The translations under genes were made by a program, and so were the position numbers. A DNA stretch of 53,870 bases, taken from positions 1 through 53,870 of the forward strand of contig JANXEV010000004.1 in assembly GCA_025057985.1 (NCBI GenBank), in the 5' to 3' direction. Source of the stretch: Candidatus Aenigmatarchaeota archaeon. Lineage in GTDB: Archaea; Aenigmatarchaeota; Aenigmatarchaeia; CG10238-14; SpSt-28. Below, one piece after another: positions 1 through 53,870 of the stretch (its first letter is position 1; each line of letters begins with the position of its first letter). The notes below the pieces were generated by a model that worked only from the letters and a program-made list of their open reading frames with translations, was not told the DNA's origin and did no database searches.

Positions 1-305
1 CTTCCAAGCAAATCTATTTTTTGAGGGGAATCGTATGAATAGATGAGAGTGTTTTTTTCTCTGTCTAGGAAATAATACCCATCGGAAACGGAAAGGGAGA
101 TAGTTCGTTTTGAACCACTGTAACCTGAACCTACATCTTTTATCGTAGAAGAAAGCAAATCCAAATTCGCACTAGCTTCGTTTATCAAACTCGTGGCAAC
201 ATTTTTTTCAATCACGTTCTTTATACCTGTATAAACAAAAATCACAGTCATCGAAGTTATAAAAATCGTTATAACAAAACTTACCATCGGACTAATCGAT
301 TTCAT
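1..305 (-). CDS. Pilin-like protein with class III signal peptide, truncated by the window edge
   Basis: Not in the ORF track. Manual translation from ATG 305: MKSISPMVSFVITIFITSMTVIFVYTG..., open to position 1; KS|ISP plus hydrophobic helix resembles a prepilin-peptidase site. Confidence 0.7.
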   Translation of the reverse strand, partial: MKSISPMVSFVITIFITSMTVIFVYTGIKNVIEKNVATSLINEASANLDLLSSTIKDVGSGYSGSKRTISLSVSDGYYFLDREKNTLIYSYDSPQKIDLLG

Positions 306-316
306 AATTTTTATTG

Positions 317-895
317 TCAATCAAAAACAAAAGCTTCCACCATTCTTTTAGAAAATTCCTCGCCTTCTATTTTTACGTCAATCAAATAGAAAAACCTGTC
401 GCTGTCTTCAAAAAACACAACTCTGTTGACATCGTTATAAATCAAAGTCATATTGTTTCTGCCTGGAGAAGGTGATAAAATCGTAGCATTAATTCCTCTA
501 TTTTCTACAGTGAGATCGTAAAAACTCGCTCCATTTAACACGATGTTTATTTTCACTCTATCCTCTAAAAAATTTATCACGGTTAAATTTAACTGAGTAG
601 AAATGTTGGCTAAAATCAAAACGCCAGAAAACCGCAGAGACTTTCCCCTAACATACCTATCGGTAAAATTCAGAAAATCTAAAGTGTTTCTAACACAGGT
701 ATTATAGTTCTGGAAGGAAAAATATACAACGTTTTTTATCTCATTGTAAACGTTCTCAAAAATTTTTGACTCGTATTCTTGTTTTAAAATTTGTGTGCTT
801 TTTGCTAAATACTCGTTTCTCATGGGTGTGTACATCATGACCAAAGCCACAGAGATTACCACAGACGCTAACAGAAAAGCCTGAGCTTTCACCAT
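317..895 (-). CDS. Putative pilin-like protein (class III signal peptide)
   Basis: MVKA|QAFLLASVVISVAL: KAQ motif followed by a hydrophobic helix; part of an overlapping-gene run. Confidence 0.65.
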   Translation of the reverse strand: MVKAQAFLLASVVISVALVMMYTPMRNEYLAKSTQILKQEYESKIFENVYNEIKNVVYFSFQNYNTCVRNTLDFLNFTDRYVRGKSLRFSGVLILANISTQLNLTVINFLEDRVKINIVLNGASFYDLTVENRGINATILSPSPGRNNMTLIYNDVNRVVFFEDSDRFFYLIDVKIEGEEFSKRMVEAFVFD

Positions 896-1275
896 ATATA
901 CACCCTTATTTCCAACGGACTATACCTAAACGAATCTCCATGAATTAAATAGCTAACCACAGCCAAATTTTCTGAGTCTACCTCTGGAACTTTTGTTGTG
1001 TTAGTCGTTGAATTGAAAATCGCTACTTTAAAATCAAATTTGATGTAATGATGCAACATTTCTTCTATTTTTTCTGAATTTCCATCAATGGCATGTTTTC
1101 TTAAATCTTGAGTTAGGTCTATAATTCTCAGTGTGTTGTAGACTTCAATTTTTCTATTGAGGTATGTTAAGTCTTGAGAGTCTGGAGCTCTAGAAAACAG
1201 TAAAATCAAAATTACACCTACTATAGAAATTGAAATTATGGCTTCTATTGTTTGTAGTTGTCCTTTATTTTTCAT
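889..1275 (-). CDS. Putative type IV pilin-like protein
   Basis: MKNKG|QLQTIEAIISISIVGVILILL: KGQ cleavage motif, nearby Glu, hydrophobic helix. Confidence 0.7.
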   Translation of the reverse strand: MKNKGQLQTIEAIISISIVGVILILLFSRAPDSQDLTYLNRKIEVYNTLRIIDLTQDLRKHAIDGNSEKIEEMLHHYIKFDFKVAIFNSTTNTTKVPEVDSENLAVVSYLIHGDSFRYSPLEIRVYIW

Positions 1276-2581
1276 AAACCTCCACCCTAAAATTGTAACC
1301 TTTTTTCACTATATCTTTTAGCAAGTTATAATCTATTTCCTTTAAGTTTTTCATTTTCTCAAAAGAAATTAAATTGACCTCCTTTTTTGGAAAAATAAAA
1401 ACCTGCAAAGGCCCTCTATACAAAGAATTTATTTCTTCACTTGTTAATGCTCGGTTGTATATTCTAACCTCATCTATAGTTCCATTAAAATACTCGGCTT
1501 TCCATGTGAATTTCGATCTACCAATTTGAAGAGGTTTGTCGCCAGAAATTCTGTTATCAGTAAAGGAAGCTACCAAATTAGAATCTAAATAAACCCTCGA
1601 CAAACCTGAATTCACGACCACAAAGGTTAACATATGAAAGTTTTCCAAATCAGTATAAGAAATATTCTTACTGTTCGTACCTGACCTGAATCGCAAGTTG
1701 TTTTCAGCTTCCGAAGTAAAAATTCCATAAACTGTTTGCGACAAAATTCCATCTTCGCTATTTTTACTTATTATACCACTAGCTCTTCCTTCCAAAGAAT
1801 TCACTTTAACCCATAAATTGATCGTGTAGTTTGAAGAATCGAGAGAAGGAGAATGTAAGACCTCAACATAATCATCTAGACCATCGAAAGACAGCGCTTT
1901 ACCAAATTTTCCATCTACCAAAATTGGAGGGGTTTCTCCATCCGAGTTCGTAGAATTAGCGTCGTACAAAAATCCGTTGTTTTTGTTACCAGAATAATCA
2001 AGTGTCATATTTCTAAAAACATCATCAAAAGTCAACCACAAAACCAAATTACTAAAGCTTCCATAGTCTTTCATTTTTATCGAAGAAGAATTGGAGAAAA
2101 ACAACTGAAAAGTTCTAGAAGAATTAGCAGAAATATTAATCTCTAGAAACAAGATTGAACTTTTAAGATAGCCTGAATTGCAAAAATCTTGATGTACAAA
2201 CTTAAAAGGAACTTCATTAAAATTTTCATCATATATTCTCAAACTTTCGTTCCAAACCAAACCTATACATTCGCTGTCAAAATTCACTACCAAAGTAACA
2301 GCTTCATTTAACCTATCATAACCGGAATTTTCCAATATCAAAAAAGGAATCACATAGTAAGATGAAGCTAACCCTATTGTAGATGGTATGATTTTTTCTT
2401 TTTCCCAACTTTCTGGGTCTCCTCGAGAGATTATCTCATTAACAAAATCCACGGCAGTTTTTTTCATTTCTACTAATTTACTCCACTGCGGACCTTCAGC
2501 AGAAATGTTAACCAAGTATACGATAACGCTACCTATGAAAATTATAAAAATAGAGACTGCGATTATCAAATCGACGTTCAA
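1265..2581 (-). CDS. Membrane-anchored LamG/concanavalin-like domain protein
   Basis: N-terminal TM; LamG motifs GKFGKALSFDG and FNGTIDEVRIYNRALT; TTG start with upstream GAGGT, overlapping the previous stop. Confidence 0.8.
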   Translation of the reverse strand: MNVDLIIAVSIFIIFIGSVIVYLVNISAEGPQWSKLVEMKKTAVDFVNEIISRGDPESWEKEKIIPSTIGLASSYYVIPFLILENSGYDRLNEAVTLVVNFDSECIGLVWNESLRIYDENFNEVPFKFVHQDFCNSGYLKSSILFLEINISANSSRTFQLFFSNSSSIKMKDYGSFSNLVLWLTFDDVFRNMTLDYSGNKNNGFLYDANSTNSDGETPPILVDGKFGKALSFDGLDDYVEVLHSPSLDSSNYTINLWVKVNSLEGRASGIISKNSEDGILSQTVYGIFTSEAENNLRFRSGTNSKNISYTDLENFHMLTFVVVNSGLSRVYLDSNLVASFTDNRISGDKPLQIGRSKFTWKAEYFNGTIDEVRIYNRALTSEEINSLYRGPLQVFIFPKKEVNLISFEKMKNLKEIDYNLLKDIVKKGYNFRVEVYEK

Positions 2582-4842
2582 CTTACCTCACCCACAATTT
2601 TTTCCAACTCTAGAGCCACTTTTAATTCTTCTTCTAAAACTTTTTTACCCTCTACCAACATTTCAATAATAGTTTTTTTGCTTTTTCTTATCTCCTTGAC
2701 ATCATCGATGTTTAAAACTTTTTCTATTTCTTCGATCACTTTACCTAAAAATTCTCTCTTTTCCAACTTCTTAACACTTCCAGAATATTCTTTTATTTTT
2801 TCTTTTAAAACTCCGCTCGAAACTTGTACCAACTTATTATACTCATTTTGGACTGGTGAAGTTTTAGGTATGCCTTCTATTATTTTTCTAACATTCATTA
2901 AAAATTCCTTCTCCTCCAACAAACTTTCTCCACTCATATTCAAAATTTTCAAAGCCATCTCAATAGAATCTATGTCTTTTTTCACATTATTAGCCAGTTT
3001 AGACATAAAAACAAGACCTTTACCTTTTCTGATCATTAGGAAAATTACAAAAGAAGAAACGCCGACGACCAAAAACAAAAGAGCAACGAGAAAAACGACA
3101 CTACCAAAACTCATTCCCTCAACTGGAACTACTATCCTTAAAAATCTGTCTAATGGGTTATCGACAGCGCCAGTCGCATTACCAGAACCTTTTTTCACAT
3201 TTTCACCACCGTTTTCATCTGAACCCCAACCTCTCCTAAAACCAGAACCTCTTTTCTCTGAATCTTTCTTAGATTCATTATCAGAATCTACAACTTTCAA
3301 AACTTTCTCATCGAAGTTCTCATTTCTAGCTAAATCGTATCCGTAAAACCTTATCAAATATTCAGAAGTATTAAGCTTTTCTCTTATTTCGATTTCACAA
3401 ATAACTCTCCTACCTTCTGTCAAAACTCTACAAGATGGATAAAAAGTTTTGTTAAGAAATTCTATCTTCACGCTACTTAAATCCACTCCATTTTCGTCAA
3501 AAATTCCGACTGAAAGTTTTACAGTCTCATTTTCATAAACAGGTGTCCCACCCAATATCGTGGGTGGGGTGTTGTCGAAAACAAAACTCTTAGAATACGT
3601 GGAAATATAATTAACTTCGTTTTTTATTGAAAAAGTTAAAGTGTATCTACCGTCTGAATATTCTCTCGTGTTTATCGTAAAATTGCACACAAAACCAACA
3701 CAACCTAAATTTTCTTCATTCTGCCAAGTTAGATTTGAAACTCTGACCTTCGCTTCCAAAATTCTCTCTATATTCCCGATTTTTAGCGTTAAAACAACTA
3801 TCTTACTCAAATACTCAGATGGATATTCTAGAGATAACACTGGGAATGTGTTGTCTATTTTAACTGGGATCGAGATAGAAACAAAATTTTCTACGTTATC
3901 AAAAAGAGTTAAGTTCAACGTGTAATATCCATCTTGGAATTTAAGGGTATCTAAAAAATGTCTACAAGTATCTTCTCTGCAACTAGTTGAATAAAAAAAA
4001 TTGGATATGGAAATTTCAAGGCGATTTATGCCAGAATACTTATCTTCACCTTTAACAAATATTTCTACTATTTTCCACAAACCTGAGTTCTCTTTAGGAG
4101 AATATTCTATTATTCTAGGTTTTTCGTTGTCTATATAGAAAACTCCAATCTTCGTCACGTTGTAGTTTCCCACATTGTCACTAGCGTTAACATAAACGAT
4201 CCAGCTCGAATTGTCTGGCAACTCAGAAGTGTTCCAAGGTGCAACATACAAATCTCTTCCCTCATCATAAAGCATCCTAATCCAACTTGAGTTCCATGTC
4301 TCGTTTCCGTATGAAAATAATATCACTACACTTTCCGGGTTAACTCCAGATAGTGCATCTTTTATCAAAAAACTTAACCTTTTTCTATCACTAACATAAG
4401 TTACCTCTGAATAAGGAAATGATAAATTTATAGTCGGTGGTGTTCTGTCTACTAAAACTTCTAACGGATTGGTTTCATTTCCGTAAAAAATGGTCCCATC
4501 CGAGTTTGAAACTTTGAAGTAATATAGCAAATATTTTCCTTCTGCTAACAAAGCCTCTAAACCAGGCACCGTCGTGTTACAAATCCAAGGATTTAAATTG
4601 AAACACATCATACTCATCTCTTTCCAAACAGAAGTCGGGTCTTTTACTCTAACATAAAGATAGCCTACCACGTTAGATGGTGAAATCACTTCTATAGAAA
4701 ACACGTCCGAATCTCCACCATAAATATAGCTACCATTTTTTGGAAAAACATCCACCACTGTAGGTTTGGAGAAAACCGGGTATATGAAAAATATAAGGAA
4801 AACTGTCATCAAAATTAAATTTTTCATATATTTAATTCTCAT
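2578..4842 (-). CDS. Surface protein with Ig-like repeats, TM helix and cytoplasmic coiled-coil tail
   Basis: Signal peptide; repeated D(R/N)TPP/DNEKP and DGxY...D..GN Ig-like motifs; TM near aa 580-605. Confidence 0.7.
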   Translation of the reverse strand: MRIKYMKNLILMTVFLIFFIYPVFSKPTVVDVFPKNGSYIYGGDSDVFSIEVISPSNVVGYLYVRVKDPTSVWKEMSMMCFNLNPWICNTTVPGLEALLAEGKYLLYYFKVSNSDGTIFYGNETNPLEVLVDRTPPTINLSFPYSEVTYVSDRKRLSFLIKDALSGVNPESVVILFSYGNETWNSSWIRMLYDEGRDLYVAPWNTSELPDNSSWIVYVNASDNVGNYNVTKIGVFYIDNEKPRIIEYSPKENSGLWKIVEIFVKGEDKYSGINRLEISISNFFYSTSCREDTCRHFLDTLKFQDGYYTLNLTLFDNVENFVSISIPVKIDNTFPVLSLEYPSEYLSKIVVLTLKIGNIERILEAKVRVSNLTWQNEENLGCVGFVCNFTINTREYSDGRYTLTFSIKNEVNYISTYSKSFVFDNTPPTILGGTPVYENETVKLSVGIFDENGVDLSSVKIEFLNKTFYPSCRVLTEGRRVICEIEIREKLNTSEYLIRFYGYDLARNENFDEKVLKVVDSDNESKKDSEKRGSGFRRGWGSDENGGENVKKGSGNATGAVDNPLDRFLRIVVPVEGMSFGSVVFLVALLFLVVGVSSFVIFLMIRKGKGLVFMSKLANNVKKDIDSIEMALKILNMSGESLLEEKEFLMNVRKIIEGIPKTSPVQNEYNKLVQVSSGVLKEKIKEYSGSVKKLEKREFLGKVIEEIEKVLNIDDVKEIRKSKKTIIEMLVEGKKVLEEELKVALELEKIVGEVS

Positions 4843-4854
4843 AGAAAATTAAAT

Positions 4855-6642
4855 TTACGTCCAAACGCATATCTTAACGAAAACTCTCTTCAAAGTACCA
4901 TCCGGATTAACAACTATTTGAGGTACTTCATAACAACTCACTTGTGGCGATTTTTCCATTTCTCTCTCACTTCCACCATAAGTGAATTTAACAACTAAAT
5001 CTGTAGAATTGGTAAAAATTTTGCCAGTCAAAACGTCGGTAACACTCAAATAAATTTTAAAATTACCTATTTGGTTTGGTGCTAAAAACTCACAAGCGTA
5101 ATTTCCACTCATATCTGTGGTTGTGTTGCAGATTTTTTTCCCATCCAAGTAGATATCCATAGGAGAGATTTGGAGAGGAGAATTATCTCTTCTTTTTACA
5201 CTACCATAAATTTTTACCCCCTCACCAAAAAAATAGTAGCTTGCGTTCAAATTTACGAATACTGTCGCATTCTGCCAAACAAGAAACTTTGTATAATTTT
5301 CAGCTCGACCGCCGTCAGTATCCACAACACTACAATAAGAAATATACTCTCCTAAAGGATGATATGGTGATCTATACTCTCTGTAAAAAACGTTTCCTAT
5401 TTTGTTGGTTGTAGAGTTGTCCCAATTTCTATTTGGATTCAATATAGAGATATTTCCAACTAAGTTACAAACGTGGGAAGATTGACAATCCTCTAAATCA
5501 TAAGCTGCGCAAGTTATTTCTATAAAATCTCCGGAATGTACTTCCAAAACATTAGTACTCACTTGAATTTGTGGTGGGTTATTTAAAAAAGTTACAAAGA
5601 TTGTAGACGAAGAGTCGACATAACCAGAAGAGTTAGCATAAGCTGTTATGTTTTTCCTACCTAAAATAAAATCATAGATTGGGATTTGCCATTGAATTTC
5701 ATCACCTATTCCAATCAAACTACTCTCGTTATACCAATATGTAGTGTGTGGAGGAAGGTTATTACAAGAAGAGACAACACTAGCGTTTAACCAAATTATT
5801 TCGCCCCTATAAAAGTTAGAGTTGTTTGTAGGGACTATTATACTTACATTTAACCTTTCCGTGATCTCGAGGAGGGAAAATACCTCATTGTTCGTCTCAT
5901 TCAACTCCTTTACAAAATTAGATGGATCGGCCCTAACGGAAATGTTCGTGTTGCAACTCACTGTCCAGTTGCAGAACGTTTTGTGTAGGGATTTTTTACT
6001 AACGTTTATAATTTTCGAGTCGAAAAGAATTCCGTTCTCGTAGCAAGAAACATTCACACCGTTTGCATCCACATCGCCTTCATTCCAAATTGTAAAATTT
6101 ATTAAAACATTCGTACCAAAAATAGGTTTGTATGGAAGTTCAAGCGAAGAGTAGTTTAACACTAAATCGCTAAGCTGTTTACAACAAACTTTATTAGAGT
6201 AATAACCACATTCTGCGACATGAGAATCTTGTGTAGAGTACATAGAAATCAAACAGGTTTCATCTTCCATACAAGCAGTTTTTATCTCACACTCCAACGG
6301 ATAAGTCGAATAGCCTGCACAAAGTTTGATGTCATAGTAGTTAGGGTGAGAAACGTGAGAGTTGTTGATTCTAAAAAAAGAGAGGATAGGTTGAGTTGAT
6401 GAATTACATGTTTGATTCACATAGCTAAAGATTTGATCACAACATAAGTTGTATTGATAGTACCCACAAGAACCGACATGAGAATTTATAGTCGAGTAGA
6501 GTGAAAACAAACACCTTTCGTTCGCTTCACAACTACCCAGTCTTATTGTACATGAGAGAGAGTAAGCTAAATCTGAAAAGAAAGAGGAAAGTAGAAAAAA
6601 CAGGAATATCATAAAAACGTGTTTTAAATTTTTTCTTACCAT
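4855..6642 (-). CDS. Secreted Cys-rich-repeat protein with CARDB/Ig-like domains
   Basis: Signal peptide; three SHVxxxxYY...C repeats; CARDB-like ADPSNFVKELNETNN. Confidence 0.7.
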   Translation of the reverse strand: MVRKNLKHVFMIFLFFLLSSFFSDLAYSLSCTIRLGSCEANERCLFSLYSTINSHVGSCGYYQYNLCCDQIFSYVNQTCNSSTQPILSFFRINNSHVSHPNYYDIKLCAGYSTYPLECEIKTACMEDETCLISMYSTQDSHVAECGYYSNKVCCKQLSDLVLNYSSLELPYKPIFGTNVLINFTIWNEGDVDANGVNVSCYENGILFDSKIINVSKKSLHKTFCNWTVSCNTNISVRADPSNFVKELNETNNEVFSLLEITERLNVSIIVPTNNSNFYRGEIIWLNASVVSSCNNLPPHTTYWYNESSLIGIGDEIQWQIPIYDFILGRKNITAYANSSGYVDSSSTIFVTFLNNPPQIQVSTNVLEVHSGDFIEITCAAYDLEDCQSSHVCNLVGNISILNPNRNWDNSTTNKIGNVFYREYRSPYHPLGEYISYCSVVDTDGGRAENYTKFLVWQNATVFVNLNASYYFFGEGVKIYGSVKRRDNSPLQISPMDIYLDGKKICNTTTDMSGNYACEFLAPNQIGNFKIYLSVTDVLTGKIFTNSTDLVVKFTYGGSEREMEKSPQVSCYEVPQIVVNPDGTLKRVFVKICVWT

Positions 6643-6683
6643 TTTATTTTTTCAAGTTAGAAAATTAATTCTTTGATCTATTT

Positions 6684-6715
6684 TTCATGCCTTAGAGGTA
6701 GGGTTTAACCCCCGC
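6684..6715 (-). repeat. 3' arm of the 16S pre-rRNA processing stem
   Basis: ccttagaggtaggg (6690-6703) is the exact reverse complement of ccctacctctaagg (8661-8674); flanking ttcatg/catgaa and cccccgc/gcgaggg also pair. Confidence 0.85.
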
Positions 6716-6753
6716 TCCTAAAATTAAGGAGGTGATCCAGCCGCACCTTCCAG

Positions 6754-6839
6754 TTGCCGAGTTAGCAGAGGTTTAATCACCTCCTCACTCATCACTGATC
6801 AGAGTCAAACCATTTTTTCATCTAATCTCTGCTAACCCT
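6754..6839 (-). ncRNA. 16S intron 7 (86 nt, after E. coli-equivalent 1513), BHB-like, with box D'/C' K-loop and an antisense element to the anti-SD tail
   Basis: GCCG/CGGC helix, 11-bp inner stem; splicing gives GTAGCCGTA+CTGGAAGGTGC; internal CTGA (6799-6802) and GTGATGA (6789-6795). Confidence 0.88.
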
Positions 6840-6851
6840 TACGGCTACCTT

Positions 6852-6910
6852 ATCGCCGGTAGCCAGACATTCCAAATCGTCATTCGAGTTTAAGACTCGT
6901 CTGGCCGCCC
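6852..6910 (-). other. 16S intron 6 (59 nt, after E. coli-equivalent 1501), BHB
   Basis: CGCC/GGCG helix, bulges ACG and ATA, inner stem GGCGGCCAGAC/GTCTGGCTACC; splicing gives AAGTCGCCAC+AAGGTAGCC. Confidence 0.85.
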
Positions 6911-6981
6911 GTGGCGACTTAGCCCCCCTCGCGAAGTTCCCACTCGACCTTTCGGCCTCGAGGGAACTTCACTCGGTTGGC

Positions 6982-7018
<37 letters not shown>

Positions 7019-7027
7019 GGCGAACGC

Positions 7028-7115
7028 TTTCATGTCGATCGGAAGATCATAATTATTTCGTTCCTCATTCTTTGATTCGAAGTGGTGCATGTAAATCATT
7101 TGCTTCCGATCAACA
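7028..7115 (-). ncRNA. 16S intron 5 (88 nt, after E. coli-equivalent 1363), canonical BHB, box C/D-like guide RNA
   Basis: TCAT/ATGA helix, bulges CAT and AAG, 12-bp inner stem, 8-bp outer stem; interior ATGATTT-12 nt-TCGA...ATGAGGA-11 nt-ATGA. Confidence 0.92.
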
Positions 7116-7381
7116 TGATGACGTCCGCCTACTAGGGATTCCGGCTTCACGAGGGTGAGTTACAACCCTCGATCCGAACTGGGCGCGCTTTTAGGGGATT
7201 GGCTTCCCCTTTCGGGGTTGCATCCCTTTGTAGCGCGCATTGTGACGCGCGTGTGGCCCAGGGCTTTCGGGGCATACGGACCTACCGTCGCCCCCTCCTT
7301 CCTCCCACTTATCGCGGGCAGTCCCCCATGAGTGCCTACCTTATTAAATAAGGTAGTAGCAACATGGGGTGAGGGTCTCGC

Positions 7382-7413
7382 TTCAACCCCGACCAGATAG
7401 ATTCTGGTCGAGT
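7382..7413 (-). other. 16S intron 4 (32 nt hairpin, after E. coli-equivalent 1105)
   Basis: 10-bp stem CTCGACCAGA/TCTGGTCGGG; helix TAAC/GTTG forms once intron 3 is removed; final product GTCGGTTAACGAGCGAGACCC matches the archaeal consensus spacing. Confidence 0.85.
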
Positions 7414-7416
7414 TCG

Positions 7417-7479
7417 ATGGTCTCGCTAAGCCTCGAATAAAAAGTTTCATTCTTCCAAAAATTTTGATGGCTTAGCGAT
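7417..7479 (-). other. 16S intron 3 (63 nt, after E. coli-equivalent 1102), BHB
   Basis: GGTT/GACC helix, bulges AAA and ATC, perfect 10-bp inner stem TCGCTAAGCC/GGCTTAGCGA. Confidence 0.88.
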
Positions 7480-7777
7480 TTAACCGACTTAACGGCACGC
7501 CTCACGGTACGAGCTGACGATGGCCATGCACCACCTCTCGGCTCGTCTGGTAAGGTCTTCAGCCTGACCTTCATCCTGCCGTCGGCCCTGGTAAGGTTCT
7601 CGGGGTTGAGTCCAATTGAACCGCACGTCCCACCCCTTGTGTGCTCCCCCGCCAATTCCCTTAAGTTTCACCCTTGCGGGCGTACTCCCCAGGTGGCCCG
7701 CTTAACACCTACGCTCCGCCACTGCAAGCTCCCGAAGAGCTTGCAACAGCAAGCGGGCATCGTTTACAGCTAGGACT

Positions 7778-7918
<141 letters not shown>

Positions 7919-7993
7919 CCCTCACCGTCAGACCCGCTCCAGGTAGCCGCCTTCGCCACTGGTGGTCCGCATGGGATTACAGGATTTAACCCC

Positions 7994-8024
7994 TTAGGGT
8001 GAATAGTGCACACACACTATTCAT
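7994..8024 (-). other. 16S intron 1 (31 nt hairpin, after E. coli-equivalent 687), BHB
   Basis: GGGG/CCCT helix, bulges TAA and AAG, 9-bp stem TGAATAGTG/CACTATTCA; splicing restores GGGGTAGGGGTTAAATCC. Confidence 0.9.
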
Positions 8025-8653
8025 TACCCCATGCGTACCGCTACCCTCTCTCGGTCTCAAGTCTGACAGTATCCCTGGCGCGCCCTGCAGTTTACTACAG
8101 GATTTCACCAGGGACTTATCAGACCGGCTACGGGCGCTTTAGACCCAATAATCGTGACCACCACTTGGAGCGCGGGTATTACCGCGGTGGCTGGCACCCG
8201 TCTTACCCACTCCTTCCTCGCTCTCCTGTTTATAGAGAGCAACAGTCCGTGCAGAGCACGGACACTCCGGGTCCCCTCGTCGGGCGTTAGCCCATTGCGA
8301 AGGTTTCGCGCCTGCTGCGGCCCGTAGGCCCTGGACTCATGTTTCAGAGTCCATCTCCGGGCTCCCACTCTCATGGCCCGTAGGCGTTATCGGCTTGTCG
8401 GGCCATTACCCCGACAACAACCTGATACCCCACAGTCCCATTCTGGGGCGACTACGAACGTCCTTTCGGTGTAAGGACCTTCCAGTACCTTACACCTATA
8501 GGGTATTAGCCCCAGTTTCCCGGGATTATCCCCTTCCCCAGAGTAGGTTGACTGTGTATTACGGAGCAGGACGCCGAGGGCTTACCCCTCACGACTCGCA
8601 TGGCTTAGTCGGACCCGGATAGCGGTGGTCTCTGGCGGGATCAGCCAGAATTG

Positions 8654-8683
8654 GCGAGGGCCCTACCTCTAAGGTATCATGAA
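8654..8683 (-). repeat. 5' arm of the 16S pre-rRNA processing stem
   Basis: Inverted repeat of 6684-6715. Confidence 0.85.
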
Positions 8684-8815
8684 TCAACCTTACCTTGAGC
8701 TTTTTCACTCAAGGATAAAATTCTAGCTCGCTTCGACCAGATTCTTCATTGAAAAACCAAACGGTTTCCTCTGAATCCAACACCAGCGAGCTATTATTAA
8801 TTATCAAAATAAGGA

Positions 8816-8823
8816 TATTTAAA
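8816..8823 (-). promoter_or_regulatory. Probable TATA box of the 16S transcription unit
   Basis: Sense TTTAAATA preceded by an A-run, about 24 nt upstream of a leader stem TAGCTCGCT/AGCGAGCTA (8793-8724). Confidence 0.55.
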
Positions 8824-8869
8824 TATTTTTGACTGTGTTTGACTTCTTTTTTCGCTGATAAATATAGTT

Positions 8870-9511
8870 ATGGTCCAAAAAAGTTTGATTAAAGTCATCG
8901 GTATTGATCTATCTGCCAGCGAAAAAAGAGGTTCAGGTTTATGTTTTCTAGATGAAAAATTATACGCAAAATGTCGTACAATTTACAAAGACCAGGAAAT
9001 GGTCGAAATCGTTAAGAAATACAAACCCGATATCGTAGGTATAGATGCTCCTTTATCTCTTCCGTTAGGTAGAAAGAACATCTTCAGAAAGTCGAACGTC
9101 CACTTTAGAAAATGTGACAAACAACTTTGGGAGTTAAAAATAAAGTTCTTTCCAATCACACTTGGCCCTATGAGAAGGCTCACGGAAAGGGGAATAAAAA
9201 TTAGAAGGATGTTAGAAAATTTAGGATTCAAAGTTATAGAAGTTTACCCAGGTGCCACACAAGATTTGCTAGGAATACCGAGAAAACAAAAAGGTTTGGA
9301 AAAACTAAAAAAAGGTTTGGAAAAATTTGGAATAAAACTCGAAAATAGAAAGTTAACAGGAGATGAATTAGATGCTGTGACTGCTGCTTACACTGCCTAT
9401 CTTTTTTTAAAAGGTCTGGCCATCGAAATCGGTGATAAAAGAGAAGGTACAATCGTCGTACCTATTAAAGAAAAATTAAATTTTTCTCCCAGCAACACCA
9501 AAAAAATATAA
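8870..9511 (+). CDS. DUF429-family predicted nuclease (RNase H-like fold)
   Basis: Motifs IGIDLSA, GIDAPLS, IEVYPGA, ELDA. Confidence 0.75.
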   Translation: MVQKSLIKVIGIDLSASEKRGSGLCFLDEKLYAKCRTIYKDQEMVEIVKKYKPDIVGIDAPLSLPLGRKNIFRKSNVHFRKCDKQLWELKIKFFPITLGPMRRLTERGIKIRRMLENLGFKVIEVYPGATQDLLGIPRKQKGLEKLKKGLEKFGIKLENRKLTGDELDAVTAAYTAYLFLKGLAIEIGDKREGTIVVPIKEKLNFSPSNTKKI

Positions 9512-9735
9512 CCACTCCATAGAAATTTAAGACTAAGGCTTTGTGAAAAGAGTTGATGGAAAATCATCAAGTTAAAACATACTTATTCTTCAAAAACACG
9601 AGTTCACAATTTTTCTAAACCATTTTTAAAAGTAGTGAGTCGACAATGAGAATGTGACTAAGAAAACTATTTCGACCGGAAAAATTTCATAACTAGTTCG
9701 CTAAAAAATTAAAGAACTCTAAAGAAAAAATCATT

Positions 9736-10548
9736 ATGAGAGAACCAAGATTTGCTGGCTATTTTTATCCGAGATATAGAAAAGATTTGGAATCTATGTT
9801 AGCTAGTTTTTTTGAAGAAGCAAGAAAAAATCTGAAAAAAATTGATAAAAAAGTTATCGGTCTCGTAGTACCACATGCCGGCTTCATTTATTCAGGAAAG
9901 ACCGCATCTTTCGGCTATTTTCATCTACCTACCAAAATCAAAACTGCCGTGATAATAGGACCTAACCACACTGGTTATGGTAAAAAAGTTTCTGTTTATT
10001 CGAAAGGAAAATGGAAAACACCATTAGGTGAAGTAGAAATCGATGAAGAACTTTCAAGAGAAATCATAGAAAATTCTAGGTATGCAGAAGAAGATGAAAT
10101 CGCACATATGGAAGAACATTCAATAGAAGTACAAATACCCTTTTTACAATATCTTTACGGAAATTCTTTTAAAATAGTTCCTATATGTTTGATGGATCAG
10201 TCAGAAGAAGTAGCCGAAGATCTCTCGGAATCGATACTAAAAACGAAGAAAGATTTTATTATAATTTCTAGCTCCGATCTGACTCACTACGAGGACTACA
10301 AATCTGTGGTTAGAAAAGACGAAACAATCATCGAGGCTATAAAATCTATGAATTTAAAAAATTTCTACCTAACTCTAAGAAAAATCAAAGCCACAGCTTG
10401 TGGATACGGCGCAATAGCGACTTTAATTTCGATAACGGAAAAATTGAACGGAAAAATTGAACTCGTAAAATACTCTACAAGTGCAGAAACTAGTAGAGAC
10501 TACGAGCATGTAGTCGGATATGCTTCTTTGATAAGTTATATCGAATGA
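9736..10548 (+). CDS. AmmeMemoRadiSam protein B / MEMO1 family
   Basis: REPRFAGYFYP, PHAGFIYSG, GPNHTG, EHSIEVQIPFLQ, SSDLTHY, VVGY. Confidence 0.92.
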   Translation: MREPRFAGYFYPRYRKDLESMLASFFEEARKNLKKIDKKVIGLVVPHAGFIYSGKTASFGYFHLPTKIKTAVIIGPNHTGYGKKVSVYSKGKWKTPLGEVEIDEELSREIIENSRYAEEDEIAHMEEHSIEVQIPFLQYLYGNSFKIVPICLMDQSEEVAEDLSESILKTKKDFIIISSSDLTHYEDYKSVVRKDETIIEAIKSMNLKNFYLTLRKIKATACGYGAIATLISITEKLNGKIELVKYSTSAETSRDYEHVVGYASLISYIE

Positions 10549-10570
10549 TAGAAAAACGTCGATCGAAAAG

Positions 10571-11752
10571 TTACGGAGTAAACCATTCTATTTCATAGTA
10601 TTTATGTTCCGAATCTGGTAAATCGATTCTGTTAGCCAAGTAGTAAGTGATACTGGTTTCTCTGTCATTAATAGCTATCAACAACCTTAAACCTAATTCA
10701 TCAGCTCTATCTAAAGCGCTTGCTAACATCTTCCCACTTAGATTTTCATCTTCGTTTAAAGAAAGTACAAGAAAAGATGGGTCATCTTGATCTGGTCTTT
10801 CAACTTGGCTCCCTGATTTTCTGTGCCAAGCCACGAAGTCTATCGGTGTTTTTTCTTTCAAATAATCTTCTTCCTTCATTCCAGGTATAGCCATTATAAA
10901 AGTTTTTCTTACACTATGCGCTACTCTTATGGCTCTTGACCATTCGCTCATTGGCATACTGACTTCCTTCGGAAATACATGTAACACATGTTTAGAATGC
11001 ACCCATTCTTTTTTGCTCGACACTGGCCTAGCATTAGGAAAATAGACTCTAAAATGAGTTCCAAATTTAAACCCAGTTTTTAGTATAAAGCCTCTGTCTC
11101 TCCAATCTTCATATACCTCTAGAATTCTAGAAAAGTATGGAATTCTTTTCTGTATTTCTTTACAAATCTCTTCAAAAGTTATTTCTGAATCGCTCGAAAG
11201 CTCAATAACCTTAAATCCTTTCTTCGCCAAATAAGCAGTTTCTACTGGATCTAAAGTTAGATTGTTCCCTCTATCCACATTTTTATAGACACCCCATTGA
11301 CCAAACCAATGATTTTCAAACAAACTTCTAGCTTCTTTTCCGAAAGCTAGAGAAAAACATTCCTCTTTCAAAAAATAAATTGTGATCTTTGTGTTGAGGT
11401 TGTAAGTAGAAGAAGGATACTTTTTTATCGGGCTCTTACCAAAATTTTTGAGGCTTATTCTCTCTGGAAAAGTTATGAACAACCCTCTTTCTCTCCAATC
11501 TCTGAAAACGTTGTATTTAACAAAGTAGGACGGCGAGTAAAATCTCTTAAAAATCTGCTGAAGTGGCAACTCTTCATTTTTTTCCAAAACTTTAAGATTC
11601 CTGATGTTGCTAAGATAGAAAAGCTCTATCGGATGTAAGTAAACTTTGTTGTTTTTCTTTTCTCCAAAAAAACTTTGAGATAGCTCTAGGTTTGTAGAAA
11701 AGATTAAATCATTCTTAATGAAAATCTTTGCTTCTTCTTTTTGTGACTTCAT
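10571..11752 (-). CDS. endA: tRNA-splicing endonuclease, three-unit (epsilon2-like) architecture
   Basis: Catalytic unit GFKFGTHFRVY...H...AHSVRK; repeated LHPIE/LDPVE and DWRERG/DWRDRG units; C-terminal non-catalytic unit ending YYEIEWFTP; start taken at the ATGA overlap at 11752. Confidence 0.9.
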   Translation of the reverse strand: MKSQKEEAKIFIKNDLIFSTNLELSQSFFGEKKNNKVYLHPIELFYLSNIRNLKVLEKNEELPLQQIFKRFYSPSYFVKYNVFRDWRERGLFITFPERISLKNFGKSPIKKYPSSTYNLNTKITIYFLKEECFSLAFGKEARSLFENHWFGQWGVYKNVDRGNNLTLDPVETAYLAKKGFKVIELSSDSEITFEEICKEIQKRIPYFSRILEVYEDWRDRGFILKTGFKFGTHFRVYFPNARPVSSKKEWVHSKHVLHVFPKEVSMPMSEWSRAIRVAHSVRKTFIMAIPGMKEEDYLKEKTPIDFVAWHRKSGSQVERPDQDDPSFLVLSLNEDENLSGKMLASALDRADELGLRLLIAINDRETSITYYLANRIDLPDSEHKYYEIEWFTP

Positions 11753-12162
11753 TCTATTTCCCTCAGCGTACATTCTAACGGTGGATAGGTGATTATCTCA
11801 CATATCAAATCAATCGTATCATTCAAAGACGGGTCCTTCATCTCCCTACTTCCTTTTAAACTTTCTACTTTTAAGAAGTCTTCACCTAAGCTGCCGACAT
11901 TATTTCCTATAAGGTAAGCGTCATTTTTTGACACAAAGTATTCCAAATATCTCTTTATTTCGTCTTCAGAAGTATAGTTATAGTATATCAAAGTATAACC
12001 ATCTCTCAACAAAATATCCCTTTGGGCCTCAGAAATTCTGCTTAGCACTTTTTCCTTAGGTAACTCCACTTCAGGAGTTTGGAAGACTAAAGTGTAATTG
12101 TAGGCTATCGAAGACATGAAAAGAATCAATATCAAAATCAAAACCGCAGCTTTCTTCTCCAT
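11749..12162 (-). CDS. Hypothetical membrane-anchored protein
   Basis: Likely start MEKKAAVLILILILF at 12162; the longer ORF-track call overlaps the opposite-strand gene. Confidence 0.65.
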   Translation of the reverse strand: MEKKAAVLILILILFMSSIAYNYTLVFQTPEVELPKEKVLSRISEAQRDILLRDGYTLIYYNYTSEDEIKRYLEYFVSKNDAYLIGNNVGSLGEDFLKVESLKGSREMKDPSLNDTIDLICEIITYPPLECTLREIE

Positions 12163-12214
12163 AAATTCTTTTCTCGGTTTGAAAGAATAAAACTTTTCAC
12201 ACCAGTATAATTTT

Positions 12215-13000
12215 ATGGTAGTTGAATCGATAATTAGGGTAAAAGAAAGTTTAAAAACGCCTTGGCAATTTCTAATAGCTACGATGATAATAACATTCGT
12301 CTCTTTTCTAATATCTTTTATAATCTTTAAACACGACGTGGGACTGTATTCCGTCTTTCTCATAACAATTGGTTTGATACCGATTACTTTCAGATTGAAC
12401 AAATATGCATTCAAAAAAAGTTCAAGAGAAAGGCCAAAAAGTATAATTTCGGTTTTCTCATACTATAAAGAAATCATTCTAGCATATGCTTCTATCTTCA
12501 TAGGAATCACGACAGTTCTCTCCATACTTTACATGATCCTACCAGAAGAAATTTCGATCAAAACATTTCAAACCCAAATAAACGAAATAAAGTCGATTAG
12601 AGGCTATTTTTCTTTTGGCGGCGCGTTCCAAACAATATTCTTTAATAATATTGGCGTCTTGATGGTTTGTTTCGCTTTCTCTCTCATCTACGGAGCTGGA
12701 GCAGTTTTCATCCTTACCTGGAACGCTTCAATACTATCAACAGCAATTGGGATGACGGCGAAAGCGCTAGGTGGAATGAGTGCACTACCATTAGCTGTTT
12801 TAGTCTACTTTCCACACGGTAGTTTAGAAATACTCGCATACTTTTTAGGAGCAATAGCTGGCGGTATAGCTTCAAATTGTATAGTGAAAAATGTGATAGA
12901 CGCCAAGATTTTTCAAGCTATAGCATTTTTACTTTTAGTAGGAATTTTCCTTCTATTTTTAGGAGCCTTAATCGAAACGGTCTCTATAGTTCTAGGATAA
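12215..13000 (+). CDS. SpoIIM-like integral membrane protein
   Basis: Multiple TM helices; IFFNNI...WNASI...PHGSLEILAY...ALIE. Confidence 0.8.
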   Translation: MVVESIIRVKESLKTPWQFLIATMIITFVSFLISFIIFKHDVGLYSVFLITIGLIPITFRLNKYAFKKSSRERPKSIISVFSYYKEIILAYASIFIGITTVLSILYMILPEEISIKTFQTQINEIKSIRGYFSFGGAFQTIFFNNIGVLMVCFAFSLIYGAGAVFILTWNASILSTAIGMTAKALGGMSALPLAVLVYFPHGSLEILAYFLGAIAGGIASNCIVKNVIDAKIFQAIAFLLLVGIFLLFLGALIETVSIVLG

Positions 13001-15823
13001 AAAATATATAGCCGGTTTTGAAGGTGTCGCTTGATATTTTTTCTCCAAAGTACTTTCTTCTTCTTCCACAACATTCACTCTGCATCCAAACTCTCTCTCG
13101 AAAAATTCTAAATTCTCTTTCAACAAATCAATTTGATTTTTTCTATCTAGAACTTTAGTCAACTCTTTCTTTCTATATGCGTCCTCCATTTTTTTGTAAA
13201 ACTTTACCATACTTTGTTTTTCTTTCTCATCTTCTACAGACTTCAAAACAGCTTCCATTGAAGGTATTTTTCCGTTTAAGAAACTCTCATACAAATCAAA
13301 TTTTTTCTTACTTCCAACTATTATAAAGATCTCTTTTGGTTCTTTTTTCACTATCTTAATTATCTCTTTTATGTCATTCGTCGTTTGTTGAATAAAGTTT
13401 TCAAAATCTATATATTTTTCCTCTATGATTTCGAATCTAGGATAACCGCTTTCGAAAACAAAACCTTTCTCTCCCAACATACTCCACATTTCTTCGGACA
13501 AATGTGGTAGCAAGGGCGATAGAACTTTTACCCAGACTTTTAAAATCTCTTCCAAAGTTTTCCTATTTGCTCTTTCTATTCCACCGACTCTTTTTAGGTA
13601 CCAATCGATTTTGTTTAGAATATCAAAGATCAAAAGCTGAGAGGCGCTCCTAAATTTTAACTCTTCGTACATCTTCTCCGCTTCTAAAATGTTTTTTTTC
13701 ACATAAACCTCTATGAATCTATCTATGTTTTTCTTTTCCCTAACCTCAGCTTTTTTTGAATTTTCTATCAACCAGAAAATAGACTTTATTCTCTCGAAGA
13801 AAGTTTGAATATTTTCGAATCTCCAATCCGCATCATTTAGATCCTCGGCGGACGAAATTATGTTTAACCTTACCAGATCGCTGCCGAATTGATTTATCAA
13901 GTCTATCAAAGGTATAACATTTCCTTTACTTTTACTCATTTTTTCTCCCATGACGTTTACAAATCCATTTACACCTATAGCTTTTGGCCAGTACTTTTCT
14001 TCGTCCCATATGGCCACATGATGGAAAATGAAAAAAGTAAGATGATTTTGTATCAAATCTTTTCCAGAGCCTCTAAAGTCAACAGGATAGAAATATTCAA
14101 ATTCTTTCCTAGCTTTTTCCAAAACGTCCTCACTTACAAAATTTTCTCTCACCACATCCCTAACTTTCCCCTTACCTAAGAAAATGTAATCAAAGAAAGA
14201 GTCTTTTATTTTTTCTGCGTCCAAATCTTTAATCAAATGATAGATTGTGTATAAACACATGTAAATAGTAGAATCGCTCAGCGTCTCTACAATCCATTCT
14301 TTATCCCAAGGTAATTTCGTTCCTAACCCAGTTTTTCTTGCACATGCCTTATTTTCTAACCAATCTATCGTATTGAGAAATTGCTCTCTCGCTTCCTCAG
14401 GGCAAATTCTCATACTAGACAGGGCTTTTTTCGCTTTTTTCTTCCACTCTAAATCAGAATACTTCAAAAACCACTGGTTTTCCAATATCTTAATGTAGCA
14501 TCTAGTCTTACATCTACATATAACTTCTCCGCTAGGCTCCCAAATAGAGTCTAAAGAGTTAATCTTTTTCAGATTTTCTATAATTTTTTTCTTAGCTTCG
14601 CTAACCGGAACGTTTTTGTAGTCATCGACTATCATAACTCCTTTGTGAAACTCTTTCTTATACAACTCTTCAGTCGCTAATTCTAATTTCTCTCTCTCAT
14701 CTTGATTAGAAATATTAAATTTTTCACAAACTTCTTTAGCTGGTATTTCGCCTAAACCAGGAGTGTAAATTATCTTTTTAATTTCAATTCCCTCCACCAA
14801 CTCCCTCATCTTTAAATCTTCGACCTTCTTTAAATCCTGCAAACCGATAAAATCGAAAGGTGCGTGAGCTGGAACGGACATAACGATTCCTGTGCCTATT
14901 TTCAATTCAACAAACTTAGCAGGTAATATTGGTACAGCTTCACCAGTTATAGGATTGGTTACAAGTTTTCCGAGTAAAGTGTTTGAATTTAATTCTCCTA
15001 AAATTTCTATTTTCTTCAACTGGTCTGAAAGTTTAATGCACGAATCTTTACTTAATATCCAAATTTCCTCGCCGATCTTTACTTTTAAATAACTCGTATC
15101 TGGTTTGATCCAGATATTTGTCACACCATAAATGGTCTCTGGTCTTAGAGTCGCACAAGGTATTATTTCTCCTGAGTCCAGTTTAAACTTTATTATGTAA
15201 AACTCTACCGGACTTTCTCCTTCACCCTTCAATCTATCATGATCACCGGTCGGAGATTGGCACTTAGGGCACCAAACGACAGGATGTGTCCCTTGAACAA
15301 TATATCCCTTCTTTTTGAGCGTGTTATACTGCCATTCTATGAATTTATTATACATCGGTGTTATAGCCGTTATAAATGTTCTTCTCCAATCGATAGAAGC
15401 TCCTGCCAATTTTAAAATTTCTATCCATTTTTTCATCCAAAACATAGCCGTGTACTCTGGCCCTTTTTCTACAAAATTTTTTATTTCTTCGTCACTCGCA
15501 CCAAAAAGTTTAAAAGTCGCTGCTTGTGTTTCATCCCCCTCTTTCAATCTTTCAATAGTCCCTAGAATTGGTTCGCCAGTAGCGTGGAATGATTGTGGAA
15601 ATAAAACGTTAAATCCTTGCAATCTTTTAAACCTGGCATATGATTCTATCCTGAAGAAAGTATAACTATGACCGATATGTGGAGCGCCATTCACATATGG
15701 GTATGGAAATGTTATAAAAAACTTTCTTTTATCGCTAACATTAGATTCGAAAATTTTGCTTTTTTCCCACTCTTTTTGCCACTTTCTCTCTATTTCCACA
15801 ATCTTCTTAAAATCCAATTCCAT
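12992..15823 (-). CDS. leuS: Leucine--tRNA ligase (archaeal type)
   Basis: FPYPYVNGAPHIGH, ATLRPET, GKDLIQNHL, KMSKS. Confidence 0.97.
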   Translation of the reverse strand: MELDFKKIVEIERKWQKEWEKSKIFESNVSDKRKFFITFPYPYVNGAPHIGHSYTFFRIESYARFKRLQGFNVLFPQSFHATGEPILGTIERLKEGDETQAATFKLFGASDEEIKNFVEKGPEYTAMFWMKKWIEILKLAGASIDWRRTFITAITPMYNKFIEWQYNTLKKKGYIVQGTHPVVWCPKCQSPTGDHDRLKGEGESPVEFYIIKFKLDSGEIIPCATLRPETIYGVTNIWIKPDTSYLKVKIGEEIWILSKDSCIKLSDQLKKIEILGELNSNTLLGKLVTNPITGEAVPILPAKFVELKIGTGIVMSVPAHAPFDFIGLQDLKKVEDLKMRELVEGIEIKKIIYTPGLGEIPAKEVCEKFNISNQDEREKLELATEELYKKEFHKGVMIVDDYKNVPVSEAKKKIIENLKKINSLDSIWEPSGEVICRCKTRCYIKILENQWFLKYSDLEWKKKAKKALSSMRICPEEAREQFLNTIDWLENKACARKTGLGTKLPWDKEWIVETLSDSTIYMCLYTIYHLIKDLDAEKIKDSFFDYIFLGKGKVRDVVRENFVSEDVLEKARKEFEYFYPVDFRGSGKDLIQNHLTFFIFHHVAIWDEEKYWPKAIGVNGFVNVMGEKMSKSKGNVIPLIDLINQFGSDLVRLNIISSAEDLNDADWRFENIQTFFERIKSIFWLIENSKKAEVREKKNIDRFIEVYVKKNILEAEKMYEELKFRSASQLLIFDILNKIDWYLKRVGGIERANRKTLEEILKVWVKVLSPLLPHLSEEMWSMLGEKGFVFESGYPRFEIIEEKYIDFENFIQQTTNDIKEIIKIVKKEPKEIFIIVGSKKKFDLYESFLNGKIPSMEAVLKSVEDEKEKQSMVKFYKKMEDAYRKKELTKVLDRKNQIDLLKENLEFFEREFGCRVNVVEEEESTLEKKYQATPSKPAIYFLS

Positions 15824-15864
15824 CTTTTAATTTAAAAGAAACATCATTAAATAATTTATAATGA

Positions 15865-15965
15865 GCCCCCGTAGCTCAGCTTGGATAGAGCGGCACCCTT
15901 CTATCGAGAAGGTTTGAGAAAAGGATGAAAGGTGACGGTCGCGGGTTCAAATCCCGCCGGGGGCG
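15865..15965 (+). tRNA. tRNA-Arg(TCT) with a 26-nt intron at 37/38 (15904-15929)
   Basis: Acceptor GCCCCCG/CGGGGGC, A20 and G73 Arg identity elements, T-arm GCGGG-TTCAAAT-CCCGC; relaxed BHB (CTTC/GATG); no encoded CCA. Confidence 0.88.
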
Positions 15966-16064
15966 AGTAAAATTTTCTATTTCACACCATTAACACAAAA
16001 ACTTTAAGCATTACGAAATTTACAAACCTAAAAAATTTTATATTTCTCAATCTTATCTTTTATT

Positions 16065-17162
16065 ATGAAAAAGATTACAATAAATAGAATTAAAATCAAA
16101 GGTATTTCTCAGTTTGTTGCTTCTATTATTTTGATTTCTATCGTAGTTTTTATCTCTATAGTAATTTTTGGTTTTATGCGTGAGTATCTTTCTGAAACAG
16201 CTAAGGAAGTGGAAGAAGAAAGTTTTAAACGTATAAATTGGTTAGGAGAATATTTGGAGTTAGTCACTGTAACTAATAAGAGAATAATAGCTCTTGCTCC
16301 TGGAGCTCCTCCTGAGTATACGGTTTTGAAAGTATATGTGGATGGGAGAGAATATAGAATAGCAAATAGGACTTATGGTAATGTTATTGTTTTGGATTTT
16401 GAAGAGCCGATTCCTAGTGGGGATAGAAAGTTGATGTTTTTTACTAACACTAAGAGAACTTGGGTTTTTGATGTTTATGTTATAGAATGGGAGGAAACAA
16501 AAAATGGTTGGTTGGATGGGTTTAGGTATAAGAGGGAGATAGTTATAGATAATTCTTTGAATCAGAATAATTTAACGGATTATCAGGTTTTAGTTACGTT
16601 GAATACACAGAATCTCATTTCCCAGGGTAAAATGAGAAGCGATTGTGGAGACATAAGACTTGCTGATAGTGATATGAGAACTTTATTAAATTATTGGATT
16701 AAACCAAATACTTGTGGTACGAGTGACACAAGAATTTGGGTTAGAATGCCGTCTATCTCTGCTGGTTCAACAAAAAAGATTTACATGTTTTATGGAAATG
16801 CTAGCCTAGTTTCTACAGGTAATGGTTACAATACTTTCTTGGCGTTTAATTTAAGTTTTGATGGACCTATAGGTGGGAGAGTTTCATTAGGAGGTCAACA
16901 TTCTTGTGCTTTGTTGAGTAATGGGTCGGTGATGTGTTGGGGGAATAATTGGTATGGACAACTAGGGGATGGGACAGGAGGTTATTTGATTAGAAATACT
17001 CCTGTTTTAGTTCTAAACTACAACCTAGGTGGAAGATATGAGAAAACAGGTGGAATAACAACACCACATAGACCTCCCTATTTTTTTGACACTTATTTCG
17101 TTAGAAGATATTCACCAATAGAACCAACAATAACGGTAGGAGAGGAGATTTCAAGACAGTAG
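16065..17162 (+). CDS. Pilin-like protein with DUF2341-like domain and an RCC1-like repeat
   Basis: KG|ISQFVASIILISI class III signal; DYQVLVTLNT...GDIR...YW...WV...YMFYGN; GGQHSCALLSNGSVMCWGNNWYGQLGDG. Confidence 0.8.
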   Translation: MKKITINRIKIKGISQFVASIILISIVVFISIVIFGFMREYLSETAKEVEEESFKRINWLGEYLELVTVTNKRIIALAPGAPPEYTVLKVYVDGREYRIANRTYGNVIVLDFEEPIPSGDRKLMFFTNTKRTWVFDVYVIEWEETKNGWLDGFRYKREIVIDNSLNQNNLTDYQVLVTLNTQNLISQGKMRSDCGDIRLADSDMRTLLNYWIKPNTCGTSDTRIWVRMPSISAGSTKKIYMFYGNASLVSTGNGYNTFLAFNLSFDGPIGGRVSLGGQHSCALLSNGSVMCWGNNWYGQLGDGTGGYLIRNTPVLVLNYNLGGRYEKTGGITTPHRPPYFFDTYFVRRYSPIEPTITVGEEISRQ

Positions 17163-18476
17163 AATTTTTATAGCCTTTACTGCTCTTTCTGGGGAATGAA
17201 AAACCGGCACCTTTCTTTTCTCCAATTCTTTTATCATTTCGATAGATTTCTTACCACTCATACAAACAACTTTAGGTTTTTTAAAAGAAAGAATAGCTTC
17301 AACTATTCCCTCGTTTATCATTGGTGTTTGTGTTAAAACGACCACCAAATAAACATCGTATTCATCATGTTTTTCTAAAACTTCAAAAACTTGCTTATAC
17401 CTTTCTGGTGTAGCGTCTGCTATAATATCTATCGGATTTTTCAAACTCGCAAAAGGTGGTAGAATTTTTTCCAAATCTTTCTTCAATTCTTCTGAAGGTT
17501 CAGGTAATTTTAATTCGTTCTTCTCGGCTTCGTCTGAAGCTAGAACGCCAAAACCTCCTCCGTTAGTCACAACACAAACTCTATCACCGTTAACTTTTTC
17601 CATGAAAGAAAAAATTTTAACACTGTCTACCAATTCTTCCCAAGTCTTCGCCTCTCTAACTTTAAATTGTCTCAAAACATTTGAAAAAACAAAGTAATCT
17701 CCCGCTAAAGAGGAAGTGTGAGATGAAACCGCCCTAGAACCTGACTTTGTTTTTCCACCTTTCAACAAAATTATAGGTTTTCTAGCATTTCTAACGGCCT
17801 CTAAAAATTTTTTACCATCTCTTATTCCCTCGATAAAACCCGCGATAACCTTCGTTTTCTCATCCTTTAGAAAATATTGAATTATATCGCTCTCGTTTAT
17901 ATCGCATGCATTCCCGTAAGAAATCAATTTGGATATCCCTATATTAGACTCAGAAAAACTTTCCATGGCCAAAACTGCAACTGTCCCCGATTGAGAAAAA
18001 AACGAAACATTACCCTCGCCAGGTTTATTAACGTCTTGATCTAAGAAAAAAGTAGCATCTAAACCTATTTCCGGATTAAAAACTCCTATGGTGTTTGGAC
18101 CGACTATTCTTATTCTATATCTCTCGGCTATCTTTTTTATTTCTCTTTCCAAAACCTTACCTTCTTCTCCAGCTTCCGAAAATCCAGCGGATATTATGAC
18201 AACGTTTTTCACGCCCTTCTTTCCACATTCCTCTAAAACATTTGGAACTATATTCGACTTGACAGCAATTATACATAAATCGATTTCGTCTTCTACCTCT
18301 AAAACAGAAGGGTAAACTTTCAGACCTAAAATAGAGTCTGCGTTTGGATTGATAGGATAAATTTTTCCTCTAAATTTCTCTTTTAGATTTTTCACCAAAG
18401 AAAAACCTATCTTTCCTTCTTTCTGACTAGCACCGATGATTGCCACAGACCTTGGATAAAAAAACTTTTCCATCAT
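17151..18476 (-). CDS. acdA: Acetate--CoA ligase (ADP-forming) alpha subunit
   Basis: PRSVAIIGAS, GPNTIG, SQSG, SHTSSLAG, TNGGG, NPID; start at the ATGA overlap with upstream GGAGGT. Confidence 0.9.
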   Translation of the reverse strand: MMEKFFYPRSVAIIGASQKEGKIGFSLVKNLKEKFRGKIYPINPNADSILGLKVYPSVLEVEDEIDLCIIAVKSNIVPNVLEECGKKGVKNVVIISAGFSEAGEEGKVLEREIKKIAERYRIRIVGPNTIGVFNPEIGLDATFFLDQDVNKPGEGNVSFFSQSGTVAVLAMESFSESNIGISKLISYGNACDINESDIIQYFLKDEKTKVIAGFIEGIRDGKKFLEAVRNARKPIILLKGGKTKSGSRAVSSHTSSLAGDYFVFSNVLRQFKVREAKTWEELVDSVKIFSFMEKVNGDRVCVVTNGGGFGVLASDEAEKNELKLPEPSEELKKDLEKILPPFASLKNPIDIIADATPERYKQVFEVLEKHDEYDVYLVVVLTQTPMINEGIVEAILSFKKPKVVCMSGKKSIEMIKELEKRKVPVFHSPERAVKAIKILLS

Positions 18477-19102
18477 CTTAAAAACCTCCAATCGACAACA
18501 TAAGCACCTTTTTCTGTTACTATAACAGGGTTAAAATCGAACTCTTTTATTTTTTCTTTTAAAAACATCCTCGCAGATTTAAGAATTAGATTGTACAAAG
18601 AAGTGAAATCGTACTTTTTTCCTCTATATCCTCTTAAAATTTCGTAAACTTTTGTTTGTCTGACCATATCTTCTACATCATCCTTTCTTAAAGGTAAGCT
18701 CCTTAAAGAAACGTCTCTGTAAATCTCAGTGTAAATCCCTCCTGCTCCAAAAACTATAACTTTACCGAACACTTCATCTGTTTTACCCCCGATAATAACT
18801 TCTAAACCTTTAACTTGTTCCTGCAAAACAAAACTTTCTATTCTAGCATCATCTTTGAAAGAAAAAACATTTTCCAAAATTTTCTTATAAGCTCGTCTGA
18901 GTTCATCAACACCTCTAATATCAGTCATTATTGCCCCCATTTCAGTTTTATGGATGACGTCCCTCGAATAGACCTTCAAAACTGCTTTTTCCAAATTTTT
19001 CATCCTTTTTTCCAAGACAGACAAATCCAAAGAAAAATAACTCCTACAAATCGGTATTTTATATTTCTTCAAAATAGACAAACTTTCTTTAAACCCGATC
19101 AT
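18473..19102 (-). CDS. acdB: Acetate--CoA ligase (ADP-forming) beta subunit, ATP-grasp
   Basis: HKTEMG, EVIIGGKTDEVFG, FGAGGIYTE, DFNPV. Confidence 0.88.
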   Translation of the reverse strand: MIGFKESLSILKKYKIPICRSYFSLDLSVLEKRMKNLEKAVLKVYSRDVIHKTEMGAIMTDIRGVDELRRAYKKILENVFSFKDDARIESFVLQEQVKGLEVIIGGKTDEVFGKVIVFGAGGIYTEIYRDVSLRSLPLRKDDVEDMVRQTKVYEILRGYRGKKYDFTSLYNLILKSARMFLKEKIKEFDFNPVIVTEKGAYVVDWRFLR

Positions 19103-19137
19103 TTATTTAATTTCGCTAGGAGAATTAAATCTAAAAC

Positions 19138-21018
19138 TTACAACTCGATCTCTCCTACCTTTTCCCAATTCAACTCAGAGAAGACCTCTATTTTTTCATC
19201 ACCTATAACGTAAAGATAGTCATCTATATACAATGCCCTTCTAGCTCCTATCCCATAAATAGCTTTCTTCAACTCAATTTTATCATTTTGGTAAGAAAAG
19301 ATGTAACCATTACTTCCTGCGGGTAGAAAGAAAATTTTATGTTTGTTGTCTAACAAAAAGGCGTGGTGCGTTTTTAAAACGTCAGACCAGTACTCTTCCA
19401 AGATATAATTGTCCACTTCTATCGGATTTTCTGCAGAAGAAACATCAAACAATGAAATCTTAACCTTAGATTCATTCATACCTATTCCGATAATTTTATT
19501 TTCTTCTATTGGGTGCAAGTAAGATGAAAAACCTGGAATCTTCAGCTCACCCTTTACCACAGGGTTCGTAGGGTTGGAAAGATCCAAAACATAAAAAGGA
19601 TCGATTTGTCTAAAAGTCACCACATAACCTTTATCCTGAATAAATCTCACGGAGTAAATTCTCTCACCCAAACCAAGATCCTCAACAGAACCTACTAATC
19701 TTAAATTTTCGTCAAGCACATAAACATCGTTAGCTGTTTCCAGTCCAGTACCAACAGTAGTAGCAATCCTAAAATATCCAAGATATTCATCCATAGAAAA
19801 TTGATTCAAAGGTACTCCGGGGACTTTTCCTATGGATTTTAATTTCATGTCCAAACCTACTTTTATAATATTAGTTTTTACAATATTTCTCTTCTTCTCT
19901 TTAATGTACTCCTCAGCTCTCCTTTCGATTTCTAGATCTATTCGCTCTCTTTCTTCATAGTCTAATGAGTTTATAAATTCTATAATAACCATTTTAGATT
20001 CCTCCGAAATATTTTTTTCATTTTTCAAAGCTTTCAACCTATCCATCACGTGAGGTGGAAAGAGGTCTGAGCACTTTTCAACAATAACATCTAGGTAAAG
20101 ATTTTTATAATCAATCGTCTCAACATAGGTTAAGTAAATCGCGTTTGTAGACATATAAACTACAGAATAATAACTAAGTCCTACAAAAGAAACTAAGTTT
20201 TCCACATCCCCATTTTCAGGATTCAAAACCATTATCGTGTAAACAGAATCGATTGGGACAAATTCCGATGGATGATGTATTTTTGAACATTCTACTAAAA
20301 TTGGTTGCTCGTTTAAATGACCGAGAATTACTGGACATGGCTCTTCAGAATTTATAAGGCTACTCAAAACCAAATAGATTTTATTTTTGTAGAGTCTGGA
20401 ACCGACTATTGCATCTTTTAGTTCTATTTTCCAAAGTTTTTTTGGTGTCCTATCGTTTGAGACGTCATAGCCCGTTATGCTTCCTGGAGAAAGTACGACA
20501 AGAACGTTATTGTAAAGAAGTAGATTTCCTGCTTCATCTATATTTGATCTAACTTCCAAGCCTTCTGGTGGAAAAGCCTTTATGATTTTTGTGCCTTTTT
20601 CTCCCAATGTTATATAAACACCAAACCTAGAGAAATGTAAATTAGTGTCAGAAAAATATATTTTTCTACCGTCGGTTTTAACTATATCAGGTTCATCTAT
20701 TCCTTCAACTTGCACGTTAGTGGGAGAAAACCTCTCTGGAGCCACGTCTTTTGCTTCTCCTTCTCCTATTCTTGCTCCAAAAACGCCCCAAGCGTCTGGA
20801 GCTAATTCGCTGAGATAATAAAGTTTATCGCTGGTATTTAGTAGGTAGAGTTTGAAATCCTCTTTGGAAGAAAAAGTTTTAATTTCCTTCAATAAATCTT
20901 CCTTACCTATACTTTCTCTATCCTTCGCGGGTTTATACCAAGAAGGTATGAAGTAGAATACAAAAACTAAAGAAACCAACACCACAAAAAACAAAATCAC
21001 TAAATTTCTTCTTATCAT
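19138..21018 (-). CDS. Secreted beta-propeller domain protein
   Basis: TNVQVEGIDEPDIVKTDG, LNQFSMDEY, GERIYSVRF, VTFRQIDPF, GELKIPGFSSYLHP. Confidence 0.88.
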   Translation of the reverse strand: MIRRNLVILFFVVLVSLVFVFYFIPSWYKPAKDRESIGKEDLLKEIKTFSSKEDFKLYLLNTSDKLYYLSELAPDAWGVFGARIGEGEAKDVAPERFSPTNVQVEGIDEPDIVKTDGRKIYFSDTNLHFSRFGVYITLGEKGTKIIKAFPPEGLEVRSNIDEAGNLLLYNNVLVVLSPGSITGYDVSNDRTPKKLWKIELKDAIVGSRLYKNKIYLVLSSLINSEEPCPVILGHLNEQPILVECSKIHHPSEFVPIDSVYTIMVLNPENGDVENLVSFVGLSYYSVVYMSTNAIYLTYVETIDYKNLYLDVIVEKCSDLFPPHVMDRLKALKNEKNISEESKMVIIEFINSLDYEERERIDLEIERRAEEYIKEKKRNIVKTNIIKVGLDMKLKSIGKVPGVPLNQFSMDEYLGYFRIATTVGTGLETANDVYVLDENLRLVGSVEDLGLGERIYSVRFIQDKGYVVTFRQIDPFYVLDLSNPTNPVVKGELKIPGFSSYLHPIEENKIIGIGMNESKVKISLFDVSSAENPIEVDNYILEEYWSDVLKTHHAFLLDNKHKIFFLPAGSNGYIFSYQNDKIELKKAIYGIGARRALYIDDYLYVIGDEKIEVFSELNWEKVGEIEL

Positions 21019-21051
21019 TTTTTTATTGTTTTTCTAGCTTAAAAAGGAAAG

Positions 21052-22149
21052 CTACCCAAGACTCACTACCCATTCACAAAAATCTTTTAAATCTTCAAAA
21101 TAGAAGACGTTTTTATCGTCAAAAGCGTAGTAAACCCACTTCTCTTCGCTAGTAGGAGGATTTATCCCGTAGACAGAATAATACTCTATTAAAAGCGCTT
21201 TAATTCTCCTACACTTTTCATACTCAGAATTAGCATTATAAAAATTTTCTCTAATTTGAGTTTCACCTTGATCGTAAAACGCAATAGTATAGTAATCTTC
21301 ATTTTTTTCCTTGAATTTACAGAAAGTGGTTAGATGTCCTACAACTCCAATGTTGTAACACTTTATATTCGGGTCATAGACTTTAAAAAGAGAAAGCAAC
21401 AGTGTGGAATAATCTTCACAATCCGCGTACTTTTTACTCAAAGTTTGATTTGGAAAAAACCACTCATTTCCAATTTCAAAATTATACCTAAACTCAGCAT
21501 CTAACTTTCTTTTAATTTGGAACAAATCCTCATAAATTATACCGCTGAAACTCAAAGTTGGCTTGATCTCTTCGTAAAACCACTTTACTTCGTAAGGCCT
21601 AACGTAATTTGTATATTCTAAAAGATATAGAGGTTTTTTAAAATTTCTTTCGCTTATATTAAAGGCCAAATCATATTGGGTGTAATTTAGTCCTTCTAAC
21701 AACCATTTATAAACAACCTTATAGTTTTTCAAAAATTCGTCTCTAAAACCACATTCCGAAGCTAAAAAAACCGCAGCTACTGTTAAATTATTACCTAATG
21801 CTTCTAGAGTTTCTTTTTCTATCGAAAATCTTCCTTCTGTGAGACTACCCTCTAAATTTCTATTCTCACCGTAAAAAATTATTTTACCGTTTGGGTAGCA
21901 TTTTCTAACTTCATCATAAACGTAAAATTTCACAAACTCAGTAACCGGTTTCGGCTCTTTTTCAAAACTCTTATTCGTTTCGTTCGTTTTAGCTGTTTCT
22001 TTTTCAATCGATCCTACTATTTCTACGGCTTCTGACCTATTTTCTTCTATTTTTTCCAAACCCTTATAATTCGTGGTGAGAAGAATTAAAATCGATGCAA
22101 ATAAAATCAAAGCTCCGATAGAGATTTTTAAATATTCTTTTTTCCCCAT
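21052..22149 (-). CDS. Membrane-anchored transglutaminase-like protein
   Basis: N-terminal TM; PNQTL...ADCEDYSTLL, GH and YD, consistent with a Cys-His-Asp triad. Confidence 0.7.
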   Translation of the reverse strand: MGKKEYLKISIGALILFASILILLTTNYKGLEKIEENRSEAVEIVGSIEKETAKTNETNKSFEKEPKPVTEFVKFYVYDEVRKCYPNGKIIFYGENRNLEGSLTEGRFSIEKETLEALGNNLTVAAVFLASECGFRDEFLKNYKVVYKWLLEGLNYTQYDLAFNISERNFKKPLYLLEYTNYVRPYEVKWFYEEIKPTLSFSGIIYEDLFQIKRKLDAEFRYNFEIGNEWFFPNQTLSKKYADCEDYSTLLLSLFKVYDPNIKCYNIGVVGHLTTFCKFKEKNEDYYTIAFYDQGETQIRENFYNANSEYEKCRRIKALLIEYYSVYGINPPTSEEKWVYYAFDDKNVFYFEDLKDFCEWVVSLG

Positions 22150-22281
22150 AAAATTTTTTCTATCGAAAATATAAAATTCGGAAAGTTTTGAACATTTTTA
22201 GATCACCATTCTCTTAGATCTTTGAATAGCAAAGAGTCAAACAATATGAAAATATTTTGAATCATAGCACCAAAAACCTAA

Positions 22282-24723
22282 CTAACCTTTAAAAAATTTA
22301 CCCAAACCTTCGACTTTTTTTCCTGTGATATCGTCTTCTGTATAACCTAAAGCTTTCAAAACCCTAAGAGCCGCTGGTATAACTTGATTGTTAACGTAGT
22401 AGTCAACATCGTAATCATCTCTACTCACAAAATCGGCAGGCATCGCTCTATCCGAAATACTACCGACTCCCTTCGTTATAACAAACCCTATTATCGAACC
22501 TACTGTTATTATGATTCCTCTCTCTCTAGCTTTCATAGCTGCTTTCACATGAGGACCTATTTGTTCGTATTTGCTTAATGGTTTTGTTATCTGCTCGTAT
22601 ATTATCAAATCTTCCAACCTAACTCTCCTATCTTTCAAATCTTTAATCACTTCTCTCACATACCCAATCGCTTTTTCCGGATCTTTGTCTTTCAGAACAA
22701 ACTCCAAAACTTTTCTTTGAACTTCTTTCGCTAACTTACACCAATCTCTTCTCACTACTTCAAAACCGCGAATTTCAAGCTTACCTTCTTTGTCTATAAG
22801 AGCGTATCTTTTTTTGGCCCCAACTTCTCCTTTTTCCCTAGCGACAAATATTCCTGAGTTGTAAACTCCTCTAAATTCCAATTCTATGATCCCAGGCAAA
22901 CTCTCGTTCACTAATTCAGAAAATCTTAAAGCTTCTTCTTCCAAATTTTCTACTTTTTTTCTTATAAAAATGCTATCCGTATCTCCGTAGATTATCTCAA
23001 AACCTTCTTTATGTGCAAACTCTAAAACTTTAGAAATATAATGTCTTCCGAAGGCTGCTGTCGACTCTGCACACTCTCTTTTATACCACCTAGCACCAAC
23101 GAAAGCAAAATAGCCATACATCGCATTGGAGATTATTTTAGTAGCATATTGCTCGTTGTCCAAAATTTTATATTCGACCGATTTTTTATCCAAAAGTTTC
23201 ATTCTTTCTTTCAAAAATCTCCTTCTCTCTATCAAAGTTTTTAGATTTTTTGAAATGAAACCCTCTTCCTTTGTACAAAAATGATATCTAGTCTCTGGAA
23301 CTGAATTTCTTATCTTACATTCTTCATGTGTACAATTTAATGTTTCTGGAGAAATGTTATGAGTAACTATTATCGTTGGGTAAAGCGATCTAAAATCTAA
23401 AACTGCTATGTTTTCGTGAATTCCTTTTTTTGGTTCTACAACGATTGCACCTCTATAAGGCAATTCTCTCATCCTTGTTTCTTTCTCTTCACTCTTAGGA
23501 GAGTTAGGTATCACTAGACCATCTTCAACAGCTTTCCTGATCAAAAATGCCTCTACTAATTGTGAATAGCTATACCTACAAACGTCAAAAGGTATTTCTC
23601 CTACTAATCTAGAAATAGAAAATATTTGTGGCAATATTATTTTACTCAACTCATAAGTTAGATAAGCATCCCACATGCTGTACTCCGCTATTCTACTTAA
23701 CTCTTTTCTTTCTCTCCAAAGATCGCTCATCTCTTGATACTCTAAATCTTTCTTACCCTCACCTATCAATTCTTTTGCTACTTCGTCCAAAGATAAGACC
23801 TCTGTCTTCAAATTTGGAGAGAGTATGCTTTCTATGAACTGGTATAGGTCTATGTGAACGATACCAAAAATTCTAGCTGCAGACTCTTTCCCTCTTCTCA
23901 CAAATTCCAAATCCTTGTCTTTTGAAACCAAATCCAGTTTTATTCTCAAACTTTTTGCTTTCTGTTTAAGTTTTAGAAAATCGAATAAGTCCCCGTTGTA
24001 TGTAACTAATATATCAGGTTTTTCCTCCTTTATCGTCTCAACAAATCTTTTAATCATTTTTTCTTCACTCGAACAACTTTCGACAAAGTCTTGTTTACCT
24101 TCCCATTGAGTCAGAGCAAAAACCTTTCTCCAATTTTTTGTACTTAAACTTATCATTATCAACTTTTCTCTCTCGTCTACTTCAACCCATTCCGTGTCTA
24201 ATGAGATTATTTTTAGCTCTGGCTCGAAGTACTCTTCAGTTTGATTGATTTTTGTAGCTTTAAAAACTAAATCAAATCCATCTTTATTCTCGTCCACTAA
24301 TTCTCCTTCTATTTCTATCCACTGGCATGGTTTTATACCATAGTCTATTAAAAATCTTTTATAGAACGGGATGTTATATTCAAAAGTGTTTTCTACTTCC
24401 TCCAAATTTTTTATCTCATCCCTAACGTCTTTAATTCTCCTAGGGTCTTTCATCGAAATTTTAATTAACTTTCTTTTTTCTTTACCGACTTTTTTCTCTA
24501 CAAAATCTATATTAGTTACAGTGGTGTGCTTCTCCATCAATTTTTCTATTTTTTTGTAAAGTTCTTCCTCTCTCCCTTTAAACGGAAGCACAAAGAAATA
24601 AGTTTGAAATTCCTTCTTCACCAAAATTTTCTTCCCATCTTTATTTTTTCCAAAAAGCAAAACCACGCCGCTGTCTTTTTCTACTTCGTAGTCAACATCC
24701 AAAAGAAAAATCTTTTCCACCAT
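22282..24723 (-). CDS. polB: Family B DNA polymerase
   Basis: Exonuclease motifs LDTE and YNGDLFDF; polymerase motifs DFRSLYPTII, KIISNAMYGY, YGDTDS; no intein. Confidence 0.97.
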   Translation of the reverse strand: MVEKIFLLDVDYEVEKDSGVVLLFGKNKDGKKILVKKEFQTYFFVLPFKGREEELYKKIEKLMEKHTTVTNIDFVEKKVGKEKRKLIKISMKDPRRIKDVRDEIKNLEEVENTFEYNIPFYKRFLIDYGIKPCQWIEIEGELVDENKDGFDLVFKATKINQTEEYFEPELKIISLDTEWVEVDEREKLIMISLSTKNWRKVFALTQWEGKQDFVESCSSEEKMIKRFVETIKEEKPDILVTYNGDLFDFLKLKQKAKSLRIKLDLVSKDKDLEFVRRGKESAARIFGIVHIDLYQFIESILSPNLKTEVLSLDEVAKELIGEGKKDLEYQEMSDLWRERKELSRIAEYSMWDAYLTYELSKIILPQIFSISRLVGEIPFDVCRYSYSQLVEAFLIRKAVEDGLVIPNSPKSEEKETRMRELPYRGAIVVEPKKGIHENIAVLDFRSLYPTIIVTHNISPETLNCTHEECKIRNSVPETRYHFCTKEEGFISKNLKTLIERRRFLKERMKLLDKKSVEYKILDNEQYATKIISNAMYGYFAFVGARWYKRECAESTAAFGRHYISKVLEFAHKEGFEIIYGDTDSIFIRKKVENLEEEALRFSELVNESLPGIIELEFRGVYNSGIFVAREKGEVGAKKRYALIDKEGKLEIRGFEVVRRDWCKLAKEVQRKVLEFVLKDKDPEKAIGYVREVIKDLKDRRVRLEDLIIYEQITKPLSKYEQIGPHVKAAMKARERGIIITVGSIIGFVITKGVGSISDRAMPADFVSRDDYDVDYYVNNQVIPAALRVLKALGYTEDDITGKKVEGLGKFFKG

Positions 24724-24755
24724 AAAAATTTTTAGAAAGATCTTTTATACAAATT

Positions 24756-26021
24756 TTAAATGTTACTACTTATTAGTTCTTGTCTTTGATTTCTAAATTT
24801 CATAAAGAAAATTAATATTCCGGTAACCAAAAAAAATAGTAAAAATATCAACATGAAATTATAAATATTTTTTTCTTTTCCACTCACCTGATTTACACCA
24901 CTATATCTTATATTTATCAACGACGTATAGTTGTTACTTGATATATTACATGAGTTAAATAATGAATCGCAAAAATTTTTAAACTCGTCATACTCTTGTT
25001 TAAGTATGTCATAACTATTTTTTAGACTTTTATGCTCATCGATTATTTTTGATACCTCTTGAGAAATCAAATTACATGAATTTATTAACCTAGTGTAGTT
25101 GTTTCTGAGGGAGTTGTATTCTTGGTTGAGGGAGTTGTAGTTGTTTCTGAGGGAGTTGTATTCTTGGTTGAGGGAGTTGTATTCACTCATTATCTTTGAA
25201 ATTTCTTTATGAAAATCTCTAATCATCTTAACTCTAGGAGAACAATGTTCACTCCAAGCCTCTTTTGGTATACCTGTATATCTTCCAAGTTTAGGTTCCC
25301 AAACTCGACCTTGCATGAAATCCCGATACCATTCGGTCCATCCATTCTCATAACTCCAAACATACCCGTGTATTTCACCACCATGAAGTCCTCCTTCTGG
25401 CATCGGATATCCTAATTCAGAAAAGAAAATCTCAACTCCATGAAGCATTTCGTGTAAAAATACTTCTCCGGGCCTACCACCGTATGTCCACACCCATTCC
25501 TCATGAGATGCTATAACAGAATAAATGGTAGTCTTGTTGTTTATAAAAACACCACCCAAGCCGAAATAGTTTAAATTAATTGGTCCATTATACCATACTA
25601 CGAAAACAGAATCATAAGTTCCAGGTGGTGCATAATATTTTAAGTCCTCCATAACATCTTCAGGGCTTGGCCAATATCCGTAAGGTAGTGGGGATATTTT
25701 TTTTAATGGTTTTGGTACGACTACGATTTCGTGTGTAGATTCAACTGCTCCACCAGAAAGTTCGGAAATGAGTAAATCTAGTCCAGCATAAGCTGAGATA
25801 ATTTTACTAAGTAAATTGTCACTCATTGTTCCAGAAAATCTCTTAACATAGCCCCCATCAATATATGTAACATCCACACTAGGATATATTAATAACAAGC
25901 TATGATATACACACTTGGGGAGAGTATTTTCTTCGGAAGAGGCATATACATGAGTAGTGAAAAATATTGATAGTATTATAGTTATTGAAAAATAACATAC
26001 ATGATTTAAATTAAACCACAT
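24756..26021 (-). CDS. Surface zincin-like metalloprotease with coiled-coil stalk and C-terminal TM anchor
   Basis: Signal peptide; HEMLH; heptad repeats YNSLNQE/YNSLRNN; C-terminal hydrophobic helix. Confidence 0.65.
   Translation of the reverse strand: MWFNLNHVCYFSITIILSIFFTTHVYASSEENTLPKCVYHSLLLIYPSVDVTYIDGGYVKRFSGTMSDNLLSKIISAYAGLDLLISELSGGAVESTHEIVVVPKPLKKISPLPYGYWPSPEDVMEDLKYYAPPGTYDSVFVVWYNGPINLNYFGLGGVFINNKTTIYSVIASHEEWVWTYGGRPGEVFLHEMLHGVEIFFSELGYPMPEGGLHGGEIHGYVWSYENGWTEWYRDFMQGRVWEPKLGRYTGIPKEAWSEHCSPRVKMIRDFHKEISKIMSEYNSLNQEYNSLRNNYNSLNQEYNSLRNNYTRLINSCNLISQEVSKIIDEHKSLKNSYDILKQEYDEFKNFCDSLFNSCNISSNNYTSLINIRYSGVNQVSGKEKNIYNFMLIFLLFFLVTGILIFFMKFRNQRQELISSNI
25094..25184. repeat. 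42-nt tandem repeat (two copies plus partial, 21-nt subunits) encoding coiled-coil heptads
   Basis: tgtagttgtttctgagggagttgtattcttggttgagggagt at 25094 and 25136. Confidence 0.9.
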
Positions 26022-26145
26022 ATAAAATGTTTTAATTTCAAATATTTTATTTCTTGTTCTTTAAAAATTTATAGATTCTACAAAATTAAAAAACATACAA
26101 AATATATTATTTTCTATATAAAACATGTTTATATATATGAAATTT

Positions 26146-26790
26146 CTAAAAAGATCTTTTATAATATTCACAAAATTCTCTTATTACACATTCCCCACAC
26201 TTAGGTTTAATTGGTTTGCAAACTTTCTTCCCAAAAGGAACTAACAAATTGTTAACATCTTTCCATAAACTTTTTGGTAAAATTTTTTTCAATTCCCTCT
26301 CAGTTTCCTCAGGTTTTCTAGTTTTAACCAACCCGATCCTATTTGAAATTCTATGCACGTGAGTATCGACAGCTATGGCTGGTTTGTTGAAAACGAACGA
26401 CAAAACGATGTTCGCTGTCTTTCTTCCTACGCCTGGTAGTTTTAACAATTCTTCTTCTCTTGACGGAACTCTCCCTTTGTAATCTTCTTCCAACATTTTT
26501 GCCAAGCGTAAAAGAATTCTCGCTTTATTTCTGTAAAAACCAACTGGATATATTTTTTTCATCAACTCTTCCTCAGAAAACTTTAACAAATCTTTTGGTG
26601 TCTTTACTTCTTTAAACAACTCCCTAGAAATTTTTTCTGTTATTTCATCCCTGCTCCTAGCGCTCAAAATCGTAGCAACCAAAATTTGGAAATCATTTAC
26701 TCTCTCTTCCGAAAACTTAGAAACCATTGTTTCTTCTTTCAAATATTCTTTCAAAATATGAAAAATTTTTTCCACGCTCTTATTCTTCAT
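26146..26790 (-). CDS. nth: Endonuclease III
   Basis: HhH motif LPGVGRKTA, AVDTHVHR, C-x6-C-x2-C-x5-C; start probably MKNKSV at 26790. Confidence 0.95.
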   Translation of the reverse strand: MKNKSVEKIFHILKEYLKEETMVSKFSEERVNDFQILVATILSARSRDEITEKISRELFKEVKTPKDLLKFSEEELMKKIYPVGFYRNKARILLRLAKMLEEDYKGRVPSREEELLKLPGVGRKTANIVLSFVFNKPAIAVDTHVHRISNRIGLVKTRKPEETERELKKILPKSLWKDVNNLLVPFGKKVCKPIKPKCGECVIREFCEYYKRSF

Positions 26791-26791
26791 G

Positions 26792-27715
26792 TTAATCAAT
26801 AGAAATGAATCCATTAACGATCAAATTTATGGCTTCTTTTTCACTCAAACCCCTAGCTCTTAAGTAGTTTAATTGTTCTTCGTTTATCCTACCTATCGAA
26901 GCTTCATGAGTCAATATTGATTTCTTATTCTCAACTACCAATTTCGGCGTTAAAGAAATTTTAGAAAAACTATCCACAATCAAGCCCTGACAGTCCAGAT
27001 GACCTTTACTTTCTTCCTTTCCAAAAATTTGTGTGGAAGAATCGAAAGTTGATTTTTCTCTACCGACCAATCTCAACTTCATAATCACAGACGAATTTCT
27101 ACCATTCAAAAAAGCTGAGTCAAAAATTTTTACGTTCGACTTGGTACCAACAATGATAGATTTATTCGTCACTGAAGCGTTTTCTCCAATCAGAAAGTTC
27201 ATTTTTCTTTCTAAAAAAACTGGTGCACCCATATTTTTATAAATATACTCTAATTTGCTACCCTTCTCTAAAAAAAACTCATAGTCCATAAAAACCGAAT
27301 CAGAAAAACCAAAAGCATGAAAATGGGCATAGTCTATACTAGAATTTTCTTTCAACAAAATTTTTCCTTTAACCGAATGTTTCGAATTTAGGTTTTTCCT
27401 GAAAGCAAAACAAAAAACACTACCTTTAACTTTAATATTCTTTTCCACGACCAACAAGTTACATAGATTTTGATCTATTTTTTTTGAAGCTATTCCTACA
27501 CAAGTGGAAATGGGCGCATCTATTTGTTTTTTAACCCAAACAAAATATCCACCGATTGGTTTTTTTTCAAAATACTCTCTAACCCAGTCATATTTTTCCC
27601 ACGCGTCGACAATACTTAAAACTTCTACACCTTCTAGACTAAAAATTCTCCTAACCTCGTTATCAACTTGATAATAGTTCACATTCTCTACACTCTTTAC
27701 ACTTCTCATATCCAT
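26792..27715 (-). CDS. sufB: SufB/SufD-family Fe-S scaffold (SmsB-like)
   Basis: GHLDCQGLI, LTHEASIGRI, YLRARGLSE; start codon uncertain. Confidence 0.85.
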   Translation of the reverse strand: MDMRSVKSVENVNYYQVDNEVRRIFSLEGVEVLSIVDAWEKYDWVREYFEKKPIGGYFVWVKKQIDAPISTCVGIASKKIDQNLCNLLVVEKNIKVKGSVFCFAFRKNLNSKHSVKGKILLKENSSIDYAHFHAFGFSDSVFMDYEFFLEKGSKLEYIYKNMGAPVFLERKMNFLIGENASVTNKSIIVGTKSNVKIFDSAFLNGRNSSVIMKLRLVGREKSTFDSSTQIFGKEESKGHLDCQGLIVDSFSKISLTPKLVVENKKSILTHEASIGRINEEQLNYLRARGLSEKEAINLIVNGFISID

Positions 27716-28379
27716 ATTTCTTTACCACCTCTAAAATTTTTTTCCAATTTTTAGAAACACAAACGATCCTACCTTCCAACATCACAGCAACTTTATCTGG
27801 CTTCACAGTCTTTAAAATATCACCTCTATGAGTTATCAAAATAGTAGCAACATTCTTTTCTGTCAAATTTTCTCTCACTATTTCACCAATTCTCTCCACC
27901 ATTTTCATATCTAAACCAGAATCGATTTCATCCAAAATCGCTAACTTGGGTGAAAGCGAAAGAACTTGCAACAACTCTGAAATTTTTTTCTCTCCACCTG
28001 AAAAACCAACGTTTAGCTCTCTATCCTTTAAGTAGTCAAAACCGAAATAATTTACTCTTTTTTTTGAAATCTTCTCTAGAAGAGAGGAAAATTTTACACC
28101 TCTTATAGCAGGTGGATGTTGAAAAGCCAAAACTATTCCCAATTTTACTCTTTTTTCCGGCGAGAAATAAGTCACGTCTATTCCGTTAAAAATTATTCTT
28201 CCTTCTTTGATTTTGTATTGTGGCAGGCCAGCTATCGCATTAGCTAAACTGGACTTACCGCTAGCGTTTGGCCCTAAAATAACCAAATTTTCTCCTCTTT
28301 CTAAACTAAAACTAACTCCGTTCACTATTTGTTTTTTTTCTACTTCAACCTTCAAGCCCTCTACTTTCAGAAGAACCAT
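27663..28379 (-). CDS. sufC: SufC-family ABC ATPase (SmsC-like)
   Basis: GPNASGKSSL, AFQHP, FSGGEKK, LDEIDSGLD, C-terminal CxxCxxC. Confidence 0.9.
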   Translation of the reverse strand: MVLLKVEGLKVEVEKKQIVNGVSFSLERGENLVILGPNASGKSSLANAIAGLPQYKIKEGRIIFNGIDVTYFSPEKRVKLGIVLAFQHPPAIRGVKFSSLLEKISKKRVNYFGFDYLKDRELNVGFSGGEKKISELLQVLSLSPKLAILDEIDSGLDMKMVERIGEIVRENLTEKNVATILITHRGDILKTVKPDKVAVMLEGRIVCVSKNWKKILEVVKKYGYEKCKECRECELLSS

Positions 28380-28466
28380 TAATAAACTAGTAAAACTAAA
28401 TATTAATTAGGGTGGAGGGGTGAAAAGAAATGGCAAGAAAATGTAAAAAGAAATAGATCCTAAATT

Positions 28467-29411
28467 CTAAACGTTTTTTGCTTTTTTCTCCTCCATTTTT
28501 TTAAAAAGCTTTTCAAAATAAACTTGTAAATCTACATCTAAAGTTTTTTCATGCAACTTTTTCCTCCAAGCTTCAAGAAAAAAATTCTCCATACCATAAT
28601 ATTCCGCTGCTGTGACTATCTTCTTTCCCAAACCCTCACAAAACATAAACAAATCACCAGCCTTGTTTTTATAATCAATGTCCCTAGCTATATGATGGTC
28701 TAGTATTATTTCCTCGACTTTGGTTTTTTCTACAAAAGTTTTCAAGTTTTCTTTAGCCTTTTCAAAGGAATTTTTACTCATTTTATAACCAAGAAAAATA
28801 GTTGGATATCCGTCTATTATTGCAAAATCTGGATTTTCTTCTATTGCAAATTTTAAAGAGCCTTCACACGCTAAACTTTGTGCATCGCTTCCAAAAAGAA
28901 ACTTTCTACCATCAAAATCTATAGTAAGCATCAAAACCTTTCCTACTTTACTTTTCTCTTCACCGTGCCACACTCCTTTAGAGAATCTAATCTTCGTTCT
29001 GCCAAACTGAAAACTCTCTCCATCGGCAAACAAAACTTTTTCAGCTTTAGACTTTACTTTTTCATAAAAAAGCTTTCCTCTACGCATACCAGAAAAATTC
29101 ACATCCTTATTAATGTCCTTAACTAAAACTATTTTCCCTTCAAATAGAGAATACATCTCCTCATCGTCTGGAAAAGGGTGATGGTCATAGTGATAATGCG
29201 TGACGATTAAAATTTCGCAATCGTCCGCTTCTTTTATAATTCTCCTACGCAATATATCGAATGCCTCTAATTCTTCACTAGATGGTTTTAAACCATACCT
29301 ATAAGGTCCTAGTGCTATTCCAGGATCTATAAAAATTTTTCTGTCTGTTAAAACCAAGGTGGCTTGACTTCTAACTCCAAAAGAATCGAAAGCTACAGGT
29401 ATTATTTTCAT
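28467..29411 (-). CDS. MBL-fold metallo-hydrolase (UPF0282-like)
   Basis: DSFGVRS, IDPG, THYHYDHH, DHH. Confidence 0.85.
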   Translation of the reverse strand: MKIIPVAFDSFGVRSQATLVLTDRKIFIDPGIALGPYRYGLKPSSEELEAFDILRRRIIKEADDCEILIVTHYHYDHHPFPDDEEMYSLFEGKIVLVKDINKDVNFSGMRRGKLFYEKVKSKAEKVLFADGESFQFGRTKIRFSKGVWHGEEKSKVGKVLMLTIDFDGRKFLFGSDAQSLACEGSLKFAIEENPDFAIIDGYPTIFLGYKMSKNSFEKAKENLKTFVEKTKVEEIILDHHIARDIDYKNKAGDLFMFCEGLGKKIVTAAEYYGMENFFLEAWRKKLHEKTLDVDLQVYFEKLFKKMEEKKAKNV

Positions 29412-29444
29412 TAAAATGATTTAGGAGAAAATTTTATAATATTT

Positions 29445-29765
29445 CTATCCTATCAATTTTATTTCAACGTGAATGTCCTGCGGTATACCAATTCTTAAAA
29501 TTTGTTTTAAAGTCCTTTCGTCGGCTTGCACATCTACAACACGTTTGTGAATTCTCATCTCAAACTTATCATAAGTCGCGTTTCCGTGACCTGTACCATC
29601 ACCACATGGAGTTTTCAAAGTCGTGACTTTCAAAATCTTCGTTGGTAAAGGTATCGGGCCTTTGTAACCGACACCAAATTTTTTAGCAACTTCAATAATT
29701 TCTCTAGCTATTTCATCCAACTTTTTTGGATCTCTTCCTACTAATTTTATTCTAGCTATCTGCAT
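29445..29765 (-). CDS. rps10: 30S ribosomal protein uS10
   Basis: GPIPLPTK, TPCGDG, MRIHKR. Confidence 0.97.
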   Translation of the reverse strand: MQIARIKLVGRDPKKLDEIAREIIEVAKKFGVGYKGPIPLPTKILKVTTLKTPCGDGTGHGNATYDKFEMRIHKRVVDVQADERTLKQILRIGIPQDIHVEIKLIG

Positions 29766-29820
29766 CTACATTCACCTATAAATCAATTCTTATATTGTTT
29801 TTTTAAAACTTAAAAGTATT

Positions 29821-30582
29821 TCACGAAAATTTTTCTTTCATTAAATTTAGGTTAAAGTTTGGTGAGAAAAACTCTCTAAAAAACTCTTCTGTAGGTTTTT
29901 CTCCTTTTCTAAAAACTAAAACTCTGTTACAGTACCAAATTTTAGGCTCTCCAGAAAACCATTTTTCATCGTTGTCTTTATCCAACTCTCCTCCGAATAA
30001 AACCCTTCTTATTACATCTAACTCACAAACACCTTCAGATTTTTCAACATATTTTGCTAAGTTAGATAAAATTGGTATATCGCCTATCAAAAACATAGAA
30101 CCGTTGATATAGATTTGCGGTATTGCAGCGTGTGTAAAATTCTTTACCAAGTTAGAAACGTACCAGTCCATCACTTTAGCATTATCTCGATCTTTGTATA
30201 CTTCATATTCGATCAAAACTATCGGATTTTTTTGTACAAATCCATAAAAAAGATGAGGATCCACTTTTGCGCAATGTGGGCAACCTATACCGGTGAAGTA
30301 GATTAGACAGGTTTTTGGAGAATAACAATCATACTCTATTTCCTTACCAGAAGAACAATCAAAAGGATCATATAAAATTTTCCCATATTTCGTTTCTAAA
30401 CTTTCTCTAAAACAAATCTTCCCTTCATGTTCACATATTCCCATGTCTTTTCTACAAGAAAATTGAACATAAGAATCTGTGGAATTCTCTCGATAAGGTA
30501 AAAAATTCAAAACGAAATAGACTAGAAAAGAAGCAAAAAACACCGTTACTAAAAAAGCTATAGTCGATTTTTTGACCTTCAT
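29821..30582 (-). CDS. Membrane-anchored thioredoxin/glutaredoxin-fold protein
   Basis: YFTGIGCPHCA, AIP cis-Pro region, N-terminal TM. Confidence 0.75.
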   Translation of the reverse strand: MKVKKSTIAFLVTVFFASFLVYFVLNFLPYRENSTDSYVQFSCRKDMGICEHEGKICFRESLETKYGKILYDPFDCSSGKEIEYDCYSPKTCLIYFTGIGCPHCAKVDPHLFYGFVQKNPIVLIEYEVYKDRDNAKVMDWYVSNLVKNFTHAAIPQIYINGSMFLIGDIPILSNLAKYVEKSEGVCELDVIRRVLFGGELDKDNDEKWFSGEPKIWYCNRVLVFRKGEKPTEEFFREFFSPNFNLNLMKEKFS

Positions 30583-31422
30583 TTACCCCACCCTAAGAAA
30601 AAACCAAATAACCGCGGCCAATCCTATCAGGCTCAACCCTACTAAAAATCTCATTAATCTTCTATGTTTTTTATAAATTTTTTCACGTATCACTTTCGGC
30701 TCCAAACCTCTAACGAGAAGTAGAATTATTAGAATCTCTGGTAGAATAAAAAGGACATTATAGTAAAATAAAATTAACAAAGTGGAGAAAAAATTTTGTT
30801 GAACGGAATGTAAAAAACTTATCAACCCCAAATAAAACAAACCCGTACACGGAAGTTCAACCAAGGTCACTGTAGCTGCCAATAAAATAGTGGCTAATAA
30901 AGAAGTGTAAGTTAGGAGTTTTTTAATCGCACCTTTTGTAAATTCTGGAACAGAAAAAATCGATTTTTTGCCCAATATTGCATCTCTTATGTTTATAAAC
31001 CCGGCGATCAAAAGAACAGAAACTAAAAATATTTTTAAATAATGGAATACATTCGACGCGACAGAAATGGAATAGAAAAAAGAATAGCCAAAATAAATCA
31101 ACAAACCTAAGGAGAAGTATGTAACGAAAACGACCAAAGTAAAAACAATCGCCCTAATTATTATATCTTTTCTACTCACACTCATCGAAGCCAAAGTAGC
31201 TATCATAACAGTTAATAAAGAAATCACACATGGATTTACAGAATCGGCTAAAGACAAAAGAGTAACTATCGTTATAAATTGGATTGGAGAAAGATCTCTA
31301 CTTAATTCTAAATCCTCTATTTTTAGAAAATTGAAGTTTGTTAGAATCAAGAAAATTAGAAGCGCTGACAAAATAGCTACTAAAAATATTGTTACTATTT
31401 TTTCTTTGTTTCTCGCTACCAT
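30583..31422 (-). CDS. CcdA/DsbD-like transmembrane disulfide reductase
   Basis: DSVNPC and ELPCTG TM cysteines; adjacent to a CPHC protein. Confidence 0.8.
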   Translation of the reverse strand: MVARNKEKIVTIFLVAILSALLIFLILTNFNFLKIEDLELSRDLSPIQFITIVTLLSLADSVNPCVISLLTVMIATLASMSVSRKDIIIRAIVFTLVVFVTYFSLGLLIYFGYSFFYSISVASNVFHYLKIFLVSVLLIAGFINIRDAILGKKSIFSVPEFTKGAIKKLLTYTSLLATILLAATVTLVELPCTGLFYLGLISFLHSVQQNFFSTLLILFYYNVLFILPEILIILLLVRGLEPKVIREKIYKKHRRLMRFLVGLSLIGLAAVIWFFLRVG

Positions 31423-32150
31423 TTTTTCACCTTAACATGAGACAATATTAACTCTGATATTTCTACTGTTTTTATACCACTAAATTTTTTAAGTGAAAAG
31501 ACACAAAGAGGGCATGAAGTTACTAAAATCTTAGCTCTTGTTTTTTTAGCTTGTTCTATTCTTTCTTTTGCTATTTCTCTCGCCAAAATGGGGTAGTTCG
31601 CACCAACGCCACCTCCACTACCACAACACAAAGAAGTCTCTCTACTTTCTTCCATTTCTACTAAATCATATCCAAGCGCTTTTATTATCATTCTAGGTTC
31701 TTCATATATTCCGGAATACCTCCCTAAATGGCAAGGATCATGGTATGTTACTTTTCCTCTACCTTTTCTATAAATTTTCAATCTACCGTCTCGAATTCCT
31801 TCCCAGATCATTTTAATCGCATGAACACATTCTATTTTCCACTCCCGACAAACCTTAGAATATTCCTTAGAAAAAGTGTAGTAACAAGCAGGACAACTTA
31901 AAATTATTTTTCCGACGTTGTATTTCCTAAAAACTTCAAAATTTTTCCTTACCAAATTTCTAAATTGTTGAAAATATCCAGCGTTTCTGACAGGCGAACC
32001 GCAACAAACTTCTTCTTCCACTTCTATAAACTTAACTTCCATTTCTCTCAAAATTTTTTCATAATTTTCTTTTAAATTTCTATAAACAAATTTCTTCAAA
32101 CAACCTGGATAATACAAAACATTTGGTTTTAGTACTTTTTCTATTATCAT
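31416..32150 (-). CDS. CCG-domain Fe-S protein (LutA/GlcF/HdrB-like)
   Basis: YYPGC, CCG, SCPAC, YHDPCHLGR, CCGSGGG, TSCPLC. Confidence 0.85.
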   Translation of the reverse strand: MIIEKVLKPNVLYYPGCLKKFVYRNLKENYEKILREMEVKFIEVEEEVCCGSPVRNAGYFQQFRNLVRKNFEVFRKYNVGKIILSCPACYYTFSKEYSKVCREWKIECVHAIKMIWEGIRDGRLKIYRKGRGKVTYHDPCHLGRYSGIYEEPRMIIKALGYDLVEMEESRETSLCCGSGGGVGANYPILAREIAKERIEQAKKTRAKILVTSCPLCVFSLKKFSGIKTVEISELILSHVKVKKW

Positions 32151-32159
32151 ACCATCAAC

Positions 32160-33428
32160 CTAACAACAATAAAGTTTTTCTTGAACCTCACCGTTTTTTG
32201 AACTTTTGCCAAAGGGATTCCCAAAAATTTCCACATTCTCAACCATTTCAGAATTAGTTTTGGTCTCATAACCACTTTTAACACTAATTTCTCTGATTTT
32301 TCTAACGATCTCTGGAACGTCTAAGCTCACCGGACATACTTCTTTACATGAACCACACAAGTTGCAAAAATACAAACCTGAATTGAAGGTTTGTTCTATT
32401 CCTTCGATCATAAAAGTTTTCAAAACACCTATCCCACCTATGTAATCTTTACCATATCTTTCAAAGACTTGTCTATAAATCGGACATGAATATAAACACG
32501 CCCCACAACCTATACAATATAAAATTTCTTCTAAATCTGTGTTAACAATTTTACTTCTACCATTATCCACAAGAACCAAATACACTTCCTCAGGTCCATG
32601 AACTCCGTAGACTATTTTCTTCTGTAAATCAGCAGTTTTACTTAAAGATGAAATGATGTTTATGTAAGAAGTTGATTTAGAACCCGTACCATAGAATGAC
32701 AATACCTTAGAAATCAAGATAGCATCATCTAAATTCTTAACTATCTTGTCTATGCTGGCAACTATTATATGTTTATTTGGAATTTTTGAAACGAGAGATA
32801 TATTACCTTCATTCTCTATTATAACAATGAACCCGTCTGAAGTTATCACATTTGCCCCAGTCAAACCATATTTCGCTTCAAAGATTTTTCTTCTAATGTA
32901 ATTTTTCACGAAACTCACAATTTCTTCAGGTTCAGGTTTTAATCTAACTCTGAACCTTCTCCTTATTGCCTTGACGACTTTTTCTAATGGAATATGTAAA
33001 GCCGGTGTAACAGGATGTGAAGAACTTTCCCCACAAATTTGTACTATAAAATCCCCACAATCTGTTTCGACAACCTTATTTCTCTTATAAAATCTTTCTT
33101 CAAAGCCTATCTCTTTTATAACGTTAGACTTACTTTTAACCAAAAGTTCGCCCTCTGGTATTATCTTTTCCAAAATCCGTAGAGCTTCTTTTGAATCCTT
33201 AGCCTCAAAAACTTTTACCCCATTCTTCTCTAAATTTTCTACAGCCTTTTCCTTTAACTCAAAAACGTTTTTAATAGAATCTTCTCTGATGCGTCTAATC
33301 GTTTTTTTAAGTTCGTTCAAATCTAAATCCCTCAAAATCTCTCTTCTTCTAGAGATATATGTATAGTAAGCTTTTTTAAAAAATCTTTTCGAATTTTTTC
33401 TCTTTTGTAAAATCTCACTCAATTCCAT
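32160..33428 (-). CDS. LUD-domain Fe-S protein (LutB-like)
   Basis: KSKS, ETDCGDFIVQ, HPVTPALH, ENEGN, HGP, two CxxCxxCxxxCP motifs. Confidence 0.88.
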   Translation of the reverse strand: MELSEILQKRKNSKRFFKKAYYTYISRRREILRDLDLNELKKTIRRIREDSIKNVFELKEKAVENLEKNGVKVFEAKDSKEALRILEKIIPEGELLVKSKSNVIKEIGFEERFYKRNKVVETDCGDFIVQICGESSSHPVTPALHIPLEKVVKAIRRRFRVRLKPEPEEIVSFVKNYIRRKIFEAKYGLTGANVITSDGFIVIIENEGNISLVSKIPNKHIIVASIDKIVKNLDDAILISKVLSFYGTGSKSTSYINIISSLSKTADLQKKIVYGVHGPEEVYLVLVDNGRSKIVNTDLEEILYCIGCGACLYSCPIYRQVFERYGKDYIGGIGVLKTFMIEGIEQTFNSGLYFCNLCGSCKEVCPVSLDVPEIVRKIREISVKSGYETKTNSEMVENVEIFGNPFGKSSKNGEVQEKLYCC

Positions 33429-33509
33429 AAGAAAAGTTAGTTGAAACCTTATATAAACTTTGGTTTCAATTTATGAAACTTTAAATTTTGAAAACAAAAA
33501 CAAAAAAAT

Positions 33510-33962
33510 ATGGATAGGAGAGTTATTCTATTGGCAATTATTATAACAAGTTTTGTTTTCTCTGTTTCCTTAGCTACTCTTTATGCACAAATAAGGATCA
33601 TGGAAGCGAACGCCTACGCTTGTTCTTTTTCAATTCCAGCTTTAATCCCCTTGTTTTCTTCATTTGGTGTGTTAATTGGTCTGATAGTTTACTACTTGCT
33701 TTCTCCAAAAATAGAAAAAATATCACTAAAGAAAGTCGAAGCTATTTTAGAAATTCTAGAACCTAGAGAAAGAGAGATCATAAAAATGTTGATAGAGAAT
33801 GGAGGAGAGTTGTCTCAAGCGAAGATTTCCTCTAAACTTGGAAAAGTCAATGCCCACAGGATCTTAGAAAAGTTAATAAAAAGGGGTGTTGTTTCGAAAA
33901 TTCCTCTCAAAAAAACTAACAAAATAAAAATTAATGATAAATTCAAATCTGTTTTTCAATAA
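33510..33962 (+). CDS. Membrane-anchored winged-helix protein
   Basis: Two TM helices followed by ERE..LIENGG.LSQ...HRIL.KL..RG. Confidence 0.7.
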   Translation: MDRRVILLAIIITSFVFSVSLATLYAQIRIMEANAYACSFSIPALIPLFSSFGVLIGLIVYYLLSPKIEKISLKKVEAILEILEPREREIIKMLIENGGELSQAKISSKLGKVNAHRILEKLIKRGVVSKIPLKKTNKIKINDKFKSVFQ

Positions 33963-34079
33963 AAAAAGGTTGTGAGATTTAAAGACTTATTTTTCTACTG
34001 GTAAAGTTCGATGACGGCTTCGATAGAGATATTATAAAAGAAAATAGGAGAATTGGGACGTGATGGTGTTTAAAAGAAC

Positions 34080-35357
34080 TTACTTCGCCTTCACCACGTC
34101 CAAAACTATTCCAGCTGCAACAGTCATTCCCATGTCTCTTATGGCGAACTTTCCTAGAGTTGGGAAATCAGATTGTTTCTCTACAACCACAGGTCTTAGA
34201 GGAACAACTCTTACCTTCGCTACATCACCAGTCTTTAGAAACTCAGGTTTTTCTTGTGATGGTTGTCCTGTCCTTGGGTCAATCTTTGCAATTATTTCTT
34301 CTATTCTACCGGCAACAGTTGCTGTGTGAATGTGGAAAACAGGCGTATAACCTGGTGCTAAAACCGTTGGATGTTGTAAAACTACGATTTGAGCTGTAAA
34401 CTCTTTAGCCACGCTAGGTGGATTGTTCGGATGTCCTGCTACATCTCCTCTTCTCACATCGGTTTTACTTATTCCTCTAACGTTAAAACCTATGTTATCA
34501 CCAGGCATCGCTTGCGGCACGTTTTGATGATGCATCTCTATTGATTTAACTTCTCCTTTAACACCACTTGGTTCGAAGACAACCACATCGTTTACTTTCA
34601 AAACGCCACTCTCGACTCTACCAACTGGGACTGTACCTACACCAGTTATAGAATATACATCCTGAATTGGTATTCTCAAAGGTTTATCTACTGGTCTAGG
34701 CGGAACTTGTAGCATATCTAAAGCTTCTACAAGAGTTGGGCCATTGTACCATGACATCTTATCACTTCTTTTGACAATATTTTCCCCAAACTGAGCGGCC
34801 GTAGGAACGACCTGTATTTTCGATATATCATAACCGACAGACTTCAACAACTTTAAAGCGTCTTCCTTCAATTTTTCATAAACTTCTTTCTTATAACCCC
34901 CTAGATCCATTTTAGAAATGGCGACGATGACTTGATTTATACCAAGAACTTTTATCAAGAAAACGTGCTCTTTTGTTTGTTCCTGCACACCTTCACCAGG
35001 CCTAGCAGAAACAACCAAAATCGCTGCGTCTGCCTGTGAAGCACCAGTAATCATGTTCTTAACAAAATCTCTATGTCCAGGAGCATCGATAACCGTAAAG
35101 AAGTATTTCTGAGTCTCAAAAGGTCTATGCATTATATCGATCGTCATTCCTCTCATTCTTTCTTCCTTTTCTCTATCGACTATATAGGCAAACTCTCCTC
35201 CTTCTATCTTAAATTCTTTCGCCAACTCTTGATATTTTCTCAATTCTTCATCTCTTACAGCACCACTTTCATATAATAACCTACCGACTATCGTTGATTT
35301 ACCATGATCTACGTGCCCGACTACTACCAGATTCATATGAGGCTTCGCCATTTTCAT
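34080..35357 (-). CDS. tuf: Elongation factor 1-alpha
   Basis: GHVDHGKST, DAPGHRDFVKNMITG; real start may be the second ATG (35351) given SD spacing. Confidence 0.98.
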   Translation of the reverse strand: MKMAKPHMNLVVVGHVDHGKSTIVGRLLYESGAVRDEELRKYQELAKEFKIEGGEFAYIVDREKEERMRGMTIDIMHRPFETQKYFFTVIDAPGHRDFVKNMITGASQADAAILVVSARPGEGVQEQTKEHVFLIKVLGINQVIVAISKMDLGGYKKEVYEKLKEDALKLLKSVGYDISKIQVVPTAAQFGENIVKRSDKMSWYNGPTLVEALDMLQVPPRPVDKPLRIPIQDVYSITGVGTVPVGRVESGVLKVNDVVVFEPSGVKGEVKSIEMHHQNVPQAMPGDNIGFNVRGISKTDVRRGDVAGHPNNPPSVAKEFTAQIVVLQHPTVLAPGYTPVFHIHTATVAGRIEEIIAKIDPRTGQPSQEKPEFLKTGDVAKVRVVPLRPVVVEKQSDFPTLGKFAIRDMGMTVAAGIVLDVVKAK

Positions 35358-35432
35358 CCCTCCTTGTTAAATTTTATATTTTTTACTTAAATACTTATAA
35401 TCAAAGTTTAAATTTAAATTTTTTAACAACAT

Positions 35433-37634
35433 CTAACCAGCCGAAATTTCTGCCTTAGGTATTTCTTCTGGCAATCCCTTTCTCTTCCTTATCGATTTTA
35501 TAACCTGATCTCTTAACTCAGTTGGTAATTTCTCAAAAACTATGTCTACTAAACTATAGAAACCCCTTCCACTCGTCAAAGATTTTAATTTAGCATCGAA
35601 ACCGAACAACTCACTAACCGGAATTTTAGCCATTAAAATCATTGTATCCCTTTCTTCACTCATTTCCAATATCGCTCCTCTTCTATTTTCTATTTCCCTA
35701 CTTACTATTCCCATGTATTCGTTTGGTATATCGATCCTCAAGATTTGTTTTGGCTCCAAAAGAGTAGCTTCAGCCAACAACATCGCTTGTCTTATCGCAT
35801 ATCTAACAGCAGGCATTATTTGACCTGGTCCTCTGTGAACTGGATCTTCATGTAAATCTGCATCAACTAGTTTGACTTTCAACTTTATACACGGCTCTCT
35901 TGCTAAAGGCCCATCGTCCATAACTTCTCTAAAAGCATCTTTTATCATTTCCATGACTTCCAATAAAAACTGAACACCTTTTGTTTGATCTATAAAAACA
36001 TTTTTGTTATAAATCAACTGAACGCTCATCGCGTCTTCGTGTTTCATCCCAGCTTTTTCTAGTTTCTGATAAAGTTCCAAATTCTTTCTTTTCACTTCAA
36101 TGTTGCTTGGGATTGTTCCTTCTCTCATAGCTTCGTAAACTCCGTCTTCCAACGGCTCTACCACGAAATATAGCTTGTTATGTTTGTTGGGCGACTTTCC
36201 TTCTACTATAATCGATGGTTTTTGAATCGTTTCTCTGTAAACAACTATCGGCGGCGACATCTCTACGTCTATACCCATGTCTTTCAATTTATGCTCAACC
36301 TTTATTTCCAGGTGCAATTCTCCTAACCCTGACACCAAGTATTCTCCAGTTTCTTGATTTATTTTAACCAATAATGTTGGATCCTCTTTTCCAATCTTTC
36401 TCAACGTATCGACTAATTTTGGTAGATCCATGGGATTTTTTGGCTCAACTGCTTTTGTAACAACTGGCTCAAAAAGATGTTTTATTTCAGCGAAAGGCTC
36501 GATCGGAAAATCAGCATCACAAATCGTTTCACCAGTAAAAGCATCTGGAATTCCAACAATAGCAACAACGTTTCCCGCTGTAACTTCTTCAACAGGAATT
36601 CTGTTTATTCCTTTGAAAATAGCAACCTGTTGAACTCTTTCTTTTTGCTTCGAATTTATCAAAAGAATCTCCTTGCCCTTAAAAATTTTTCCAGAAAATA
36701 TCCTAGCCGTAGCCACGAAACCCACATGCTCGTCCGGAATCATTTTTGTAACTATGGCGGCTAGTTTTCCGTTAGCATCACACGATATCATCTGTTTACC
36801 TATTTCACTTTCTATATCCCCTCTCCAAATTTTCGAAACTCTATATTTTTGTGCGTCTACAGGTGAAGGTAAATGTCTAACTAACATATCCAAAATAACT
36901 TTGTGTAGTGGTGCTTTTTTAGCTAGCTCGTCTTCCTTTCCTTCTAGGGTTAGTTGAATCACTTCTTTAAGAGTAACCCCACTTTTTTGTAAAAATGGTA
37001 TAGAAACTGCCCATCTTTTAAAAGCACTACCTATAGCCACACTTCCATCTTTAACACTAACTACCCACTTGTCTTTAAATTCTTCAGGACAATGCTTTTG
37101 AATTAAAACATTCACCTCTTTAATTATTTTCTCAAATCTCTCCATCATCTGTTCCGGCGTAAGTTTCAATTCCTTTATCAACCTGTCTGTTTTATTAATA
37201 AACAAAACTGGTTTAACATATTCCCTCAAAGCTTGTTTAAAAACCGTTTCGGTTTGAGGCATTATACCTTCCACTGCATCAATCAAAACTATAGTACCAT
37301 CGGCGGCTCGCATAGCTTTTGTCACATCGCCACCAAAATCTACGTGGCCAGGTGTGTCCAACAAATTTATTAAATAATCTTTTCCTTCATACTCATGAAC
37401 CATACTTACGTTTGCTCCGTAGACTGTAAGTTGTCTTTTTCTTTCCTCTGGATCAAACCATGTATACATGACTTTACCTGCCATTTCCTCTGCAAGCATC
37501 CCTGCCCCTGCCATGAGATTATCAGTTAGTGTTGTCTTCCCGTGGTGCACATGACTGCTAGTGGCAACATTTCTTATCCTATTCGGATCTTTCATACATT
37601 CCATAACTCTCTCGATCATTTTCTTTTCTGCCAA
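35433..37634 (-). CDS. fusA: Elongation factor 2
   Basis: DTPGHVDFGG, NKTD, GELHLE, diphthamide loop HEDPVHRG; TTG start with GGAGGTG. Confidence 0.97.
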   Translation of the reverse strand: MAEKKMIERVMECMKDPNRIRNVATSSHVHHGKTTLTDNLMAGAGMLAEEMAGKVMYTWFDPEERKRQLTVYGANVSMVHEYEGKDYLINLLDTPGHVDFGGDVTKAMRAADGTIVLIDAVEGIMPQTETVFKQALREYVKPVLFINKTDRLIKELKLTPEQMMERFEKIIKEVNVLIQKHCPEEFKDKWVVSVKDGSVAIGSAFKRWAVSIPFLQKSGVTLKEVIQLTLEGKEDELAKKAPLHKVILDMLVRHLPSPVDAQKYRVSKIWRGDIESEIGKQMISCDANGKLAAIVTKMIPDEHVGFVATARIFSGKIFKGKEILLINSKQKERVQQVAIFKGINRIPVEEVTAGNVVAIVGIPDAFTGETICDADFPIEPFAEIKHLFEPVVTKAVEPKNPMDLPKLVDTLRKIGKEDPTLLVKINQETGEYLVSGLGELHLEIKVEHKLKDMGIDVEMSPPIVVYRETIQKPSIIVEGKSPNKHNKLYFVVEPLEDGVYEAMREGTIPSNIEVKRKNLELYQKLEKAGMKHEDAMSVQLIYNKNVFIDQTKGVQFLLEVMEMIKDAFREVMDDGPLAREPCIKLKVKLVDADLHEDPVHRGPGQIMPAVRYAIRQAMLLAEATLLEPKQILRIDIPNEYMGIVSREIENRRGAILEMSEERDTMILMAKIPVSELFGFDAKLKSLTSGRGFYSLVDIVFEKLPTELRDQVIKSIRKRKGLPEEIPKAEISAG

Positions 37635-37662
37635 AACATACCACCTCCTAAAATCAAAAAAT

Positions 37663-38265
37663 CTATCTAGCTCCTTCCGCTTCTTTCTCTATTCTCTCCT
37701 TATCTCTAACAGAATCACTTTTACTAGCATCATTGTTATAAGCACCTACGATTTCATCTACTAAAGCGTCTACCATGTTTGTTTTTTTTCCAAAAGCTTT
37801 CCTATAAGCCGCCTGAGCTATATGTCGTAGCGCTAAATCAACTCTCCTTTGTGGAGAAGTAACTACAGCCTTTCTAACTATTATACCACCAACTTGATAT
37901 GCAGCAATTTCCTCTCTCACAGCAGAATTTTCTATTGCTCTAACAAAAACCTCTAGCGGATTTTTTCCCGTAATTTCATGAATTTTATCAAAAGCTTTTT
38001 CGACGATTTTGTATGTGGTCTGCCATCTGCCAACTACTCTTCCGGAAGTTAGAACATGTTTCTTACTTTTATGGCCAGGCACCATCAAATGTGTTATCAA
38101 TCTCTCAACAATATTCATTTTAGATTTGTGAAATTGGTATTTTGCATGTCTTCCACAAGATTTGGGTATAATTTTTGGAGTTAGGTTTATATACCTTTCC
38201 AAACCAGGGTCTTCGACTTTAACATCAAAGCTCCATTTACCAAAAAGTTTTATATCTTCACCCAT
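37663..38265 (-). CDS. rps7: 30S ribosomal protein uS7
   Basis: IVERL, NPLEV, SPQRRVDLALR. Confidence 0.96.
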   Translation of the reverse strand: MGEDIKLFGKWSFDVKVEDPGLERYINLTPKIIPKSCGRHAKYQFHKSKMNIVERLITHLMVPGHKSKKHVLTSGRVVGRWQTTYKIVEKAFDKIHEITGKNPLEVFVRAIENSAVREEIAAYQVGGIIVRKAVVTSPQRRVDLALRHIAQAAYRKAFGKKTNMVDALVDEIVGAYNNDASKSDSVRDKERIEKEAEGAR

Positions 38266-38271
38266 TAAAAT

Positions 38272-38694
38272 CTACCTAGCTGGTTTCTGTTTCTTACCCT
38301 TCAATATTTCACTGAGCGCAACACCATTAACAGCAATTACTTTATACTTAACACCAACCATACTTCCTTTAGAACCACCTTGTCCTCCACCAACCTTTGT
38401 TATTATAACTTCATCGTGTTCACTTATTTTGTCTATGGCCCCAACACCAGGAACGTGAGCAGTAACTTGTAGATTATTTTTTATAAGCTGAACTCTAACA
38501 CATTTCGTCAAACCTGAAGCAGGCTTTCTTTGTTCCACAGCCCTTTTTTCTATAACTATACCTCTAGCCATTGGTGCTCCTTCTAATGGATCTTTTTTCC
38601 ATAGTTCCATAGCTCTATACCTATAGCTAGAGCTGGACCATCTAAATTTTTTTCTATTTTTCTTCAACTTTCTTCCTGCAAACTCCCCTGGCAT
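38272..38694 (-). CDS. rps12: 30S ribosomal protein uS12
   Basis: [23 protein letters not shown], operon position. Confidence 0.95.
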
Positions 38695-39098
38695 TATCTC
38701 ACCACAACCTCGTCAACATCATAGTTTCTTTTTAAAATTTTTCTTATAGCATTTATATTCCTACCATTTTTCCCTATCACCAAACTCTTGTACACATTGT
38801 CAACGGTAATCTCTATCACTTTTTTCTCCTTTTCGTTTCTTATTTTTATATCCTTAGCTCCTCTTATCGAATTCCTTAAAAACTCCATCAAATTCGAATT
38901 ATACGTAAAAACTTTAATCTTTTTTTTCATCATGTTTTCCAAAGTTTTTACCATACCGTTGTTTTCTATTTTTTGACCTTCCTCTATCAAAAAATAAACC
39001 ACATCTTCGAAAATCAAACAATCTTTAACGCTTAAATGTGTGATAGACTCAAATAGATTTATCATTTTTATCGCTTCTGTATCAAAAACTATAGCCAT
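38694..39098 (-). CDS. nusA: Archaeal NusA (KH domains)
   Basis: IGKNGRNI, operon position. Confidence 0.9.
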
Positions 39099-39101
39099 AC
39101 T

Positions 39102-39353
39102 TCATCCCTTTATCGCTATCACTGCCACTGGGTATGGTTTTCCACACAAAGTACCCATTTCTTTACTGCTTCCATCAAAAATTTCTACAGCAACATTGCT
39201 GTGTAAAATAATGTTTTTTATTTTCTCAGGAGTATTCTTAGCTAAGACTACCAGCTCTACGTTATTGTTTCTTATGAATTTCAAGACCTCTCGATAACCA
39301 AGAATAGCTTTATTTTCCTTCAGAGCCTCTTTTATCTTTTCTTTCACGTTCAT
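39102..39353 (-). CDS. rpl30e: 50S ribosomal protein eL30
   Basis: LAKNTP, EMGTLCGKPY, operon position. Confidence 0.9.
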   Translation of the reverse strand: MNVKEKIKEALKENKAILGYREVLKFIRNNNVELVVLAKNTPEKIKNIILHSNVAVEIFDGSSKEMGTLCGKPYPVAVIAIKG

Positions 39354-40443
39354 CTTTTTCCCTCTTTACAACCAACTCGAACATTCCTGTACCAGTTGGT
39401 GCGACTTGTCCAATCATTACATTTTCGAACATACCTTTAAATTCATCTACCTCTCCTCTGATAGCAGCCCTTGCCAAATGTTTGATTGTTTCTTCAAAAG
39501 CAGCCCTAGATAGAACAGAATGTTTGGCTCCAGCAACTCCGTACCTACCTATCGACATTATCTCACCGCTCCATGTCATTATATCTGCGAGTAGATATAG
39601 ATATCTTATATTAACATCCAAACCCTGTTCTTGCATCGTTTTGTAAGCTTCTCTAACTATAAGGTTTCTAGCAGCTTCTATACCAAAAATTTCATAAACT
39701 TCATAAATGTCATTAGAATACGTTCTAGTTTCGTCAACTTCTTCCATCATTAAAACTTTTTCCAGATTGCTACCTAAAGTTTGAATCAACCAACGATTTT
39801 CTTCACTTCTAACAATCGCCGCTGTCACACCTTCTATACCTTCTACCACCAAATTTAAAATATCGTCTTTTAGTTTTTGAAGCTCTGTCACTTGAACTTC
39901 TTCTTTTTTCTTCATCTCAACCAATATATTTCCTTCTTTGACTTTAACCTTTACACCACCTATCTTTTCCTCAATCACACCTGCTATCTTTTCCGTCTTT
40001 CTTTTATCCCTCGGTTCGATTTGAATGCTAAAATTAAACAAATCTAGTGAGATGTTTTTCGTTAAATCATAAACTCTCCTTTCGATTATTTTGTTTGCAA
40101 ATTCTTCAGCTTTTTCTTTTGTGTTGTATTCTTTCTTCAGGTATATTATCATCATGGGTGTTTCTATTTTTTTCTTAGCATCAAAAATTTCAATCAACCT
40201 AGGTAAACCTAAAGTGACTTTTATACCTAAGGAACCTGCAACATGATAAGTTCTCATCGTTAGTTGAGTCGCTGGTTCAGAAATGCTTTGCGCGGCCAAT
40301 ATACCTATACTTTCTCCGGGTTCGAATCTAGATTTATTGTATTCTTCTTCTACCGCTTTTACCAACATCTCCTTTTGTTTTTCATTTAACTTCATTTCTT
40401 CACTTACTTTTTCTATTTCATCAAGAATTTTCTTAGGAAGCAT
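39310..40443 (-). CDS. rpoA2: RNA polymerase subunit A'' (Rpo1C)
   Basis: AAQSISEPATQLTMRTYH, TLGLPRLIE, RAAFE. Confidence 0.96.
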   Translation of the reverse strand: MLPKKILDEIEKVSEEMKLNEKQKEMLVKAVEEEYNKSRFEPGESIGILAAQSISEPATQLTMRTYHVAGSLGIKVTLGLPRLIEIFDAKKKIETPMMIIYLKKEYNTKEKAEEFANKIIERRVYDLTKNISLDLFNFSIQIEPRDKRKTEKIAGVIEEKIGGVKVKVKEGNILVEMKKKEEVQVTELQKLKDDILNLVVEGIEGVTAAIVRSEENRWLIQTLGSNLEKVLMMEEVDETRTYSNDIYEVYEIFGIEAARNLIVREAYKTMQEQGLDVNIRYLYLLADIMTWSGEIMSIGRYGVAGAKHSVLSRAAFEETIKHLARAAIRGEVDEFKGMFENVMIGQVAPTGTGMFELVVKREKDERERKDKRGSEGK

Positions 40444-43400
40444 TCAAAATCCTCCTCGCTATTTCCCTAACGTTTATACCTTCCCTAACTATTTTTGATG
40501 TGTCTAGCCCGTCCTCACCAGGTATAAACTGTATAACTCTATTCATTGCATCTCTTATCGTCCCATCGTAAGCTACTTTCAAATCCTGTAAAGCGCCAAC
40601 CAATCTCCTCTCCATGTAACCAGAATGCCTAGTTTTTAAACTTTTATCCATCAAACTCTCTCTAGAATTCATGTTATCGAAAAAGAATTCGAAAACGTTT
40701 AAACCATCTTTATAGCCTCTACCAACAAAACCTTTAGAAGCTAAACTTTTGTCATCCATCTTAAAATGAGGAAATGTCCTTCTGTAGTAACCTCTTTCAA
40801 TTCTCCTACCCATAACCATCTCTTGTCCGATGAGAGCGCCTATTTGTAATAAATTAACCATTCCTCCTCTAGCACCACACTTTATCATGTCTAAAACTTG
40901 GGATGGTTTGATTGCTTTCTCAAAAACAGCGGTAACCTCATTAACACATTTAGCTATTCTTTCCTTTATAACGTTTTCTAAAAATTCTTCTCCTGCTCTT
41001 CCTATTAAAATCGTCAACTCTCCTTTTTTATACTTCTCGATGAGTTCATTAACATCCTTCTCAGCTTTAAGGATTATTTTCTTGATTTCTTCTTTGTATG
41101 AAACATCTATATCCAACTCATCGATTCCAAAAGTCAAGCCAAACATATCCAAATAGTTTATTCCTAAAATCCCTACCTTGTATATAAACTCCTTAGCAAA
41201 ACTTTTACCGTAATCTTTTTCTATCTTGTTTATTATTTTTCCTCCATCTGCACTTATTCCATTTTTATCCAAAGTACCTTCTACCAACTGACCGTTTACT
41301 ATCTTTACGGAACCTATTTTTCCTTTGTATTCGATCGAAAAGTCTTTGGGTAGCAAAAGGCTGAAAACTTCTTTACCAGTAAAAACTTCTTTATCAGGTA
41401 TTTCCACATTTAAATCAACACTTCTTATAAGTTTAACCACATCTTCTCTTTTCAACCTAGTATCATCTTTCGTCAACATATAAAGCCCGGTAATTTCATC
41501 TCTTATTGGACCGATAATGGGAGATGAATACCTTGGACTTCTTATGTTCTTTTCTACAGCCGCTAAAAATTCTATCTCAGCCCTAGCTTCTGCTGTTTGT
41601 ACAGTATGTAAATTCATCTCATCTCCGTCAAAATCGGCGTTATAAGGCGTACAAACGGCAACGTTAAGTCTAAAAGTTTGATGAGGCATCACTTTAACTC
41701 TATGAGCCATCATACTCATTCTGTGCAAACTTGGTTGTCTGTTGAAAATCGCTATATCTCCGTCTATCAAATGTCTTTCGACAATGTAACCAACTTCCAA
41801 TTCTTTTGCAACTTCCTCTTTGTTACTCTCCAAAATTTTCTTTCTTCTTCCATCCAACTTTATAATATAATTAGCTCCTGGCCAGACATCTGGCCCATTT
41901 AACACATATCTTCTTAACTCCTCTATGTTTTTTTCAGTAACTCTAACTGGTATTGTTAGTTCTTTTGCAACGACCAAAGGTACTCCAACTTCATCTACTC
42001 CAATTCTAGGATCTGGCGAAATTACAGTTCTGGCGGAAAAATTAACTCTTTTACCTAGAAGATTTCCTCTAAACCTACCTTCTTTCGTTTTTAATCTTTG
42101 GGTAAGTGCTTTTAAAACCCTACCAGACCTATGTCTAGCCGGTGGTATTCCAGTCAATTCGTTATCGATATATGTCGCTACATGATATTGCAATAACTCC
42201 CAAAGGTCGTTCAACAAAAACTCTGGAGCACCGAGCTCAATGTTTTCTCTAAATCTATCATTTATTCTTACTATTTCAACTAACTTGTGGGTTAAGTCGT
42301 CTTCGCTTCTCTCTCCTGTCTCTAAAGTTATGGATGGTCTAACAGTTACAGGTGGTATTGGTAGAACTGTTATTATCAACCACTCAGGTCTAATTTTTAT
42401 TCCCAGTATCTTCAAATCGTCCTCAATCATTTTTTCTAATCTCTCTCTGATTTCTATAGAATTCAAGGTCTTACTACCTTCAACAAAAGTATATGGTTTA
42501 ACAAACTTAATTTCTTTCTGTTCGGTCTTGCAGTGCGGACATTTTTTGGTGATTATTTTCGATATTTCTCCCCAAGAAACTTTATTCTTCTTTAATTCTT
42601 CCAATTTTTCCTTCTCTATAAGTATCCTACTACACTTTCTACACGTAATCTGCAAAAGGAAGTGTATAAATTTAGAGTAGTGGGGATGGATAACAGGTTT
42701 TATCAACTCCAAATATCCAAAATGTCCTGTACATTCACCTATGTTACCACCACAAACTCTACACCTTATTCCAGGTTCTATCGTACCCAATCTTGGATCC
42801 ATTATTCCACCTTCAATCGGATAACCCTCTTCATCATAAATGTCTATTTTTGTTATTTTCGCGAAAGACATCTTTCTTATAGTTTCTGGATCCAATATGC
42901 TAAACTCTATTTTATTAACCTTTCCCTCTTCGTCTACTCTAATCTTCGGATAAATTAGCATGCTTTTCAATTCGTCTAGCATCAACTTAAAAGCATAACT
43001 CATTTCAACGCTAGCTATATCTGCCTTATCACCATCTATAGGACAGAAATATCTGTTTTTAACTCTATCATGCACTGCCACCATCCCACATTCCTTACAA
43101 ATAGGTAAAACTATCTTATCAGAATCGAACCTTTCTTTAAGAGTTAAAACTGCTCCGTGAGCTAACAAACAATCCTTTTCCATTTCACCCAATCTCAAAC
43201 CACCTTCTTTACTTCTCCCTTCAGTAGGTTGTCTTGTTAGCAATGTTACAGGACCTCTAGCCCTTACTTGTATTTTGTTTGATACAAGATGATCCAATCT
43301 CATGTAGTATGCACAACCAACGAAAATTTCGACTGTGAATTTTCTACCAGTTCTACCATCATACATAACTTCCTTACCTGATTCCCTAAAACCTAACTTC

Positions 43401-44722
43401 TTCAAAACTGCCTTAAGTTCATCTTCTTTAGTTGGATTAAAAGCTGGTGCGTCTATAATTCTTCCGGAAAGTGATGCAACTTTTCCGGCCAAAATTTCTA
43501 AAAGTTGGCCCACAGTCATTCTACTAGGTAAACCATGTGGATTAAAAATTATGTCAGGAATTATGCCACTTTCTGTAAAAGGCATGTCCTCAGGTGAAGC
43601 TAATATACCCATAACTCCTTTTTGTCCATGCCTCGATGCAAACTTATCTCCAACTTCAGGCTTCTTCAAATCTCTCACAACAACTTTTACTAATTTCGTA
43701 CCGTCTGTTGTTTGAGTAATATAAACTCGATCCACTATACCTTTGTCTCCATGTCTTAATCTAACCGAAGACTCTCTAAGATTCTCTCCGCTCAGAAATA
43801 TTTTTTCCATTTTCCCCAAGAATCTCAATGGAGAAACTCGTCCTATCAAAACCTGATCCGAATTTACATTCGTCTCAGGATTTATTATACCATCCTCTGG
43901 TAAATGTTTGTATTCATCCTCACCAGCATAACCTCTTACTCCTGGCTGCGGAACTCCTATAACATCCTGTTGACCGCCCATATAAATTTTTTCTTCAGCC
44001 TCGTATGTTCTGTACATATAACTCCAAAACATACCTCTTTCGACAGAAGCCCTGTTTATAACAACTCCGTCTTCTATGTTGTATCCTTCAAACGTAGTCA
44101 CAGCTATGACGACATTAAATCCATGTGGATACTCGTCAGCTTTAGTTATTTTGTTTATGTAAGTTTGGACTAGAGGTTTTTGTGGATATAAAAGAATGTT
44201 CAATTTACTATCAACTCGGTTCAAAAAGTTTTGCACAGGTATTCCTATCGCTTGGTCATTCATCTTAGAACCATAATTGACTCTATCTCCTCGATTAAAC
44301 TCTGGATATGGTACAAAAGATGCGGAAAATCCAAAAATAACAGCAGGGTCTATTTCCAAATGTGTGTGTTCTTTTGTTAACTCCTCCGGCCTACTAGCTA
44401 TATAAGAATTTTCTTCTTCTTCTGCGTCTAAAAATTCTATTATACCGTTCTTGACTAGGTCTGAGAAAGTCAACTCACCCTTTCTAACTTTTTCTAAAAT
44501 TTCTTCTGTCAACTTTGGTTTGCCGTCTTCTACTACAATCAAAGGCCTTATTACCCTTCCAGGAGAAGTTAAAATTCTAACTTCATTCAAATGCTCATAA
44601 TAAGCAATATTAACCGTGTGTGGAATTTTGCCTTCCCTTCTCAACTTTCTAAATTCCTCTACAATTTTCTTAGGATCATTTGTTCTACCAAGATATTTTC
44701 CGTCCAAAAATATATCAGCCAT
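40433..44722 (-). CDS. rpoB1-rpoA1: Fused RNA polymerase subunits B' (Rpo2C) and A' (Rpo1N)
   Basis: GDKFASRHGQKG and GGLRLGEME (B') followed in frame by GHFGY, GKRVNFSAR, NADFDGDEMN (A'); start probably MADIF at 44722. Confidence 0.93.
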   Translation of the reverse strand: MADIFLDGKYLGRTNDPKKIVEEFRKLRREGKIPHTVNIAYYEHLNEVRILTSPGRVIRPLIVVEDGKPKLTEEILEKVRKGELTFSDLVKNGIIEFLDAEEEENSYIASRPEELTKEHTHLEIDPAVIFGFSASFVPYPEFNRGDRVNYGSKMNDQAIGIPVQNFLNRVDSKLNILLYPQKPLVQTYINKITKADEYPHGFNVVIAVTTFEGYNIEDGVVINRASVERGMFWSYMYRTYEAEEKIYMGGQQDVIGVPQPGVRGYAGEDEYKHLPEDGIINPETNVNSDQVLIGRVSPLRFLGKMEKIFLSGENLRESSVRLRHGDKGIVDRVYITQTTDGTKLVKVVVRDLKKPEVGDKFASRHGQKGVMGILASPEDMPFTESGIIPDIIFNPHGLPSRMTVGQLLEILAGKVASLSGRIIDAPAFNPTKEDELKAVLKKLGFRESGKEVMYDGRTGRKFTVEIFVGCAYYMRLDHLVSNKIQVRARGPVTLLTRQPTEGRSKEGGLRLGEMEKDCLLAHGAVLTLKERFDSDKIVLPICKECGMVAVHDRVKNRYFCPIDGDKADIASVEMSYAFKLMLDELKSMLIYPKIRVDEEGKVNKIEFSILDPETIRKMSFAKITKIDIYDEEGYPIEGGIMDPRLGTIEPGIRCRVCGGNIGECTGHFGYLELIKPVIHPHYSKFIHFLLQITCRKCSRILIEKEKLEELKKNKVSWGEISKIITKKCPHCKTEQKEIKFVKPYTFVEGSKTLNSIEIRERLEKMIEDDLKILGIKIRPEWLIITVLPIPPVTVRPSITLETGERSEDDLTHKLVEIVRINDRFRENIELGAPEFLLNDLWELLQYHVATYIDNELTGIPPARHRSGRVLKALTQRLKTKEGRFRGNLLGKRVNFSARTVISPDPRIGVDEVGVPLVVAKELTIPVRVTEKNIEELRRYVLNGPDVWPGANYIIKLDGRRKKILESNKEEVAKELEVGYIVERHLIDGDIAIFNRQPSLHRMSMMAHRVKVMPHQTFRLNVAVCTPYNADFDGDEMNLHTVQTAEARAEIEFLAAVEKNIRSPRYSSPIIGPIRDEITGLYMLTKDDTRLKREDVVKLIRSVDLNVEIPDKEVFTGKEVFSLLLPKDFSIEYKGKIGSVKIVNGQLVEGTLDKNGISADGGKIINKIEKDYGKSFAKEFIYKVGILGINYLDMFGLTFGIDELDIDVSYKEEIKKIILKAEKDVNELIEKYKKGELTILIGRAGEEFLENVIKERIAKCVNEVTAVFEKAIKPSQVLDMIKCGARGGMVNLLQIGALIGQEMVMGRRIERGYYRRTFPHFKMDDKSLASKGFVGRGYKDGLNVFEFFFDNMNSRESLMDKSLKTRHSGYMERRLVGALQDLKVAYDGTIRDAMNRVIQFIPGEDGLDTSKIVREGINVREIARRILNAS

Positions 44723-46217
44723 TCTCCTCACCTTTCATCAAATTCCTAATCACAGGTAATATACTCCTTTCTTCGACTCCAGTCGTAATAGACGCCGAAA
44801 TAGCCAGATACTTTCTTAAACCTATATTTGCACCTTCTGGGGTTTGGGTCGCACACAATTTACCAAAATGTGTTGGGTGTAATTCTCTCGCTTCGAAATG
44901 TTCTTGAGATGAAGACAAAGGAGAGACTACACTCCTCATGTGAGTGTTTGTTTTCGTCCAGCTACTTCTTTCCAATCTTTGAGTAACACCTGTTCTACCA
45001 CCAATCCAAGTACCGACAGCCATCGCAGAAATTATTTGATTGGTCAAAATTGTATTTTCTACAACAGACTGTAGGGGGGGTAGTTTTCCTCTTTTTGTCA
45101 ATTTTTGATAATTGTAATTCATTCTCACCACCAAACCCCATTTACCCAGTAAAATCGATCTCAATAGAAGTTCCAATAAATCACCGGACATCTTTATTCT
45201 TTTGTTAGCGTAGTGATCAACATCGTCTTCTTCTATTAAACCGAAATGAAGTTTTATCATTTTTTCTACGGTTTTTGCCAAAAAGAAAGCTTTAGTCAAT
45301 CTATTCTCCGGTTCTTGACCCAGATGTGGTAAAAGATACTTGTCTATCATTTTTATAGCCTGCTTCTTCCTAATCGATTTTTGTGGTATCCTCAAAAACT
45401 TACCCAATTCATCTATAGCTTCGTTTGAATCTTTAATCGGATATTCTAAGACATTAATCAAAAATGCTTCTTGAATTCTTTCATCAAGAGAAATCGCCTC
45501 TACTAAGTCCTTGTCTTTTTCCAACCCGAGAGCTTTCAATATTATCACAATAGGAATTCTTAAAACGTTAGCAAAAGTTATATAAATTTCTCCAGTCCTT
45601 TTTCTTTCTAAAAGATGTTTTTGAATGAATCCCTCTTTCTCAGAATGTATTCTCGCTTTCTCCGTTATAGATCCTTCATTACTCTTTTCTACGATTATCC
45701 TATCTGTCGCTATTTCTTCTATAAGCATCAATATTCTTTCTGTCCCACCTATTATGAAATAACCTCCTGGGTCGTTTGGGTCTTCCCCTGCCTCTATAAG
45801 TTCTCTTTCACTCATTTTCGAGAGAGGACAAAACTTAGATTTAACCATAACTGGTAAATCGCCGATTTCTATCATCAATGGTCTGCTTTCTATACCGTTT
45901 AAGACCTGAGTCATTTCAACATACATAGGCGCGGCGTACGTGAGATTTCTCATCCTTGCTTCCATGGGTAGAATATTCCTTATTGAACCGTCAAATTCCT
46001 TTACCCTTGGTTGACCTAACTCAAATTTTCCTAATTTTATCTCTAATTCTCCTATTTCAGGTATTTCTGGTCTTATTTTACCAATGCTTTTTATTATTTT
46101 CGGTATTCTTCTTTCAACAAAGTCGTTAAAAGATTCTATTTGGAAGTTTACCAAACCTTTTTCTTGAAGATAAGACCTCATCAAGATTGTGAATATTCTA
46201 TCCATTTTTCTATTCAC
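44715..46217 (-). CDS. rpoB2: RNA polymerase subunit B'' (Rpo2N)
   Basis: QIESFNDF, DPGGYFII, DHYANKR, TPEGANIGL. Confidence 0.96.
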   Translation of the reverse strand: MNRKMDRIFTILMRSYLQEKGLVNFQIESFNDFVERRIPKIIKSIGKIRPEIPEIGELEIKLGKFELGQPRVKEFDGSIRNILPMEARMRNLTYAAPMYVEMTQVLNGIESRPLMIEIGDLPVMVKSKFCPLSKMSERELIEAGEDPNDPGGYFIIGGTERILMLIEEIATDRIIVEKSNEGSITEKARIHSEKEGFIQKHLLERKRTGEIYITFANVLRIPIVIILKALGLEKDKDLVEAISLDERIQEAFLINVLEYPIKDSNEAIDELGKFLRIPQKSIRKKQAIKMIDKYLLPHLGQEPENRLTKAFFLAKTVEKMIKLHFGLIEEDDVDHYANKRIKMSGDLLELLLRSILLGKWGLVVRMNYNYQKLTKRGKLPPLQSVVENTILTNQIISAMAVGTWIGGRTGVTQRLERSSWTKTNTHMRSVVSPLSSSQEHFEARELHPTHFGKLCATQTPEGANIGLRKYLAISASITTGVEERSILPVIRNLMKGEENG

Positions 46218-46452
46218 CCTTTTCTATAACAATTCTATAGTAGATAGTTTCACCTGCGGTTTCACTCTTTCTAGTAATTTTAATCACATCACCTGGTTTG
46301 GCGTTCAAAATCTTTACCTGCGGATCGGTACTATAAATTCTAGGTAGGTTTTTTAACGAGCCGTATTTTTCTACTATCTCTTTTTTCTCCTCCTCAGTAA
46401 CTATCTCGTGTTTAGGCACCAATTCATGTTTAGAAACATCAATTTTCTTCAC
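46210..46452 (-). CDS. rpoH: RNA polymerase subunit H (Rpo5)
   Basis: HELVPKHE, LPRI..TDP, RKSETAG; GTG start with GGTGAGGT. Confidence 0.96.
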   Translation of the reverse strand: MKKIDVSKHELVPKHEIVTEEEKKEIVEKYGSLKNLPRIYSTDPQVKILNAKPGDVIKITRKSETAGETIYYRIVIEKGE

Positions 46453-46523
46453 TACCTCACCTTTTTAGGCCCATAGATTATATATACCGATTGAAATTAT
46501 TAATTTTTGAGAGTTTAAAAATC

Positions 46524-47549
46524 TTACAAGTTATACTTATAAAGGGTTGAATCTTCAGGCTTGACTATCCATCTATCCATATATCTTTTTTCGTTTTGCA
46601 GCACAACAACTCTACCATCTTTATCTTCATCCATATACTTAAAGTTAGGTAAAAATTCGGAAAATTTATTCACCCAGTTCTTTATCTCATCAATTGTTAA
46701 CATATGTTTCTCTGTCAACCTACTCTTAGAATAGCCTACATGCATATAAGACTTCACTTCTACAAAATTAGGATTTCCTTTCTCCACTAACTTTACAAAC
46801 TCTTTTATTTCATCCTCACTATCGTTTATACCTTTTATCAATGTTATTCTTATCACGGTTCTAGATTTTGTTTTAGACAAAAACTCTAAACTTTTGTCAA
46901 AATTTTCCCAAAAATTTTTCTTAGTCGGTAAGTTCACCCTCATAAAAGTCTCTATTCTACCAGCGTTCATCGATAAGTAAATTTGTGTCGGTAGTGCATT
47001 CTCTTCTTCCAGTCTCATCAACATTTCTGGCTCCTGACCGTTAGTCACCAAAAAAACGGACTTCGTTTGTTTTAGACTCTTTATATATTTAATCATTTCA
47101 GGAAGCTTGGGATAAAGGGTAGGCTCACCTATCAATGATATTGCAAAATGGGTCGGTGTTTTTGCTTCCTCATACAATTCTTTTATAGTTTTCTCATTCC
47201 CACCAAAACCGGTTAATAATTGATTTCTTAAATTTATCAAATTTTCAACAATCTCTTTCGGATCATCCACTACATCTTCACTCATCTTTAAATTTTCGAA
47301 AAAATTTATTGGTCTCCAACAGTGAATACATCTGTTAGTACAAAATAGACCGGACGGAGAAAATTCCATACATCTATGAGTTTCTATTCCGAAAAACTTT
47401 CTCTTGTAACAGACCTTTTCTCCTTTTATAGATTTTTTAGTATAGTGGCAAACATCTACTACGGAATGTCCAAAAACTCTGTACTGGGCAGATTTCAACG
47501 CATTCTCAAGATTTATATCCAATCTCAAATTTTTCTTCTGTTCCCTCAT
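46524..47549 (-). CDS. taw1: 4-demethylwyosine synthase (Taw1/TYW1), radical SAM
   Basis: HSVVDVCHYT, CYK, CTNRCIHCWR, AISLIGEPTLY, EVKSYM; start probably MREQ at 47549. Confidence 0.92.
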   Translation of the reverse strand: MREQKKNLRLDINLENALKSAQYRVFGHSVVDVCHYTKKSIKGEKVCYKRKFFGIETHRCMEFSPSGLFCTNRCIHCWRPINFFENLKMSEDVVDDPKEIVENLINLRNQLLTGFGGNEKTIKELYEEAKTPTHFAISLIGEPTLYPKLPEMIKYIKSLKQTKSVFLVTNGQEPEMLMRLEEENALPTQIYLSMNAGRIETFMRVNLPTKKNFWENFDKSLEFLSKTKSRTVIRITLIKGINDSEDEIKEFVKLVEKGNPNFVEVKSYMHVGYSKSRLTEKHMLTIDEIKNWVNKFSEFLPNFKYMDEDKDGRVVVLQNEKRYMDRWIVKPEDSTLYKYNL

Positions 47550-47584
47550 TAAGCTATTAATGCAAAAAATCATAAAAAGAAAAT

Positions 47585-47860
47585 ATGACAGAAGTTATCA
47601 AGGTTGTTGTATACGGTAAAGTTCAAAAAATAGGGTACAGATATTTTGTGCAGAGATACGCGAAAATACTTGGGTTAAAAGGTTATGTAAGAAATTTGCC
47701 AGACAATAAAGTGGAAGCCGTTTTTGTCGGAGAAAAAGAAGATATAGAAAAAATGCTAGAAATAATGAGAAAATCACATCCTTTAGCAAGAGTTGAAAAA
47801 ATGGAAACAGAAAGATTGAACACTGAAGTTAATTTCCAAGATTTCGAAATCATTTTTTAA
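47585..47860 (+). CDS. acyP: Acylphosphatase
   Basis: GKVQKIGYR, GYVRNLPD. Confidence 0.9.
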   Translation: MTEVIKVVVYGKVQKIGYRYFVQRYAKILGLKGYVRNLPDNKVEAVFVGEKEDIEKMLEIMRKSHPLARVEKMETERLNTEVNFQDFEIIF

Positions 47861-47885
47861 TCAATTTTATAAAAATTTATTAAGT

Positions 47886-47976
47886 GCTCCCCTCGTCTAG
47901 TCCGGTCAAGGACACGGCCCTCTCGAGGCCGGAACGCGGGTTCAAATGAAATATTCTGGAAATCCCGCGGGGAGCA
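47886..47976 (+). tRNA. tRNA-Glu(CTC) with a 16-nt T-loop intron at 59/60 (47947-47962)
   Basis: GCTCCCC/GGGGAGC acceptor; CGGCC-CT-CTC-GA-GGCCG; BHB with TTCA/TGGA helix, two AAT bulges and GAA/TTC inner stem. Confidence 0.93.
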
Positions 47977-48017
47977 CTTTTTTCTTTATTAAATATCGAG
48001 TAAATCTAAATATTAGC

Positions 48018-48148
48018 GCGGGGGTCGCCTAGCCTGGTCGATGGCGGCAGATAAAATATAGCTGAAGCTCAGAATTAGCCGAGGCTTAGGTGCTAAGAAG
48101 AAACCTGCTGGGTTAGTCCCTTCGTGGGTTCAAATCCCACCCCCCGCA
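48018..48148 (+). tRNA. tRNA-Leu with introns at 30/31 and 37/38; anticodon CAG or TAG depending on splicing path
   Basis: GCGGGGG/CCCCCGC acceptor, A73, long variable arm, GTGGG-TTCAAAT-CCCAC; candidate exons GCTCAGA (48067-48073) and GCTTAGG (48084-48090). Confidence 0.9.
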
Positions 48149-48210
48149 TTTTTTCTAAACTTTTCAAAAAAGAACGAAATTAAAAAAGAAAGAAAGGGGG
48201 GGATCTGAGT

Positions 48211-48498
48211 TTATTTTTCGATGAAAGACTCGTAGACTACAAAGAGCGTCCCGACCAAAGCAAAAAGCCAGCCAACTACTTCAAAAAGCTGACCTAGGCT
48301 GGACCAAACTCCTACTCCTACATAGCTTGCGAGTGTCGTTGCAATTGGAAATGTCCCTGCAAATAGGAAGAATATTCCAGCTATTATTAACCAATTGAAT
48401 CCCTTTCTGGCTGTGTTCCTGAATTTCAGATATTCTGCAAAAACTGCTGCGAGTAGAAACGCTATTCCTAAGTCTATTAAACCACCGAACACTACCAT
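48211..48498 (-). CDS. Small multi-TM membrane protein
   Basis: 95 aa, mostly hydrophobic, upstream GGTGA. Confidence 0.75.
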   Translation of the reverse strand: MVVFGGLIDLGIAFLLAAVFAEYLKFRNTARKGFNWLIIAGIFFLFAGTFPIATTLASYVGVGVWSSLGQLFEVVGWLFALVGTLFVVYESFIEK

Positions 48499-48605
48499 TT
48501 TCTCACCAATTAAAATTTATCTAAATGTATTTATAAACCCAAACCAAAACAAAGACCGTTACAAAAAAATAACAAAAGTGGGAAAGAAAAAACTAGAGTT
48601 GATTC

Positions 48606-48704
48606 TTACTCTTCCTCTTCTTCTTCGTAGTCTTCGTCTTCCCAGTCCTCGTCTTCCCAGTCTTCTTCTGCCATTTCTTCGTCTTCCCAGTCTTCTTCTG
48701 CCAT
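48606..48704 (-). CDS. 32-aa highly acidic peptide MAEEDWEDEEMAEEDWEDEDWEDEDYEEEEEE
   Basis: Below the ORF-track cutoff; AGGTGA 4 nt before ATG, TTTAAATA at 48742-48735, downstream T-tracts. Confidence 0.65.
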   Translation of the reverse strand: MAEEDWEDEEMAEEDWEDEDWEDEDYEEEEEE

Positions 48705-48710
48705 TTCTTC
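48649..48710. repeat. Perfect 30-nt tandem duplication in the acidic peptide ORF
   Basis: tcgtcttcccagtcttcttctgccatttct at 48649 and 48679. Confidence 0.9.
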
Positions 48711-48772
48711 ACCTAATCTATAGTGAAATTAAGGTATTTAAATTTTTTATGTTACGTTGGAAACTTATAATT

Positions 48773-49046
48773 GCGGGGGCTAGGTCTGGGGGGCTCGGCC
48801 TCCCCTACATCGGCAAATGGTCGACATGGCCGAACCGAAAGCTTCGGGACGGTGTGTCATGCATAGTCACTCCGATTGTTCAACAATGATGCAACGTTCC
48901 CACGGGTACGGTTGCCTACGAATCCCCCAGGACCGGAAGGTAGCAAGGGTAAGTAGTCAACCGTGTGCTGTGGGAGTCACGTTGCTTAGAAGGACAATCG
49001 GGTAAAGTGACTATGTATGACATATCAACTCGAAGCGTGCCCCCGC
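48773..49046 (+). ncRNA. ffs: Archaeal SRP RNA (7S)
   Basis: Terminal helix GCGGGGGC/GCCCCCGC; Alu-like 5' GGCTAGG...GGGGGCTCGGCCTCCCC; helix 8 CCAGGACC-GGAA-GGTAGCA. Confidence 0.93.
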
Positions 49047-49097
49047 GATTTCTATTCCAATTTTTCAAAATTTAAATTACTTCGATAAATTTACTAA

Positions 49098-49874
49098 ATG
49101 GCGAAGTTAAAGGAAAGATCTACCAGGAACAGAAAGATAATAATCTTGGGGGCCATAATTATTATTGCAATGATATTTCTTACTCAATATTACTTTAAAT
49201 TCTTAGAAAAGGTTTCTACAAACCATTTATCGAATCTACCAAAAAAAGAACTAAATTATACTAGCATGGTCAGCCTACATATACCGGCTGTAGATTCTTA
49301 TGGTAACGGTGTTTCTACTTTACTAAAAGTTTACATGTTACCGGGAGAAGGCAAAACTTTAGTCGATATTAACCAACTTCTTTTTTGGATAGACACACAA
49401 CAATCTATACAAACAGCTAAGAAAGTAGCACAAGAAGTCACAGGAGTTGACTTATCAAAATTTGATCTAGTATATTCGATTGAAGAAATTAACGCCAGTA
49501 TAATAGAGGGACCATCAGCTGGGGCAGCGATAACCATAGCTACCATCGCTGCGATAAAAGGAAAAGATTTGAGAAATGACGTTATGATAACCGGGACGAT
49601 AAATCCGGACGGGAGTATAGGTCAAGTTGGTGGAATTTTGGCTAAAGCTCAAGCAGCAAAAGAATCCGGGGCTTCTATTCTTCTAGTTCCGAAAGGACAA
49701 GGCACGCAAGTAACTTACATACCAAAAGAAGTTTGCGAGAAAATAGGCCAATTCACATTTTGTAAGATAACTTATCATAAAGAGATTGTAAACGTTGGGA
49801 GGTCTGTAGGAATAAACCTAATCGAAGTTTCTCATATAAAAGAAGCTATGGAATATTTCGGACTGAAAGACTAA
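49098..49874 (+). CDS. Membrane-anchored Lon-like (S16) protease domain protein
   Basis: IEGPSAG, TGTINPDGSIGQVGGILAK (Ser-Lys dyad); no AAA domain. Confidence 0.88.
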   Translation: MAKLKERSTRNRKIIILGAIIIIAMIFLTQYYFKFLEKVSTNHLSNLPKKELNYTSMVSLHIPAVDSYGNGVSTLLKVYMLPGEGKTLVDINQLLFWIDTQQSIQTAKKVAQEVTGVDLSKFDLVYSIEEINASIIEGPSAGAAITIATIAAIKGKDLRNDVMITGTINPDGSIGQVGGILAKAQAAKESGASILLVPKGQGTQVTYIPKEVCEKIGQFTFCKITYHKEIVNVGRSVGINLIEVSHIKEAMEYFGLKD

Positions 49875-49896
49875 TATTAGTAAAACAAAAAATATT

Positions 49897-50454
49897 ATGA
49901 AAATTGAATTCGAAAGGAAGGAAATCATAGATTTGCTTGTTTCGATTTTCATCCTAACTTTCATATTCTCTCTCACAAACTCCACAATAAAATTAAACTC
50001 AATTCCTTTGATATTTTTAATCGTTTGTTTTTCGTATATTCCAAGAATAGTAATACAAAAGTATTTTGCAAGGAAAATTGGATATGGAGCAAAATTTAAG
50101 ATTTACCCTGTCTCTTCTATACTAGCTATACTTTTTTCACCAATAGGGATAAAACTAGCTTCCCCTGGCTATAACGAAGTTCGGCCTTATAAATTCTCTG
50201 AATGGAAATACAAAAGGTTAAAGGGTTCTATAGAAGAAATAGCAAGGATTTATTTAAGCGGAGTGGTCTGGAATTTATTTCTCTGTATAATCTCAGTTGT
50301 TTTTAACCTTAACGTTGTAAAGGAAGTTAATGTTTGGATATCATTTTTTAACCTACTACCTATACTACCTTTTGACGGGGCAAAAATTTTGAAATGGGAT
50401 TTTAGCATATGGGCTTTCTTTTTTATTTTCACATTAATTTTATTGATATTATGA
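49897..50454 (+). CDS. M50 (site-2 protease)-like membrane protein lacking HExxH
   Basis: FNLLPILPFDGAK and ASPG present; expected HExxH reads PRIVIQK. Confidence 0.7.
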   Translation: MKIEFERKEIIDLLVSIFILTFIFSLTNSTIKLNSIPLIFLIVCFSYIPRIVIQKYFARKIGYGAKFKIYPVSSILAILFSPIGIKLASPGYNEVRPYKFSEWKYKRLKGSIEEIARIYLSGVVWNLFLCIISVVFNLNVVKEVNVWISFFNLLPILPFDGAKILKWDFSIWAFFFIFTLILLIL

Positions 50455-50894
50455 GATTTGTGTTAGAAAGGTTAAGAAAAGAGATTAGCGAAAAAAGATA
50501 CCTCGACACCGTTATTCACTCTTTTATTTCAATCGTACTTTGTATAATTTTTACAAAATTATTGAATGTGCCTTTGGAAAAAGTTTTAATATTAGTCTTT
50601 GTTGGATCATTCATACCAGATATAGATCATCTGCTACTTTACAAAAAAAGTAAGTTCAGAAGTTTTAAAAATTTTATAAGATGGATTATAAAAAGTGACA
50701 GGTATAGAGTAGGGTTTGAGCTATTTCACAACTTACCTGTAATTTTACTGATAATACTTTTCTTACCATATCTTTATCTTAAAACAAAATTTTCTTTCAT
50801 CTTCTTTACTGCATTTCTACTTCATCTCATAACAGACTTAGTATTGGACAGAATCGTGGTAAAAAATATAAGATGGTGGAGATTTGGTATTTAG
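50451..50894 (+). CDS. Predicted membrane-bound metal-dependent hydrolase
   Basis: H, PDIDH, FHN, HLITD motifs; start at ATGA overlap 50451. Confidence 0.7.
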   Translation: MRFVLERLRKEISEKRYLDTVIHSFISIVLCIIFTKLLNVPLEKVLILVFVGSFIPDIDHLLLYKKSKFRSFKNFIRWIIKSDRYRVGFELFHNLPVILLIILFLPYLYLKTKFSFIFFTAFLLHLITDLVLDRIVVKNIRWWRFGI

Positions 50895-51097
50895 TGCGTC
50901 AACTTTCTCAAAACAATCGCAAAAAGTATGTAAAGTATACCAATGGTAAGTGAAAGAAAATTCAACTTATAAACTATCTCAGATTCTTCATGCGGCACCC
51001 AAGTCAAAAAAGAAATCGATATGATTAAAAACCCGACCAACATCAATCCGACTACTATCAAGTTTATAAAGTTTTTATTTCTAATCCTTTTTGCCAT
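50891..51097 (-). CDS. Small two-TM membrane protein
   Basis: 68 aa, two hydrophobic helices, fills the gap before serS. Confidence 0.55.
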   Translation of the reverse strand: MAKRIRNKNFINLIVVGLMLVGFLIISISFLTWVPHEESEIVYKLNFLSLTIGILYILFAIVLRKLTH

Positions 51098-51158
51098 ATT
51101 TTTATTAAATCTTCAGTATTATAAAACTTATTAATTCTCAAATAAGTGAAAATATATA

Positions 51159-52442
51159 ATGTTAGATATCAATCTAATCAGAAAGAATCCCGAAATAGTG
51201 AAAAGAGATTTGGAAAAAAGGGGTGCGATAGAAAAAATATCCTTACTAAACGAAGTAATAGAATTGGATAAAGAATGGAGAAACATATTAAAACAGCTTA
51301 ATGCTTTAAGGGAAGAAAGAAACAGAATAACAACAGAAATAGCCAGGATGAAAAAAGAAGGTAAAGAAGTGGGAGAGCTAATGGAAATAGCTAAAGAATT
51401 ACCGAAGAAAATAGAGAGTTTAGAAAAGATAGAAGAGGAAAAAAGAAACAGGATTAAAGAAATTTTAATGAGTCTACCAAACATTTTACACGAAAGCGTA
51501 CCCGTCGGTAGGGATGAGAAAGACAATGTAACTGTAAAGACATGGGGAAGGATAAAAGAGTTTAAATTTCAACCGAAAGACCATCAAGATTTAGCTTTAC
51601 CGTTAGATTTAATCGACATAGAAAGAGCGGCAAAAGTGGCTGGGGCTAGATTTTACTATTTAAAAAATGGACTAGTTGAACTAAATTTAGCTTTAATAAA
51701 GTACGGTCTTGACTTTTTAAAAAATAGAGGATTCAGACTATTTCAACCACCTTATATGTTAAGGAAGGAAGCTCTTCAAGGTGCTATTTCTTTTTCAGAT
51801 TTCGAAGACATGATTTACAAAATAGAAGGAGAAGACCTATATCTCATAGGAACAGCAGAGCATCCTCTACTTGCTTATCATATGAATGAAATACTAGATT
51901 CAAAAGATCTACCACTAGCTTATGCTGGTATATCACCGTGTTTTAGAAAAGAAGCTGGCACTCATGGAAAAGACACAAAGGGAATATTTAGGGTCCATCA
52001 ATTTGAAAAAGTAGAACAATTCGTTTTTTGTAAGCCAGAAGAGAGTTGGGAGTGGCACGAAAAATTGTTAAAAAATGCAGAAGAGTTTTTCCAAAGTTTA
52101 GAAATTCCTTACAGAGTCGTTAACATATGTAGTGGAGATATAGGAAGTATCGCCGCAAAAAAATACGACATAGAAGCTTGGCTTCCTGGTCAGGGAAAAT
52201 ATAGAGAAGTAGTTTCATGTAGTAACTGTACGGACTATCAGGCTAGAAGACTAAACATAAGATTTAGGGAAGGGAATGAAACAAAATTCGTGCATACTCT
52301 AAACTCTACCTTGGTAGCAACAGAAAGAACAATGATAGCAATAATGGAAAACTATCAACAAGAAGATGGAAGTATACTAATACCAAAAGTTTTACAAAGA
52401 TACCTAAATGCAGAAAAAATAACAAAAGATGGGCTTAAGTAA
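51159..52442 (+). CDS. serS: Serine--tRNA ligase
   Basis: MLDINLIR, coiled-coil arm, GTAE, FRKEAG, RVHQFEKVE, SCSNCTDYQARR. Confidence 0.97.
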   Translation: MLDINLIRKNPEIVKRDLEKRGAIEKISLLNEVIELDKEWRNILKQLNALREERNRITTEIARMKKEGKEVGELMEIAKELPKKIESLEKIEEEKRNRIKEILMSLPNILHESVPVGRDEKDNVTVKTWGRIKEFKFQPKDHQDLALPLDLIDIERAAKVAGARFYYLKNGLVELNLALIKYGLDFLKNRGFRLFQPPYMLRKEALQGAISFSDFEDMIYKIEGEDLYLIGTAEHPLLAYHMNEILDSKDLPLAYAGISPCFRKEAGTHGKDTKGIFRVHQFEKVEQFVFCKPEESWEWHEKLLKNAEEFFQSLEIPYRVVNICSGDIGSIAAKKYDIEAWLPGQGKYREVVSCSNCTDYQARRLNIRFREGNETKFVHTLNSTLVATERTMIAIMENYQQEDGSILIPKVLQRYLNAEKITKDGLK

Positions 52443-52446
52443 ATTT

Positions 52447-53870
52447 CTAAAATAAAACTTCGAATATTTTTACTTCTGGGTTCGCGTAAACTAATTTAAA
52501 GTGTTGTAGATCTCTACCGTCGAAAAAGAACAGCTTTGTAAAGATACTGTTCGCTGTTTCTCGATCCATATATATGGCTGTTCTACCGTCAGTCCAAACC
52601 ATCCCATCAATCGAATTGGTTACATTAGAATAGTCAAAAACCATTTCAGTGTTGTAAACAAACACCAATTTTTTCACAACCATGTTTATAATTCCTTGTT
52701 GTGGAACGTTGAGTATTGGTACCAACCTATCGTTTTTAAACGCTATAGTCAAAATACCATTACCGTATACTAAATTTCCTTGTTCATCTACTCTTGTCAG
52801 TGGAAGTGCGACATATTGTCTTCCTTGAGCATATTTATCAAACCACTCTGAAGATTTAGCACAAGTTTCATAAGCTTGATATCCGTATTTTCCTAGACAA
52901 CTAGAAAAGTAGGTCAACCAATAATATTTTCCTATAAGGTCAGAACTAGCTATTAAATAAACTTTAGTAGAGTTTGTGCATGGATCTTGTTTCAACACGT
53001 TATCGTAAATTTTATTACCAAAACGTTTTTTCACTTCCTCACACTGCTCAGGCGCCAAGTAAGTATATTTTCTTAAGATTTCTAAAGCTTCTTTTTCATC
53101 GCTAGTAGAAAATACCCTACCCATGTCTTGAATTCTAATATTATGATTGTAAGGAATGCAAGCCGATGGACCACAATGCGCACCGTCAGCATGAACCTTC
53201 AAACCGGTGTATCCTGCTATGATATGACCTGGATCCCACCAAGTTGTCACCAAAGTCGTGGAATTTCCATTTTCTTTCAGCCAATCTAAGGCATTTCTCC
53301 AATTCTCACTAATTCCATAACCAGCAGAATATTGTTCACCAAAAACATAAGCATTAGAAAGTAGTTGTAGAGAGAAATAGAAGAGAATTCCAAAATACAT
53401 AGAAATCATTATTTCTCTATATTCTTTCATTTCTTGGATGTATCTTAAAAATCCTGCTATAACATACCCGGCAGAAAGAGAGGTAGCGACTGAAAAAATT
53501 AAAGCAAATCTAACGCCATGTAAAATCATGTAAAATGTTATCAAAGCGAAAAGGAATAAGAATATTTCCTCGAAATTTATTCTTTCTTTCCTAAAAACTT
53601 GTATCAATATCAAAGATGGTAGGCCGAATAATGTTAGTACCATTGGTAACAAACCTACACTTTGCGCAACTCTCTCAAAACCCGAAATTGTAAAAATGTT
53701 TATGCTTTGTAGCTCTGCGACTGAAACGTTAACTAGAAGTGTTTCAGCTACACCGACAAAACCCAAAGCCGAAAGTATACTCATGAAAATGTTCTCTCCC
53801 AACCACAGCTGCGTTATTATGTTGATAGAAATCACTATTATCAAGAATGGTAAAATCAACTCTTTAGCTT
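52447..53870 (-). CDS. aglB: Oligosaccharyltransferase AglB/STT3, C-terminal part (gene starts beyond the window)
   Basis: WWDPGH motif, DLIGK, TM helices; frame open to the window end. Confidence 0.88.
   Translation of the reverse strand, partial: AKELILPFLIIVISINIITQLWLGENIFMSILSALGFVGVAETLLVNVSVAELQSINIFTISGFERVAQSVGLLPMVLTLFGLPSLILIQVFRKERINFEEIFLFLFALITFYMILHGVRFALIFSVATSLSAGYVIAGFLRYIQEMKEYREIMISMYFGILFYFSLQLLSNAYVFGEQYSAGYGISENWRNALDWLKENGNSTTLVTTWWDPGHIIAGYTGLKVHADGAHCGPSACIPYNHNIRIQDMGRVFSTSDEKEALEILRKYTYLAPEQCEEVKKRFGNKIYDNVLKQDPCTNSTKVYLIASSDLIGKYYWLTYFSSCLGKYGYQAYETCAKSSEWFDKYAQGRQYVALPLTRVDEQGNLVYGNGILTIAFKNDRLVPILNVPQQGIINMVVKKLVFVYNTEMVFDYSNVTNSIDGMVWTDGRTAIYMDRETANSIFTKLFFFDGRDLQHFKLVYANPEVKIFEVLF

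Follow-up and report, generated by a model that had tools for sequence, protein, structure and literature searches.

A single tRNA-Leu gene in the archaeal genome G000 carries two anticodon cassettes, CAG and UAG, one behind the other within a single anticodon arm. With a probability of about 0.7, judged from sequence and comparison, this gene gives rise to two isoacceptors by mutually exclusive BHB splicing. The first-pass annotation had proposed cis alternative BHB splicing at this locus. The comparison with relatives supports this proposal, and both comparative tests, on separate genes and on the conservation of both exons, turned out in its favor.

Gene structure

The window, i.e. the whole stretch of 53,870 nt that was analyzed, is contig C32 of G000, an assembly of 554 kb in 37 contigs with a completeness of 88.8%. 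Sequencing runs matching the window are hot-spring metagenome DNA, with no RNA run among them. Logan contigs from two runs, which may include the source sample, cover the whole gene with at most one difference. Apparent splice joints in four DNA-contig runs were traced to Leu genes of other organisms and rejected. Near-identical two-cassette genes have also been observed in other Candidatus Aenigmatarchaeota MAGs.

The features of the locus are listed in Table 1. A long variable arm, the discriminator A73 and an anticodon for Leu codons identify a tRNA-Leu. The gene has the acceptor stem GCGGGGG/CCCCCGC, a normal T-arm, the long variable arm UGGGUUAGUCCCUUC, an A at 48148 and two Leu anticodons, which assigns it to class II tRNA-Leu with charging as a prediction. 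Its D-arm is identical to that of three other Leu genes in G000. The gene body is ~80-97% identical to other Leu genes, and orthologues of the gene are 85-97% identical. The 5' exon ends with GCAG (48047-48050), and the 3' exon begins with ACCTGC, of which CCTGC covers 48104-08. The 53 nt that split the anticodon stem contain both cassettes. Each cassette is able to supply G31 and the loop positions 32-37, and each is preceded by its own 3' splice signal. GAAG pairs with nt 32-35 of either cassette. Both routes lead to the 5-bp stem GCAGG/CCUGC and the 7-nt loop CU-NAG-R-A with U33, a standard cloverleaf. Intron-less genes of relatives have these arms as well.

Table 1. Coordinates of the features discussed, numbered in the window.
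Feature	Position	Strand	Details	Basis
EndA, tRNA splicing endonuclease, three-unit epsilon2 type	10571..11773	-	400 aa	Pfam PF01974, PF02778
A/T-rich box, likely archaeal TATA box	47986..47997	+	tttattaaata, ~25 nt upstream	by eye
tRNA-Leu gene, class II, discriminator A, two anticodon cassettes	48018..48148	+	131 nt	sequence reading
5' exon, tRNA positions 1-30	48018..48050	+	acceptor, D-arm, G26, GCAG of anticodon stem	sequence reading
Docking strand, nt 25-28	48045..48048	+	CGGC, 5' strand of central BHB helix (30/31 intron), then bulge AG^A	relatives
CAG-route intron	48051..48066	+	16 nt: variable loop, selector 1 GCTG (48061-64), bulge AA	relatives
Cassette 1, anticodon CAG	48067..48073	+	GCTCAGA = G31 C32 U33 C34 A35 G36 A37	relatives
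Linker	48074..48083	+	B3 A, TTA (3' strand, long-intron inner helix), selector 2 GCCG (48078-81), bulge AG	covariation
Cassette 2, anticodon UAG	48084..48090	+	GCTTAGG = G31 C32 U33 U34 A35 G36 G37	relatives
UAG-route 37/38 intron	48091..48102	+	12 nt: T, free loop GCTAA, GAAG (48097-100), AA	sequence reading
3' exon	48103..48148	+	A38, CCTGC, variable arm, T-arm, acceptor, A73	sequence reading; Rfam partial match
T run, likely terminator	48149..48154	+	directly past discriminator	by eye

The helices, bulges (AGA, AAG, AGG) and cut sites named in the first-pass annotation were all located at the positions claimed. The docking strand CGGC forms three Watson-Crick pairs and one G-U pair with GCTG, and four Watson-Crick pairs with GCCG. 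TAA (48052-54) pairs with TTA (48075-77), and TTAGC (48075-79) pairs with GCTAA (48092-96). The shared GAAG helix is imperfect, as described, with 2/4 pairs to CTCA and 3/4 to CTTA. The outer cuts, 48050^51 and 48102^03 (the caret marks a cut), are common to both routes. A 17-nt tandem duplication had also been claimed. Its units, 48059-75 and 48076-92, do match in 11 of 17 positions by hand count. Tandem Repeats Finder is silent on them; the repeat is therefore not significant alone.

Standard tools read the locus poorly. ARAGORN in default mode returned no tRNA at the locus, while the intron mode gave the right gene ends with a wrong anticodon, Phe(aaa). The Rfam tRNA model matches the 3' 42 nt only (48107-48148, 15.9 bits). 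A promoter and terminator scan of the region, applying a bacterial consensus to an archaeal host, yielded no site. A second gene for the neighboring tRNA-Glu was not found in the assembly. Apart from the failure of the gene finders, nothing specific speaks for a CAG-only gene, a pseudogene or an assembly artefact, and these explanations are barely credible. A CAG-only gene would leave CUA, used 12.3 times per 1000 codons in G000 (CUG 4.7), with no other UAG gene. Intact acceptor, D, variable and T arms argue against a pseudogene. An artefact would have to recur in 42 independent loci and in the contigs of several runs.

Splicing enzymes and splice sites

The EndA encoded in the window aligns end to end with PDB 4FZ2 (E 2.2e-86). 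This structure is the epsilon2 EndA of ARMAN-2, described in excerpts of PMC3488258 as an enzyme of broad specificity, which cuts strict and relaxed BHB motifs. The first-pass annotation had placed EndA at 10571-11752. The endonuclease ORF is present, but it runs to 11773, and 11752 corresponds to the second ATG. RtcB is encoded at G000:C37:4124-5428 (562 bits), so that both EndA and an RtcB-type ligase are available. According to a reading of 44 Rfam hits, ~20 tRNA genes of G000 bear introns, many of them 12-13 nt long.

In a BHB, each 3-nt bulge comes after its strand of the 4-bp central helix, and EndA cuts behind the second bulge base. By eye, this rule is self-consistent on the other intron-bearing tRNAs of G000. 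The 37/38 introns end in two bases preceded by a four-base strand that pairs with nt 32-35 (RAAG-AA^A, by eye); among the genes of G000, this holds for Leu(CAA), Leu(UAA), Trp, Met and Lys(UUU). The 30/31 introns of Leu(UAA) and Lys(UUU) offer GCCG, GCTG or GTCG as the partner strand of nt 25-28, with AA^G or AG^G directly behind it. All four introns of the two routes comply with a BHB of this kind. Intron 48051-83 combines a fully Watson-Crick central helix (4/4) with a 3-bp inner helix, and both co-vary. Intron 48051-66 has three Watson-Crick pairs and a G-U, and intron 48091-102 has three of four pairs. Intron 48074-102, with two of four, is a relaxed motif, yet it equals the Leu(CAA) site of four congeneric genomes.

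Conservation among relatives

Of the 118 genomes in the order, 10 have the two-cassette layout: six of this genus, one of family f3 and three of family f2. A scan designed not to select on this layout demanded the D-arm, GCAG, a spacer of 10-40 nt and the UAG unit only, leaving the CAG cassette free. It detected 34 metagenome loci and 8 GTDB genome loci, together 42 loci with 29 distinct genes. The retention of both exons by relatives, on which the first-pass annotation had staked its reading, is borne out by this CAG-blind scan, as 29/29 distinct genes carry the CAG cassette too. The pieces stand in order within one gene in all 29, unlike those of trans-split or tri-split tRNAs, which lie at separate loci with promoters of their own and complementary leaders.

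Four gene types, A-D, were distinguished. Their intron loops differ at almost every position (ATAAAAA, ACGTTTG, ACAGATCG), the loop of 48051-48066 differs in length and sequence, and the linkers read ATTA, ATG or CTG. The 13-nt block of selector 1, bulge and cassette 1 varies, in 21 distinct arms, at the second bulge base only, besides two changes in type D. Unit 2 varies alike, at the second bulge base, by one compensated selector change and by G37/A37. Each cassette has a single variable position, as is typical of purifying selection on both exons. The chance of a 13-nt block with these properties is ~2 in 10,000 per intron by a rough own estimate, and the layout is beyond chance since relatives share it. 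Part of this apparent conservation may be due to recent transfer or mis-binned contigs, because the dual gene is patchy (five lineages) and G031 and G051 have intron text close to that of this genus.

The UAG route

Covariation provides solid evidence for the UAG route. The alignment comprised 21 distinct anticodon arms, 9 from genomes and 12 from metagenomes, and the test structure CGGC/GCCG with the inner helix TAA/TTA and CUUA/GAAG. This structure is paired in 93% of cells. Its covariation score was 0.245 vs 0.141 for shuffled alignments; none of 500 shuffles scored as high, and slid controls reached 0.122 at most. Three pairs are compensatory: G26-C to A-U (5 arms), U-A to C-G (6) and A-U to G-C (5). 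The latter two belong to the inner helix of the long intron. The docking strand CGGC pairs with GCCG in all 21 arms.

Cassette 2 is invariant in 16 of the 21 arms; the other five, of type B, have A37. The loop of the 12-nt intron drifts freely (GCTAA, GGTAA, GATAA, GTTAA, GCCAA, GTCAA). Leu(UAG) genes of family f2 have similar introns of 12-14 nt. G011 and G013, of the same family as G000, possess intron-less Leu(UAG) genes whose anticodon arm, with G37, and variable arm are identical to those of the UAG-route product.

The CAG route

For the whole CAG-route structure the covariation score was not above shuffles (98/500). CGGC/GCUG is paired in 98.8% of cells with one-sided changes only, and CUCA/GAAG in 57%. 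The inner stem TTAGC/GCTAA, part of the first-pass annotation, did not survive the comparison. It is paired in 86% of cells with one compensatory cell, several relatives have it weakened or disrupted, and it is not selected, since its 3' strand drifts freely.

Use of the CAG route is suggested by four lines of evidence outside covariation: the retention of both cassettes in all 29 genes amid scrambled intron loops, two splice sites shared with paralogues, stand-alone genes of sister genera that match the predicted products, and the lack of any such gene among the finds in this genus. Cassette 1 is invariant in 20 of 21 distinct arms, the remaining arm having U32. It equals the loop of the stand-alone Leu(CAG) genes in G015, G009, G016, G012, G017 and G013. 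Both putative splice sites of the route equal sites which paralogues must use. In Leu(UAA) of G002, the 30/31 intron has to be cut at its 3' end in GCTG-AA^GCT, a 9-mer identical to the selector-1 site. The Leu(CAA) 37/38 site in G006, G005, G001 and G004 consists of GCAGG/CCTGC, CTCA/GAAG and AA^A, as in the CAG route. Computed energies of the competing conformers differ by no more than ~3 kcal/mol (37 C) or ~1.5 kcal/mol (70 C), none being excluded; in these energies the T-stem coordinates are wrong alike in all conformers and the differences alone are usable.

The main rival explanation is a gene for UAG only. The CAG cassette would be part of an intron, kept for structural reasons or by recent spread, and CUG would be read by wobble. 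A structural role is conceivable, as CUGA (selector 1) and UCAG (cassette 1) can form a hairpin, which might shape the 33-nt intron and would explain some of the conserved block. Covariation backs the UAG route alone, the CAG-route inner stem is not kept, and the patchy distribution with near-identical intron text across families fits a spread. Against it, types A, B and C have the 13-nt block in common, although hardly any position of their loops agrees. The hairpin needs no G31, C32 or A37, and the cassette retains the A37 specific to the stand-alone CAG genes of the family. UAG as the only product is therefore considered unlikely, also in view of the gene inventories below.

Stand-alone Leu(CAG) and Leu(UAG) genes

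The first-pass annotation had made its reading depend on the absence of separate genes, and this absence extends over the whole genus g1 of family f1. In its nine genomes, neither a stand-alone UAG (0/9) nor a stand-alone CAG gene (0/9) was found, and six carry the dual gene. The three g1 assemblies in which the dual gene was not found are 83%, 58% and 86% complete. G000 itself contains four Leu-type 3' halves only, and no other CAG or UAG stem-loop in tRNA context was found there. Sister genera g2, g3 and g4 (10 genomes) have both genes, UAG in 10/10 and CAG in 8/10, and the dual gene in 0/10. Stand-alone CAG was not found in the sister-genus genomes G018 and G011 (82% and 89% complete).

The sister-genus Leu(CAG) has another D-arm and was found by a full tRNA inventory of G015 and a DNA search. 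Negatives from D-arm-anchored searches outside family f1 are weak, because the CAG genes of the family have a different D-arm. The CAG genes of G016, G012 and G017 agree with the CAG-route product in G26 and in every base of the anticodon arm, down to A37, and the loop CUCAGAA is common to those of G015, G009 and G013. Since the stand-alone genes match the predicted products, the A37/G37 contrast of the cassettes is that of real CAG vs UAG tRNAs of the family.

Among the dual genomes outside the genus, neither stand-alone gene was found in G029 and G041. G051 has a stand-alone UAG gene, and CAG was not found. G031 has a stand-alone CAG gene, and UAG was not found. G031 is the only dual genome with an altered CAG unit (selector GCTA, U32). 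The tally of stand-alone UAG covers family f1 and the dual genomes. Order-wide, by hand classification, stand-alone CAG is present in 67 of 108 non-dual vs 1 of 10 dual genomes. Over five lineages this contrast is no more than suggestive (~P = 0.07, simple binomial). Many matches to the looser CAG pattern were dropped by hand: those in D-loops of other tRNAs, those in Ser genes with long introns (5 checked), and those that were introns of Leu(UAA) or Leu(CAA) genes. The last group covers 8 genomes of family f5, with one locus, L146, checked. Also removed from the count as false were G043:C4, G090:C7 and a Cys gene (L149).

These numbers bear on the UAG-only explanation in both directions. By the patterns used, ~41/108 non-dual genomes are without a stand-alone CAG gene, as that explanation would allow. 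It requires, however, a loss of CAG in four lineages, each happening to carry the dual gene. Codon use points the same way as the latter argument. By manual reading, G000 possesses C34 tRNAs for all remaining NNG codons with a usage >=4 per 1000, i.e. for Pro, Ala, Thr, Ser, Gly, Val, Gln, Lys, Glu and Arg AGG, and a UAG-only gene would make CUG the exception among comparably used codons. A C34 tRNA for CGG, used 0.3 per 1000, was not found in G000. CAG may still be dispensable, because tRNA-Leu(UAG) could read CUG by wobble.

Proposed mechanism

The choice between both products would be made at the first intron. It is proposed that selectors GCUG and GCCG compete for nt 25-28; behind each lie a bulge of 2 nt and a cassette of 7 nt (G31 to N37). 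If GCCG is paired, EndA would remove 48051-48083 and the UAG cassette would be joined to the stem. The 12-nt intron would be cut next at 37/38, yielding UAG with G37. If GCUG is paired, EndA would remove 48051-48066, and joining of the CAG cassette would complete the anticodon stem. This stem would stack on CUCA/GAAG, and 48074-48102 would therefore be cut out, yielding CAG with A37. RtcB would ligate the exons. LeuRS is predicted to charge both products, because they share the body and A73.

Several properties could set the product ratio. Selector 1 would be transcribed earlier and has the shorter loop, while selector 2 would form the stronger helix; the CUGA/UCAG hairpin could mask selector 1. 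As the choice would depend on competing short helices and this hairpin, temperature or transcription speed could alter the CAG:UAG ratio.

The same elements permit a stepwise removal, in which the CAG intermediate is cut again at GCCG with a second intron of 17 nt, and all transcripts end as UAG. The first cassette would be a nested-intron device and no exon. On paper, CGGC, AG^G, GCCG and AG^G do form a BHB after the first ligation, and the conformers are close in computed energy. The 33-nt intron, however, has a complete co-varying BHB and requires no helper. Stepwise removal also leaves the proper U33, CAG and A37 of the cassette and the missing stand-alone CAG unexplained, and is regarded as very improbable next to mutually exclusive splicing.

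Relation to known systems

Alternative assembly of synonymous anticodons in trans-split tRNAs, which the first-pass annotation had taken as established, is confirmed by excerpts of PMC4390854. Closest to the present gene is the tri-split tRNA-Gly of Caldivirga maquilingensis (Fujishima et al. 2009), whose isoacceptors are put together from a 5' quarter and a 3' half that they have in common. Two alternative anticodon-loop transcripts are joined to them at BHB motifs by EndA and a ligase (excerpts of PMC4390854). As in this system, synonymous anticodon pieces alternate between shared tRNA parts. The tri-split pieces are separate genes joined in trans by complementary leaders, whereas the pieces described here lie in tandem in one 131-nt gene. 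The choice here would be between two 3' splice sites of one transcript, and the tRNA belongs to class II, unlike the tri-split tRNA-Gly. According to the same excerpts, no split or translocatable-intron Leu or Ser tRNA was known at the time of that review (PMC4390854).

Split tRNAs that share a half are tRNA-Glu(CUC)/(UUC) of Nanoarchaeum equitans and tRNA-Ala(CGC)/(UGC) of C. maquilingensis (excerpts of PMC4390854). They resemble the present gene in a constant part, two synonymous anticodons and a genome-reduced or hyperthermophilic archaeal host. As far as the excerpts go, they differ in that two transcripts are trans-spliced with cuts at 37/38 or 29/30, and alternative internal cassettes do not occur. 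Multi-intron tRNA genes, non-canonical BHB motifs and EndA of broad specificity (alpha2beta2, epsilon2) are documented in excerpts of PMC4090602, PMC3488258 and PMC5829648. The present gene shares with them introns at 30/31 and 37/38, a relaxed BHB and an epsilon2 EndA homologous to that of ARMAN-2 (4FZ2). The multi-intron genes described in those excerpts have one exon set and one product each, with no alternative exon.

A functional analogy leads to eukaryotic pre-mRNA. In transcripts of the Dscam type, a docking site pairs with one of several selectors, so that exactly one of the tandem exons is included. The present gene likewise appears to combine tandem duplicated alternative exons, one docking sequence and competing selectors. 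Dscam splicing involves the spliceosome and protein-coding transcripts, whereas here an archaeal endonuclease would recognize the BHB; the likeness is one of function only. No report on cis alternative tRNA splicing was found in the portions of the open-access literature covered.

Implications

Archaeal tRNA introns are regarded as passive, and one gene is equated with one tRNA. To our knowledge, sharing of tRNA parts between isoacceptors is known only in trans, from split and tri-split tRNAs. The gene is rather likely the first case of alternative splicing by BHB and EndA and the first tRNA gene producing two isoacceptors in cis, replacing separate CAG and UAG genes.

If the two-product reading is true, the tRNA sets of such genomes are undercounted, as tRNA finders fail on the locus. 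Dual genes would then account for 'missing' isoacceptors in DPANN genomes. They would also represent a direct intermediate for models of the evolution of split and multi-intron tRNA genes. Protein-only BHB splicing would be capable of regulated or stochastic choices, an archaeal counterpart of alternative splicing.

Variation in the dual gene and related introns

The tRNA-Leu gene with tandem CAG and UAG anticodon cassettes (window 48018-48148) varies among metagenomes and genomes. In type-B dual genes, nt 26 is A, both selectors (the strands pairing with nt 25-28) read GCTG and each cassette has A37. Their T-loop is interrupted by a third intron, about 18 nt long (L014, L042, L043, L046, L054, L059, L064, L071). 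In a single metagenome variant (L053:222-290), GGAG replaces the GAAG that precedes the last cut and pairs with nt 32-35. With this substitution, C34 of the CAG route, otherwise mismatched with A, gains a C-G pair, and the UAG route keeps pairing as U-G.

An intron at position 30/31 also occurs in the source genome's tRNA-Leu(UAA) and tRNA-Lys(UUU) genes, in which nt 25-28 pair with GCCG or GCTG. Across the genus, the Leu(UAA) selector reads GCCG, GCTG or GTCG, and pairing is possible for all three. A 2015 review (PMC4390854) describes class-II tRNAs as lacking any known translocatable intron.

Coordinates of the features (G000, source genome assembly; C, contig)
Feature	Location	Strand	Remark
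EndA, three-unit epsilon2 type	window 10571-11773	-	4FZ2-like, E 2e-86
Archaeal SSU rRNA match	window 6874-8651	-	1778 nt vs 1478-position model
tRNA-Glu(CUC)	window 47886-47976	+	T-loop insert of ~16 nt
Archaeal SRP RNA	window 48773-49046	+	147 bits
tRNA-Leu(UAA)	G000:C11:75774-75908		37/38 intron with stretch complementary to anticodon loop
tRNA-Lys(UUU)	G000:C35:15918-16048		37/38 intron with stretch complementary to anticodon loop
Six further genes with such 37/38 introns	G000:C3:1857-1978, C1:4478-4581, C33:9341-9438, C22:26766-26875, C22:35527-35638; window 15865-15965
tRNA-Ile(UAU)	G000:C35:25448-25540		with intron; by eye

Other genes in the window

The tRNA-Glu(CUC) gene lies directly 5′ of the dual gene and escapes ARAGORN as well as Rfam at gathering score; neither a Glu(UUC) gene nor a second Glu copy was found in the 554-kb assembly. 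The SRP RNA gene follows about 620 nt 3′ of the dual gene. The SSU rRNA match is about 300 nt longer than the model, possibly owing to one or more rRNA introns. The epsilon2-type EndA is here encoded by an Aenigmatarchaeote; a 2018 paper (PMC5829648) names Micrarchaeota as the only group in which this type had been recognised by that time.

Guide-like motifs and decoding

Inspection by eye identified a complement to the gene's own anticodon loop inside the 37/38 introns of Leu(CAA), Leu(UAA), elongator Met, Trp, Ser(UGA), Gln(UUG), Lys(UUU) and Arg(UCU), followed by CTGA or TTGA and then RTGATGA or GTGAAGA. This arrangement looks like the D′/C′ half of a box C/D guide, apparently directed at 2′-O-methylation of nt 34. 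The dual gene lacks this arrangement. In families f3 and f5, five tRNA-Ser genes (L141-L145, from genomes G029, G020, G026 and G034), none detected by ARAGORN, carry 37/38 introns of 40-60 nt that contain complete box C/D-like motifs (GATGA ... CTGA-like). Finally, the presence of a tRNA-Ile(UAU) gene suggests that AUA is decoded without a modified CAU tRNA.
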